DNA from: Patellaria atrata CBS 101060
Taxonomy: Eukaryota
Assembly (NCBI GenBank): GCA_010093705.1
Contig: MU006096.1
Coordinates: 1,324,004-1,388,003, forward strand
Length of the DNA: 64,000 nucleotides
Direction: 5' to 3'
Under the pieces are notes generated by a model that saw only the letters and a list, made by a program, of their open reading frames with translations, searched no databases and was not told where the DNA came from. How positions within the stretch are numbered: the first letter of the stretch is position 1; each line of letters begins with the position of its first letter. Shown piece after piece: positions 1-64,000 of the stretch. Made by a program: the position numbers and the translations under genes.

Positions 1-870
1 TAATGTGAACCGTGGCACGGGCAGAACCAACCTCCAAAATCACCAGCTTCACCAATTGGTACACAACCTAAGTGTGTGCAGACACCTTGTAAAATTTTAG
101 TAACTACCATAACACAGGTCGGGGGGGGGGGGGGGTTCGCGAATATCCAGAGGTGAAATTTGACATACCCAACATGATAAGCCACTCAGGTTGCTTCACG
201 CGGTCAGAATCAGGTTCTGGATCTCTTAAAGCTTCCCATTTAGTATCTTCCGCCTCTTTGATCTCATCTTCAGTGCGGTGCCTGATGAAGACAGGTTTGC
301 CACGCCATTTAACAATAATCTGAGTATATACATTAGCATCAGTACGGCAAATCGTACAATGACAATGCAACGACGCTTACGTTCTTGCCCTCAGGAATTG
401 CTGAGAGATCGATTTCAACCTTGGCTTGAGCAAGAACATCCGCAGAAGCTGACATGTTGACAAGGAAATCTATATTAGTCATGTCAGCAAAAGAGCTTCT
501 CAATACTTCGTTCCAACATCTCTACTGGGGACATCTAGCATATTCAATGGATGAATGCTATCCAAAGTTTCCACGTACCTTGGACGGTGTTCTTCGCTCC
601 TAGTGCTGAAACCGCTCCCATCGTTCCTACTAAGAAGTATTGGAAGACTTTGCCACTGGCCTCACCACCCCTATGTTTGTATTTTGCGAAGCTTGGAATT
701 TTGGTTGTATTCTGAGAGCTGCCGACACCCTTGAACGGGCTGTCAAAGGAGGATGAAGCGGTCGCATCAGCCAGCGATCGGGACTGGATGGCCATGCATC
801 GTAGGGGGGCCAATTGAGCCCGGCTGCAGTTGCGGAGCAACGTGCCGGACTTAGAGGCGATGGCAGACAT
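1..870 (-). CDS. RIP1: Cytochrome bc1 complex Rieske iron-sulfur subunit, mitochondrial; 3' end runs off the window. Exons 870-579, 469-381, 319-169, 85-<1
   Basis: Spliced translation gives a presequence, a TM segment ([18 protein letters not shown]), then [33 protein letters not shown] and both Rieske boxes [10 protein letters not shown] and [12 protein letters not shown]. Introns are GT..AG with branch points; intron 3 ends in AAG. Confidence 0.97.
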
Positions 871-1296
871 ATTAAGGGAGGTTGTAGATGGTGATGGCGG
901 AGGTATTGGTATGGTGTCGTCGATGAGGTTTTTCCGCCGATGTTGAAGTTGCGTTCGTTCTTGACATCGGACGAGCGCTGATTGGCTCGTCGGTAAGGAG
1001 CTCTGCCCTTTAGATATTTCTCACCAAAACGTCAGTCCCTCCCTCCTGTCATCCTTTGAATCCAGAATAGGACACCGTCTACCTCGCTACTTTAAGCTAT
1101 CAGCAGGCAGACGCGCCTCTTTTTCAACACTTAGCTTGAAGATGATTATTGGCTTCATTCAGCGAGGTTGCCAAGGCGCTTTGTCACCGCTGTTGAGGTT
1201 GTCATGCGAGCCCGGTTCGATGGGACAAACTCTTATATCATTGACAGACTACACTTGAGAGCTCAGTTTCGCAGAACACATACCCGCATTATTCCG

Positions 1297-2106
1297 ATGC
1301 CTAAACGGCCGCTGCCGGACGATATAAAGGAGACTGGCTCCACGAACCCTCCCCAGATTCGCACTGCAAGAATCAAGACGCATAAATCGACCGAGGATTT
1401 GAACTTAGACACGACTACGAAAAAGCAACAGACCCTTCATACCTTCTTCAAAGGGAAACAACGACAAAGCGACCTTGAGACCGCTAATGAGCCTACAATG
1501 ACACCTACTGCAACTATGGCAGCCAACAACACCTTCAACCCAAAAGCTGCTCAACCGTCGACGCTAACAACCAAGGCTACTAATTCTTCCTCCAAGGTTA
1601 TCATCGTTGAAAAGACCGGCGACATCTTTGATGCTCCACCCAATAGCGTGATCATCCACGCTTGTAATTGCAAGGGCCACTGGGGTGCAGGAATTGCCGC
1701 AGCGTTCAAGTCTCACTACCCAGAAGCTCATAAAATTCATGCCAGTTACTGCACCCATTGCCCTGACAAGCTTGCTCCTATTGGCACAGCGCAACTCATC
1801 CCTCCTGTTGATGGTGAGGCCAACAATATCAAACATTATGTCGGCTGTCTCTATACCAGCACGTACTATGGACGCAAAAAGGACTCACCTAGCAAGATAT
1901 TGGAAAACACCGGTCCAGCAATGGAACATTTATTGGAGTTGATTGAGAATGCGAAGCAAAAAGTCGAAGTTGGTGAGGTGAGGATGTGCAAGATCAACTC
2001 GGGACTTTTCAAGGTCCCATGGGAGAAAACTAGGAAGATGCTGGAGGGACTAGATGTTCCTTGGGACGAAGGTCTGGTCATTACCGTGTGGGAAAGGGAA
2101 GAATAG
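1297..2106 (+). CDS. POA1: Poa1/TARG1-like macrodomain protein (ADP-ribose 1''-phosphate phosphatase-like) with disordered N-terminal extension
   Basis: Macrodomain signature GDIFDAP..IIHACNCKGHWGAGIAAAFK..CLYTS..MCKINSGLFKVPW. First in-frame ATG is at 1297; later ATGs at about 1498 and 1516 are alternative starts. Confidence 0.85.
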   Translation: MPKRPLPDDIKETGSTNPPQIRTARIKTHKSTEDLNLDTTTKKQQTLHTFFKGKQRQSDLETANEPTMTPTATMAANNTFNPKAAQPSTLTTKATNSSSKVIIVEKTGDIFDAPPNSVIIHACNCKGHWGAGIAAAFKSHYPEAHKIHASYCTHCPDKLAPIGTAQLIPPVDGEANNIKHYVGCLYTSTYYGRKKDSPSKILENTGPAMEHLLELIENAKQKVEVGEVRMCKINSGLFKVPWEKTRKMLEGLDVPWDEGLVITVWEREE

Positions 2107-2721
2107 CACATATTCGTACATAGAAAAGCTCTTCCATCTGTCAGGAGGATATGAAGAGATCATGGACATTGTGCTGAATACGCAGATCAGGGACCTAAAT
2201 AATGAATTATGTACATTACCAGCAGTCAGGAACGAACAGTTTTCTGACAATATTTGAGTGATGTTTGAAACCTACCCTTATACTGGGATCCTTAAGACAC
2301 TGAGTCACATTTTTGCTGGAAAAATGATGGATACTCGGTAGTACATCTGCGGTTAGCCAATTAAGTGTATATCAAGTAACCAGGACTTCAAGCTTTCCGA
2401 CGATTACAAGACGAAGGTAGCAGAGACCAGAAAGCTATTGTACAGTACTGCAGAGTCGCGAATGAGGATACGGCCAAGGGGCCAAAAAGATTAGTAGATT
2501 ATCTTATCTCTTATCAACCAATAGGAACATAGCGTAGCTTTCACCCTTGGCGTTATGTACAATTTCCAAAGTGTTGCCCCAATTCAACATATGTTCATCG
2601 CGCACTCTTGCGCAACTAAGAACCCTTCGACCTTCGAAAGTAGATACCTACTGAAAGCGCTACCTTATCCGCACATCTCTCTATTCTCCCTAAGCCGCCC
2701 CCCCCCGTTCTATACTACACG

Positions 2722-5700
2722 ATGGAAGACCTCACAGCTTTAGAGAGCTTAGGGCTAGTCTCCAAGGTCAATTCAGAGCTTCAAAACCACTTGGGAATTA
2801 GTGATAAAACCCTGGCCGAGTTTGTCATCGCCCAACATGAGAAGAGCAGTTCGTTGGACGAGTTTAAGTCGAGTTTGGAGGCTATGGGCGCAGAGTTCCC
2901 GAACAGTTTGATACAGAGCATAGATCGGCTGGTCTTAACCTTGAATCCAAAATACAAGGCAAAGGAGAAAAAGAGCAATGTTGAAGGAGTAGTAGACGAG
3001 AAGGATAGAAAAGCTAGGATCTTCAAGGGGTTGGCGATCCCGGATGCGGAACCTGCTTTCGATGCCGGAAATGATGGGAATGATACTTTGGACGATACAT
3101 TTGCTGCGCTGGAATCATTAGCCAAAGGCACTGGGCCAATTGGGAAAAAAGAATCTGGTAAGCGGAGTGTGAGTCCTTCGGATAGGGACTACCGAAACGG
3201 GAGCAACAAACGGTCCAGAAGATCATCACCGTCAAGATCAAAACGCAAGGAGGATTACGGGTTTATGTTTGATGATGGGAATGGGAACACAATAGAGGCA
3301 CCTGCAATCAGACCCAGGGGTAGGAATAAGGATAGACGTAGGAATTACGAAGAAGATGATCGCTTTGACCGTCCACCCCCGGTTGAGGTTGATGATGAAC
3401 CTATACTCTACAAATGCTATCGAGGGCATGTTACAGGTGTCAAAAGTTTTGGATGTTTTGTCAACCTACATAACATCAAAGGGTCGGTTGATGGACTCGT
3501 GCATGTTTCCGCAATGCGTGAGGGTAGAGTCAACGACCCGTCAGACTTTGTGTCTAAGGGGCAAGAAGTTTGGGTCAAGGTAACTAAAATAGAAGGCAGT
3601 CGACTTAGTCTATCCATGAAGGAGGTTGACCAAGTCACCGGACGTGATCTTGACCCATATAAACGTATCGAGCATGCCTCTGGGGCCAATTCGACTGCTG
3701 TTAGGGGTCGTCTAAGTGGTAATGGACAATTTGACTCTCCTCAATCCTCCGTACCTGTTGTCGAAGGAATTTTTAGCCAAAAACGCGATAAAAAGCGTCT
3801 CACCTCTCCGGAACGCTTTGAAATAAAACAATTGATAGCTTCTGGTGTTATGTCTGCTACGGATTATCCAGATATTGACGAAGAATATAATGAGCACGGG
3901 ATGCGGGAAGATGAGGAAGATGTTGACATAGAGGTTCGAGAGGAGGAGCCTCCTTTCCTTGCAGGTCAGACTAAGCAGTCCTTGGAGCTCTCACCAATAC
4001 GAATTGTAAAGGCTCCAGATGGAAGCATGAATAGAGCGGCAATGTCCGGCGAACAGATTGCACGAGAGCGCCGAGAATTAAGACAGCAAGAAGCTCAAGA
4101 TAAAGCAGTAGAAGAAGCAACCAAGGTTGATTTAAGTACACAATGGAATGATCCACTTGCTCGTCCGGACGAACGAAAGTTTGCGAGTGATCTCAGGAGT
4201 AAAGGGCGAAATGAGGTACCAGATGCCATGCCAGAGTGGAAGAGGATCTCGCAAGGAAAAGAAAAGAATATGGGGAAGCGAAGTAACCTGAGTATCAAAG
4301 AGCAGAGAGAGACCTTACCTGTTTTTCAATTCCGGAATCAGTTCCTCGAGGCCGTAAAGGTTAATCAGGTCATGATTGTCGTCGGAGAGACAGGTAGTGG
4401 CAAGACAACTCAATTAACGCAGTATCTTGCGGAAGCTGGATATGCTGGAACGAATAATCCAGAGATGGGTCAACAGGGAATCATTGGATGCACACAACCT
4501 CGCCGGGTGGCTGCAATGTCCGTAGCTGCACGTGTAGCTGAGGAAGTTGGCTGTTTGCTAGGGAACGAGGTTGGATATACCATACGTTTCGAGGATAAAA
4601 CTAGCGCGGATACCAAGATCAAATACATGACAGACGGTATTCTTCAGCGGGAGATTCTCTTGTCACCAAACTTAGAACGGTATTCTGTGATCATGTTGGA
4701 CGAAGCCCATGAGAGAACAATCGCCACAGATGTGTTATTTGCACTCATACGGAAGGCACTAAAGAGACGACCGGACCTTAAACTTATTGTTACATCTGCG
4801 ACTCTGGATGCTGATAAGTTTAGCTCTTACTTTGGAGAAGCACCTATCTTCACGATTCCTGGCAGAACTTTCCCCGTCCAGATTCTCTACGCAAAGGAAC
4901 CAGAAAGTGACTATGTCAGCGCTGCCATCACGACTGTTATAACAATACATTTATCAGAGGACTTGGAAGGAGGGGATATACTAGTCTTCCTCACAGGTCG
5001 AGATGAAATCGATACAGCATGCTCAATACTTCAAGAGAGGATGGACTCACTAGGACGTTCAGTCCCCGAACTACTCATTCTACCAATCTACGCCGCGTTA
5101 CCAACTGAGGTGGCCACACGCGTCTTCGAACCCGCAGGTCCAGGGCAACGCAAAGTCATTATTGCCACTAACATCGCCGAAACCTCATTAACCCTCGAAG
5201 GCGTTCGTTTCGTCGTCGACACCGGCTTCGTGAAAGTCTCTGCCTACAACCCCAAAATGGGCATGGATACCCTTCAAGTCTCTCCCATCTCACAAGCGCA
5301 AGCCAAGCAACGAGCCGGTCGGGCCGGTCGTACCGCACCAGGTACCTGCTATCGGTTATATACCGAAGCGGCCTACAATACCGAAATGTTGGCTACAAGC
5401 TTACCCGAGATCCAAAGGTCGAATATGGCGAATACGGTGTTATTGTTGAAAGCGATGGGGATTAACGATTTACTTTCTTTCCCCTGGATGGACCCGCCCC
5501 CCGTTAACGTCGTCCTCACAGCTCTCGAGGAACTCTACGCCCTCGGTGCTCTTGACGACGAGGGCCTACTCACTCGCCAAGGACGCCAGCTCGCGGACTA
5601 CCCAATGGATCCTACGCTCGGCAAAACAATGTTAGCATCCGTCTCTCTTCAGTGCAGTGACGAAGTATTGTCGATCATTGCAATGGTGACAGGCGCCCAA

Positions 5701-6342
5701 AACGTGTTCTACCGCCCCAAAGAAAAAGCCCAGCAAGCGGACCAGAAGAGAACGCGATTCTTCCATCCAAAGGGCGACCATCTCACATTGTTAAATGTAT
5801 ATCAGGAGTGGTTGAGAAGCGGGATGAGCGCGCCATGGTGTCACGAGCATTTCCTACAGCAAAAATCCCTACGAAGGATCAAAGACGTGCGAGAGCAATT
5901 AGTCCAGATCGTGCAGAGACAACGACACAAGATCGTCAGCTGCGGCCGCGACACAGACCGCGTCCTCAAGTCCCTCTGCGCCGGTTTCTTCAGACACGCC
6001 GTGCGCAAAGATCCTCACGAAGGCTTCAAAACTCTCGTCGAGGGGACTCCGGTGTATATGCATCCTTCTTCCGCCCTCTTCGGTAAGCCCGGGGAGTGGG
6101 CGATCTATCAGGCCCTCGTCATGACGTCCAAGGAATACATGCACAATGTCACCGCCATCGATCCGAGGTGGCTCGTCGAGTTCGCCCCGACGTTCTTCAA
6201 GGTCGCGGGCAAAGACGGTCTCAGTAAGAGGAAGCTGGCGGAGAGGATCCAGCCGCTGCATAACCGGTTCGCGGGCGAGGATGACTGGAGGTTGAGCGCG
6301 CAGAAGAGGCAGGGTAGAGGTGGTGGTGGAACTTGGGGTTAA
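2722..6342 (+). CDS. PRP22: Pre-mRNA splicing DEAH-box helicase Prp22/DHX8, intronless
   Basis: N-terminal PWI-like region, S1 domain (GHVTGVKSFGCFV..GLVHVS), GETGSGKT, TQPRRVAA, DEAH, SAT and QRAGRAGR motifs, C-terminal HA2/OB regions. Confidence 0.96.
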   Translation: MEDLTALESLGLVSKVNSELQNHLGISDKTLAEFVIAQHEKSSSLDEFKSSLEAMGAEFPNSLIQSIDRLVLTLNPKYKAKEKKSNVEGVVDEKDRKARIFKGLAIPDAEPAFDAGNDGNDTLDDTFAALESLAKGTGPIGKKESGKRSVSPSDRDYRNGSNKRSRRSSPSRSKRKEDYGFMFDDGNGNTIEAPAIRPRGRNKDRRRNYEEDDRFDRPPPVEVDDEPILYKCYRGHVTGVKSFGCFVNLHNIKGSVDGLVHVSAMREGRVNDPSDFVSKGQEVWVKVTKIEGSRLSLSMKEVDQVTGRDLDPYKRIEHASGANSTAVRGRLSGNGQFDSPQSSVPVVEGIFSQKRDKKRLTSPERFEIKQLIASGVMSATDYPDIDEEYNEHGMREDEEDVDIEVREEEPPFLAGQTKQSLELSPIRIVKAPDGSMNRAAMSGEQIARERRELRQQEAQDKAVEEATKVDLSTQWNDPLARPDERKFASDLRSKGRNEVPDAMPEWKRISQGKEKNMGKRSNLSIKEQRETLPVFQFRNQFLEAVKVNQVMIVVGETGSGKTTQLTQYLAEAGYAGTNNPEMGQQGIIGCTQPRRVAAMSVAARVAEEVGCLLGNEVGYTIRFEDKTSADTKIKYMTDGILQREILLSPNLERYSVIMLDEAHERTIATDVLFALIRKALKRRPDLKLIVTSATLDADKFSSYFGEAPIFTIPGRTFPVQILYAKEPESDYVSAAITTVITIHLSEDLEGGDILVFLTGRDEIDTACSILQERMDSLGRSVPELLILPIYAALPTEVATRVFEPAGPGQRKVIIATNIAETSLTLEGVRFVVDTGFVKVSAYNPKMGMDTLQVSPISQAQAKQRAGRAGRTAPGTCYRLYTEAAYNTEMLATSLPEIQRSNMANTVLLLKAMGINDLLSFPWMDPPPVNVVLTALEELYALGALDDEGLLTRQGRQLADYPMDPTLGKTMLASVSLQCSDEVLSIIAMVTGAQNVFYRPKEKAQQADQKRTRFFHPKGDHLTLLNVYQEWLRSGMSAPWCHEHFLQQKSLRRIKDVREQLVQIVQRQRHKIVSCGRDTDRVLKSLCAGFFRHAVRKDPHEGFKTLVEGTPVYMHPSSALFGKPGEWAIYQALVMTSKEYMHNVTAIDPRWLVEFAPTFFKVAGKDGLSKRKLAERIQPLHNRFAGEDDWRLSAQKRQGRGGGGTWG

Positions 6343-6937
6343 GATAGCGATGGCGTAATGAAGTGTATTGCGTGTGCTTCTCTGAGCAGCTGGAGCACAA
6401 TATATCTATCTACCGTATGATGCGTTCCATAATCCGAGTCCTGCACTCTGCGATCTGTTCCATATCCATAATCCATAATCCATAACTCATCCCATCATCA
6501 TCCAAACTTACAAATCATGCCGTTCTCGCCTTCTGAACACCACGATCCTTCTCATCATCGCCCTCATACCCATCAGCCTCCGAAAACCCCCTTTTCAACA
6601 CCCGTCCCGCACGCGCCTAGACCTCGCGCTTCCGCGCACACACGACCGACCAGCTATCCTCAGGATCCACAACCGCGTCCACCACGCCGTCGAAAACATC
6701 CACATCCTCCACGCCATCCGGGGAACTAGAGCCAGAACCGCAATGGGAGGAGCAGGGGGACCGGGCACCACAATCGTCCAGCCACATATATATAGCGACC
6801 CTGCAGTCCGCTTTCGTCACGCATCTCCACTCGTCCATCAGCTGTGCTGATACGGTTCCGCAGAGGAGGCCGGTTGGGGTTAGAGAGGCGATTCAGGCTC
6901 GACTGATGTACCATCGTTGTCGTCATCGTCGTCGACG

Positions 6938-6975
6938 GAGGAGGAGGAGGAGGAGGAGGAGGAGGAGGAGGAGGA
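6938..6975. repeat. (GAG)n trinucleotide microsatellite
   Basis: Directly visible gaggaggag run. Confidence 0.95.
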
Positions 6976-7140
6976 ACGAGAGGATGAGGAGGAGGTAGAA
7001 AGAGGTCTCTCCGCCGTACCAAGGACGCGGAGGCGGGGTTGGAGGATGGTCATTTTGAGTTGCATTTCTTTGGTGGTTGCAACTTCGATTGTGTTGTGCT
7101 GGTTCCAACATGTTAGCTCGGACCGTGTATCTTTGGTTCA

Positions 7141-7169
7141 GGGGGGGGGGGGGGGGGGGGGGGGGTGGT

Positions 7170-7200
<31 letters not shown>

Positions 7201-7205
7201 GGGGG
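7141..7205. repeat. Poly-G tract (about G25-TGGT-G30-A-G5)
   Basis: Directly visible homopolymer runs; exact length may be an assembly artefact. Confidence 0.95.
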
Positions 7206-7788
7206 TTTGCTTGCAGTGCGTAGAGATGGTTGCGGAATCGTGGGTATGACTGTGTCATCGCGGATACTGTTACGATGTTCTCCGTGGAGAACTGGAGCGA
7301 GGGTGATGTTGAGGGGGGAGGGAGTGGGAGACGGGGAGACGTATATGGGGGATAGACGACAATGGCATGGGAACACGATAGAGGTCAGAATAGGGAATGG
7401 GGATGTACTTACAATAGACCAACTCGTATTGACAATGACAGAACACTACAATAGGGCCAAAGTCACAGTAGCCAAATAGTCACAATAGGGGTGAAACTGA
7501 CAACAGGAAAAAGTCACGGATCTGCTATCACGTCTCAACAAAGTCAACCACGAGACCCAGAAAGTAGAATTACAGATTACATTACTATCTACGTACTCTA
7601 CCTAACGACTCCCCCCTAACAACCCGGCTGAATCAAAACGCAGCAAATGCTGTACAAATGAGGTAAGAATCAGAAAGAGTGACTTTTACATATCTCCCAA
7701 CTCCTCTCCCCTAATCTTCCCCTTTTCATCCTCCCTCTCCATCTCTCTATTTCCATCTCGCTTCAATTATTCTCGTTCAGCTGGTGTT

Positions 7789-10700
7789 CTAAGCGACGAA
7801 GAACATAGCTGCTAAAACAACAGCCAATGCCGCAGTCTTGAACTTCACGTCGGCCGCACCTGAGGCAGGCGGGTAGGTCTCCGCTGGCTCGCTGGGCTCA
7901 GGAACGGGAACGGATGGATATTGCGAGGGTGGGACGACCGGGTAAGTCTCCGCTGGAGGTGCAGGCTCAGTCTCAATAGGCGGGGCAGGCTCAGTCTCGA
8001 CTGGTGGAGCGGGTTGAGTCTCGACTGGTGGAGCGGGTTGAGTCTCGACAGGAGGCGCTGGATATGTTTCAATTGGTGGTGCAGGTTGAGTCTCGACAGG
8101 CGGCGCTGGTTGGGTCTCAACAGGAGGAGCTGGCTGCGACTCAATCTCCGGGGGAGGGCAGGGTGTTGTCGTCTCCTCAACCAGTTGTGAAGGTGAAGGT
8201 GCGGGGTGACTTTCAACCGGTGGTGCTGGATGAGTTTCAACCGGTGGTGCGGAATGGGTTTCAACAGGAGGAGCTGGCTGCGTCTCAATCTCCGGGGGAG
8301 GGCAAGGTGTTGTCGTCTCCTCAACCGGTTGTGAAGGTGAAGGTGCGGGGTGACTTTCAACCGGTGGTGCGGGATGGGTTTCCACTGGTGGTGGGGGATG
8401 GGTTTCCACTGGTGGTGGGGGATGGGTTTCAACAGGAGGAGCTGGCTGCGTCTCAACCTCCGGGGGTGGGCAAGGTGTTGTAGGACTTTCAACTGGTGGT
8501 GCTGGGTGAGTTTCACCCGGTGGCGCTGGATGAGTTTCAACAGGAGGAACTGGATGAGTCTCCACAGGAGGAGCTGGATGAGTCTCCACAGGAGGAGCTG
8601 GATGAGTCTCCACAGGAGGAGCTGGATGAGTCTCCACAGGAGGAGCTGGATGAGTCTCCACAGGAGGAGCTGGATGAGTCTCCACAGGAGGAGCTGGGTG
8701 AGTCTCCACAGGAGGAGCTGGATGAGTCTCAACTGGCGGAGGAACAAATGCAGACGTTTCGACGGGGTGGGAAGAATATGGAGCCGGAGGTGGGGTCTCG
8801 ACCTCAGAGGGGCAAGGTGTCGTTGTTTCCTCGGCAGGGTGCGAGGGAACAGGGACAGGAGGTTGAGTCTCGATCTCGGGAGGGCAAGGTGCCGTTGTCT
8901 CTTCTGCGGGTGGAGAAGGAACGGGAACGGGGTGGCTCTCAACTGGCTTTGTAGGGACGGGAGCTGGCGTAGATTCCACAGGAGTTGGGCAAGGTAGAGT
9001 CTCAGTCTGGACTTGAGTAACAGGAACCTCCTTTGTAACAGTGTCAGCTTCAGTAGGGCAAGGCAGGGTCTCAGTCTGGACCTGAGTAACAGGAACCTTC
9101 ACGGTCTCGACTTCAGGGGATTCGGTGCAAGGAAGAGTCTCGATTTGAACCTGAGTTTTAACATGAGTCTGAACCTGAGTCTGAACCTGAGTTTGAATCT
9201 TTGTAATGGGAACCTCCTTGGTAATTGGGACTTCATGCGTCACCGTCTTCTCCTCACACTCAACTTCCTCGCATTCGGTTTTCTCTGGCATTGGGGGCAT
9301 GGGAGCAGGAGTGGTCTCCTCACACGGCGTTGTTTCTGGTGCTGGAGGCATAGGAGCAGGCGTGGTCTCCTCACACGGCGTTGTTTCTGGCACTGGAGGC
9401 ATAGGAACAGGGGTGGTTTCCTCACAAGGCGTTGTCTCAGCCGCGGGAGGGGTTATGACACGAGGTGGAATAACCATGTGCTCGGACGGTTTCGGCATGA
9501 TAGAAGTCTCGCAATCTGGTACTCCAGCCCAAGGCCCGCAAGAGTGTTTGAGTCTCTGCTTGGGAGGTGCCGGCTTATGATATGTTGGCATTGGAAGTTC
9601 CGACATGGGCATCGTTACAGGGGTCACCATAGTGAAGGTCCAGCATTTGGTAGTGTGGTGACGTTGCTTGCAGAATGTTGAAGTCGAACAAGCGGTCGTC
9701 GAGGTTGTCGAGGGATGGCATTCCTCATCGTCGTCCTCGCATTCAGGAGTTGGAGCGGGTTCATGATGCTCCGCTGGTTTTGTCGGCTTCGGGCTGATGG
9801 GATAGCAGTTCTCTTCACCCTCCTCGCATTCCTTGGTGGGTTTCGCTGGGATCGGGTAGCAGTTTTCTTCTCCCTCTTCACATTCGTGCTCAGGTTCGGG
9901 GGGAACAGGGTGGCAATCTTCATCTCCATCCTCACAATCGTCGTCCTGCTCGGATCCTTCTTGTTCATGTTCATAACCATGTCCATAGCCATGGTCATGA
10001 TCAAGTTCGGAAGCTTCCTTCATGTCTTCGTTTCCCGAATCGTCTTCGTGTTCACCACGTGGGGTAATAGAAGCTATTTTCAGGTCGTAGAGTTCGTGGT
10101 AAACACCATTGTCATCGTAAACATAACCATCATACTCGGGATCTTCATCAGTATGCATAGTCTCAAACCCATGGCCTGTATCGACTGTAACCTTATCACG
10201 TCTGTCATGACTATGAACATCATCTTGTAGCTTGTAGCAGTTCTTCTGACCTGGTTCGCACTTTGGCTTTGACTTTACGACTTCGTGGCACCCTTCGGCT
10301 CCACATTCCTTCGGCTCTTCCACTTCATGACATTCTTTTCCATTGCACTTCTCAGTCTCATCCTCCCATGGATTGTTCCAGTATTCTTTTGGTTGAGATT
10401 CTGCGGTGCAAGACAGGCATTCCGGTTTCTCGAAGTGGACCTTACCGCCCCAAGCTTTCTTCTCTCCAATCTTCTTGACCAGTAACTTGAGGTACTTCTT
10501 GAACTCCCCCTTGAGCTTCATGATCGGAATCCTGCAATCTTTGCATGGTTTGGGAAGTACATATGTGTCGGTATCCTTGTGGATTGGAGTGATGGGGCAT
10601 TTGTCACAAAACTTGGCGAAGGAATATTTCTCACCCTCCTTAGAGAAGAAATTGATCTCATTCTTGATGAAGAGGTTGACCACCTTTGGTTTGAGGACTT

Positions 10701-11874
10701 TTTCCACAGGAAGGTATTTCCCTTCCCCGTACAAGTCTTCGGATCTGGGGAGAACATGTTTCTCCTTTCCATTCCGTGATTTCTTGTGTCCAAAGTCATT
10801 GATGAAATACTCCTTGTTGATCACGACAATCTTCTTGCAATCCTCACCTTTACACTTGGACTGAGGGGTTGGTTGGATGAAATGCGGGTAAGGTTTTGGA
10901 ATGCAATCAGTGTCCTCTGGGTATTCGCAAGGTCTTGTCGGCTCCGGGGTTGGGTGAGGCTTGGGGTAAGGCACAAAGGGTTTATGTGGATCTCCGTGCA
11001 CTGGAGGCCAGCAATGATCCTGCCCATGTGATTTACATGGGGTCATCTTGCAGTCTCCATCGTCAGCGTATTCGCATGGTCTGCCGTCGTCTACTGCCAT
11101 GCAGTTCTTGTCTTCCAACGACTCGCACGGCCGTAAGTGTCCATGTTCGTCATATCCATTTTCATTATATCCTGGATGGTAAGTTGGTGGCGATTGGGTT
11201 GGTTCGGGGTGGGTTGGTTCGCAAAGAGTAGTAGAAACCGGAGATGGGCAAACAACCGTGGAGACCGGTGGTGGACAAATTGTGGTAGGAACTGATGGAG
11301 GACAAACGGTCGAGCTCGCAGGGACACATACAGGTGTAGAAGTGATGCAAACAGGGGTGGATGTCGGGGTGACGCATACAGGTGTAGAAGTCGCGACAAC
11401 ACAAGTAGGAAGTGCAACGGAGGACGAGGACGAGGACGAGGACGAGGTCGAAGATGAAGTACTGGCAGGCACTCGAATGATCTCGACTATCACAACCTGC
11501 ACTCGGATGACCAGAACTTGAACTGCAAGGACTGTCTCTTGGGGACCTTGCACCGTCATGGTAGACATGGTTGCTCCCTGTGTAATGGTATTTGGTGGAA
11601 TATCTCCAGGATCATCTCCGACAACGGTCGTTGTCGAAGTAACCGTCTCAGTTGAGGTAACTGTCGAGACATTCGGGTCGACACCGATAGTGATGGTAAC
11701 ACTGGCGGCCTCTTCAAAGCATATTAGTACTGAGTTACTTTAAGGGGGGTTTCAAGGGGTGGGAGTTGAAAAGGTAAAATCAATGCTCGTGAAGAATTAC
11801 ATACGTGGTTGTGGCAAAGCCCATGATAATTGGCCGAGGCCAACCATCAACAAGGCGATTGCCTTGGTGTACAT
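7789..11874 (-). CDS. Large (about 1330 aa) secreted, probably GPI-anchored Pro/Thr/Glu/His/Cys-rich repeat cell-wall protein. Exons 11874-11805 and 11711-7789
   Basis: Exon 1 encodes signal peptide MYTKAIALLMVGLGQLSWALP. Intron GTATGT..CTAAT..AAG joins it in frame to the 1259-aa ORF. C-terminus SGAADVKFKTAALAVVLAAMFFVA fits a GPI signal. Confidence 0.85.
7960..8735 (-). repeat. Coding minisatellite: 24-bp PAPPVETH/PAPPVETQ units, nearly perfect at about 8541-8731, embedded in larger duplicated blocks
   Basis: Plus-strand unit caggaggagctggatgagtctcca repeated in tandem. Confidence 0.95.
9270..9440 (-). repeat. Coding tandem repeat, 51-bp unit PMPPAPETTPCEETTPA (about 3 copies)
   Basis: Repeated ctcctcacacggcgttgtttctgg units. 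Confidence 0.85.
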
Positions 11875-12869
11875 TGTGACTGAGGAAGCGAATGTGATAT
11901 GTGAAGCGAATGGAAAGGCCAAAGGAGAGAAGACCACCTGAAGCGTGAGAGGAGGAATCTCGAGGAATATAAAGAAAAGGGCACACAACACTAAGCATCT
12001 CATTAAGTTTGTACCATGGATAGATATGCCCATTCATTGCTTCATTTGACAATCCTCTTGCAGTCCTCCTGAATAGGGCTAGCTGTTGAATGAAGATATT
12101 GTTGAGATAGTCGATTTCAGTGGTTACATCTGCGCAACCACTTGATAGAATAGATCAAAACATCTTGAAATGTTTACCCCTGAATTTCAATTTTTTTTAA
12201 ATCTTTTCTTTTTTTTTTTTACCCCAGTGGATGGGGCTTGCCCCTGTGTCTACCAGAATACTCATCTTGTGAACAGATGGTATCCACAGTTGGGACTTAT
12301 ATGCAATGGCTTCAGATAATGTTGGAGGAAAACGAATTATATGCTATGGAGCTCGATTGAGTAGCAAGGGTAGGACTTCATATTTCCATAGCAGCAGTGA
12401 CGAAAGTAACCTTTCTTTGACAATGAATATCCACCGAAAACTTTAGCCGCATCATGCTCGTTTAGGTTCCAGTGTCTTGAAGATTCGCGTTGAAAAAGGT
12501 AGTGCAGTTCGGTCAACGATTTATTAGGATTTTCGGTACCGATCAGTTTACTCCATTGACATCATGACTTCTTCATCTGCATTTATGTAACTATACATTT
12601 GGCTTTATCTTGAATTCAAGGAATAGAAAATGATGTTGATCAATGTTGAACCGTGTAAAATTATGACTGCTCAGCACACGAATAATAACAAAGGTGTTAT
12701 ATAACACTTGGAACTAGTACTGCACTTAATGGATTTTGAAAGTGAAAGAAAGGGATAAGACTATGGTTAATATTCGGATGGTCTTTGATATACCAGATGT
12801 AAAGAACTTCCCCCCTATAATAAGAGAATAAGAGAATAAGAGATCAAATTCTGTTCCTATTGTTAGGAT

Positions 12870-13795
12870 TGGCTACCTCCCCCAACCACATCGGATGATA
12901 GATCAGTGGAACGGAGCGTTACAGAGTCTGATGTGGACCTCGAATCGAGAACGCATACTACCGCTGTACAAGCCTTCAGGATGTTGCAGCTGGAGAGTTG
13001 AGAATGATACCCACTCTCCACAATTTTCGGCTAAGACGGAGATTCGTGCGAACCCATCTCCTCTTCTTTAGGTTTCTCGAGGTGATGATTTTAAAGGTTG
13101 ATGTGAGAGGATACAATAGAATGCTGAGGACGCAGTATGATCCCGAACCGGCCATTGCTACCGATGCATATGCATCCCCTTTTAAGTTTGCGGTCTACCT
13201 CCACCACGTACCTCCACAATAACCTCCAGTTTTCGCGTTCATAGCCTTGGGCGAATGATGGACTGTTCCCGTGCTCATCTTCAGTAGTAAGACAGGTATA
13301 GTTCTTCAAACACTCTCCAGTATCGCCTATGCGTCTAATCTTTCTTCTGGACTGTATTCGAGCGTGCGATATCGGTATCGGAGAAGGGTTCGTCCCTCTG
13401 TGGATCCTCATAAGCGATATCCCTGATGGCCTTATAGATGATTATAGGAGACGATTCATCCTAGTGTCCCATTTGTAATCCATTGAGCTCTTGTTCTCCG
13501 GATTTACAGCTTCCTCGAAGGTTCTCTCTCGACTTGTGGACCGTGGAGCTAAAAAAAAAAAAAAAATCACGTTGAAGAGTCAATATTGACATCGTATGAT
13601 TAGGAAAGGGCCCGTCCGGAGCTCATCCGTGAATGAAGCCTTTATTCTGAAGTCATTTGAGGTGTCTATAGATATGGTGTGCAACATTCTGATCAAAATG
13701 AAGGTGGATGGAAGTTTGTAGTCAGAGAAATTTCACAATGTTCCTTCCTGCAGATCCGCCCAGGGTCTCACAACGCCAGACATGATGTCATCCAT
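12870..13795 (-). pseudogene. Possible degraded orphan gene relic
   Basis: Protein-like fragments in changing frames (MDDIMSGVVRPWADLQEGTL*; AIRDIAYEDPQRDEPFSDTDIARS..RYWRVFEELYLSYY*) with many stops; family not recognised. Confidence 0.2.
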
Positions 13796-13967
13796 ATATC
13801 AGTTTTCACTTCATTTCATCAGAATTAGGGGTCAATAGTAAGATTTATTTAATGTCAATTGTCATTTGGCATCTATAACCGCTACATGTGTCCCCAAACC
13901 GGCCGCCCAGCATCTAGTCCCAAAAAGTCCTTCTTAGGTATAACTGCAACCCGAATATCTAAACAAT

Positions 13968-14464
13968 CTAAGCCTCCTTCGCGGTGTAGTTTGCTGAGAT
14001 GGCCGCCTCGAGAGCCTTGGGGTTTGCGCCAACAATCTCTTCAACCTTCTCTCCATTCTTGAAGAGAAGGAAGGTGGGCATAGCGCGGATGCCCAGCTCC
14101 TGAGCAACGTCGGGGAGCTCGTCGACATCGATCTTTAGGAATTGTGCGTCGGGGTACTTATCAGCAAGCCTAGATTGAACTTTGTATTAGTATTTCTGGC
14201 CGAATTTCAAGAGCAGGATGCGGGGAAAACATACTTGACGAACTGAGGAGCGATGACCTTGCAAGGACCGCACCATGTTGCGAAGCAGTCAAGAACAACG
14301 AGGTTGTCTTTCTCGCCCAACGCAGTGTCGAACTCCTTCTTGCTATAGTGGGGAAAATGTGTTAGTAATGATTCTTATGTATTTGCCGCCGCAACAGACG
14401 ATTCTCGGGAGGGATTCGGAAAGGGGTAAACTTACTTGACGAGGTTGTGAACACCCTTGCCCAT
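13968..14464 (-). CDS. TRX1: Cytosolic thioredoxin. Exons 14464-14436, 14342-14235, 14169-13968
   Basis: Spliced product [112 protein letters not shown], with WCGPC active site. Confidence 0.97.
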
Positions 14465-14607
14465 TTTTGCGGTGATTGAAAAGTTCTTTGGAGTAAATAT
14501 AGGTTTGTTGTAGAGTTGCGTAGGAGTTGAAAGTGCTGGCGATTGAGTGGTTGTGAGTAAAGTTCTTCTTAGAGCGGAAAATGCGGACATGAAAGGAACT
14601 GAAGGGC

Positions 14608-14609
<2 letters not shown>

Positions 14610-14644
<35 letters not shown>
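14610..14644. repeat. (TA)n microsatellite in the thioredoxin promoter
   Basis: About 17 TA units, roughly 150 bp upstream of the ATG. Confidence 0.9.
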
Positions 14645-14649
<5 letters not shown>

Positions 14650-16183
14650 GGAACGGACGAGAAAGAGGGACAGGGCGCAAATGATGCGAGATGGATTATC
14701 AATGTTGGAAAGTGCTGGCGTATTCTTGATGGGTAAAGGTATGGAAGGTTGCTCTGATGACTTTGTCCGCCTCGGACAAAACCTTGGGAGAAGGAAGGGT
14801 GGAAGGTTGTGGAGGGGTACAGAGCGGAGATGGCGCAATAGCGATAGACGACGCGGTGAGATTTACGGGGGAGAAAGGAGCTATGGGATTACGAAGATGT
14901 ACTCACTTTGGAACGTTCGGACTTTTGTGAATTTGTCAAAGAGGATTTTGCTTGACAAAAGAGGATGGTGGTCTTTGAAGGAAATGGTGTAGAAGGTAAG
15001 TTAAAAGAGGTTATGTAGAGGGGTGTGGTGGGTGGTGGAACGGGCAAGTTCTGATGAGCGGGCAGCTTTGATTACTCAGTTCCAGTTCCATCCAAACCTA
15101 AATGTTCGTCATATGCCGTGCAAGCTATAGGCTTAGAGGGGGGCATTTTGGGGGCTAATAGTAAAGAAAAGCTTGCCCACAGCCTGACCGCCCGGGTCTG
15201 GATTGCTTTGATTTATCAGGCATCAAATAGACAAGCCCTTAACGCCTTAAACTGCTTTCGCAGCCCTTGCTGGCTCTCCACCATCCACCCTTATTGGACG
15301 TTCGCTGTTTACAGTTACGCTTTTTGGATACTGTCTAACTAAGATATGTCTAAATCCTAGGCCGATTACTATTGCGAATATATTCCAAATTCATCTTCGT
15401 CTCATTTCAGCGATATAGGTCCAACATCTTCTCTGTGTATCGTGGGAAGTATTGTACAGGTGCAATCCTAGCTATTCTGCTCATAAAGCCTCACTGTCAT
15501 TCTCCAAGTTACTCGAATCAAAAGGTTGCAACACGAAGAAGGGACTATGATTGGGTTGGAAACATGAAAGTTAATTTAAATGTATTTCTTCTGCGGGAAC
15601 AACGCAGAGTTTCTGGTGATGCTAGTCCACCCATCCTCCAACAAAACCGGGTTGGCGGACCTTCCAATATATCACCGATACCATGCCCAGATCCGTCTAT
15701 AGCATCCCTATAAAGCATCAAGCTCGTGGAAAAAAAGAATCGAACCGGTACCAAGACCAGATTGTGTACACAAGAAATAGAAGTAACAGTGGAAAATAAG
15801 CGCCTCCCGACCATCCGATTAACCAAATATGTCCCGTACGCAAATTGAACATCAACGCCAGAAGCCAGTAACCCAACCTCATCAGCAGAGCCAAGAAATT
15901 AAGAAGACAATGGGAGTAGCGCAAACTTACAAAGACACAACAACACGATCGTCAGGCTGATATCGACAGATAACAGACCAGCAACTAGGTAAAGGAGAGC
16001 GGGTGTTGAAACAATAAGGAAAGGTTTTAAAGAGCGTGGGTGACAATACAGGAAGGAAATTGGAAACGAGCGTGATGATACAAAGGAAATTGGAAAACGA
16101 GTGTTGTGTCTGACGAAAGGTTGCGTACTTTTGAAAATCATGCATTTACCAAACATTGTTTCTTAACCCCAGAAGCGCGAATT

Positions 16184-18877
16184 TCAAGGCTGGGACGTCT
16201 GAGAGGTCCTACTCGGCCTTCTGCTTTGATTAGGAGAATTACGCTTCGATTTTGGTATGTCGAGGAGCTTCGCGCTACCCGCACTAAGCTGGCGAGAATG
16301 TCTCTTTCCAAGATCGATACTCTGTGCGCGTTCGATCCGCCAACCAGGTTCCGGAGATGGCATGTCATCCGTCGGTGAGTCTTTATCCGTGGAACCGCCA
16401 ATAGGAGATGATTCGGGAGACTCATCGCCAGGGTGAAACTCGTTCAGGAGGCCTTCTCGAGACTTTACCCTAGCATTATGGCGAACCACTGTAGGTTGGC
16501 GAGCAACTGTCGAATGGATAATCTCATCAGCAGCGGAGGTTTCAGTAGGACTGTTGCGCGGTTCTTCTTCGCCCTCGGAGTCCGGATCTCGCATAGATGC
16601 TATAGCAGTGCTGCTCGCCTTTCGAGCAATACCGGACTGAGTGGATTTCCGATGGTCGTCGGGCTGAGGTGTCAACCGACGGAAATATTCATCATCAGGA
16701 ATTCCCAGTTCCTCATAAGAAGCGTTGAACTCCTCGGCATGCCGTGAAACCTGCCCAGACCCTGCACTTTGCCTGTGAGCTGCGGCTGGTGATCGTTTCA
16801 CAGGCTTGCCGGACAACCATGAACCTTCGGAATCTATCGAGGCGAGAGATTGGGACATGAGTGCAGACGCTCGGCCATTGGGACTGACGGGAGAGTCAGT
16901 ACGAGCATTCTGCGTAGTATCCTCAAGTGAACCGTTCCTTGCAGGTGAGCCATGACCGGTCTTTATGTTTGCGGGCTGCTGGTACCCTCTACGGGCGGCG
17001 ATTGCTTTCGCTCCAGATGATGTCGCTTCAGGAGACTGAACTCGGGAATCTGGCGGTGACAAAGGAAGTTCCGGTAAATCTTCCCTGAATATTGACCGTG
17101 TCCGCATTGGCGTACCAGACGCCCTTCGAATAGCCTGTTGCTGCAGGAATGCTGGAGGAGGCTGACGGGACATGGATTCTCTTGATGTATTTGAGAATGA
17201 CACTTCAGAAGGTGTAGTACGACCATGGTCGAGCGACACTTTCTTGTTGGTACCCCTTCGGAAGAAGGAAGTCCATCCGCTATGACGACGTGAACTAGCT
17301 TCCGACGCTCGTCTAATCGTCGTCGAGTCAGCCGTGCGTGTAGTGGTCGCTTCGGAAACACGACGAGGAGTTTCAGATCGCCGCCTCTCTATGTCGAGGG
17401 TATGTGAGGACTCCGGTGGTGGAGTGGGAGCAGGGCGGACAGCTCCCGTAACGGTTGGAGGTGCTATTCGGGACAACTCAGCAACTTGTGAGATGTTTGA
17501 TGGACCTCTTGTATGTTGTGTCGGCGATGATGGTGGTGACATATTAGGTTGAGAGTATCTCACAGCTTGTGCGGTCGCGAGTACAGGTTCCTCGAAAGGT
17601 GATTCGAGCGGTAGTGGTGTTGGGAGTTCTGATTGAGGTGTTTGAGGCGGTTGAGGCGGATCCGTGAATGGATTGGTAAGTGTTTGCACTTGTGTCTCAA
17701 CACTGTCGATGACCATTTTATCCTCTGGAGGGGTAGACGGCCTATCCTCAATTCCTAGACCAACTGTTTTCTGCTGCTGTTCCTTCGCAAGACGTTTCTG
17801 TTCTCTGCGCAATTCCTTCAGTCTCAACTTCTCAGCCCTCCTTTCTAACTTCAGCCGTAGCTTTTCATCATCTAATCTTCCTTTCTTCTCTTTTCTGCGT
17901 TTATCTCGTTCCAATGCTTCTCTAAGAGCTCCTGCGTCCAGAGTGTCCGCTAGATCATCCACCCTTTTCGACTTCTTAAGCGCGTCATTGTCAAGAATCG
18001 GTGTTCTGGCGCGCCTGGATCCGGTACGAGGTGGTGTATTATGGAGAGACGGTTGATGATGGTGTTCCCCGCTGGAATATGAAGCTCCGTAAGACAGTCG
18101 AATTGTAGGTCGTGGAGAGAAAACATCTAAAGCACTAATTCGAAAGGCGCGGGGTTCCGAACCGCTGGACATGGACGAGTGAACGGATTCTTCGAGTTGC
18201 GGGAGCTGTATTTCCGATGTTGAATGTCTATTCGCTCCACTACGCATTTTCTTACTCTCCCTTCTGAAAAGACCGCCAGAATATGTGGCTGGCCGTTTCA
18301 TACGGACCGGCCCACTCATAGCACGGATTTCCTCCTCTCGTGCATGATCATCTTTTCTCTTTTTGCTGGATTGTCTTCGTGGTAGTCCCGAGTCGCGCGT
18401 GCTTCTTTTGCTGCGTAGAGTTGCCGGTCGTTGCAACTTGCCACGCTCTCTTGCCGTTGGTATACTGGAATCCGATCCGGAATTTTGACGGTAATTGTAT
18501 GGGGTGTTACTAGTTTGTTCTTTGGAGACGCTCCGTAGGTGAGGACCTGTTCCAACCTCTTTGTGGTTCGGAAGAGCGGCGACATTATCTTTGCTGCCCA
18601 ACATCAGAGGTTGCTTTTCCTTCTCTGACATATTGGTATCGATCGGAGAGAAGTCCGACGAATCGCGTGGCCCGATATCCTTTTTCATCGATGATCTCCT
18701 CTTTCTCTTGCTATCTCTTCGACTGGGTCGTCGCCCCAATCGTTGTGAGTCAGGCATGGTGGAGGCGCGTTGGTCTACGGACAATGACAGAGGCTTTTTT
18801 CCTTCGAGAACAGACTCGGGATCGACTCTGCTACGATTGCCACCATGCTTGCTGCGACCGAAAGGCCACATCGGCAT
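16184..18877 (-). CDS. 897-aa largely disordered Ser/Arg/Pro-rich hypothetical protein with a central coiled coil
   Basis: Long uninterrupted ORF with a basic N-terminus and a charged helix LADTLDAGALREALERDKRRKEKK..; function not recognised. Confidence 0.85.
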   Translation of the reverse strand: MPMWPFGRSKHGGNRSRVDPESVLEGKKPLSLSVDQRASTMPDSQRLGRRPSRRDSKRKRRSSMKKDIGPRDSSDFSPIDTNMSEKEKQPLMLGSKDNVAALPNHKEVGTGPHLRSVSKEQTSNTPYNYRQNSGSDSSIPTARERGKLQRPATLRSKRSTRDSGLPRRQSSKKRKDDHAREEEIRAMSGPVRMKRPATYSGGLFRRESKKMRSGANRHSTSEIQLPQLEESVHSSMSSGSEPRAFRISALDVFSPRPTIRLSYGASYSSGEHHHQPSLHNTPPRTGSRRARTPILDNDALKKSKRVDDLADTLDAGALREALERDKRRKEKKGRLDDEKLRLKLERRAEKLRLKELRREQKRLAKEQQQKTVGLGIEDRPSTPPEDKMVIDSVETQVQTLTNPFTDPPQPPQTPQSELPTPLPLESPFEEPVLATAQAVRYSQPNMSPPSSPTQHTRGPSNISQVAELSRIAPPTVTGAVRPAPTPPPESSHTLDIERRRSETPRRVSEATTTRTADSTTIRRASEASSRRHSGWTSFFRRGTNKKVSLDHGRTTPSEVSFSNTSRESMSRQPPPAFLQQQAIRRASGTPMRTRSIFREDLPELPLSPPDSRVQSPEATSSGAKAIAARRGYQQPANIKTGHGSPARNGSLEDTTQNARTDSPVSPNGRASALMSQSLASIDSEGSWLSGKPVKRSPAAAHRQSAGSGQVSRHAEEFNASYEELGIPDDEYFRRLTPQPDDHRKSTQSGIARKASSTAIASMRDPDSEGEEEPRNSPTETSAADEIIHSTVARQPTVVRHNARVKSREGLLNEFHPGDESPESSPIGGSTDKDSPTDDMPSPEPGWRIERAQSIDLGKRHSRQLSAGSAKLLDIPKSKRNSPNQSRRPSRTSQTSQP

Positions 18878-20869
18878 CGTGGTAAGAATGCCCGATTACT
18901 ACCGCCAACAATTTCTACGTTGCGGGGGGTTTGTGGAGTGATGCAGCATGGACACGGCAGGTGCGATGACGCGCAATTGAGGTGTCGTGTGGTGGAAAGG
19001 GACGAAAGTGGTGTAGAGCGGTCGTGCAAATGTCGAAAATCCGTAGCACTCGTGTGAAATGGGCTTGTCCCTAGTATATCTTCATGACTGTTGCGCCTTG
19101 TCTTCAATAAGCTGGGCTTGACGAGTGGTTCGAAAGAGGCGCGGAGAAAGTTTTGTAACGTCTGTTGGTGCGAAGCCACCCTTCCCGGGAGTATCCGTCT
19201 GATGCAGCGGAGAGGTGTCAATAGTCGATATGTTCGATGAATGGTGAAGAGAGGATGTCGTGAAAGGAGACTAAAGAATATGGCCACTGCAGAGAGATGG
19301 AGTCTGTGGAGAATTGTGGGAGTGTGGGTGTTGTGTGTGAGGATGTGTTGGAAGTCTTCGTTGTCGCACTCAGGTAAGGAACGGTGGAAAGGGCTATGCA
19401 AGGGCGGGGCGGGATTGGCTGGGATGGAAGGAGCGACTGGCTACCTTTTTGGGGCTCCTTTTCGCCTTCCTTGGGGGGGACACAACGGCTACCTGTTATA
19501 GATTTTGCGGGTAGGAAGACAGAAAAGCAGATGCTGTCATAAGGACAAGGACTTATTTTATTCTGGGCCTTCTCTTTTTCCTCTTTTCTCTATTCTCTCT
19601 AAAATGAACGCGGGCCTGCCTTGCTTTTTGCTTCTTTTTAGGATTAACCCCATACACCCACGAGGAAAAAGATCGGTATACCTTGTAACTCTTGGACAAG
19701 CCGTCGTCTGTGGCTGGCATAAGGGCCGATCCAATGCAATCCAACCTAATAATGCAATCCATCAACCGCGGATGTATTGAAGACAAGCCTAGTACCAGGA
19801 ACTATGATCATCAACATTTGTTCTTTCAAACCGTGCCATGTACTGCATCTACAGTATGCTATTCTTAATTTATTATCATTGTCTTGTACAGCGCGGCGTG
19901 GAGCTGAGAGTTGGGGTGCAGATGCGCTCTTCGATAAGATACTGCACAACCCAACGGGCGGGAAATGGTCTGGTAAGGCCGGGGCGGCAGAGGTCTGTGA
20001 GTGTTCTGAGCGCGACGGAGCAACGGTTTGAGGGGGACAACTGGGGAGACAACGGGCACAGATGGCCTGGCCGCTGGGAACGCCACCTCGAATCCCGCTC
20101 GGATTTCCCGTCTCTGATCGGTTCTGTATTCTGTAACGCGCTACGGGAGATGGCAAAAGCCAGTGAAAAGGCATCGAGATTCATCAAATATTCATATGGT
20201 CTCTATCACTATAGCTGTCCGAATCAGGCACGCAAAATAGGAAGACGTGTCAAATCGGTCCAGCACGTCCAGGCAGGCAGTGAGTAACAGTGCAGAATAG
20301 GTACATCTGTCGTTCAAGCACCGTCTAGATGTCTGCGCATTTCAGTACCACGGATTACTGGTTGGATTCCTACAGCTGACCTTATTCTGGCTTCTTGCGC
20401 ACCCTCTAGAGCTATCAGCCAACATTAGCACCCCTCCACTCCCCTCACAAAACACCACTGCTCTCCTCGGTTTCGATCACGAGCTCTATGAAAGTAAACA
20501 GATGGCGCAAAAAAGGGCCAAAGTTAGAATGACAGCACAATTTACTGGTAATACGAGTACGAATCAATGGACAGGCCTACTTCTTCCAAGTCTCGCCTGT
20601 TCATGCCTCTCCGCTTGGTCATCTGCTCTTGCTGATCTTCCCATCATCAACCACTAACTGGTCCCGCCTCTCCATAACTCTTCACGCTGCTCTGTGGCTG
20701 AAAAGAATATTCCCCCCGGATGGATGTACATCAACATTCCCCGAAATGGAGGACACTTCTGGTGAAAGTTGGACTTTGACGTCGCAGATTTGCCTCTGAC
20801 CTGCAATACCCTTCACGCCAATCAGACAGCAGAAGACGTCAATTCTACAAAGCCGAAACATGGCACATA

Positions 20870-21720
20870 TCTCTCCATCTTACAATCATAACATCATCAA
20901 TCTCTCTTCCTCTCAATCATACATCATCATCGAAATGTGATCTCACAAGTCGAAACAGAGGGCTTTCTCATCACAAAACTCACCACCGTAAGCAATTAAA
21001 AGAGCACATTTCACCCAAGGGCACTCCCTTTTACGGCTAACATTGCTCGAACCACCCAAACACCTTTCATGCACTCTATCAACGGTTTTGCGACCTGGCC
21101 GCACTTGATACGGCAGTTTCTAATATAACTTCATCTGCAACTCAACAGCGGTAAGGAGAAGAACCAACTCCCCAATCGAGCCACCGCGCTTCGCAAAGTG
21201 CATGCAGATCTTCGCAACAAACGGTCTTCACCATGCAGCACACGTGCATCTGACAGATTATTGACTGACTGCATCTCCTGCCGCACGACGTGGCAATATC
21301 CTGCGGAGAGAACTTCTCAAGAGAAGATGGTGAACGACAAACCCTCTTTTTTTTTTTTCTCCATCACGTGGTTTTCTTTTTCTCTTTTTATTTTTTTCTT
21401 TTTTTTCCTTCTCTTGCACATCGGGCCATTTTCTTATTTCTGTTCATTTCTAGTCGATTCGTTATTCTTAGCCAACACGGGGCACTCGGCAGAATCGCAT
21501 ACTGTGTGTAGTGTGCGAATAGGCTCTTCTTTGTCACGTGCAAGGCATCCCGATGTTGTCGTCTGATATCTCCTTCTTCACAGTAACCTCCTTATCACCT
21601 CTATCCTACAGTATAGACCACAAGACAACGGGAGGAATAGATCATCGTTAGATGGAATAAGTAGCAACAGTAGTGCTGTTACTGAGGAGATGGTATCAGT
21701 AAACTCATAGCGATATAAAT
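20870..21720 (+). ncRNA. Candidate spliced non-coding or micro-ORF transcript, possibly a snoRNA host
   Basis: Donors GTAAGC (20988) and GTAAGG (21151), branch/acceptor sets, several hairpins and no substantial spliced ORF; see findings. Confidence 0.35.
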
Positions 21721-22070
21721 CCAAAAAAAAAACATCCAAAAAAAAACATGAAAAAAACAAACAAAAAAAAAAAACCCTTCCAACGTGATTTCGATATCAT
21801 AACAGAGAGATAATACCGGACACTGAGGTTGGCATACACCATAGCGCCTCCTTCCAACCAGAAGACCGATTCATGGTCCCAGATGAGGTACGCAGAGTCA
21901 TCCTGTTCTACAGTACCACTTCCATCCAAGCCAATACAATCCAATCCGATCCAATCCCAAGCACATTAATCATGGCAAACACCTCTCCGTGCACACGCAG
22001 ATACCAAGACACGTAAAATCCAAACCCATATCTGGACCCCCCTTTCCCCCATCTTTCCCCAACGCTCCCC

Positions 22071-23537
22071 TTACACAACACTCTGCTCCATCTCCGTGAT
22101 ATAAAGTCTAATATGCGCCTCCATCTTCGCATACTCCTCCCTCGCCCCCGCAACCTCACTCTCCAACGCATCCCTCAACTCCGCCATCTTCTTCTCAATC
22201 TGCTCAATGCGGACCCTCCTCCTCTCGACCTCCCGTGCCTTCTCCCCCCTCTCCTCACTCAACCTCCCATGCACGCCCCTCAACTCCTCCATCCGTCTCC
22301 GTGCCGCGTCAGCCTTATCCTCCGCCCCCTGCCTCAGCTTCCCCGTGCGTGCGGCGATGTTGGCGAGCTGCTTCGCCAGCAGACGTTCCTGGCGCTCGAT
22401 GTCGCGGACGTGCGCCGAGCGCGAGGACAGCGCATCTCTGTGGCGAGCCGCCTTCTGAAGCTCTTCCTCCTCGCGGCCGAGGTCGGTCGAGAGATCGGTG
22501 AGGAGACGGAGGAGGGAGTAGACGTCAGCGGTGAGAACGGCAAAGGTGTCGGCGGAGGCACCCAGCGCCCTGGTACGCCGGTCGAGGGCTTCGATGGCGT
22601 GTTTGTCCGTCGTGAGGGAGGCGTTGAGGTCGCGGAGGTTACTTTCGAGGGCTGCGGGGGACTGTTGCGTGTATGGGCGGAGTTTGGAGGCTTCTTGTTT
22701 CACGAGGAGTGTTTGAGTGGTTTGCGCCTCAAGGTGCGATTTCAGTCGTTTCTGCTCCTCGCGGAGCCGTTCCAGTTTCTCGGCTACGCGCTCCTGCCCG
22801 TTTTTCAGGTCGATCAGCCGTTGTTTCAGCTCGGTGTTTTTGCGCTCTTTTTCGCGCATCGCCGCTTCCGTTGCTTTCCGGTTGCGCTCGAGGTCGCTGA
22901 GGACGGTGTTGAGGTTGGCGTTGTCGGTGTAGAGCTGCTCGATCCGGAGTTTGGTCCTCTCTGCTTTGTTGAAGTGCTCGTCGATCACACCCGTCTGGCT
23001 CTCCCTGAACCGGATGAAGTTGATGATGTAGCTGAATATCTTGACCAGCCGCCCGTGACTCGGTTTGTACAGATCGTTAAATGTGAAATCAGGTATGCCG
23101 CATTCTGCTAGTAGTTTCCTGAGAACGACGAAGAAGCCCATGAGATCGCGCGTGTCGGCTGTGAAGATGCGGTCGGCGTCGGGCCCGCATAAATCCTCGG
23201 CGGCTGCTTTCATGGCCGGCGCAACGACTTCCCGCGTCGTGTTCATGAGCAGCTCGGCGAACCATTCGAAGACCTTTTGGATGAGCTGTGGTTGAGGCTT
23301 TTGCAGGTCTGCGACGGTGAAGTTGACGCCAATGTCGCTGATACAGCCGGCGATTTCTCTGTCGGGCTGGTGATAATGTTAGAATGCTTATTTGATTTGG
23401 GTCATGTTGGGAATTTGAGAGCATGGAAGGGATTGGAAGCGTACCAGTGTCATGAATGCATCGCTTTCTTCTTGTTGACGTCGTTGATTGTTGTTCGAGG
23501 TGCCGCGCGCGGTACTCATGCGCCCGTGGAAATCCAT
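22071..23537 (-). CDS. NUF2: Kinetochore protein Nuf2. Exons 23537-23445 and 23366-22071
   Basis: AFMTLPDREIAGCISDIG..DLQKPQP, CGIPDFTFNDLYKPSHGRLVKIFSYIINFIRFRE (CH domain), then a long coiled coil. Confidence 0.95.
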
Positions 23538-23649
23538 GGTTATAAATATCGATCCAAGTATTATTGCTCGCTCTGGTCGTTTTGTTATATTAGAGCAGTA
23601 TCTTAAAGCCGGGTGCGTCGAAAATTGAAGTTAAGGTTGGCTCTTGGCT

Positions 23650-23710
23650 GCGCGTAAACAAACAACCTGAAGCGGTTGCGGGGATATACCGCTATCACGT
23701 GACTGTAAAC
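23650..23710. promoter_or_regulatory. Candidate forkhead sites (GTAAACAAA, TGTAAACA) and a CGCGT MCB-like core upstream of NUF2
   Basis: gcgcgtaaacaaaca at about 23650-23664 and tgtaaaca at about 23704; fits cell-cycle control of a kinetochore gene (inference). Confidence 0.45.
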
Positions 23711-24295
23711 ATGTTATCATTGGAATCATTTAATTCACGATAGCTTTTCAAAACCAAGATTACAAATTCCTACAAAGTCCCTACAGCCAAACTAAAACAG
23801 ATAAAGTACCACACTCAATGGTTGAAACAATCCGGAGAAGAAGTGGTTTAGATAGATCGTTTCTTAGAATGTGTTTCTCCTCCACCGTTGCACCTTGGAA
23901 GATGCAGTCCCTTTTTCTCCTCCCTGCCTACCCTACGTCCATCGCTGCCGCCCAATCAACAAATCAGGTAAACAAAACACAACTGGGGAATATGAAGGTG
24001 TTGCAGAAAACGCCGGTTCCAAGTGGTTGAAGGGAAGGAAAAAGAGGCTTTGAGCGATGGCAATGAGACATAGGAAAGGTTGATATCGAGAAGCGAACTG
24101 ACTACGACGACAGGAGAGAAAGAGATGGAAAATCTCGGAATCGGCGGAAGTCAAGAAGAGATACGTCATCATAGGAAGTGGCCTTCATTATTATGAAAGT
24201 ACCATTACTGGAAAATATATGTCAGTGACTCTGGTAAAAATTTAAGAAAAGATGATATGGTGATATCAACTTACCTTGAACCAAACCCCACTACT

Positions 24296-25786
24296 CTATA
24301 AGAAATATGGTACGATAGCACTATGGACTGTTAAAACCCAGCGATATCATAACGGGATGTTGAGAATACTCACCCTATAGCCAAAGTAGCTCCAATTCCC
24401 AACGCGGCCCTAAACCGCACCTTATCCTTTCTTGTCTCCTCCACCACCTTCGCCTTCTTAGCAGGCGCCTCTAATGGCCTTTCTCCATCTTCATCCATTT
24501 CTACCTCCTCTGCTTTCCGTTTGCTCCGCTTGGTTGGTTTAAGCGTATCAGATCGCGACGACTCAAGCTTCTTTGCCTCTTCAACCATCTCCGTAGCCTT
24601 CGCAAGCATCGCTTCTGGCGACTCTGGGAGTGGCAAAGTAGGTGCATCGGCCGGCATGTCAATCTTGACCGCGGTGGTAGTCGTCTCTACATCACCGTTC
24701 TTTTCTACGGTCTCGTCGACTTGGACGCGAATGGTCTCAGGCGGGAGAGTATCAGGCTGCGGGGTGGGTGTTACTTCACCGTTGACGCTTTCAGACACGA
24801 CGGATTCGGTCGCTTGAGAAACCTCAGTGCCATTCTCTAGCGCAATTTGTAAAGCCGATGATGCTATGGAAGCCGCAGATGGCTCTGTCTTAGCCACCTT
24901 CTTCACGCGAGGTTTACGAGGTGATGCGATCTTACGACTAGGCGTCGCGATCTTAGATGGAGACACCGAGCGCATTTCGCGTTTGCTCCTCCTTACGGAA
25001 GCTGTGTTAGCAGACTGAGGAGGTAGGAGCGCGCCCTTCTCTGGTAGAACGAATTTGGGTGGTGTCGCGATATCGTGTTTCTTATCTTTCGTACCGGGTT
25101 CAATAGCTTCTGGGTCGAGTAGTGCGACGATCCAAGTTGTCATGCCATATTCTTCGGCTAATTTCAGAGCTGTATGAAGGGTCAGGAACGAAATGTGCCG
25201 ACCGAGATCGGATGGTGCGTACCTTGTTCGGGCGCGATCCAAACGTTACCTGCGACCTCTTCAGGGCCAGAGGTGGGAAGGTTTTTGTGGTATTTACGCT
25301 CCGTTTCCTCTTCTTCACTAGAGGCCCACGGGAATGCGGCTTTGAACATGCCCGTCGCGCTTATAAAACCGTCACTGCTCCTACGCTGTGAATTTCTCGA
25401 GTTAACCGCCGTTGTGAATGGAATTTCCTTGCGCGTTCCCTACCATTAAAAAGTAAGATTCCGGATATGCATTATTCTTCTGCAGAGAAAATATTCCTGA
25501 GCCCTTCAAGTCCTTCGGGAGAGGTACTCGAAGGTGCGCATAATCAAAGACTCCGAGATTCTCTGAACGCGATGAAGGGGTGACGCCAATCTGACCAGGT
25601 CGGACGGAAAGGTTCGTTTGTCCTAATCTTCGTCGTTCGACAAGTATTTCGACTATTGAATTAAAGTGAGCGATGTCATCTTCGGTATAGATTTGAGCGC
25701 CCATTGAGGACATTCTTACCTTGAGGTGTATGCTCCGGCGCAATCAGAGGATTCCGTAGAGCGGGAAGTTGCCGCTTATGAACCAT
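24296..25786 (-). CDS. BQT4: Bqt4-like APSES/KilA-N DNA-binding protein with C-terminal tail anchor. Exons 25786-25720, 25652-25444, 25385-25223, 25169-24374, 24320-24296
   Basis: [48 protein letters not shown] (KilA-N fold); C-terminal hydrophobic [19 protein letters not shown]. Confidence 0.82.
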
Positions 25787-27149
25787 TTTGACACTCTATA
25801 AGGATGTTTCTAGCAATTCCGATGCTTAATTCGACAATGCGATGGCGTTGAAAGTCCACAATGGTAAAAGATACCTCTGATGGTGTACCTTTGCGCGCGA
25901 ACCGGTGAGGACAGGTCAGCGTTCCCCCTGTCGCAGAGCGAATCGGACGTCAAACAAAAACGGCCGTGACAAGGCGAGAGCTATCGTCCATCAACCCAAT
26001 GGAGGATCAGATAGGAAGAATTTGTATATTCTCGAGAGTAATACAAAGTATAAGTGGTGGACAGCAGTAGTGTTGAGAAGAATTGGACGAAGCTTTGATG
26101 CTCATTCAGTGTCATTCAGGCTACTCCCTACCTAGAACTTAGCACTTTTCACTGCCGAATGGGCTGGAAGGCTGGGCGGTGGTTGGTTCAAATGATGGTG
26201 CGGAGGAACGTGTCCAACAGGGTCTGGTCAAACTTCCCCCCAACTTCCCCCACAACCAAGAAGACATCACCCTCGAGAACAGTCCCGAGTTGAAATTACC
26301 ATCTACCTGCATCATGTATCACAATGGGATAGCAGAGTGATTTAATTGATGCATTCACTAGACCGCGTAAAGTAAGCAAGTAGAACTAAGCTGATGGTCC
26401 GAGAACCGGTTCTCCTCAAGGATACTATCTTAGTACACTAGGTGTTTTAAGGGGAGAAGTATTGAAAGGGTCTCCTTTGTTCACGATAAGATCTTACTGT
26501 GTCCTATTGTTTCATGATACAATAAAATACCTGTAGTATGTTAATCATTCTTGAAGAATTGTGGTAAAGAAACAGGAACCCCCTTTCCAACCATATCCCT
26601 TTCCCCTATTTGAGCACTCCTCACTTACCGTGGGTTTCCCCTAATTCCATCTCTGCGCTCTACCGCACAAGAAAAGGATACATGTCGTGTTCCAACAATT
26701 CCATCAAACTAATAGTATACATACGCTTATTGCACACCCTCCTCTATACGGCGTCTCTAGCTTTCCTGTACAGGAAACTCCTAAATATACGGGAGACCCT
26801 TAACCGTACAGACAGTAGAGGATGTTTGATGCTGCGAAAGAAATAATCTCCTACTTGTTGTTTAGAGGATTCGTACGACTTCAGATGGCATACCGTCCTG
26901 ATGATTCTTCCAGTCACCAAAACTTCGATATTACTTAGAAGAGATACCTCTACGCTGATCATAACAGTTTCGAAGTAGCAAACTCAGTGCGGAGGTTGTT
27001 GATAAAGGGAAATCAGATCGATATTCACCTATGAATCCAATGTGGTTTCAAATGAGTTTTCATTATGATATTATACAGTAGATTTTTTCATAGCTATACT
27101 GCCTTTATCAACCTTTTAGAAAAGAACATGATGTTGATGATGTATAGGG

Positions 27150-28104
27150 ATATGATATAAAACTTGAGGCTCATTGCAGGGCATCTTAAAAAAGGAGATA
27201 GAAATGAATGATACATATTCCGATCAAGGATTGTCAGAGCGCCTAGAATAAGAACATGAATCAATTGATGTTGCAGCTCTTGGTGCCTACCGGTTTAAGT
27301 TGGGTATTGGCCCGCCAATCCTGCTAACTGCCTCTCACTTTTCTGATATAAGAGCCATGAAAACTGCCTGGAGTAACAGCCGAAACCTACTAATCATGAT
27401 AATCAGCAATTGTATGAAGCGTGAGAGTTGTCGATAAGGAATGAACATACAGAAGCGGCCACTCTGTGGACTTCGGGGGCGCCAATCATAAATCACTGAG
27501 TCTGAAAGTTGTGTTGACCTATCAGGTTATCGAGTAGGCAGATCGTGGACACCATGATATATATTTGTCTCGAGGTCATCTGATGTTGTGATGTCGAACG
27601 ATATGCAGGGGAACCAAAACCAGAACCCATATTTTTGAATCGGGTATGGGAGCCATTCCAATGGGGGCATCAATCCATGAATTGTTAACGCTGTGCAATT
27701 TCCAAAACGTGCCGCTAACTCTATGTTCATAAATTGTGGTCCGCTGGTGAGAAATACCGCAAACTCATGGTTAGTTCGGAACACCAGAAGGTCCATTTTA
27801 TGTAAGATAGTTCCTTGAAACCAAAAGTCGAGCTGACTACCGTAACTAGAAATTCTTTCCTCCAAGAGAGCGTTGCCCATTGTGAATGCATTGGCATTAT
27901 CGTCTTTTTCGAGCCGCGAAAGGAATTTATTGGGAGGTATCTCAGCACACTCGAGAAGAATATAAAACACCGATTTGTATGGTGTGATTGCGGTCCCCCC
28001 GAAGTAAAAGAAGGACGAATGTCGATTCCATCTTCATATCTGGCTGAAGTTAGGGCAAGGATAGGTCCGGTTACTAGACTCATACGCCTATTAATCTCCT
28101 CCAT
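27150..28104 (-). pseudogene. Degraded hypothetical gene (frameshift and premature stops)
   Basis: Two overlapping ORFs (28104-27727, 27970-27527) suggest a frameshift near 27970. The reading continues past the TAA at 27527 (PDRSTQLSDSVIYDWRPRSPQSGRF) into a GTATGT..TAG intron, then further stops. Confidence 0.4.
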
Positions 28105-28686
28105 TCCTCCTGCATCATCGATGTGAACCCCCTGGTGCCATCTTCGAGACTATTTCGTGCTCTGTAGTAGCAAGGCACAGGAAATCCTTTCATACACCCA
28201 AAGGGGGTTGCAGTCAGCTGGACCTAGGGGACTTGTTTGCGACTGGTGGGGCTTTCTGAGGCTTAGTCTTCCGTCAGTTCAGATATACTTCATAGAACCT
28301 TAGGGGGTTATACCTATACAATTCTGGGAGTAGTGGTACAGTTCGGACAATCCGTACGCATACCGTACGGTGGGGGTTTGTTGGTGACCGTTTGACTATG
28401 AGCGAGCTCAGGTATGGATTCCGTACATTGATGGAAAGTATCTGTACAGCAGGTCCATGTCGAGGAGTGAGGTCGGGAATAGTAGCAGGAGCGATTTATT
28501 CTAAATGCTGTTGTAAATAGTAGTCTGCAAGAACAATGAAAAGGATGCTCTTTGGAAATTGAAATGCAACTGGAAGGAAGATCTCACGCGTATCTATATC
28601 GACAGTGACTTAATTTCAAACAGTGATACATTCTGTCTATGGCATTCTCTCTACGCCTGCGGCTATATGATGAACAAGGAATCAAT

Positions 28687-29945
28687 TTACCAATCCTTCT
28701 TGATGTCGAATGACCACTCGAACTGCAGATGGGTGACGTTATCGTCATCAATGAATCTAGAAGTAGCTTTGTAGTGACCGCGAGCAACCATTCCGGAAGG
28801 AGCGGTCTCTTCGTTGACTGCCGTTTTGTGAGTCTACGTGTTCGACATGTATAGGTAGGAGTTTTACTCACATCGCTTCTCGTAGGAAGGTTTATCTGTT
28901 GTGTTTGGGCTGTATGAACCCTGAATCGAGTCAGTAAAGACACTGGTGACGTAGAATCACATTATTTGAGCTTACAATCATCTCTTGAATCTTATTGCTC
29001 AAACCCATTCGCTTGGCTACCTGGATGTACTTCAAACCCGATAAAATTTGATGTTGTACTTTGAAGGTGGCCTTCATACGGAAGGTCGCGCCTTCCTTGA
29101 TCGTGAATGGCTTGTCCTTTAACGATTCGATAGCACCGGGTTGCTTCAAGTCGATGATGATATCGGGGCGGCCTGGGACCTATGAAGTGACTTTTCAGCA
29201 TCAGCAAGATATACAATTATGGCATAAATACTTACTTCTAAACCGAGTGATAGAATGATGACTTTACGCGGATCGCTAGGGTCAGAGATACTTGTGCCAG
29301 TTCCCAGACCCAGGGACTCCTTCCATTTTCTGAGGGATTCATCGTTTGCATCTAGTAGGGTCCCGTTAGCTTTGTGAGCCAGGTTAAAAGTAAGTATAAT
29401 GATAGGATAGTGCTCAGTCTCGCAAGGAATCAGATCTATTGTAAAACGGGACGTAGAGAAGATTCGAATGATGTTGGTTCAGGATTTACTCTAATGATAG
29501 TGATTTTTTGTATACATTCCGATGGCCCAGAAAATCATTGCTTGAGTGAGAGCTACAGGGACCCTTAAGTAGCGAACAGGTGAGATTTGGCCTGTGATAT
29601 AAGTTCCGGGAAACTTTTGGTCCTGGTGCGACGTTGATTTTACATAGATGTCGGACAGGAACAGGCTCGATTTGCTGAGGAGTAAAAGAATGACTGAGCA
29701 ACGCTCCGTCGATGAGCCATATGGACAATGGTAGTCTTGCTCAAGGAGTAACTCTAGGAGGGGTCCTCACAGTGCTGTGGGTCATGGAAAGTAGAAAATT
29801 GTTGACTCTGAAGAGAAATAGAGCGTCCATGGAACTGTGCCTTACCCAGTTGCTGATACTCATTGATATCCTTAGCTTCTGAGACTTTGAATCCAGCAGT
29901 CTGCTCTGGAGCTAACTCATCATCGTGTGCCTGGCCTGACGACAT
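28687..29945 (-). CDS. RDI1: Rho GDP-dissociation inhibitor, 5 exons (intron 1 is 29845-29352)
   Basis: DANDESLRKWKESLGLG, PFTIKEGATFRM..LSGLKYIQ, GSYSPN, APSGMVARGHY..FEWSFDIKKDW*. Confidence 0.96.
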
Positions 29946-30477
29946 ATTCAGGCGTTAGTATTCGTGATATGTTCTTAATCTGAATTTGTGGGAATAGGTT
30001 GATGGTTCAAATATCAAAAGTTGAGCGTTGCTCGCGTTCAAATATTTACCCCACACTGACCTTGCCAAAACATAGTGGGGGCTGTAAGTCGTCTCACCGC
30101 TGTTACATGTTAACTTCAACTGTTATAAAAAGTATCCGTCACGTGCGATACTAATTTTACATTACTTCTACTGCAATATACTTTAGTGATATGCATTAGT
30201 GAGGCATGGAAGGTTCTGCATCGCATCAACATTAGGATTACTAATAGGTGTACTCTATCCAACTACCATACCACCACCCTACTTTAGTTGGAGAATGTTA
30301 AAAAAGAAATGCTCCTGGGAATCATCAACATTCAGGTCCAATAAAGAGATAAAAAATAATAAATGTATGAATGGAAGAGTATGAGAAAGCTTCCGAATGG
30401 AAGATAGAGCAGTAGAAACCCAAGGGTATATCCGTGAAACAATCCCTCCACACTGAAAGTCCTTACCGAATCTTCTC

Positions 30478-33400
30478 CTACAACATATCTGTCTTTCTCC
30501 TACGAGAACTCTCCTTGTCTTTCTCTAATCCACCCTTAATGATCGCTGTCCAGTCCTCCCACTCCTTGGCCATCTCAGTTAAGACATTTCCCATAACCAT
30601 AGCACTGGCCATCAATCCATGGCCTTCACCCTCTAGAATCCTCACTTCGCACCTCTTCATCGTGCGCCCTAACCATTTAACATTCTCGACGGGCACTCTG
30701 GTATCTCTGCTACCGTGGTGTATCACGACGGCTCGCGTGATGTCGACGTACCTGAATCCAATGGGTTGTGTACGTTCGAGACAGACCAGTAGATCAACCG
30801 CAGGGTTTGCATTACTTGTTGCGTGATCCCAAATTGATAGTGTGAGGCGAGCGTCAAGGTAGCGCTGACGTTCTTTTTCCGCTGCGGTTTGGGCTGCCTT
30901 GGCCTGTTTGGCGGCCTCGTGGTTTGGATCATTAGGGTCCCTAGCCGCGATCGATATCTTGCTGGTATTCGGCATCATCTGATCCATCAACATTATAGAG
31001 TCTCTGCGGTTGTTCGCTAGATTACCGGGGCGAGGTGTTGGTGCATCTCGTCCTACACTTCGACGCTTATTGCGTTGTGGAGATTTAGGGACACTTCGAG
31101 TGATGCTTGCGCTTGTCGCGGACATGAATGTTGAATTTGCGACTTTCAAGAACGGAGTTGGAAGAACTCGCAAAAAGCGTTGCCCTCTCGGTAGTTGACC
31201 ACCTGGAGGAAGATCTGGAGCCAGTCCAATTGACGACATTTGGGATGGAGGTATCCAGGGAGCCAAAAGATGCACACGGCCACGTATATGTTGAGGCATT
31301 CGTAGTGCAGTGGCAAGCGCATAGATTGCACCAGCGGAATGAGCCATGATGGAAAATTTGCTGATCTTAAGTGCAGCGCAAATGGCCGCTACATCATCTG
31401 TATTATACATTAGCCATAATGTCTAGGAGCGGGAACAGAAAGTGGACCCACCAGGCCATGCGAGGGGAGTGCCAGCTGCGTGTGCCTGGCTCTCCCCAAC
31501 CCCAGGTCGATCGGGTGTGATCAACCTCAGCTTTAAACTTATAGCCAATTCATCATAAAATGCAGTGATGTACCGCGTCAAACCCATACCAACGCAACAG
31601 AAGACGGCGTATCCATTTGGATCACCAACTTCTGAGAATGATATTATACGTCCAGTCTGGGGATGTCGCACCTTCTGAGATAGTCGAGATGCATTAAGGA
31701 AACGGTCCACGTCAATGTCAATTGAATCCACACTAGCAGGCCTTTCCACAATCACAGCTTGTGGCGGTGGAGACTTTGCATTTTGAGCGTCAGCAAGCCT
31801 GTTATGCCTCTGCTCAGCCTTCAACGGAATATCTGGATGAGACCACCTCTTTTTCTGTTTTGGGGCAGCCTGTACCGCAGTTGGCTCCGCGCTCTTCGCT
31901 ATAGTCAATGGATTGAGCGAATGCTCCCTCTGCGTCAACTCAGCGCTCACAGATCGAGGCGGAAGAGTGACGGGAGGGAGATCTTTCCGTACCGTAGGTG
32001 GTTTCTCCAGTATGAGAGAAGCGGTCGCTTGGCGCGAGACCGCTGACCTGCCTCCGACAGCAACTGATTTCCTTTTTTGTATGCCAGTAGTACTTGTCCT
32101 TTGGGAAGACTTATCACTGTTACTTTCTGGTGGAGTAATGTGGTCGAGCGATTGTAGCGCCAATCGGTAATCAATGGGCAACGTCGTCACATCATCTGCA
32201 GATTCGTTACGATTTTCATCCTCTTTGCGGGGCAGAGGATGGAGATTCTGACTAATATCCCCGCTGTCTGGTAAATTCGGGGTAGGTGACACTTTATTAG
32301 TAGGGCTTGGAAGTGTAGGAGCAGGAGAGGTTATTCCGAGAAGTTTATGTGCTTTTTCGATAGTTTTACGTGATCTCTCTTCTGTAAAGCTCGGGGTGCT
32401 GGATGTCGCAGATATTGGAGAAAGAGGGCCCCCTGAAATATCTGAAACAGCATCCGTTTCTTCGGTAGTAGGAGATGTAATGGGTGCTAAACCCCACTGC
32501 TTCTGTCTAGCCTCTTTTTGAGCCTTTAATTGTTTAATACGTCTTGTCACCTCCGTGTCCGACTCGGTGTCTTTCTTCTCTTCATGCGGCAGGTCTTTCT
32601 GAGGCTCCCTTTTCTCTTCTTCCTCTTCAGGAACAGTGGCCGTCCTAGTCGAATCATGGCTTCCGTGTCGCCGGCGTCGTCCACGGCTCCTTGATGAACT
32701 ATCCCTTTGCTTTAAAGATGATGCTCTTTGTGGAACCACCGCCCGGCCTACAACGGGACTATTCCCGCCATTTCGATCGACTGGAGACTTTCCTAAACGC
32801 ACTGGGCTCTTCGAGGATGTTCTCGAGTTGTTTTTGCGTGAGTGGTTCTCTGGCGATGAGTCGAGAGTAGATGGCTCTTCATCGATGGCATTGTCGACGA
32901 AGAACTGTCGTCTCGGACTTCGCGGACTTGGAGGTTGAAAAGTCGTAGTTCGAGCGGAAAGAAGATCTGAACCCGAATTCTTCGTTCGCAACGGTGGTAA
33001 ATTTATAGTCCTGCGGGCTTGTTCCGGTTCTTTACTTCTGAGATGTTCCCGTGAACTCATGTGTTTAAGGATCCTAGCACCTGTAGAGCTCCGTTCACTC
33101 CTGATCGATTCTCTACTCGCAGTTCTTCGCAACCCGTTGTCAATGCTGACATTCCCAATACTACTCGCATCATCACGATCCTTTGTAGAGTTCAAAGATG
33201 TCACGCTGCGGAGAGATCCCGATCGAAGGTAGTTCTTGAGCGAAGAGTCGCAGCTTCTGTCCTTCCTCTTCGGAGCCGTGATAGGTGACAGACCGGAAGG
33301 AGGCGGTGCAGTTTTGATCACAGGTGGTTCTGCTGCGTCGTCTGGATATAGACTGTCGTCCATCATCTGTCGCCTATGTACTCCGTACTCCACCCCAAAA

Positions 33401-33699
33401 CTACCTCCACTAGTCGATGAGCCATTTCCATGAAATGAGTTGTGGGCTAGACCTGGGCTGACAGGCGTAGAGTTACTTTCGCCAACCTTCGGGAGTTGCT
33501 CGAAGTGATCGTAAGCAGGAGCGGAAATGGCCGAGAGGGAATCGATCAGGGAGGAGATGACTTCGGGTGAGGCAGTTTGGGTGCGTATCTGATTCGGCGA
33601 ACGTTTCTTTGAGCGTGTATCAGAGGACGTAGGTAAAGAGCGACGCCTGGGTCGCCTTGTCCGCTCTGGTATCGGAGGTACTGGAGGTTGATCGGCCAT
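30478..33699 (-). CDS. Alpha/beta-hydrolase with long disordered N-terminus. Exons 33699-31452 and 31397-30478
   Basis: RIISFSEVGDPNG..LITPDRPGVGES, nucleophile elbow AHSAG, HGSRDTRVP (Asp), EGEGHGLM (His). Confidence 0.9.
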
Positions 33700-34852
33700 G
33701 TTTGGCTCTAAGGCGATGCCGGGAATGATGGATAAACAGAATGATGCGCGCAATATGTGAAGCGTTGTTATGCCGCCGGTTATACGGTCGTTCTTAAGAA
33801 AATGAGGGTATATAACCGTTATCAGTGCGCTAGATGAAGATTGTAAAGCATTATTTCATTGTAGAACGGCTGGAGTGGTCTCGGGACGTGATTAAAGGGA
33901 TATCGAATGAACTATCGCCACGAACAGAGCACAAAACAGAAAGTTCGGAATGAATGATAATAACGCATGTGGAGAAGAGGATTAGGATGACTTCAAGGAC
34001 GCCGGGTCTCTTGCATTGGCTCCCGTCTGCAGGAGAAATGTGTTCTCGTGAAGATCGATAGCTGCAGATGCCAGGTGAATTCTTAGCGGGGAAAGACGCT
34101 CAGGGGGCGCAAAAGGTCTCCCCTAATGAGCAATTCTAACCCCCCTTGGCACCCCATGTTCCATTTGGTCACACACGTTGCTTCAGACTCAGAGTTCCTT
34201 CAATATGAGATGAGACCTTGACGTTGAAGCAATTGGAATCCACTGCTTTCGCGTGCGTTAATTCTCCGATTTTTATATTGAAAATTTCCTAGCCTCGCTT
34301 TAAGGTGAAGTAGACGTACCGAGCCGTTACAAGCTCCCTTGTGCCCTGTAGCAAACCCTCTCACAGGTCCGTGGCCATATATGATAAGAGATTTATATAG
34401 TGTTATAGGGGCTCGGCCTCAATTTGATTGCATATGTAGACAGGCATATATCCACGTGCTCTGATGGGTTACATAAGCACCTAAAAAGTTTTCGTCTGAT
34501 AAAGAGTGGAGATGGTACTTTGTACATACCATACTGTACACCCAAGCTTCGCAACAGCGAGTCGAAATTCCAACACAGACAGTCCAGCTTCCTCCTCCTT
34601 CACAATCGCATATAAGAATAATAGATACAATACAAGATTACTGGTAGGATTCGAAATATCAGGGGTCATAATGTCTGGTTTCATCACTTCCCCTCCACCA
34701 TGGCCCTTCCCTAGCCAAGATTTCCACACCAAGCGACGTCATACCTATCACAGCTTCCTCACCGCGCAAGACCCCAAAATTAACACAGTTCTCCCTTACA
34801 TGAACCGCATCTGCAACTACATTCCATAGCCAGTTTACGAAAAGTATACACA

Positions 34853-35910
34853 ATGCTTGACACCATCCTCTCCCTCCCCCTTCTCTCCTTCTTCGCCCTT
34901 CCGGCCCTCTCCTCCTGGTCCACCTCACTCAACCTCCTCTTCTTCTACATGACATGGTCTACGCTCGTGCTCTCTCATCCACCTCTCCGCGTCGAAATCT
35001 ACGGCACCCTCTTCATCCGCGTACTATTCTACCTCGTTCCCTCTCTGCTCTTCCTCGCGCTCGACACACTCATTCCGAGTTTGGCAGCTACCCTTAAGGC
35101 GCAGGAAGACTATGCGCTCCCTGGGCGGCTGGGTAGAAAGAAGCTGATGCGGGTGGTTGGTTGGAGTATTTTCAATGTCTTGATGGGCGTCGCGATACAG
35201 ACGGGATTGGAGCTGTTCGTAACGCAGGTGCTGCAGTGGAGGAGTGTGTTGAAAGTGACCACTACGTTACCAGTGCCATGGGGTATTTTCAAAGACCTAG
35301 TAAAGGGATTTATAGTTCGGGGAGTGAGACTTTCTAACGATGATCTATTGCGATGCAGCAGCGCTAATTTCTCCAGACACTTCAGTACTACCTCCACCGC
35401 TACATACTCCACGGGTCCTCGTCCCAGGTCGCCCGTCTGCATCAATCCTGGCAGCACAGTATCCGTGTCCCCTTCGCGCTCGTTGCTAACTACGACCATC
35501 CTCTTCCATGGCTGCTGCAACACTATGTACCCCTCTACATGCCCGCTCTCCTCTTCCGATTTCACATCCTGACCTTCCAGCTCATGCTCGCTCTCGTCTC
35601 ACTGGAGGAAGCTTTCACCTACTCCGGGTACGCAGTCCTACCAAGCACCATCATGCTAAGTGGTATGGCGCGCCGCAGGGATAGACATTTCATGTCCCAA
35701 GGAAAGGGTAACTACGGAGCTGTTGGTGTGCTGGATTGGGTATGTGGGACAACTACTGGAGACGACGTTATGGATGATGTTATGGAGGAGATGGATAAGC
35801 ACAATGTGCAGGAGAGAGCTGGAAGGGCTGTGGAAGGGGCTGGAGATGCGATAAATAACGCAACTGATAGATGGGGAGGAAGGAACAGAAAGGGGAGGGG
35901 CAGAAAATAG
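34853..35910 (+). CDS. Sterol desaturase/fatty-acid hydroxylase superfamily membrane protein with degenerate His boxes. Exons 34853-35323 and 35377-35910
   Basis: Multi-TM N-terminus, YYLHRYILH, YDHP, GNYGAVGVLDWVCGT. Confidence 0.85.
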
Positions 35911-36104
35911 GAACGATCTATAAGTGAGGAAACTGCACATGTGGTGGAAATCCTGCAATCTGCTCATTCGCATTCGTGTCGTGATAAAGTATTGTACAGT
36001 GTTTTGACCCTCCACATCTCATCGCCTTCTCATGTCCTAGTCCATTGTATCAAGCTCCTGGACAGAAGGCCCTATCTCCCAAGTCCGTACAACAGTACGG
36101 TGAT

Positions 36105-37714
36105 CTAAAAATCCATCCCAGCATCAGTGGATGCCATATCTACCTCGCTCTCCTGCTCAACCGCCATCTTCACCCCCTCCACGAAAGCCTCAACAGCCTC
36201 CCCACCACCTAGCGGCATACTACCATTCTGTGAGTATCCGCCATTCTTCACCTCGACCCCGACCGCCTTACTGATCGAGGGCAAACCGCCATCCCTCAGA
36301 GCCGCTGTGAAGGTCCCCATGCTCTGGTGCAGCTGGGGGCTGCGCAGCACCTTCTTGACGATCTCCCGCTTCTGCTCGAGACCTAGGGTCGGCAGGATCC
36401 CCTTCACGAGACCACCACCGAGAAACTCCTTTTCGTTCTGGAGGCCGACCTCCACCATGAGGAGGGTTGGGGGGAGGCGGGTGAGGAGCGCGTCAAGGAA
36501 GGTTTCGTCAGCGGACTCGATGACGGGGATGGTGGTCGAGGTGGACAGGAGGTCCGGGAGCGTGGTGAAGGGTCCGGGGACGTTTCGTCCCCAATTGGTT
36601 GAGCTGGAAGTACCTGCCTCCAATGATTTGAGGAAGTTTTGGATTATGGCGTCGGTATCCTCGAGAGCTGAAGTCTCCGTACTGGGCGGACGTTAGTGGT
36701 TGTGTCGCATGGGTGGAACAGAGGAGACCGAACAACAGTAAGCACTTGGGTGAATGTGATAATCGGTTTTAACTTAAGCCAGCTCAGCGTGGCATTTCTT
36801 TGGCCAGCCCAGTATGGCATTAATGGATATCCGTATGAACCTAGAATATGCCCAACGGATCCATGATAGCAATCAGAATACTAATATACAGCCTTGAAGA
36901 CGCCGTAAACACCAAGAAAATGCATATTCTTGAGTTTTGACGTCATGCGGCAGCCCATGTGTCGTGTGATTCTCCAAGACGAGTTGAGGATAGACCTACG
37001 CTCGACCTCCATCTTCGCCACCCCGCCTTTCCTCTTCACCTTCCTCGCGGAAATCGGTACCGGTGCCATCTGCACCAGCTCCTCCGGTTCCGATCCTCGA
37101 CGAATTCTGTTGCTGGGTACCCGGATCTTCCATTGTCTCATCGCCGTCCACACCGGGACGTTGGGTATTTTGGGTACGTATATCGTTAAGTTCATCGCTT
37201 ATCTCAATTTCCTCCCCGTTCAAGAGCATATCAACAACCTGACCGATCCTTAGATCCCTTTGGCTGAACTTGCTTGGATCGCGAGATTGGTTTTGTGACT
37301 GCAACCAGAAAAGGTGACGTTGTGATGACGACGAAAACTTCAGCACAAAAATGCGTCCGTTTGTAGGTGAGCGGAGGTTTGTTTCATCCTCCGGGTTGTA
37401 GTCGATGAGGTAGGGAATAAACGAGGCGTCACCAGGAATCATTACTAGATCAAGATCTGGTTCGCGAATGGATGCTGAGCGTTTACGCCAGGTGAAGTGA
37501 AGAAGATCTATATCTTGTAAGCTTTTTCTTGCGCAGAGAAGGGAGAGGTGCAGTACCATCTTCGTTGTAAAGGCAGACGTAACCGGACTCAGGCAAGCAC
37601 TGCATCTTTGTTTCCTGCAACGATGTTAGCTGAGGTTTTATTGTCGAGTGATGAGCTCACATCAACGTTGCAGCGGCCCGCCTTAAATGTGATCAGAATT
37701 TCAGGTTGCGCCAT
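36105..37714 (-). CDS. RPN13: Proteasome ubiquitin receptor Rpn13/ADRM1. Exons 37714-37661, 37614-37557, 37507-37000, 36681-36105
   Basis: Pru domain LITFKAGRC..LLHFTWRKR..TNGRIFVLKFSSSSQRHLFWLQ; C-terminal VLRSPQLHQSMGTFTAALRDGG..AVEAFVEG. Confidence 0.92.
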
Positions 37715-38018
37715 CGTGAGATCGAATTTTCTGAAGGTGAGGTGGAGAAAAATGTGGAAGTTTGAATCCAATGTTATGAGGTAGTTTAAGGTTGGAGCTC
37801 TGCCTCCGGTTTTAGGTTTCGCCGTTTGCCGCTCTGCACCCACAAGCTCCACGCCCGAAGAATAGCCGCAGTTAGTGTTAGACGATTTCAAGCGAGCCTA
37901 GCTTCCGCACCACATTGAATCGAAAATCATTTGGAGGAGAGACGACGACAACGCATACGAAGGATACCCAGCAACCACAACAACTTCGTTCCCCGATCTC
38001 TCTGAAACACAATTCGAA

Positions 38019-38859
38019 ATGTCGGCGCAAGCAGATAAGCAAGCCGGCACGACGAAGAAGTTCGGAAAGGGCGAGAGGTCTATCCCACACACCTCCGAGA
38101 AAGCCTCGAAATATTATCCTGCTGAGGATGATAGCAAGCCCAAGACGGTACGGTATCCTTTACATCCAGAGTGTTGCGCCTGCTCCTGGGGATTGTTCAT
38201 ATACTTTTCTACGTGTAATCTGCAACTTCTTAGGATCTTGATAGCAGTCACTCATATACATCAAATGTAAACAATGTACTGATCTTCCTCGCCTTAGGTT
38301 CGCAAGAACATCCGACCAGCAAAGCCTCGCTCGTCCCTACAACCCGGTACCATCCTCATCCTTCTTGCTGGCCGTTTCCGCGGCAAGCGTGTTATCCTCC
38401 TCAAGCACTTGCCCCAAGGTGTCCTCCTCGTAACCGGTCCTTTTAAAGTCAATGGCGTACCTCTAAGGAGGGTCAATGCCAGATATGTGATCGCGACCAG
38501 CACCAAGGTCGATCTCTCCGGCATTGACGAGAAGGTCGTGGATAAGGTCGGCAGCGACGACTACTTCACGAGGGAAAAGAGCAGCAAGAAGAAGGGCGAG
38601 GAGGCTTTTTTCAAGCAGGGCGAGAAACCTGAGGTAGGTCGAATTGCGATCAACCCAAGAATTTGGGGGGGTTGGATCAAGTCTATGTTACTGATCAATA
38701 TTGCAGAAGAAACAAGTGGCGGGCGGCCGTGCGGAAGATCAGCGATCAGTAGACAAGGCTCTCTTGGGCAATCTCAAGAAAGAGCCATTCCTCCTTTCTT
38801 ATCTGAGCTCCACCTTCAGTCTGCGTAAGGGCGAGAAGCCCCACGAGATGGTGTTTTAG
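38019..38859 (+). CDS. RPL6: 60S ribosomal protein L6 (eL6). Exons 38019-38147, 38298-38633, 38707-38859
   Basis: [66 protein letters not shown]. Confidence 0.97.
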
Positions 38860-39787
38860 AGGATGGGTAAAACAATGGCGACGGTGGTGAATCTGGAGTG
38901 TGATTAAAGTAGACACGTAGGATGATGACAAGAAATTCACGGCTCGCTGCAGCCATTGCAGTTATTTCAGTCATGGCCTGGACTTTTTCATGGAGGGATC
39001 ATCGGTTCCGCTTTGCAGGTGTTGTATTGAGCAACTAAATTTCAACAAACCTTCCAAGAAACTTCAAAGATGTGGCGACCAGGATCGACGGGATGCCGAA
39101 GCGTCCTAACCCAAATGTCCCAATATGAGCATAATACTTCTATGCTAGTAATCACAATCTCTAGGTCTTATTGTACACGACCCGTATAATTTAACAAAAC
39201 AGTCGAAAGATCAAAGAGTATCGAGTTCTAATTATTGATCTCCTTTCACGTATTAAATGTGCACCGTGTCCGGTCTCATTTCCAAGTGCCATCTATTTGA
39301 GCTTTCGTTCCATCTAAGATTCTCTTCACCTAATAGACTCCTATGCCTTCAAAAAGTAATAGGATTCCTCTAGTTCCTAGCGTACGCGTACGGTCTAGAT
39401 TCCTAAGACCCTAGCGCTTAATCATCGTCCATTATTATATGCTCATTATACGGAAACTCGCATCATCGGTGTGTACAGTCCAGCAGCAGGATTACCCTAT
39501 TCTGTGCGGTGAATTAAAGTCCTGTTAAGCTATTAAAATACAGGGATTTGAGGGTGCTACCCGGTTGTCTTCTGAGCATTTAGTCGGTAAAACCCGAATA
39601 TATCGTATAAATTTTCATATCTGTAGCAGCACAGTAATTCTGTTAACTGCTCTTAATCTTTTATTCGAGATCACATCAGTTATCGTTCCATACAGGACAG
39701 TGAGACCATCAGTCCTGAACTTTCTTGAGCAGCAATTCTTTTGTGGGATCTGGAAAAGACTATTTGAGTAAAGTGATCAGTATGTTT

Positions 39788-41840
39788 TCAAGATCCCGTA
39801 GCGGAGCACGATTGACCAAACTTGAAGGGGAGTCGACATACCTGGCCTCCAAAATAAATACTATCACATCTCCCTTCCTCCCCAATGTTCTTCATATCCC
39901 ACCTCAGCAACATCTTCGCAACAATCATTTTAATCTCGTTCGCCGCAAAGAATCTTCCCGGACATGCATGTCTTCCATACCCGAATGTCATGACATTTTG
40001 CGTCACACTAATGAATTGATTTCTCGCAGTAGCCCCACAGAGGTAGCGGTACGCATCTTATAGAAGCGGAAACCGTCGAAGCGATCGGCGTCCGGGAAGA
40101 CTTCCGGGTCGTGCGCTACGGCGTAAGATGGGACTTCGATGGGGGTCCCGGCGGATATCCGTTACCCGTTACTGAGGGTGAATGGTTTCATAACTTTCCG
40201 CGCAAAGAATCCTCTCGGGAGATAAGCTATGGGTCATGCTAATATATCAGATGGCATAGACGTACCGAGAGAGGCAGGAAACTGTCGAGCACTCTCTTTG
40301 ATGAAGCTATCCAACTTCTTCATATCTTGAATAGCCCGGGTGGTGAAAATTCCGTCATGTTGCGCTAGAACAGTGCGAATTTCATCGCGGACGGGTTCAA
40401 TATATTCAGGCCAAGCCGCGAAAGAGTATAGACTGGAGTTTACCGTTAGCAATCACATAATGTTCTACTTAGCATACTGTCCTCTTCCTATGGTGATATC
40501 TCTCACCTATCGTACGTTCGCTTTCAATGAGTTCCCCGGCTTATTGTACAGAGGACTCGAAACGTACGGAAGACGCACAACGATACGTACGACTTGACCG
40601 TACAGTAGATGAAGCTCGGTTGATACTGTACGATTGAAACTCCGCTAGAAGTTTGTCCTGAAAGTGTAGAGGGGCCGAGGAATGCTGCCCGCAACAAGAG
40701 AGGGCGATAATTTTCACGCATTGGTGGCTGTGAGTGTAGTTGTGTGAATACTAGCGAAACTTATTCCCAACTGTATTCTTGCCATATCCTCATCGGTGTC
40801 AACTTCAAAATCCTTCGCATTACCCATGAGCCACTGGAGCATATCATCCGGCTTCTCATAACCCGGCCCTTTCTCTGCATCTCTCCTTGCCTTAACCACT
40901 GGTTGAGAAAAGCGTAAGCTTCTTCAACCCATCGGTCAAGGCTTTTGATCTCTGCTAACCTCCATGTAGGAAATGAGCGCAAGATTGGCCGCACCTTCTT
41001 GACAGCGTTCGTTGCGACCACTAGCTCAATGGTGTAATTAATCGCAGCATCTATATATGCTTCTGAACGAGAAATTTCAGGCCCTATAAACACACATCCG
41101 GAGACCATAGCTACGATCCGCAACAACTTTTGGTTTACATTGACTTTTGTCCAATCCTTACAAGGCGGGATCTCGCGTGTAATTGCTTCCTCCACTTCTT
41201 GTGAGATACGAGGATTAAGACGGACTAAACCCTATTAGTTTACTGGACTTTAATTCTATTTAGAACGGAATACCGAGTGCCGGTGTGAGGTTTTGCTTGA
41301 CAGTATGTGGAAAAATAGGGTTCTTGAAGATCAGCTTTGTGTATTTTGCTGACAATGACTATCTGTAAGGTTAGACGACTATAGTAAACTTAAGAAATTA
41401 TTCTCAGACTTCTCCAACAGGCTCATCAAAGCTCAAAATATCGTCTGGGAGCTTCTTCAATCATCTAAGAATCGCGGTGGTAATATAAGAAGATTTTCCG
41501 CTATGATTCGAATTAGATGTGTATAGGAAGATCCAGCACTGGTCTTACACTCTGGTGTCGTAATGCGGAAACCATTTTCGAACTAGGAGCAGTCAATCAT
41601 TATTTCGTAGAAACAGACTTCTATGCTCAATATACCTTTCGGTATCTATCAGTATACAGTAGCTATGAAGGCCTGTCGTCTTTTCTCTGTGTTCCCATGT
41701 TCAATGCCAATTATAGGGAGCTGGGATATCGGATCTTGAATGAGTATATGCGGTATGAAGATGAAAGCTGCAATAGTGGATAAGACAATGATGATAACTG
41801 GGAAACGCTCGTATATTGCTACTGATATGTGCGAATGCAT
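39788..41840 (-). pseudogene. Cytochrome P450 pseudogene (secondary-metabolism type, ent-kaurene oxidase-like group)
   Basis: I-helix FASIHTT, KLDSFIKESAR (ExxR), FDGFRF, heme motif FGYGRHACPGRFFA. Frameshifts near 41461, 40905 and 40035; in-frame TAA at 40162-40164. Confidence 0.88.
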
Positions 41841-42329
41841 TATGAAGGACAAAAATAATGCCGAGAATAGAGAATATTAGATATATTCGAAAAGATACAT
41901 TCAAAGGATGTAGAATATCTACGTTATCTTCCTCTTGCCTAAATACCCACCTGAAGGACATGAGGAGGCCCGTCTCAAACCCTCCAAGCGTACCTTTATT
42001 TTCCAGTATTATGAAGGATCTCTTGGATAGGAAGTCGAGCGCCAACAGCTAATGTAGAGGGTGCAACAACTTGATGAATAGTGCATGAAGAACCAAACTT
42101 GCCGGTCGGCACAGCCCTGTTCCAACAAGGTGCTGCAGCTTTGGACGAATCCACTAGCGCATACGTGCAAAGAGAGCTTCGGGCCGGTCGATCTTTTCGG
42201 TAACGGCACGTGAACGGGTAGCTCAGTATTCCAGAAACTAGATCGCTTTTCCCCATGTAATAAATATGATGATAGTTAAACTAATGAGCTAATACAAATG
42301 ATAAACATCGGGGTATCTCTAAGAACGAT

Positions 42330-42960
42330 TTGAATACACTGAAGGATAGTACTCCAGAACAACCATTGAGAAGACCTCCAATTTCCACCCACTGTTGTCA
42401 TCCGTTCTCCTCCGTATATCAATTGATGACCAATCTACCCATTTCAGGCTTTCTGTCTTCGACTTAAATATCAGCATTTTCTCCATACTAATTCGAAACC
42501 ATTCCGTGTTACCCGTCCGTTTCTGATCCAAGATCTCGGTCCCATATCCTCTATGTATCAATTTCCGACCATTCTTTCCGACCTTCTCCACTTCTGACGC
42601 GAATTACAATCCGGTATTCTACATATATCAACTTGTGTCCAATATTCTTTCCTGCGTCTTTCTTTACGACCCCGAATGTTCCCTTCCCTCTTCCATATAT
42701 CAAGGTATACCATTCTTTCTTGTACAAATAATACAAGCTCAACCCAGTTTGTGTTACACTGTGCACACTCGAAGAAGTGTAAAATATGCGGGACCAACGG
42801 ACAGGTCCACTCCTGGAGTCTAACCTCGATTCACCCTCTTCGCCTCCCTCTCACCAATTTCATCATCATCTTGAGAACTTCTTCAGAGGCCTTTGAGGTT
42901 GATACCCATGGATGTTTGTACCGTTATCTTGATCGTGGAGAGGTAAATTCCCTGTCGGAT
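42330..42960 (-). pseudogene. Possible orphan gene relic
   Basis: Fragments such as HILHFFECAQCNTNWVELV..DICRIPDCNS with stops in all frames. Confidence 0.2.
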
Positions 42961-43021
42961 CCTCTACATACCCAAACTGACGTTGTTGCTGTATATTCTG
43001 GTTTGGTCCCTTAGATGCGGT

Positions 43022-45445
43022 CTAGCTGACTGAAGTAGTATAGCTGGTTTGAGAATCTGCAACAGCATCTTGCTGTGTGTTGTTTCCTAGATCAGTAGTA
43101 ATTACTTGAGAAGCATCGTCTGTACCGGACCCTGGTTGCGATTCGTTGAATTCGCTAAAATCATATTGTTGGGTTCCGTCGAAGAGGGTATTATCCATTC
43201 CATCGAGGGTTAGGAGCTCCCCATTCAATTTAAAGCCACTGGCTGAGTTTAGAATCTTAGCCAGATCGAATCCGTCCAATTTACCGAAGTCTGAGGTAAC
43301 CCCTGACTCGGTCAGTATATCAGGCCGTGGAGCCGAATCCCACTTTTCGGGGAACGGTTCAACGATACCATCGATAGGCTGTACTGAATCGATACGAGTA
43401 CTGTCGGGATCTGTAGGCGTGCTTGCTGTAGGTCTAAGGGGTGAGGCGAAGGCGGGGTTTAGACGAGGGTCAATCGTTTCTGGCCATTCCATATGCTCTG
43501 CGGCATCGTTTACAGATTTCTCTACCTCCAGGACATTCTGGCTAGTAGATATTGCTCATTAGCTTTGAGTTTGAGGAGAAGGGTGAGACTGACCAGGCAT
43601 CGGTTGAGAAGAGATGTCAAGACTGGTCGCTGACGGCTCCGGAACCGCGAATTGGACTTAGTATTGTGACGGATGCATAGAAGCGGTCGGAGCAGCGTTT
43701 ATATGATGCAGATGAGGTTGAGTAAGCTCGCTAGGTTGCACGTGGAGCCCTTCGTTCATTTGAAGATTCTCTTGTCACTAACAACTAGTGTGATCTACCC
43801 CTAGGATTCGGGACGTCTCCTGTCCAAGAAGCTGACCCTGAGCAGCGTGCTGTTTTTGCAACGTATCGGAAGGAATCTGTCGCTGTTGGCTGTTCTACAG
43901 GTTGTTCTACGCACTCACTTATCGGAATTTGTGTTCGCTTTGTTGTTGTGGTGTTCGCATCTGTCCCTTTTTCTCTGCTAAGGGTTTGCGGGCTGGGGCA
44001 TTTATTTTCTCATCATGGGTTTGATCAATTGACTTCTAGAGAATAATTAGCACGGGACTTTTCAGACTGTCATTGTTCATTACCTTCTGCCCTTTCCTCT
44101 GGCGTTTTTTTAGGAGACTCCATATCATTCTCTTTTCGAGACGCCCGATGCTTCTTTGATCTACTGGTAGGACTTCCTAAGTTATTCCCAGCTTCACGAT
44201 TGGGTTGAGAGACGTTCGGTTGGGGAGCATTGTGGGTATCTTCCATAACATCAATGGTCACTCGAGCATTTGTCGGGTTAGATTGAGCTTCGACCTGATG
44301 GTGCTTATACTCCTGTATATCTGCATCCTTGTTTTTTGGCCCTTGTATATGATCTGGACCGGGTCTTCGGGAATTATGTTCCGAGTTTGCGTGACGTTGG
44401 TTTCCCTGATCTTCATTGAAGGTTGATCTATCAGTGGGTGGAGTTCCTGTACATACCCCCCTCTTTTTTTTTCTTTTTTTTTTTTTGCTGAATCCGACCG
44501 CAGATGTTTCCTCCATATATATAGTTTCAGTGTATCTATGGGGTTGAGTTCTCACCTCGAGCTTCTATCTTCCTGAAGCGATAAATCAATGGATTTAGGA
44601 CAATGCTCTGTATCCATGCTCCCTCCAACGCGTCATCACATGCGCTTTTCCACGTTGCCAAGAGGTAGCGAATTTTCTGGGATCGTTGCTTGGCAGAAAG
44701 CCTTCGATCCATTGATAATTGCCCAGACGGCTCTGATTTTATTATTCCCCTCATGAATCTTCCTCCACGCTCATGGAGATCAACGACGATATTCACAATA
44801 GCCCATGCAGTGGCCTCGATGTGGAATTGGGAATAAGTCAAGCGACCTATATCGGTAGCTACACTATCATTAGCGTATAACCAGGAAGTCATGCAACGAA
44901 CGATATGTGCCACACAGAAGAGTTTTTGTTCGAGACTTCGAGGAACCGTGGGATCATAGGTACCGTTATTCGGTTTCCAACCATCTTGAAAGAAGTACTT
45001 AAGAGCTTCTTCCGGGGATTGGTAAGCATGCGAATACTCCGTACATATATTGCCTGCTTTTCCCCTTGTGTTCATTGAGCCCCATAGCTCCAAGTATAAT
45101 TGGTGATCGCCTGTCCTTGTCATGTATATATAATTCTTGCGGGTTGAAATTGTCGGGAAGACCGGTGAAAGCAAATAGAGTCGGTCCGTTTCCGTATTCG
45201 TGAGCGTTTTGAGCACAGTTGACTGGCTGTTGTGCCTGAGGTAAGAAACTGCCAGGGTGTCCAGTTCTCTTGTTGTCATCGTTAACGAGGATATGGACGC
45301 TCGTGGATGGTGACTGCGGTCCGATGTGGCTACTAGGATCCTCGAAACCATTAACAAGGGGGTCATGTCCATTGCCAGCATTTGGTGCAGATGATGGGAC
45401 TTGAGGTGGCATGGTCAGTGCTTGAAAGGAGGCGTTGGTAGACAT
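43022..45445 (-). pseudogene. Frameshifted multi-exon hypothetical gene: a helical globular domain plus low-complexity tails
   Basis: Starts MSTNASFQ.., changes frame near 45050 into DPTVPRSLEQK..IEATAWAIVNIVVDLHERG..WKSACDDAL..NPL, with further shifts near 44540 and an A-tract. Introns near 44036-44083 and 43542-43593 have good signals. Confidence 0.6.
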
Positions 45446-47129
45446 AATGATTTGAGTGTCTCTAGCAATTGAAATAATGGAAGTGGGGTTGAGGAGGTGC
45501 AAGTCTTAGAAGATCGAGCTTGAGTTGAGTGTTTCTCAAGGTAATCAAAAATTCTTGGATTTCGAGAATGTAGAGTTGAGAAAATGTAGAATACAAGAAC
45601 TAGAAGTTATAAAAAAAGTTGAAGCTAGTAGAAACTAGCAGGGAAGGTCTTAGTTGTACAGCGTCGCATGTGTGAATATGGATATAGAACGTGGCGGGGC
45701 TCTAGGCTGTGAATCGAGAACCTTGGGTAACATCGTCCAATTACACAGGACCAGGAAGAAATATTGCACGCGATGCGTGAAATGACAGATATGTGTGTAA
45801 ACAACTACATCAGGGCGTGGGAAATCCTCTGACTGTTCGGGCTAATGATTCTACACGACAACCCATGAACCAATGAAAGCACGCAGGAATTTTTCAAAAC
45901 CCTTGACGTCAAAAGATCTTAGTGAATTAAACTGTCGGGGAGACAGATCCATAAGTGCTCATGCATGATAAGTGTATATATGATACTCCTCCTGGGTCGT
46001 CAATGCATAGTATATTCGAAGGGGAAAATAGATACCCATAAAGAAAGCGTCCAAATAGCACCTAGGAGATTTGGTCACTAAGTCTACTCAGTTATGCTTA
46101 TATATTCATTTGGTATTTGCTTAAAGTAAGGAAGTCTTACGAAAGGTAAAACTGTGTTCAAGTAATTGCTTGAGTGGCATACATTGTTTTCTTAGATAAG
46201 AATGTATCAGCGATCGCAATACGACAAACTCATCATCTCTTACTCCGTGGACTTTGCTACCCTTTGGACTCTTTCTCAGAGCAAGTCATTAGCTTTCCAG
46301 CCATTGTGGGATCTCAAACGAAAAACGAAACGAAAATTCATAAGGGCTATTGATCCACCCGGTGGGTTTAAGAAAGAGTATAATAGCCTAGAGTCTAGGT
46401 AAGTAACACTGGAAGAAGTTATAAATCATACTTTCACCAAATGAGGTATTGAGACGATCGAAACAAGCTGACGATAGTTTCTTCGAGGAGCGAAACTGGC
46501 AATCCATGCCGGTTATACGCTAACCAAACACGCGTCGACATACTATGAAGTTCGAGACGTCGTTTAATTGAAGTAGTTTGCATCAAATTGTGGATTTGCA
46601 TAGTTCTTAAATCTTGACCACGGTGGGATTTTATATACGGTTTGATAACTTGAAGTTGGATGTCGTCTTAAGATTCATCAGACCCACCAAGCTTTCCCTG
46701 TTCCTGATTGCCAAGGCCCTAAACCCCAAACTCTTTAGACCCAGCACCCGACTGCCGTCGAAGCTTGGACCACTTGGACCCTCACGCCGCAAACGTCAAA
46801 AGCGCCCGCTGACGGGACTCGACTTTCATTATTCACAATAGTTGACAATGCCCTTCAATAACGTCGAAACCGCGACGACAATAGCAACGGAGCTATTATT
46901 CTCTAGACCTCGAGTGATAGTAGTTTAACGGGTGCCGGGGGAAACTATTTACGAACACAATTCTTTCCTAATCTCCATCTTCATTTTCGTAGCTCCGACC
47001 AGCCACCGCATTTCTCAAGCTTACCCGTCGAGGCTGGTTATTCAGATCATTACTTCTAACTGCACAGCGCATACAACCCGCTTTTTACGAACGCCTTTCA
47101 GTCGATTCCATAACCGTTTTCTCTTCAGA

Positions 47130-48438
47130 ATGGCGTTTCTCAGCAGGCTGAGCGATAACTTCTGGAGTTTCGTCTCTCCGCGCAAGACTAAGCAACAACG
47201 CGACAAACCGTTCAAAGCCGCGACACCAGCCTCTAAGATTTCGAAGAAGCTTCCGACCCCGGTTCCAAACCTCACTTCCCAGATGCGCCGATATCGTAGC
47301 CTAGGCTCTCCTGCAGTCGAGGTTGAGGGGTCTTCTAGCAAGCGGTCCAGGCTATCTACACCAGCGTCTTCGGCACAGTTCGAGAGTAGTGCCACTTCTG
47401 AGAGTGACGACTTTGAGGGCGATACACTTATCGATAGTCCCGATTACAAATCATACGGTTTCGACCAGGAGGAGTACAATGCGAATGACGACACGATTGT
47501 GGTGGACGAGACGCAAATAGATCCGGATGAGCTAACATGGGATCCGGATGAAGAGCGCAGAGCTCGAGAGAAGAAAGCGGACGCTTTATTAGAGCACGGA
47601 TGGAGTGCGGATGCCATCAAAGTGTTCAAGAGAATTCAAAACCGAGGCTTTGAGCCTCTTATGCCCTGGGATTGGGAAAAGGATTTTGAAGCCATTCCTC
47701 TGGCTCTCTTTACGAAAGACTGGAATCGTGCTTATATCAAACCAACATTCGGTACAGAATTCCGAGGTATGCTGACCTTGTCCCTTAGGAAGATAACATT
47801 AGGAGCACACTAACGGATGTATAGCATGTAAAGCGTTGCAAAACCTAGTATATCTAGGTCCCCGTGTGCGTGACACGATCATCAACCATTCATCTACCCG
47901 TCAACCTGAAGATGTTCTCGGGAAAGCAATCGAAGACTATATCAAATGGTCACACGAAGATGCTAAACTGAACGCCAGCAATTGCATTCCACTTCTCTCC
48001 GTAGTCACAGGCAGCAAGGACACGTCCACCAAAGATCTTCAAAATACCTTGATTGATGCCCTCGAAGTTACAGCGGATCGCTACAGGGAAGCTTTTGTAA
48101 TCCATTCCAGTGTCGAGGACGTCAGTACTATTAACGAGATCTCTTCCGAGATCGATGCGCCAGAGTTTACACAACCTATCCCAACCCTGTATGGCGCTAT
48201 CATGACTCATACTATGATGGGTCTGTTGGCATATGATTCTCCAGGTCATGGTGAGGCACCGCAGTTAAGGACAGTTGGGATCTTTGACTGGGGTAAGGAG
48301 GACTACGATTTCTGGAACGCCCTTGCCCTGGCGATTTTCGTGGTTCATTGCCGTGATCGAGCGATTGAGCTCAAAGAGGTCCTTGACAACCTTGAGGGCG
48401 AGCTCGGAAGCGATGATAGCGACGACCCAGACGCATGA
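47130..48438 (+). CDS. Uncharacterised fungal protein. Exons 47130-47766 and 47825-48438
   Basis: Intron GTATGC..CTAAC..TAG joins two ORFs in frame. Globular C-terminal part RGFEPLMPWDWEKDF..LGPRVRD..PTLYG..DFWNALALAI. Confidence 0.85.
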
Positions 48439-48698
48439 TTACCATCTGGATCTGAGTCGCATAAGAGAAGAGATGGATGGACAAAACTTCTGCTACGAAC
48501 TAATGAGGAATGATCTTAGGCGGCGTTCTGGTGGATTTGAGATACCCGAGACTGAGCTCATTTTCATTTGTTCAGATGGTGTAGGCGCAATTTGTCTTTT
48601 ACTTGTGACTGGATCGCAACAAACTTAATCGCAAGCTCTTCGTCTACTTACATACGTAGTGAATGGAATAAGAGGAGCAGTTCCTACTTGTCTCTGAA

Positions 48699-49264
48699 TT
48701 ATGCTTCCAACCACTCCTCAGTCTTCAATACTTTCTCCCACTCCTCTCCCTCCTTCAAGGCGAATGTCTTTCGGTCTGTTACGTCAGACGCTATTAGATC
48801 GCCATATCTATGCCCGTTAGCCAGTTCTTCTTGAAGTTAAGTCAAACTCACATATGCGCAAACACTCCATGGCCCCTCGACGCCTCCCATTTGACCTTAT
48901 TCTCCACCTTCTCAAGCGGAATCTTCAACAGCGTAATCTATACAAATATCAATCCACTGCAGTATTTGGTGTTTGATAGTATGTCTTCATAAGACGACAT
49001 CTCTGAACAGACCTCTTTATGATCTGCGAAAAACCTCCCGCAAGTCGCAGGAACTTGAGAGGATGTGGAGAGATGAATGAAACCGTCAGCCTAGGTCGTG
49101 GAATTAGACTACGTGTGCTCCCTTCATTGAGCGAGCCAGTGTATGGAAGGAGAATGGCTCACGGCATCGAGGGGAGACAGGGGGTATGTCCCGCCGTTTA
49201 GTTCCTCTAGAGATGGGAATGCTGTGCCAATTTTATAAACATGTTTGAGAGATTCTGATGACAT
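48699..49264 (-). CDS. DUF952-family small protein, absent from the ORF track. Exons 49264-49163, 49090-49013, 48937-48852, 48807-48699
   Basis: Spliced product MSSESLKHVYKIGTAFPSLEELNGGTYPLSPLDAADGFIHLSTSSQVPATCGRFFADHKEITLLKIPLEKVENKVKWEASRGHGVFAHIYGDLIASDVTDRKTFALKEGEEWEKVLKTEEWLEA*. YKI / DGFIHLST / KWE / FxHxYG are DUF952 hallmarks, and all three introns keep the frame. Confidence 0.9.
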
Positions 49265-49607
49265 GGTGGAGTTTAGGATTACTCTCAAAGTATTCGGTAT
49301 CGTAACACCTGGACAGTTTATGGGCTTTAGGAGTACGTGGATCTCTATGTTTTGGCGGGGTAAGGATGCTTGTTAAGGTACTGTCTCACAAATTCAATGG
49401 AATAGACGAGCAATTATTGAGTTGTTCGTCGCAGAAGTGCGTAGCTCTATGTTTCGAATATATCAAGTTCCATAGTCCCTCACGATCATGCTAATGCTGT
49501 ACCCATCTGCGCCTTCTAGATCCCATATCTACTTGTCGTCGACAGTACAGGGAAGCTTATGTAACATATCTTTTACCTCTCCAGTTATCCGTAATCATGG
49601 GTAGCCA

Positions 49608-51375
49608 TCATCGGCTTCTCATATCAAACTGTACCTCCACGGCCTTCTCCCTGACCTCGCCAACCTTCTTGGCCGTCTCCCAAATCGCTTCCTCAAAGAA
49701 TCTCAACGTTTCTCTCAGCTCGGCGTACATGTCACTTGGTCTTTGACCCTCAGCACCCCTCCTCCGCTTCTCAACTAATCCTTCTAGTTCTCTCATCGTC
49801 GTGGCCTCGACGCCGCCAAGATGACCCTCAAGCTCGACGAGGCGCTTGTTATGCTCATCAAGTGATTTGCGGAGTCCTTCGACGCGTTTTGTGATGAACG
49901 CTATCACATCTGCGCTAGACACGTTCTCGAGGTCGTTCAGTCCCGTTGCTTCGGCCACTGCGAGTGCGGATTTGTTACTATTCGACACGGTGGTGCCTGC
50001 GGAAGGCCAACCGCCTCCACCATAGTGCAAAGATGGGGGAAGTTTCTGGTTTTCGACTGCGGTGAAGCTTAATTTGGCATCTTTAACATCCTCTTCCAGC
50101 AGCTGTTTGAGACGTTGCACGAGTACAGAGTCGTTCTCTAAAGCCAATTCAACTGTATCGAGCTTTCCTTGAAGGAAGGCTACGTCGTTGGGAATGTAGG
50201 AGAGATTCTGTTTATGGCCGGGAAGAGCAGCGGTTATCTGCGATGACTCGGATATGTACTGCTGGAATAGGTTATCCAGCTGTTCGATTTGCTTTTGGAT
50301 GTCTGGATGGAGGTCATTGAAACGAGTGGTGCTGCGGATGGAATTGGGATCTACAATTTGAACGCCGGATATAGTAGAAGCGACATTAATGGGTTGTCCT
50401 AAACGGACTGGGTTAAGACTGCCGCCTAGATTACTCCCTAGAGGAAGATTAGTGACGGTGTTTTTGGGTGGGATAAAAGACATGTTGTAGTGACCTTGAA
50501 TTGTAGCAGAGCCTCCGAACATTGGAGTGTTTGTGGTGGCACCGCTGAGGAACGGGCTCGTTAGCGTGGAATGTTGTACGACAAAGGATGTGCACTTACA
50601 ATAAGGACGGTGGCGCCGCATTCTGTGTATTTTGTGTATTCGGCGCAAACAATCCTCCACTTTGCTGCTGTTGATTATTTTGTGTATTGCTAAAGAGCCC
50701 TCCTGCTTGCTGCTGTTGGTTATTCTGCGCATTTCCAAAGAGCCCTCCTGCCTGCTGTTGAGATTGGTTTTGGGCTCCTAGAGTTCCCCCAAAGAGAGAC
50801 GGCGTCTGGGGCTTCGACTGCGCATTATTCTGGCCGAACAAGCTGGTTCCTGTATTTTGCTGAGTCGAGCTCCCCAGATTTCCAAACAGACTCTGCGACC
50901 TCTGAGGTTGTGCTGCGGTAGTTGATGAGCCGAAGAGCCCACCGCTAGGAGCTTGAGATGTATTCGTCGAGGAGCCAAATAGAGAAGCACTTTGCGGTTG
51001 GGATGTGTTCGTTGCCGCGCCGAATAGTCCACTTCCACTAGAGGGCTGAGATGTATTTGTAGAAGTACCGAAAAGACCGCCGCTTGGTGGAGGTTTGGAA
51101 GCACCGAAAAGGCCTCCGGCGGGAGCAGGTGTATTGTTAGATGCCGAACCACTAGAAAGACTTGTTAGCGGGCGGTTTTCCTTCAGTCTTCCGTCAATAT
51201 CACTGTATGAAGCTTGACGTTTGACAAGGGATTTCGGAGATGCTATTACGCGGGCCATGCCTGGCGAAAACATCACGGTAACGGGGAAAGAGAAGATTAT
51301 GGCTCCATTTTCTACTTACAAGAGGGATGCGCCTGTGTTGATGCTCAGCGAGTTGGATCTTCCAAAGCCTGACAT
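49608..51375 (-). CDS. NUP49: FG nucleoporin Nup49/Nup58-like. Exons 51375-51320, 51151-50600, 50544-49608
   Basis: GGLFG/SLFG repeats followed by TTRFNDLHPDIQKQIEQLD and a coiled-coil region. Confidence 0.85.
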
Positions 51376-51785
51376 TGTGAATGTTATAGTTGATGAAGTG
51401 GAACGCGTTTCGGTGAACCAGCAAACGCGCCGCTACTATGATGCTTCAGGACCTTGGATCACAACCTTAGTATTTCACGTGCTAATTGCATACATTAAAT
51501 ACAACTCTAGATAAGCGATATTGCTCTCTATTTCGAAAAGGGATTGTAATAAGCTGTAATTGCGTTGTCGTGTTCTCGTAGCTCAATTTTGAGGTTTGGT
51601 CCGCTCGTTCCAAAAAGTTCACAACTCGTAGAACTACACCTCAGTAGCCAATTTCTCCAACCTACACGACAACCCACACGCTTGCAGACATCAACTGAGC
51701 TCACTGAACACGAAGGCATCTGCATTAATAGATTCCAACTATAAGGATTCATTGAAACCTCTACCGTTCGCTTGAAAACGTCGCA

Positions 51786-52991
51786 ATGGAGGAAGAGGAT
51801 GATGATTTCTATGCGCCTAATGGTGGAGCTACTGCAGCTACTTCCGCTGAAGCTCAAACTTCCAACAGCTTTTCCTCGAATGCTCAGGCCGCTGTTAAGG
51901 AAGAGAAAGGAGATGAAGGACTGGAAGAAGGAGAAGAGGAGGAAGAGGATGATAGCGAGTCCGTGAGTGCTTCGGTCCTCGCAGGGCGTACAGGGAAGGA
52001 GCTGATACCGTATTGCACTAGGATATCGATATTATAACAGAGCGTAAAGATGAGCCTGTTGCGTGTGTGATCCCATCAGCCCTATTATTCGTCTCTAATA
52101 TGATATGTAGTCTTCCTTCTAGGTTTCCAGCTGTAAAGCCAGAACCTACACGGACTACCTCTGGAACGCCTTTAGATCGGTCGACGTCGCAGCAACCCGC
52201 AGCGGCACCTCATTCAAAAGCTATACCTATTATAGCACCGAAACCTGGCTCTAGTTATCCAGAAGTACGTACAAGCACTGTTGATGTGAACGCAAATCCC
52301 ATTTGGGAGCAAACTGGAAAGCCTGTAACGCAACTGGATATTGATGCAGGTATGAATGTTTCTGAATCTACCCTCAAATCCACATTCAAAGATATCAGAT
52401 CCCTAACCTATCTTATGATTATTAGATCTTGCGGAACATGCAAAACCATGGCGTCTACCAGGATCTGACCAGTCTGATTATTTCAACTATGGATTTGATG
52501 AATTTACTTGGACATCTTATTGTCTTCGCCAGAACAATATGGCGCAAAACCTCTCACAGCAAAAGAATGAATCAGCTCAGTTCCAGCAAATGTTTGGTGG
52601 TGCTATGCCTGGAATTCCCGGTGCTGGCGCCATGCCTAGTATGCCATCTGCTGCAGGTATGCCAAGTATACCTGGAATGCCGGGACAAGATGATATGATG
52701 GCCACTATGACTCAATACATGATGGCGAATGGCATTACGGACCCCAGCCAGATCGATTTCAACGCTTTCATGGCCCAGATGCAGGGAGGTGGAGCTGCTC
52801 AAGCTGGTCAAGGACAGGCGCAACAAGCAGGTATGGCGGGTGTTCCAAGCGGACCGGCTGCACAACAACAACAGCAGCAGCAGCAGCAGCAAGGTCAGTA
52901 TGGTGGAGGTGGACAGCAGGGCAACTATGGATATGGCGCTCAGCAGGGTGGAGGGAATTTTGGCGGAAAAGGCCGTGGGAGGAGATGGTAA
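51786..52991 (+). CDS. FIP1: Pre-mRNA polyadenylation factor Fip1. Exons 51786-51962, 52022-52062, 52111-52349, 52426-52991
   Basis: Acidic N-terminus and the Fip1 motif KPWRLPGSDQSDYFNYGFDEFTWTSYC; Q/G/M-rich tail. Confidence 0.95.
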
Positions 52992-54000
52992 TCTATTCTT
53001 CAGTTATGTCCAACTACGTGCGAATGAGTTGCATGGTCGGCGTTGTTGGTAATCGGCAGACTTCAAGGTATAGATAACTTTCACTTCCTCCTGAGATCTC
53101 ATCCTCTTGCAGTCAGCTTTCGTAGGTTACTGTATGCTTGTGGTATGCATAACAGTATATTCCAAAACCTGTCCTCCTATAAGAGTTCGCTTGTTCGTTC
53201 CTTTGCTTCTCAGCTTCTCTGCTGATGTCATTGTATTTTCCTATTACGCCAGTTAATCTACGTACCTAAAGTAAGCGGCCATGAGAAAAAGATTGCATGC
53301 CTTTGTAACGCTATAAGATAAGGGCTTTGACCTCAAGAGATTCTATGTTCCCCATGGTTCGTAGAAGATCATAAGCTAAGTACATATCACTTGACCTTTA
53401 CACTATGAAGAGATACTGAATCTTCCTCATTTCGCCCTCCTTACTCGTCCAATTCTCTACACTTACAGAACAAAAGAATGCGCACCCCTTAGTTTCACTG
53501 CTCTTCAAGACTTGGACTTTCTATACAACTTAGTCGGAGCTATTTTGAGCGTGTACACCTGGTCAACGGGGTTATGAAGGGGATGTGATTGTTTTAAGTA
53601 TCAAGTAAGAACCAAGTGTCGATAGCCCAAGTTTGCCGTAAATGATGGCGGTGAACGATATAACAAATTCCGAATTTAGATATATTCCTATTCGCTTTCA
53701 GATTTCACATATAGTTCTGGGTCAGGTACCTGTTTGGGTTAATTGAGTACCTTGCTCCCAATTTCTGGTGAAGCTGTCACTTATTTCCTTCACTTAATTA
53801 AACGAGCTACTGCGCGTCCGTTTGTTGTTATGACGCAGATACTTTGTGACTGCCGTTTGTCGGCCGTACACGTCTATAAATCTGCCTCTCCGCCTCCGAG
53901 ACTTCCTTTCTCCACCACACACCTCACATCTGCGGACAACCTCACAAACCACACCTTTTTTCTGAATCTTCCAGATTCACTTTTTCTTCGCCGCACCACC

Positions 54001-55247
54001 ATGACGATCTGGGTCAACAACGGGATCCCCCGGAGCGACCCAAACCCTCCACCGCCGCGGCCTGCAGATGGAGGTCGAGTCAGCAGCGACTCGGACAGAA
54101 CGATTCGGTATGTCTTCTCAAGCATAATATTAACAAAGCCTCTAGCCTTTTAAAGATCTATACCCAGTACTTCGTATCAAGCTCTAGCTCAGTAAAGTTG
54201 ACTAGCAGCAAGATGGCCGACGATGTACAGCGGAGATCAAGCACAAACAGCAAGCAGACAAGGCGGGTGTTTACCTTCTTCAATTCGCTTCGGATTCCGA
54301 GCTCAAGCTTAAATCATTGACTTTGAGCAAAGGAAATTAGTAGCGCAATAACAGGTATTGAGACTTTTCACAGCAATCCCAAACAGGCGATCCATCACCT
54401 CTAACATCCCCACCGAGACAACTGCACATTTGGTACTAATTCATTGAACAGACCTGTTCCTCGTCGGTCATTTGGCCGTCGTCTCTTTGGCCTCGGGCCA
54501 AGTAGCCAGGAGGGGGCGCAATCCCTCCCAACCCAGGCGGGGGGTCAAGCCCGCCTTTTCGATGAAGACGTTGTCGTTGGAGGTATCATCTGTACGCTCT
54601 CTTTTCTCCTCACCTGTACAAACATCAAGCTAACCGTCGGTACAGACTACGCCTTGCTCGTCTTCCCCACCCTCCGCCCAGAGCGCCTCATCTTGGCCAC
54701 CGTGACAACTCATTTCATCCGACGGGTGAACCCAACGGTGGAACAGATCGGTCTGGTGGAGGGCCCCCTTCCCCTCTCCGCCATAATCCCTCCAGGGTTT
54801 CCAGTCTGGAGACCCGACCCGGAAGAACCGCCGTCGACACGGCGTTCCGGTTCTCGATCCCTCGGTGCGTTGCTCCCTGCCGCACGCCGTGCCTCGCGTG
54901 CGGCGGCACAGACCGCTGCCATCGGCGAGCTCGGGTACTTCTGGGTGCCCCAACCGGTGGTGGTTGGTTTGTTGCTCTTTCGGCTCGGAGTCGACGAACG
55001 AGGATCGGGTCGAGAGATGGTGGCGGAAGTTTGGCGTACAGAGCCAACTGAGGGGAGTGAGACGGCGACGGAAGAAGACGTCCTCCACTTGATGAGAAGA
55101 GAGGTCGAGGCGGCTTTTGCCACCGACGACCCGTCCGTTGAGCGGAGGGAAGAATGGCTGCGAGCAAGAGGTACCGGCGGCGAGATTCGGTGGAACACCT
55201 TCCTGGAAGGTTTGGGTGAGTACTGTGTGGTGAGCTACTTCGAGTAG
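54001..55247 (+). pseudogene. Spliced orphan gene whose second exon has stops in all frames (pseudogene or unresolved model)
   Basis: TATAAA at about 53875; CACCATG at 54001; donors at 54108, about 54355 and 54583; acceptors at about 54208, 54451 and 54645. Downstream exons are open, exon 2 is not. Confidence 0.45.
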
Positions 55248-55610
55248 CTGGCTGGTAGATAGGTACAAAGGTAGTTTTAAAGGTAACTGCAGAAAGAGGG
55301 GGACCTCCAGCGAAGCTCAACACCTCAACGTGGTGCTGGAGTCTAGTAATCTTCTATTGAAGACGAAGCTAAGATTGAGCTCGAGAACGAATGCTGCAGT
55401 TAGAAGAATCCAGCGTATATGTACATGTACCAGAAGTAGACAGTTCACAGCAATGATCAAAATTGAGATATTGCACTTTGAGTGAGGCCTATCGGCCGAG
55501 TCCTCTTGATAATTTATGATCCAGTGTACACAAGCCCGCTAGCGCCCGCTAAATAACTTGAATTCCCCAAGCGAACGTATGATAAAAGCGTGAAAGTAAG
55601 CAAACATTCC

Positions 55611-56881
55611 TCAGTCATTGTAATTAACCAGTCCGGCGCCATCCTTATTCACCGGAGGGAGACGTTCCTGCACCCGATACTCCTCCTCCTGCGACTTACC
55701 ATCTGGGTCGAATGTAGGAATCTCACCGTGACAGCAGACACGTACTGCATGACGACGATGGCCCTCAAAACCGTACGAAGCTGAGTGATTCTACGATGGT
55801 AAGTATGAAGAATATATTAAGATCGGTACACTTACGCAAACACGGTTGTCCCAGAATGCTACATCATTCTTATTCCACTTGAAAGTCACCTGCAACTCAT
55901 GGGTAGTAGCAACAAGCTCAGTGAGAAGGTTGATGATCATATCGCTCTCCAGTTTCGGTACACCAACAATCTTAGTGACAAAGCCCGGGTTGAAGAAGAT
56001 GGATTTCCAGCCAGTGACGGGGTGCGTACGAATTAGTGGATGCTTCGTAACGATAGGTTCTCGTCGGACAGTTCGTCCCAGTTGGCGTGAGCCGTCAGCT
56101 TGCATTTGAGCAGAATGCAGTGCAGACAACTTTTCTAGATATTGCTGCATATGTGGCGAAAGGAGATCGTACGCCGCATACTGGGAAGACCAAAGAGTAT
56201 CACCTCCACCTCCCCTTGGTGGGCCGGTAAGGAGTTTCAGGGAGGTATATGAGGGTGGCTGTATCTCATAAGATACCTACATATGTAAGTACAAATACCA
56301 ACTGCCGACAAATTTGTACTCACATCTGAATGCCAGAGAAATGAAGGCTTGAATATAGCGCGCATGTCCTGGGATTTCTCATTCGCAAACACGACATGTA
56401 CATCCTCTAGACCTTCGCGTTGAGGTACGCAAGTAGTAGCATGCTTGTGTAACTTCCCAAAATATGTTCCTAGTTCGCGTTGCTCTCCGATGCCAAAGTC
56501 GGTTTGGTTCCTGAAGAATACTACGCCACGAATTGCAATGAGTCGAGCTAAGTCATCCTTTTGAGCATCCGTAAGCTGAGATAGATGAACGCCATGGATC
56601 TCCGTTCCAACTTTAGGATTGTAATCGAAAACGTCTGTAGCTGATGCAAGAAGGTTCCGGAACTTAGGATCACCGTTCAAACCCCTGTCGTGGTATGGCA
56701 CCTCAGTTAATGGTGGCCATTTGACTTCCGGACAACGTGGCCGTAGATCTTCATATTCGTAGTCCTCGTACGTTTTGGTCTCCGTTTGTCCTGGCTCATA
56801 ATTGAGAACTCTTTTCTTAGACGATATTACTTGAGCTGGAAGAGCGGTGGTTTCTTCTGGGAGGAGAATAGCAGGAGCCAT
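55611..56881 (-). CDS. TauD/TfdA-family Fe(II)/2-oxoglutarate dioxygenase (sulfonate dioxygenase-like). Exons 56881-56324, 56276-55836, 55790-55611
   Basis: GTEIHGV, RGVVFFRNQ, WHSDVSYE (HxD), GGDTLW, HPLIRTHPVTGWK, WDNRVCNHSA (distal His), RHAVR. Confidence 0.94.
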
Positions 56882-58511
56882 GGTGCACGAGTATGCAAGT
56901 AAAGGCTACAAGTATCAAGAGGATCGGGAAAACCTTAAAGCTTCGTAGTATGGTAAGATGTGGAGGGAGAAAAAGCAACGGGGGTAAGAAGGAATCACAT
57001 ATAAATACGCAAAAAGAGTGATGCTCGGGAGGATCACCGATTCACACCACTGATGATATGGATTTATTCTCACACTTACCTCTTGGAGCAATCAATCCCC
57101 ATTCTGTGTCCTTATGAATACCAGGTAACTCCACAATTCGCAATCGCACTATCTCAGCACCTCATTAGAGTAACTGCTATCACTATGACCTCCCCACATC
57201 GCACTAGCGAGGTTTATGGTAGGTCTACGAAGCAGGAATTCTAGGCGGATTCAAAATCCAGAAGATAAAGCAATCCCTTGCTCCTTAGAAATCATAACAA
57301 GTTACAGCTCTCCCCTCCTATAATGTCCAGTAACTTTGCCGATTTGTGCCAGAAACATGGGTCTCATATGGAGATAAGGAGCCTTCATCTGACAAATCAG
57401 AAAATGGGTTTAGACATGGTGTTTAATCCGATTGCTTAAGACGAATATGTCGATGGATACTCAAGGCATCTGGAGAATTCAGGACGACGTTGGATCTAGG
57501 ATAAGGAGAGAATAATACTAAGCCCGTTTTGGATAGTGCGGACATGCTTCAACCAATCATGCAACCAACTAGGAGAGATGGCCTGTTCGGGTGCGCTTTA
57601 AAGATGCGTTGTGTGAGTCTGACTGAACAGCACGCAATCCATCATCAGAATTACCTCTTTCTTACTCCTCTATACTATTAATTGTTCCACGCACCACCAC
57701 TCTGTCGAGGTTATTATGCACCTGGGCATTTCGATCCCATTGCGTATGTCTCCTCTGGCGGGAATCAATTACCGATTCCCCACATTTAGAACAGGAAGCA
57801 CAACAGGTTGTAATCTACTCAGCGGTCACTGTAATATGATCTGAATCGATCCTCAAGACCTATAGCTTAGATCCGGCGAATAATATGGCAATAGATGCAT
57901 TGCAATTCTGTACATTTTAGTAGAAGGGTTCCATAGTTCCAGCTCTAGAGGGCTAGCTCCAGTCTCCCTATTCTCCTATTCTTCTACTGGGAATTCAATC
58001 TGTCGTCGAGGAAAGGTGACATAAAGCACCTACACAGACTATAATTTCACAATCTGATAGCTTCAAATAACCAGATTTTGCAAGTCAACATGTTGGTTCC
58101 CCGCGTATCTCGTATGATGTAACAGTGCTCCATAAAATTTCCCTAGTGGACGATATAACTCGACTAAACCATGCTGATTAATGGTTCTTAAAGGTGCGGA
58201 AATTGCCATATAGCTCTCATAGGTTGATTCTATGAGTTGAAAGTATGAAGTACCGTTAGGATATTGAATTAAACAAGCCTATATCTTCGATAAATTATAC
58301 CCTTTGTGGAAGTGTTGTCACGTTTGAAACCACTTTATCACTTAAACATACGAATAGAACATAGTAGACGTAGGGTCGCAATTTTGATTATAGTTCGATA
58401 TTTAATATCTCTATGCCGCATATGCGTATCTATAATTTACCATGAGGAACGGGTGCCGTACCAATACTCCAATATTGCCGTTTCGGACCAGGCTCCATTT
58501 TAGTCACACAC

Positions 58512-61500
58512 CTACTTCCGCAACTTGAGCATGACATAAGGAATTTCAACATCTTCCTCTGTCTTATCCTCCGCAGTGATCTCGAAAATGACGTTCTTCT
58601 GGTGCTCCGGGATTGGTTTCTTACTGATAGTCTCGACAAGATCGCTCAGCCTACAAGCGTATTAGTATCGGTTCGGTAACAAGAGTCTCAATTGACTTAC
58701 TTTAGGGGCAGTCGATCTTTGACTTTCGAAGGAGCGTAGAAGCTAGCATATAGCAAACTTACTCCCGAGCTTACCATCGTGATGTCGAGACCTTTCGACT
58801 TGAAATCGTCTAGGAATTCCTGTAGTGTGTAATTCTCCACCTCGAAACGGTCCCAGAGCTTATCAATAGTAATCTCTCCGTTAGCACCTTGATACGTGCC
58901 CTTTGGACTTGCTATCGGTTCGCTAAAGCCAAAGAATGGAAGTGCAAGGTTGATAAACCCGTTCTTGTATTGCTCAATGTCGTCATTGCCCGCTATGATC
59001 TTGTAAAGCTCTAAGTTAACAAGCCCAGTGACAAGAGAAGTAGTGGTTGCAATGGCAGGAATGATCTTGCCAGCGATGAACTTCGTCTTGTGCCTATCAG
59101 CAGTAGCAATCTTGTAATTTTCAGCTCGAAGGTTGCTGGCAGCGGTAATGAAATCGATGTGGTGGTTTGTGTCGTCATCCTTTTCAAACTCGACAGGCTC
59201 CAATCTGTATCCAGCAAGGGATTTGGGAGGTGGTAACTGATCAGCAATACGCTGCAATTCAGTATTGCTAGCTGTCTGCTGTGCGTTGGGATCTGGATCC
59301 GTATCATTGGCTTGAATCTTAACACCGGGATCAGGCTTGAAATCTGGTATGATCATATCCTCGAGAACCTTGAGATACTGTTCTTCGGTAGCATTATTGG
59401 AATTTATGTTGTAGTTGAAGGCATGTAAGTTGGCTGCCGCTACAATGAAACCGACATGAGTAGGGTTTGAGGGGTCAAATTTAGCTGGATCAGGCGCTCG
59501 CTTAGGTCCCGACCAGAACGGTTGTCCGCTAGACGTCGTTGAATCTTTGGGGAAGTTGTGCAACAGTTGTTGGACACTGTTAGTAAAGTGCTTCTCGAAC
59601 TGGTTGCGGGCCCAGATTATACAATCATCAAAGGTCAGAGGTTTCTCGGTGACAAGATAATCGCGAAGCGTTTCAAGTGTTTGCTTCTCGTTGCCACTCT
59701 GCTTAAGAGCGCTTCCGAGGTAGTTGGGTTGTGTCAGATAAAGGTTGACGACCTCTGGGGGTTGAACAAATAGTCCCTCGAATAAATCCTTCGCCCATGC
59801 TATGGTATGGTCAATTTTATTAGGGAAGTGTTTGAGTGTGCAAATGGGAATGGACTTCTCCGGTGGGTCTTGAGAGCTCGAATATGACTCCGTGATCCTT
59901 GGTAGGACTACCTGGACATTTCCTTTTGTTCCTAATGTACCACTGTCGATCAGGGGCTTGAGGAAGAACACACACCTGCGGTCAACATAGGTCCTAGCTT
60001 CAACATTATCCAGCGCATTGGTCACACCATCGAGTTCCCCCCAAAACTCTTCGTTGAAAATATGCTCTGTCTCCGGGCCGACTCGGTCTCTCAGTGTGAC
60101 GACCTTGCCTTTTAGATCAGGGTTCATCGCTAAGACAGCCTCTGCTGCGCAATCGCTCTTGAACTTCCCCACGTCCTTGGATCTGAAAAGGAACTGTCGG
60201 TTGAGATTACTCTTTTCAATTTGGTCCATGTCGGTGACAGTGATCTTGCCTTCAGGACCTGTTGCCAAACCCATTAACGCCCAGTTCTTGAGCATCTCGC
60301 ATCCAATGGCGCCTGCGCCCACGAGGAATTGCTTTACGTTGGCTAATCTTGACTGATATTCCTTACCGAAAACTGCGATCTGTCCATCATACCGGCTTCC
60401 TTGAGGGGCGCAGGATTCCTCCGTCCTCTCAGTTGTTGGGAGTGATTCTAATGAGTCGAAGTATAACCATTGAACGATGGGGTGGAACTTTCCAGATACG
60501 GATTTGAGCACTTCCTGTGCAGCCAGACCGCCAAAGAAAGCGTTCATAGGTGCAATGTCCCCTCGTGCTTGGTAGCTAAGTTCTTTGATTAACTTCTCAT
60601 CGAGTTCTACCTTCTCTTCTCCTCGGTTCGCCAGGCCTCGCGCGAGTTGAAATACCTCTGCCGCATCCGCTTCGTTGTGTGGTTTTGGATATTCGCCGCT
60701 ATGTTGCTCAAAAAATGCGTGTAGAGCTTGGAAACCAATATGGAGCTGCTGGGGCCTATCGAATTTTGCGAAGTCGGACATTAGCAATTCAGGCTTCTTG
60801 AGTTGCACGCTCAGGGGCTCAAAGTCGATGAACTTGGGCATCTTAACTTGGGTATAGATACCGCCGCTCTTATATTCCCCGAATTTGGAAACGTCGCCGA
60901 TTGAGAAAGCATAGGGCCCTTTAACGGTGATCTTCATCGGGGGTGCGTCATTCAACCCTTCCATACCTTCCACTTCTTTGAAAGTAACAAAGTCGCCGTC
61001 CTCCAAACCATGCCTTACGTCATCAAGTGCTGAGACTAGACCATCAGGCTCAATAGCTGCCACAATACCGCTGAGAACATTTTCTCCGGTGGGATCCCCA
61101 CAGGTGAAATTCTTTCCAAAGTCCGTAAAGATTGAGCCGAATAAGCCGAATGTATCTGTTATGACTACATATATTCCATTGCTGTGGCAATAGTCCGATA
61201 TAGCAAGTTGTTGCCTGAGTGGGGTGTCCGTAAGTACTACTACTTGGTATTGCTTTAACTGGTCAAGGTCACCGATGATGTCTCCTTCGTGAAGTTTAAC
61301 CGGAGTGTACGGGTTTAATTCTGACACTCGAGGTACCGTTACCTCAGCTCGTGCCTTACCAACATCTTCAGGGTGTAGGAAGAATTGCGAGGAGAGATCG
61401 GATATTGTGGCAGGCTTAGGGTCGTACAGTGTGAGGGATTTCACTCCGGCGAGGGCAATGTTCTTCGCGATTTCGACTCCTAGACCTCGAATACCGACAA

Positions 61501-61812
61501 TAAGGACATTCGACGAGCCCATACGCTTCATAGCCTCATGACCTAGAACATATAGCTGTCTGCTGTATAAAGATTCATCAATCTCGCCACGATCGTCCTT
61601 TAGCTGCTCGACCGCAGCAGCGGGGCTGTCAACTTGCATCGTGGTATCCTAGACAGTTCTATTAGTGATCTATAAGTTTCAGTTTCCAATAGTGAGGTTA
61701 GAGCAATGTAGAAATTCGTAGATAAAGATTTGGTATTATGAAAGCTCTTTGAATGACATAGTGGGGGATTTTATGGGAAGTCAGATCAGGCGCTGGTATC
61801 ACGTACAGTCAT
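58512..61812 (-). CDS. UBA1: Ubiquitin-activating enzyme E1. Exons 61812-61807, 61648-58701, 58650-58512
   Basis: [32 protein letters not shown], catalytic Cys in [22 protein letters not shown] tail. A 6-nt coding first exon ATGACT|GTACGT splices to TAG|GATACC. Confidence 0.97.
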
Positions 61813-63233
61813 GACTTTCTTGCTTGGACTGGCGGAGCCCTCGCCTGAATGCTGTCTCTTCCCCAGCTTGACTACGTCTGAGAAGCCAACCTGTACTATT
61901 CAACGTGGCGATGCTGTTGTTGCCTTAAGCGCCGAGCACTTAGGTGCTATTTTGGAGCAAACACGACGTCTTAGCACAGAGAAAAGCACAGTAAAAACTC
62001 AAGGTATGTAATACTGTAAATTTGAGTGAGGTGATCGAGCAACTGTAGATTAAGTGTTCAAGTTTCTAACTTGCTGAGACGGGAATATTGTTGAAGCCGC
62101 GAATTACAATAATATTATGCGGTGATGCCATCCGCACTAAAGCCGAACTTCAACCGAAGCAATCCATCCAGGAAGGCATCCCTCAGCAGTCTCACGGAAT
62201 ATACGGAAGGCACAATCATGCGATTTATATCACATTGACCGAATTTCTAATGTCTTCATGACTTTAATTTCGAGCATCGGTCCATATAACTTTAGGTGAA
62301 GACTTCTTGCTAACTACATCCATCACTGGATCCAATAGATGTTCATACAACACTAAGAAGGCTTATGAGATCCATATTTTCGAAGATTGTATGATAAATA
62401 TCTAGTAGCAGTCTTGAGTGCTAAACTCCAAGGATTTCCCCGTTGTAGAGATCATTGCGTAGTGTCGGAGTACAGTCGCTTTTATCGGAGGCCTCTGGGT
62501 AGAGTTTGTCGAGCAGTTGATATCGTGCGAACGAATCTCAACATCAGCATTATCTCAGCCGTGCAAATAATACAAAGTCAGTTGATGCTTCGGACCGAAC
62601 AGCCAGTCAGCAGTGTACCTTAGTCGTTGAGTAACCGTACAGGGGCCGAAGAATCCCAACCGAGATAACGAGAAGGGTGAAACAATGTAGGGAACATCAC
62701 ACAACTGCAGAAAATTATGTAGCTATTGAAAGTTATAGTCCCCAAAGGTAGAAAATGTGATTAAGTAACGCTATGCGATTATTGAATGGCAACTAACAAA
62801 GGCCTAACTTGGAACGACAAGGGTGAGAGTAAGGTCCCCATATGCTAGAGTTCACCCAGCGTATAATTCTTCCATAAGGTACTCGTTCGTACAAGAGACA
62901 AACAATGATTATGAAGTATAGGTTAAGGTTGTGAAGCAAGAGGAGGTAAGACCCGGACGGAGGTTCGAATTAGGTTGGCTTCATCGTGGCTGTGGCGGCG
63001 TCAGATCTTGTGATTAAGTAAGCTAAGCTCTGACGTCGGTTCGGGTTCGATTGACGCTTCCACATTGATCAAGGGGAACAATGAAAGTACCTTACAGTAC
63101 CGCGACTCGCCTCAGAGTATAAGGGAGAATGTGATTTTCAGGTTGTCTCATATCAGTTCTATGAGTATGAGCGAACTAATAACAGCTACGGTACCTTACA
63201 GAATCTAGGTGGAAATCCTAGAAACTAGCCGAA

Positions 63234-64000
63234 ATGGACTCGTCGGTACAACTTCCCGAGACGGAGAAAGACCAAATTAGCATACCAAACCGACCTGAAA
63301 ATGTCAGATCACAGTCTCACGAAAGCTCCCTGAATGAACTCCCCATAGATGAAACCGAGGACATCGTAACGGAGAAGAGAGATTGTAAGACAAATGCACC
63401 AGGAGGTTTGGCGGTGGAGGAGAAGACGTGGGATGACAAGCAGTCAAGTGATCATAGGAGTATTTCGGAGAGCGTTTCTGTACAGCTCGAAGGTGACGAT
63501 GAAGAGCCTCCTATTCCTCAGTCATTCCAAAGAACCAACAGTCCTCCTGTCATGCAAAGAAATAAGAATGCGGCGTACGGTAAAGTAGGGGATGATGGCA
63601 TTCACAAGATGCATCGATTCTCGCTATACGAAACAAACACCCGTTTCTACTTGATAGGCGGTGATCTCATGGATAGGCATTTCAGGGTTTTGAAGATTGA
63701 TAGAACATCGGCCCCTGGTCAGTTAAATATCTTTGAAGACGACATCGTCTATGATAAGCTGGAGATGAACCAACTGCTAAATGCAATCGACGATGGCAAT
63801 AAACACAACGGGGGTCTTAAACTTAAATGTAGCTCTTGGGGTATCCTCGGGTTCATTCGATTCACTGAGGCTTATTATATGATACTAATAACTAAGAAAG
63901 CTCATGTGGCTATGATTGGGGGTCATTATATCTATCAAGTTGACGGAACTGAACTTGTCCCGATCACCACTGGAGCTAGTTCTCGCTTCATGAGAGATCG
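63234..64000 (+). CDS. FIG4: Polyphosphoinositide phosphatase Fig4 (Sac domain), N-terminal part; runs off the window
   Basis: Open frame from ATG 63234: IHKMHRFSLYETNTRFYLIGGD..FRVLKIDRT..WGILGFIRFTEAYYMILITKK..IGGHYIYQVDGTEL. Confidence 0.93.
   Translation, partial: MDSSVQLPETEKDQISIPNRPENVRSQSHESSLNELPIDETEDIVTEKRDCKTNAPGGLAVEEKTWDDKQSSDHRSISESVSVQLEGDDEEPPIPQSFQRTNSPPVMQRNKNAAYGKVGDDGIHKMHRFSLYETNTRFYLIGGDLMDRHFRVLKIDRTSAPGQLNIFEDDIVYDKLEMNQLLNAIDDGNKHNGGLKLKCSSWGILGFIRFTEAYYMILITKKAHVAMIGGHYIYQVDGTELVPITTGASSRFMRD

Follow-up and report, generated by a model that had tools for sequence, protein, structure and literature searches.

UBA1, the ubiquitin E1, is the entry point of ubiquitination, and in mammals one E1 gene gives two proteins from two in-frame AUGs lying 40 codons apart (PMC4596250, PMC12336205). 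As described in PMC4596250, the longer form, UBA1a, carries 40 extra residues with phosphorylated serines and a nuclear localisation signal (NLS) in its first 11 residues, and the shorter UBA1b is cytoplasmic; in human, loss of the second start codon, that of the cytoplasmic isoform, drives VEXAS syndrome according to PMC12336205. Among fungi, conserved CUG, AUU and ACG starts are reported as used in Neurospora cpc-1, giving in vivo less than 1% of the reporter activity of the main AUG (PMC5487733). The account in PMC7049704 describes fungal dual-localised aminoacyl-tRNA synthetases in which weak AUG and near-cognate codons swap between lineages, and gives predicted nucleus/cytoplasm dual-start proteins, for AUG starts, as not enriched. 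For the leaky start of Ustilago Pgd1 the corresponding figure is about 2% (PMC7214817).

The locus compared here with these systems lies in a window, the whole stretch of 64,000 nt analysed, from Patellaria atrata CBS 101060, the minus strand of which encodes UBA1. A Pfam search placed ThiF, FCCH, the four-helix bundle (4HB), SCCH and UFD all above the cut-off, and the P. atrata database protein P0001 is 100% identical over the UBA1 query. This protein starts MT-DTTM and the extension described below is absent from it. Exon 1 terminates with ATG ACT at 61807, the ATG itself being 61812-61810 (minus strand), and intron 1 joins it in frame to exon 2; the matching junction is spliced in one relative (L072) when compared with another (L027). 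Another ATG of this frame, likewise preceded by A at -3 (ACG ATG C), lies at 61636-61638 (minus strand), codon 5 of annotated UBA1, and as the matching Met is the annotated start in many relatives a third UBA1 N-terminus from this ATG is possible. The neighbouring genes are a divergent SacI-domain gene (63222-64000, plus strand), about 1.35 kb above the CUG, and downstream of UBA1 a TauD-family dioxygenase gene (55791-56905, minus strand). In several public models of Eurotiomycetes and Sordariomycetes (P0260-P0262, P0277, P0383 and others) UBA1 is fused to a glutathione S-transferase (GST) domain; these are probably merged neighbouring genes.

Table 1. Features of the UBA1 locus in the window, ordered from the leader to the last exon.
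Feature	Position	Strand	Basis
Small leader hairpin	61923..61944	-	not significant in folded 154-nt region, z 0.73
In-frame TGA closing the frame, 12 codons above CUG	61900..61902	-	translation
TACAG, acceptor-like site of a putative upstream exon	61891..61895	-	sequence; branch-site match absent nearby
CUG, candidate near-cognate start, GTC AAG CTG G	61864..61866	-	sequence; CTG in 43/59 listed loci
18-codon N-terminal extension (M)GKRQHSGEGSASPSKKV	61813..61866	-	translation; homologues in 83/91 Pezizomycotina-like loci listed
KR-x11-KK, bipartite-NLS-like	61816..61860	-	spacer 10-13 in 57/59 loci; strict consensus unmet in window
S-P-S-K, full CDK consensus adjoining second basic cluster	61819..61830	-	12/59 listed loci
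Annotated AUG (GTC ATG A) plus codon 2, where exon 1 ends	61807..61812	-	sequence; P0001 start MT-DTTM
Intron 1, 158 nt, phase 0, GTACGT...ACTAAT...TAG	61649..61806	-	splice-site analysis
UBA1 exon 2 (ThiF, FCCH, 4HB, SCCH, start of UFD)	58701..61648	-	Pfam; exon end read from sequence
UBA1 last exon with stop codon	58512..58650	-	by eye

The original prediction was that UBA1 has an in-frame extension which can be initiated at a CUG and carries a bipartite NLS and a CDK site, and the CTG at 61866, its GTC AAG CTG G context (A at -3, G at +4), the open frame and the lack of an upstream in-frame ATG are all present as described. Between the TGA at 61902-61900 and the CTG no in-frame ATG occurs on the minus strand of the window, the closest ATG in any frame being 62131, 265 nt above the CTG, and the locus thus has the make-up of a near-cognate extension: a codon in frame, open to the annotated AUG and without an in-frame AUG upstream. 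Both strands of the window together contain 107 A-N-N-CTG-G sites, and when all were inspected the motif together with an in-frame Met followed only one; as this chance pattern was written after seeing the UBA1 case the count shows rarity only, and the conservation data, rather than the chance count, are the real test of the extension.

Metagenome contigs were scanned with a conserved UBA1 peptide pattern, which gave at least 117 UBA1 loci; the sampling left out Basidiomycota and Taphrinomycotina. Using the translation and the best named-protein match, the listed loci were sorted by hand into 27 others and 90 that are Pezizomycotina-like, or 91 once the window is counted. A permissive pattern that asks for two basic clusters matches 83 of the 91 Pezizomycotina-like loci listed, a count that includes L112, where the match was wrong and the in-frame motif was placed by hand, and the eight loci lacking a match have merely 46-300 nt of upstream DNA. 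None of the 27 other eukaryote loci listed matches the pattern (14 of them have at least 400 nt upstream); in the three yeast-like loci L017, L048 and L107 the motif is absent. As background, the pattern matches 7 among 41 reverse strands and, among 31 stretches lying further upstream, 8; it excludes stops by design, and a stop-free motif carries no evidential weight. The yeast-like L048 has a KKR-containing stretch about 145-50 nt above the EIDES codons, before what could be a short intron, its donor being weak, through which it would be in frame with UBA1, and this may be chance.

After five loci with less than 45 nt above the motif had been dropped and loci 90% alike collapsed, 59 distinct loci remained, the window included. 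By best match, which makes the class labels approximate, 26 are Dothideomycete-, 10 Sordariomycete-, 8 Leotiomycete-, 7 Eurotiomycete-, 5 Lecanoromycete- and 3 Xylona/Candelina-like, and a quick tree recovers the classes and places L049 outside all of them. The loci share ancestry, so that the counts below are not independent trials; the within-locus controls have identical ancestry.

The site of the CUG is situated 1-3 codons above the KR of the motif (4 in L033, where it was set by hand), and the codon found there in the 59 listed loci is CTG in 43, TTG in 5, ATG in 4, GTG in 1 and ACG in 1, with none of these in the remaining 5. Every Leu codon at the site is CTG or TTG (48/48), as compared to 39 of 118 codons for two invariant Leu residues of the enzyme body and 19 of 49 where the Leu falls within the motif. 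Among 46 gap-free loci the third base at the site is always G (0 bits) and the first base varies (0.83 bits), while the third bases of four flanking codons vary by 0.99-1.57 bits; a fixed third base together with a variable first base is the reverse of an ordinary codon. When pairs of loci from different classes were compared the Leu codon was identical in 648 of 810, the next codon, for Gly, in 267 of 683 and the codons of the two body Leu residues in 273 and 401 of 1197. The context is equally well kept, the 43 CTG loci having A at -3 in 42, G at +4 in 42, G at -6 in 41 and C at -4 in 36, and both codon and start context are consequently conserved beyond what the amino acid constrains. The comparison of upstream regions across Pezizomycotina that the original prediction had proposed came out in its favour, with CUG, frame and basic motif all conserved.

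Above the site the reading frame is unprotected and need not stay open: of 57 loci, 15 have an in-frame stop no more than 60 nt away, and the other two frames give 21 and 20. ATGs are rare in the leader, with 2 in 5,400 nt within 100 nt of the site and 143 in 6,800 nt at 400-600 nt. The loci with ATG at the site all have C at -3 (4/4), a weak context, and at the protein level a Met stands at the start of the extension in named Cladosporium, Zasmidium, Lecanosticta and Zymoseptoria proteins. These exceptions to CTG, together with the upstream ATT described below, fit leaky scanning. Folding of the stretch immediately after the start in 54 loci gave only a weak signal for stable structure (mean z -0.63, with 11 loci below -1.5). 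Two forms could alternatively arise from alternative transcription starts, one above the CUG and one between CUG and AUG, and such starts are described between the start codons of some fungal synthetases (PMC7049704); selection for a leaky upstream codon, as in the four weak-context AUGs, would be needed only if one mRNA serves both forms, and the chance that transcription starts contribute more than leaky scanning appears slim.

Should the CTG be an internal Leu codon, the extension beginning instead at an ordinary AUG on an unannotated exon, it would not stay CTG/TTG, swap with ATG, GTG or ACG, or keep a start context. An upstream ATG exon spliced into the TACAG at about 61891 was what the original prediction had named as speaking against itself, and on paper the join can be made, as ATG 62219 with the donor-like GTGAGA at 62195 joins TACAG 61891 in frame, but a branch-site match is absent near this TACAG in the window. 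In-frame ATGs occur 9 codons above the CTG in L081 (weak context) and at 43 codons in L058, and an upstream Met is the annotated start of several database proteins; the annotated upstream parts are, judged by eye, dissimilar between genera, and in-frame stops stand only 4-7 codons above the site in L011, L016, L021, L059 and L095. The sequence L072 equals the near-identical L027 minus exactly its intron and is probably a transcript; its leader, reaching to about 150 nt above the CTG, is colinear, unspliced and ATG-free, which for that relative only would answer both the upstream exon and the objection of a low transcription start. Taken together this makes an upstream AUG exon very improbable.

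That the extension is coding is indicated by its relation to the enzyme. When splice sites were picked blind to frame, 41 of the 44 loci with a call had the motif joined in frame to the enzyme, the remaining outcomes being 3 out of frame, 3 loci without a call and 12 contiguous without an intron. The AUG right after the motif is lost in 7 of the 59 loci (L016, L067, L074, L090, L110, L112 and L013) with the motif still in frame and a later in-frame Met kept; in L016, L067, L074 and L090 exon 1 is devoid of AUG and could be coding only via a near-cognate start. The extension is also present in named proteins from Aspergillus, Penicillium, Cyphellophora, Psora, Drepanopeziza, Lachnellula, Botryosphaeria, Paraphaeosphaeria and Aureobasidium, one Aureobasidium model beginning at the extension Leu itself. 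The proteins P0096, P0115, P0276, P0286 and P0332 have a predicted Met shortly before the second basic cluster only, and these starts are probably gene-caller picks inside a longer extension. A conserved non-coding leader element, a DNA or RNA motif merely resembling a peptide, would account for the highly conserved nucleotides around the CTG and for the hairpin found further up in some classes, but not for K and R codons of the motif with fixed first and second positions and variable third positions, or for a frame that continues through the intron junction also in loci that have lost the exon-1 AUG, and we give it hardly any chance of being the right explanation. The claim of a conserved, basic and near-cognate-started UBA1 extension missed by annotation is thus strongly supported by sequence comparison, in five Pezizomycotina classes and one basal lineage.

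When analysing the leader above the CUG position in relatives a second candidate start appeared, one that the original prediction had missed. All five loci without a near-cognate codon at the site contain, 12-19 codons above it, an ATT that is in frame and has A at -3. Considering all loci, an ATT with A at -3 is found in frame within 60 nt upstream in 26 of 56, 4-19 codons above the CUG position, and in the other frames in 2 and 1; this bias suggests two candidate starts in many species. For the remaining near-cognate codons of the leader the three frames are not clearly different (17, 9 and 19 loci). The Penicillium-like and Chaetothyriales-like loci retain AUU alone and the window retains CUG alone, its leader having no in-frame ATT and an ATC at 61912 that is out of frame. 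After the candidate ATT start there is in many cases a brief conserved segment, for example I-x-P-H-A-D.

A conserved hairpin, CUUGC...GCAAG with a variable loop, was identified some 10-45 nt upstream of this ATT in 12 loci chosen by eye (L004, L006, L007, L008, L020, L029, L033, L034, L035, L044, L079 and L108), which are of Eurotiomycete-, Lecanoromycete- and Candelina-like types. In the alignment 89.5% of cells are paired, 4 of 9 pairs show two-sided change and the covariation score was reached by 0 of 500 shuffles, a count that leans towards the hairpin since the structure was derived from the same 12 sequences. The CUUGC...GCAAG sequence may instead be a palindromic DNA site. In the window, folding of the 154-nt region did not exceed that of shuffled sequence (z 0.73).

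A classical bipartite NLS consists of a first cluster of two basic residues, a linker of 10-12 and a second cluster with at least three basic residues in five or the sequence K[KR]x?[KR]. The first cluster and linker are found in the window, KR with a linker of 11, and the spacing is 10-13 in 57 of 59 loci; the second cluster of the window consists of KK only (KK-V-M) and follows neither rule. The rule of two basic residues, spacer and three basic of five holds for 18 of the 59 listed loci and KR-x9-13-K[KR]x?[KR] for 8, the window not among them in either case. The bipartite NLS of the original prediction is therefore kept as regards the KR and its 11-residue linker and given up as regards the second cluster, and since the window motif fails both strict rules its putative NLS activity rests on resemblance. 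The two N-terminal basic clusters 10-13 residues apart nevertheless suggest a signal for importin-alpha. As for the predicted CDK site, S-P-S-K is present in the window, but the full consensus [ST]-P-x-[KR] occurs in only 12 of 59 listed loci (10 of them Dothideomycete-like) and is absent in 47, which makes it at most a lineage-specific addition instead of a clade-wide feature.

The unmet strict rules, in the window and in most loci, would also suit an extension that is translated from the near-cognate start yet does not act (or not only) as an import signal, forming instead a module for binding or stability under phospho-regulation, in which case UBA1 would reach the nucleus by other means. 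A Ser 3-4 residues past KR, nearly as conserved as the basic residues (41/46 loci), and P-x-[KR]-[KR] in 38 of 59 listed loci agree with such a module. The position of the two spaced basic clusters at the extreme N-terminus in 57 of 59 loci, and the NLS which the mammalian long isoform has at the corresponding N-terminal place (PMC4596250), argue against it, and we consider a role other than import improbable. By analogy nuclear targeting is the likely function of the extension, and phospho-regulation of it is doubtful.

The model that we propose, and consider likely as a whole, is that a leaky near-cognate start gives an NLS-bearing UBA1 besides the AUG form, both proteins being made from a single mRNA by leaky scanning. 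A minority of the scanning ribosomes would initiate at the CUG, aided by its optimal context, and produce a form 18 residues longer; the others would scan on to the AUG at 61812 and produce annotated UBA1. Judging from the codon data, initiation at a near-cognate upstream start is very probable. The long form, with KR-x11-KK first, would most likely be imported by importin-alpha and constitute the nuclear E1 supply, and the AUG form would be mostly cytoplasmic, as proposed for the pair by likeness to mammalian UBA1a and UBA1b. The isoform ratio is one that we infer, and as the near-cognate starts of cpc-1 are given as below 1% (PMC5487733) the long UBA1 form could be scarce. What is conserved would be a deliberately inefficient upstream start, old in Pezizomycotina, realised mostly as CUG, in some cases as UUG, GUG or ACG, in Cladosporium-like lineages as a weak-context AUG and in many as an AUU further up, which accompanies or replaces the CUG.

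Compared with mammalian UBA1a/UBA1b, the likeness is one of features: one E1 gene, two in-frame starts, a longer form with an N-terminal NLS, putative in the fungus, and potentially phosphorylated serines, and a shorter form that is cytoplasmic in mammals and would be so here (PMC4596250, PMC12336205). The fungal gene differs in having a near-cognate upstream start (CUG and/or AUU) in place of an AUG, an extension of 18 codons, two basic clusters and a lineage-limited CDK consensus. With cpc-1 of Neurospora crassa and Pezizomycotina, as described in PMC5487733, it shares several conserved in-frame near-cognate codons in good context, the subphylum and an interchange of CUG and UUG; in cpc-1 these belong to a leader with regulatory uORFs and a long extension, whereas the UBA1 leader is ATG-free and the extension short and targeting-like. 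The fungal synthetases (PMC7049704) and Ustilago Pgd1 (PMC7214817) likewise have a targeting signal that follows a leaky start and precedes an AUG further down, but their signals are mitochondrial or peroxisomal while that of UBA1 appears to be nuclear. The class of mechanism is thus known in fungi from these accounts (PMC5487733, PMC7049704, PMC7214817) and the two-isoform E1 in mammals. In the literature searched, which covered few subscription journals, no report of a near-cognate start in fungal UBA1 was found. Wei et al. 2013 (J Biol Chem 288:9549) reportedly described conserved near-cognate extensions in Neurospora, and UBA1 may be among them.

If the proposed model is true, a nuclear isoform is missing from most UBA1 gene models of filamentous ascomycetes, and tagged or overexpression constructs made from the ORF only would mislocalise UBA1. 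A case of nuclear targeting would then join the fungal examples of leaky starts, which in the papers cited here are mitochondrial or peroxisomal, and a single codon (CUG to CUC or AUG) would serve as a handle separating nuclear from cytoplasmic E1 in Neurospora or Aspergillus nidulans. A more far-reaching and tentative possibility, which we hold to be somewhat less probable than its opposite, is that the entire nuclear E1 pool of filamentous ascomycetes depends on staggered non-AUG starts, an AUU behind the conserved hairpin and then the CUG, with the nuclear-to-cytoplasmic E1 ratio set by start-codon stringency via eIF1/eIF5 levels, stress or cell cycle. In that case translation fidelity would be tied directly to nuclear ubiquitination, and these fungi would offer, by convergence and in a form open to genetics, a parallel to the balance of UBA1a and UBA1b, which VEXAS syndrome disturbs.
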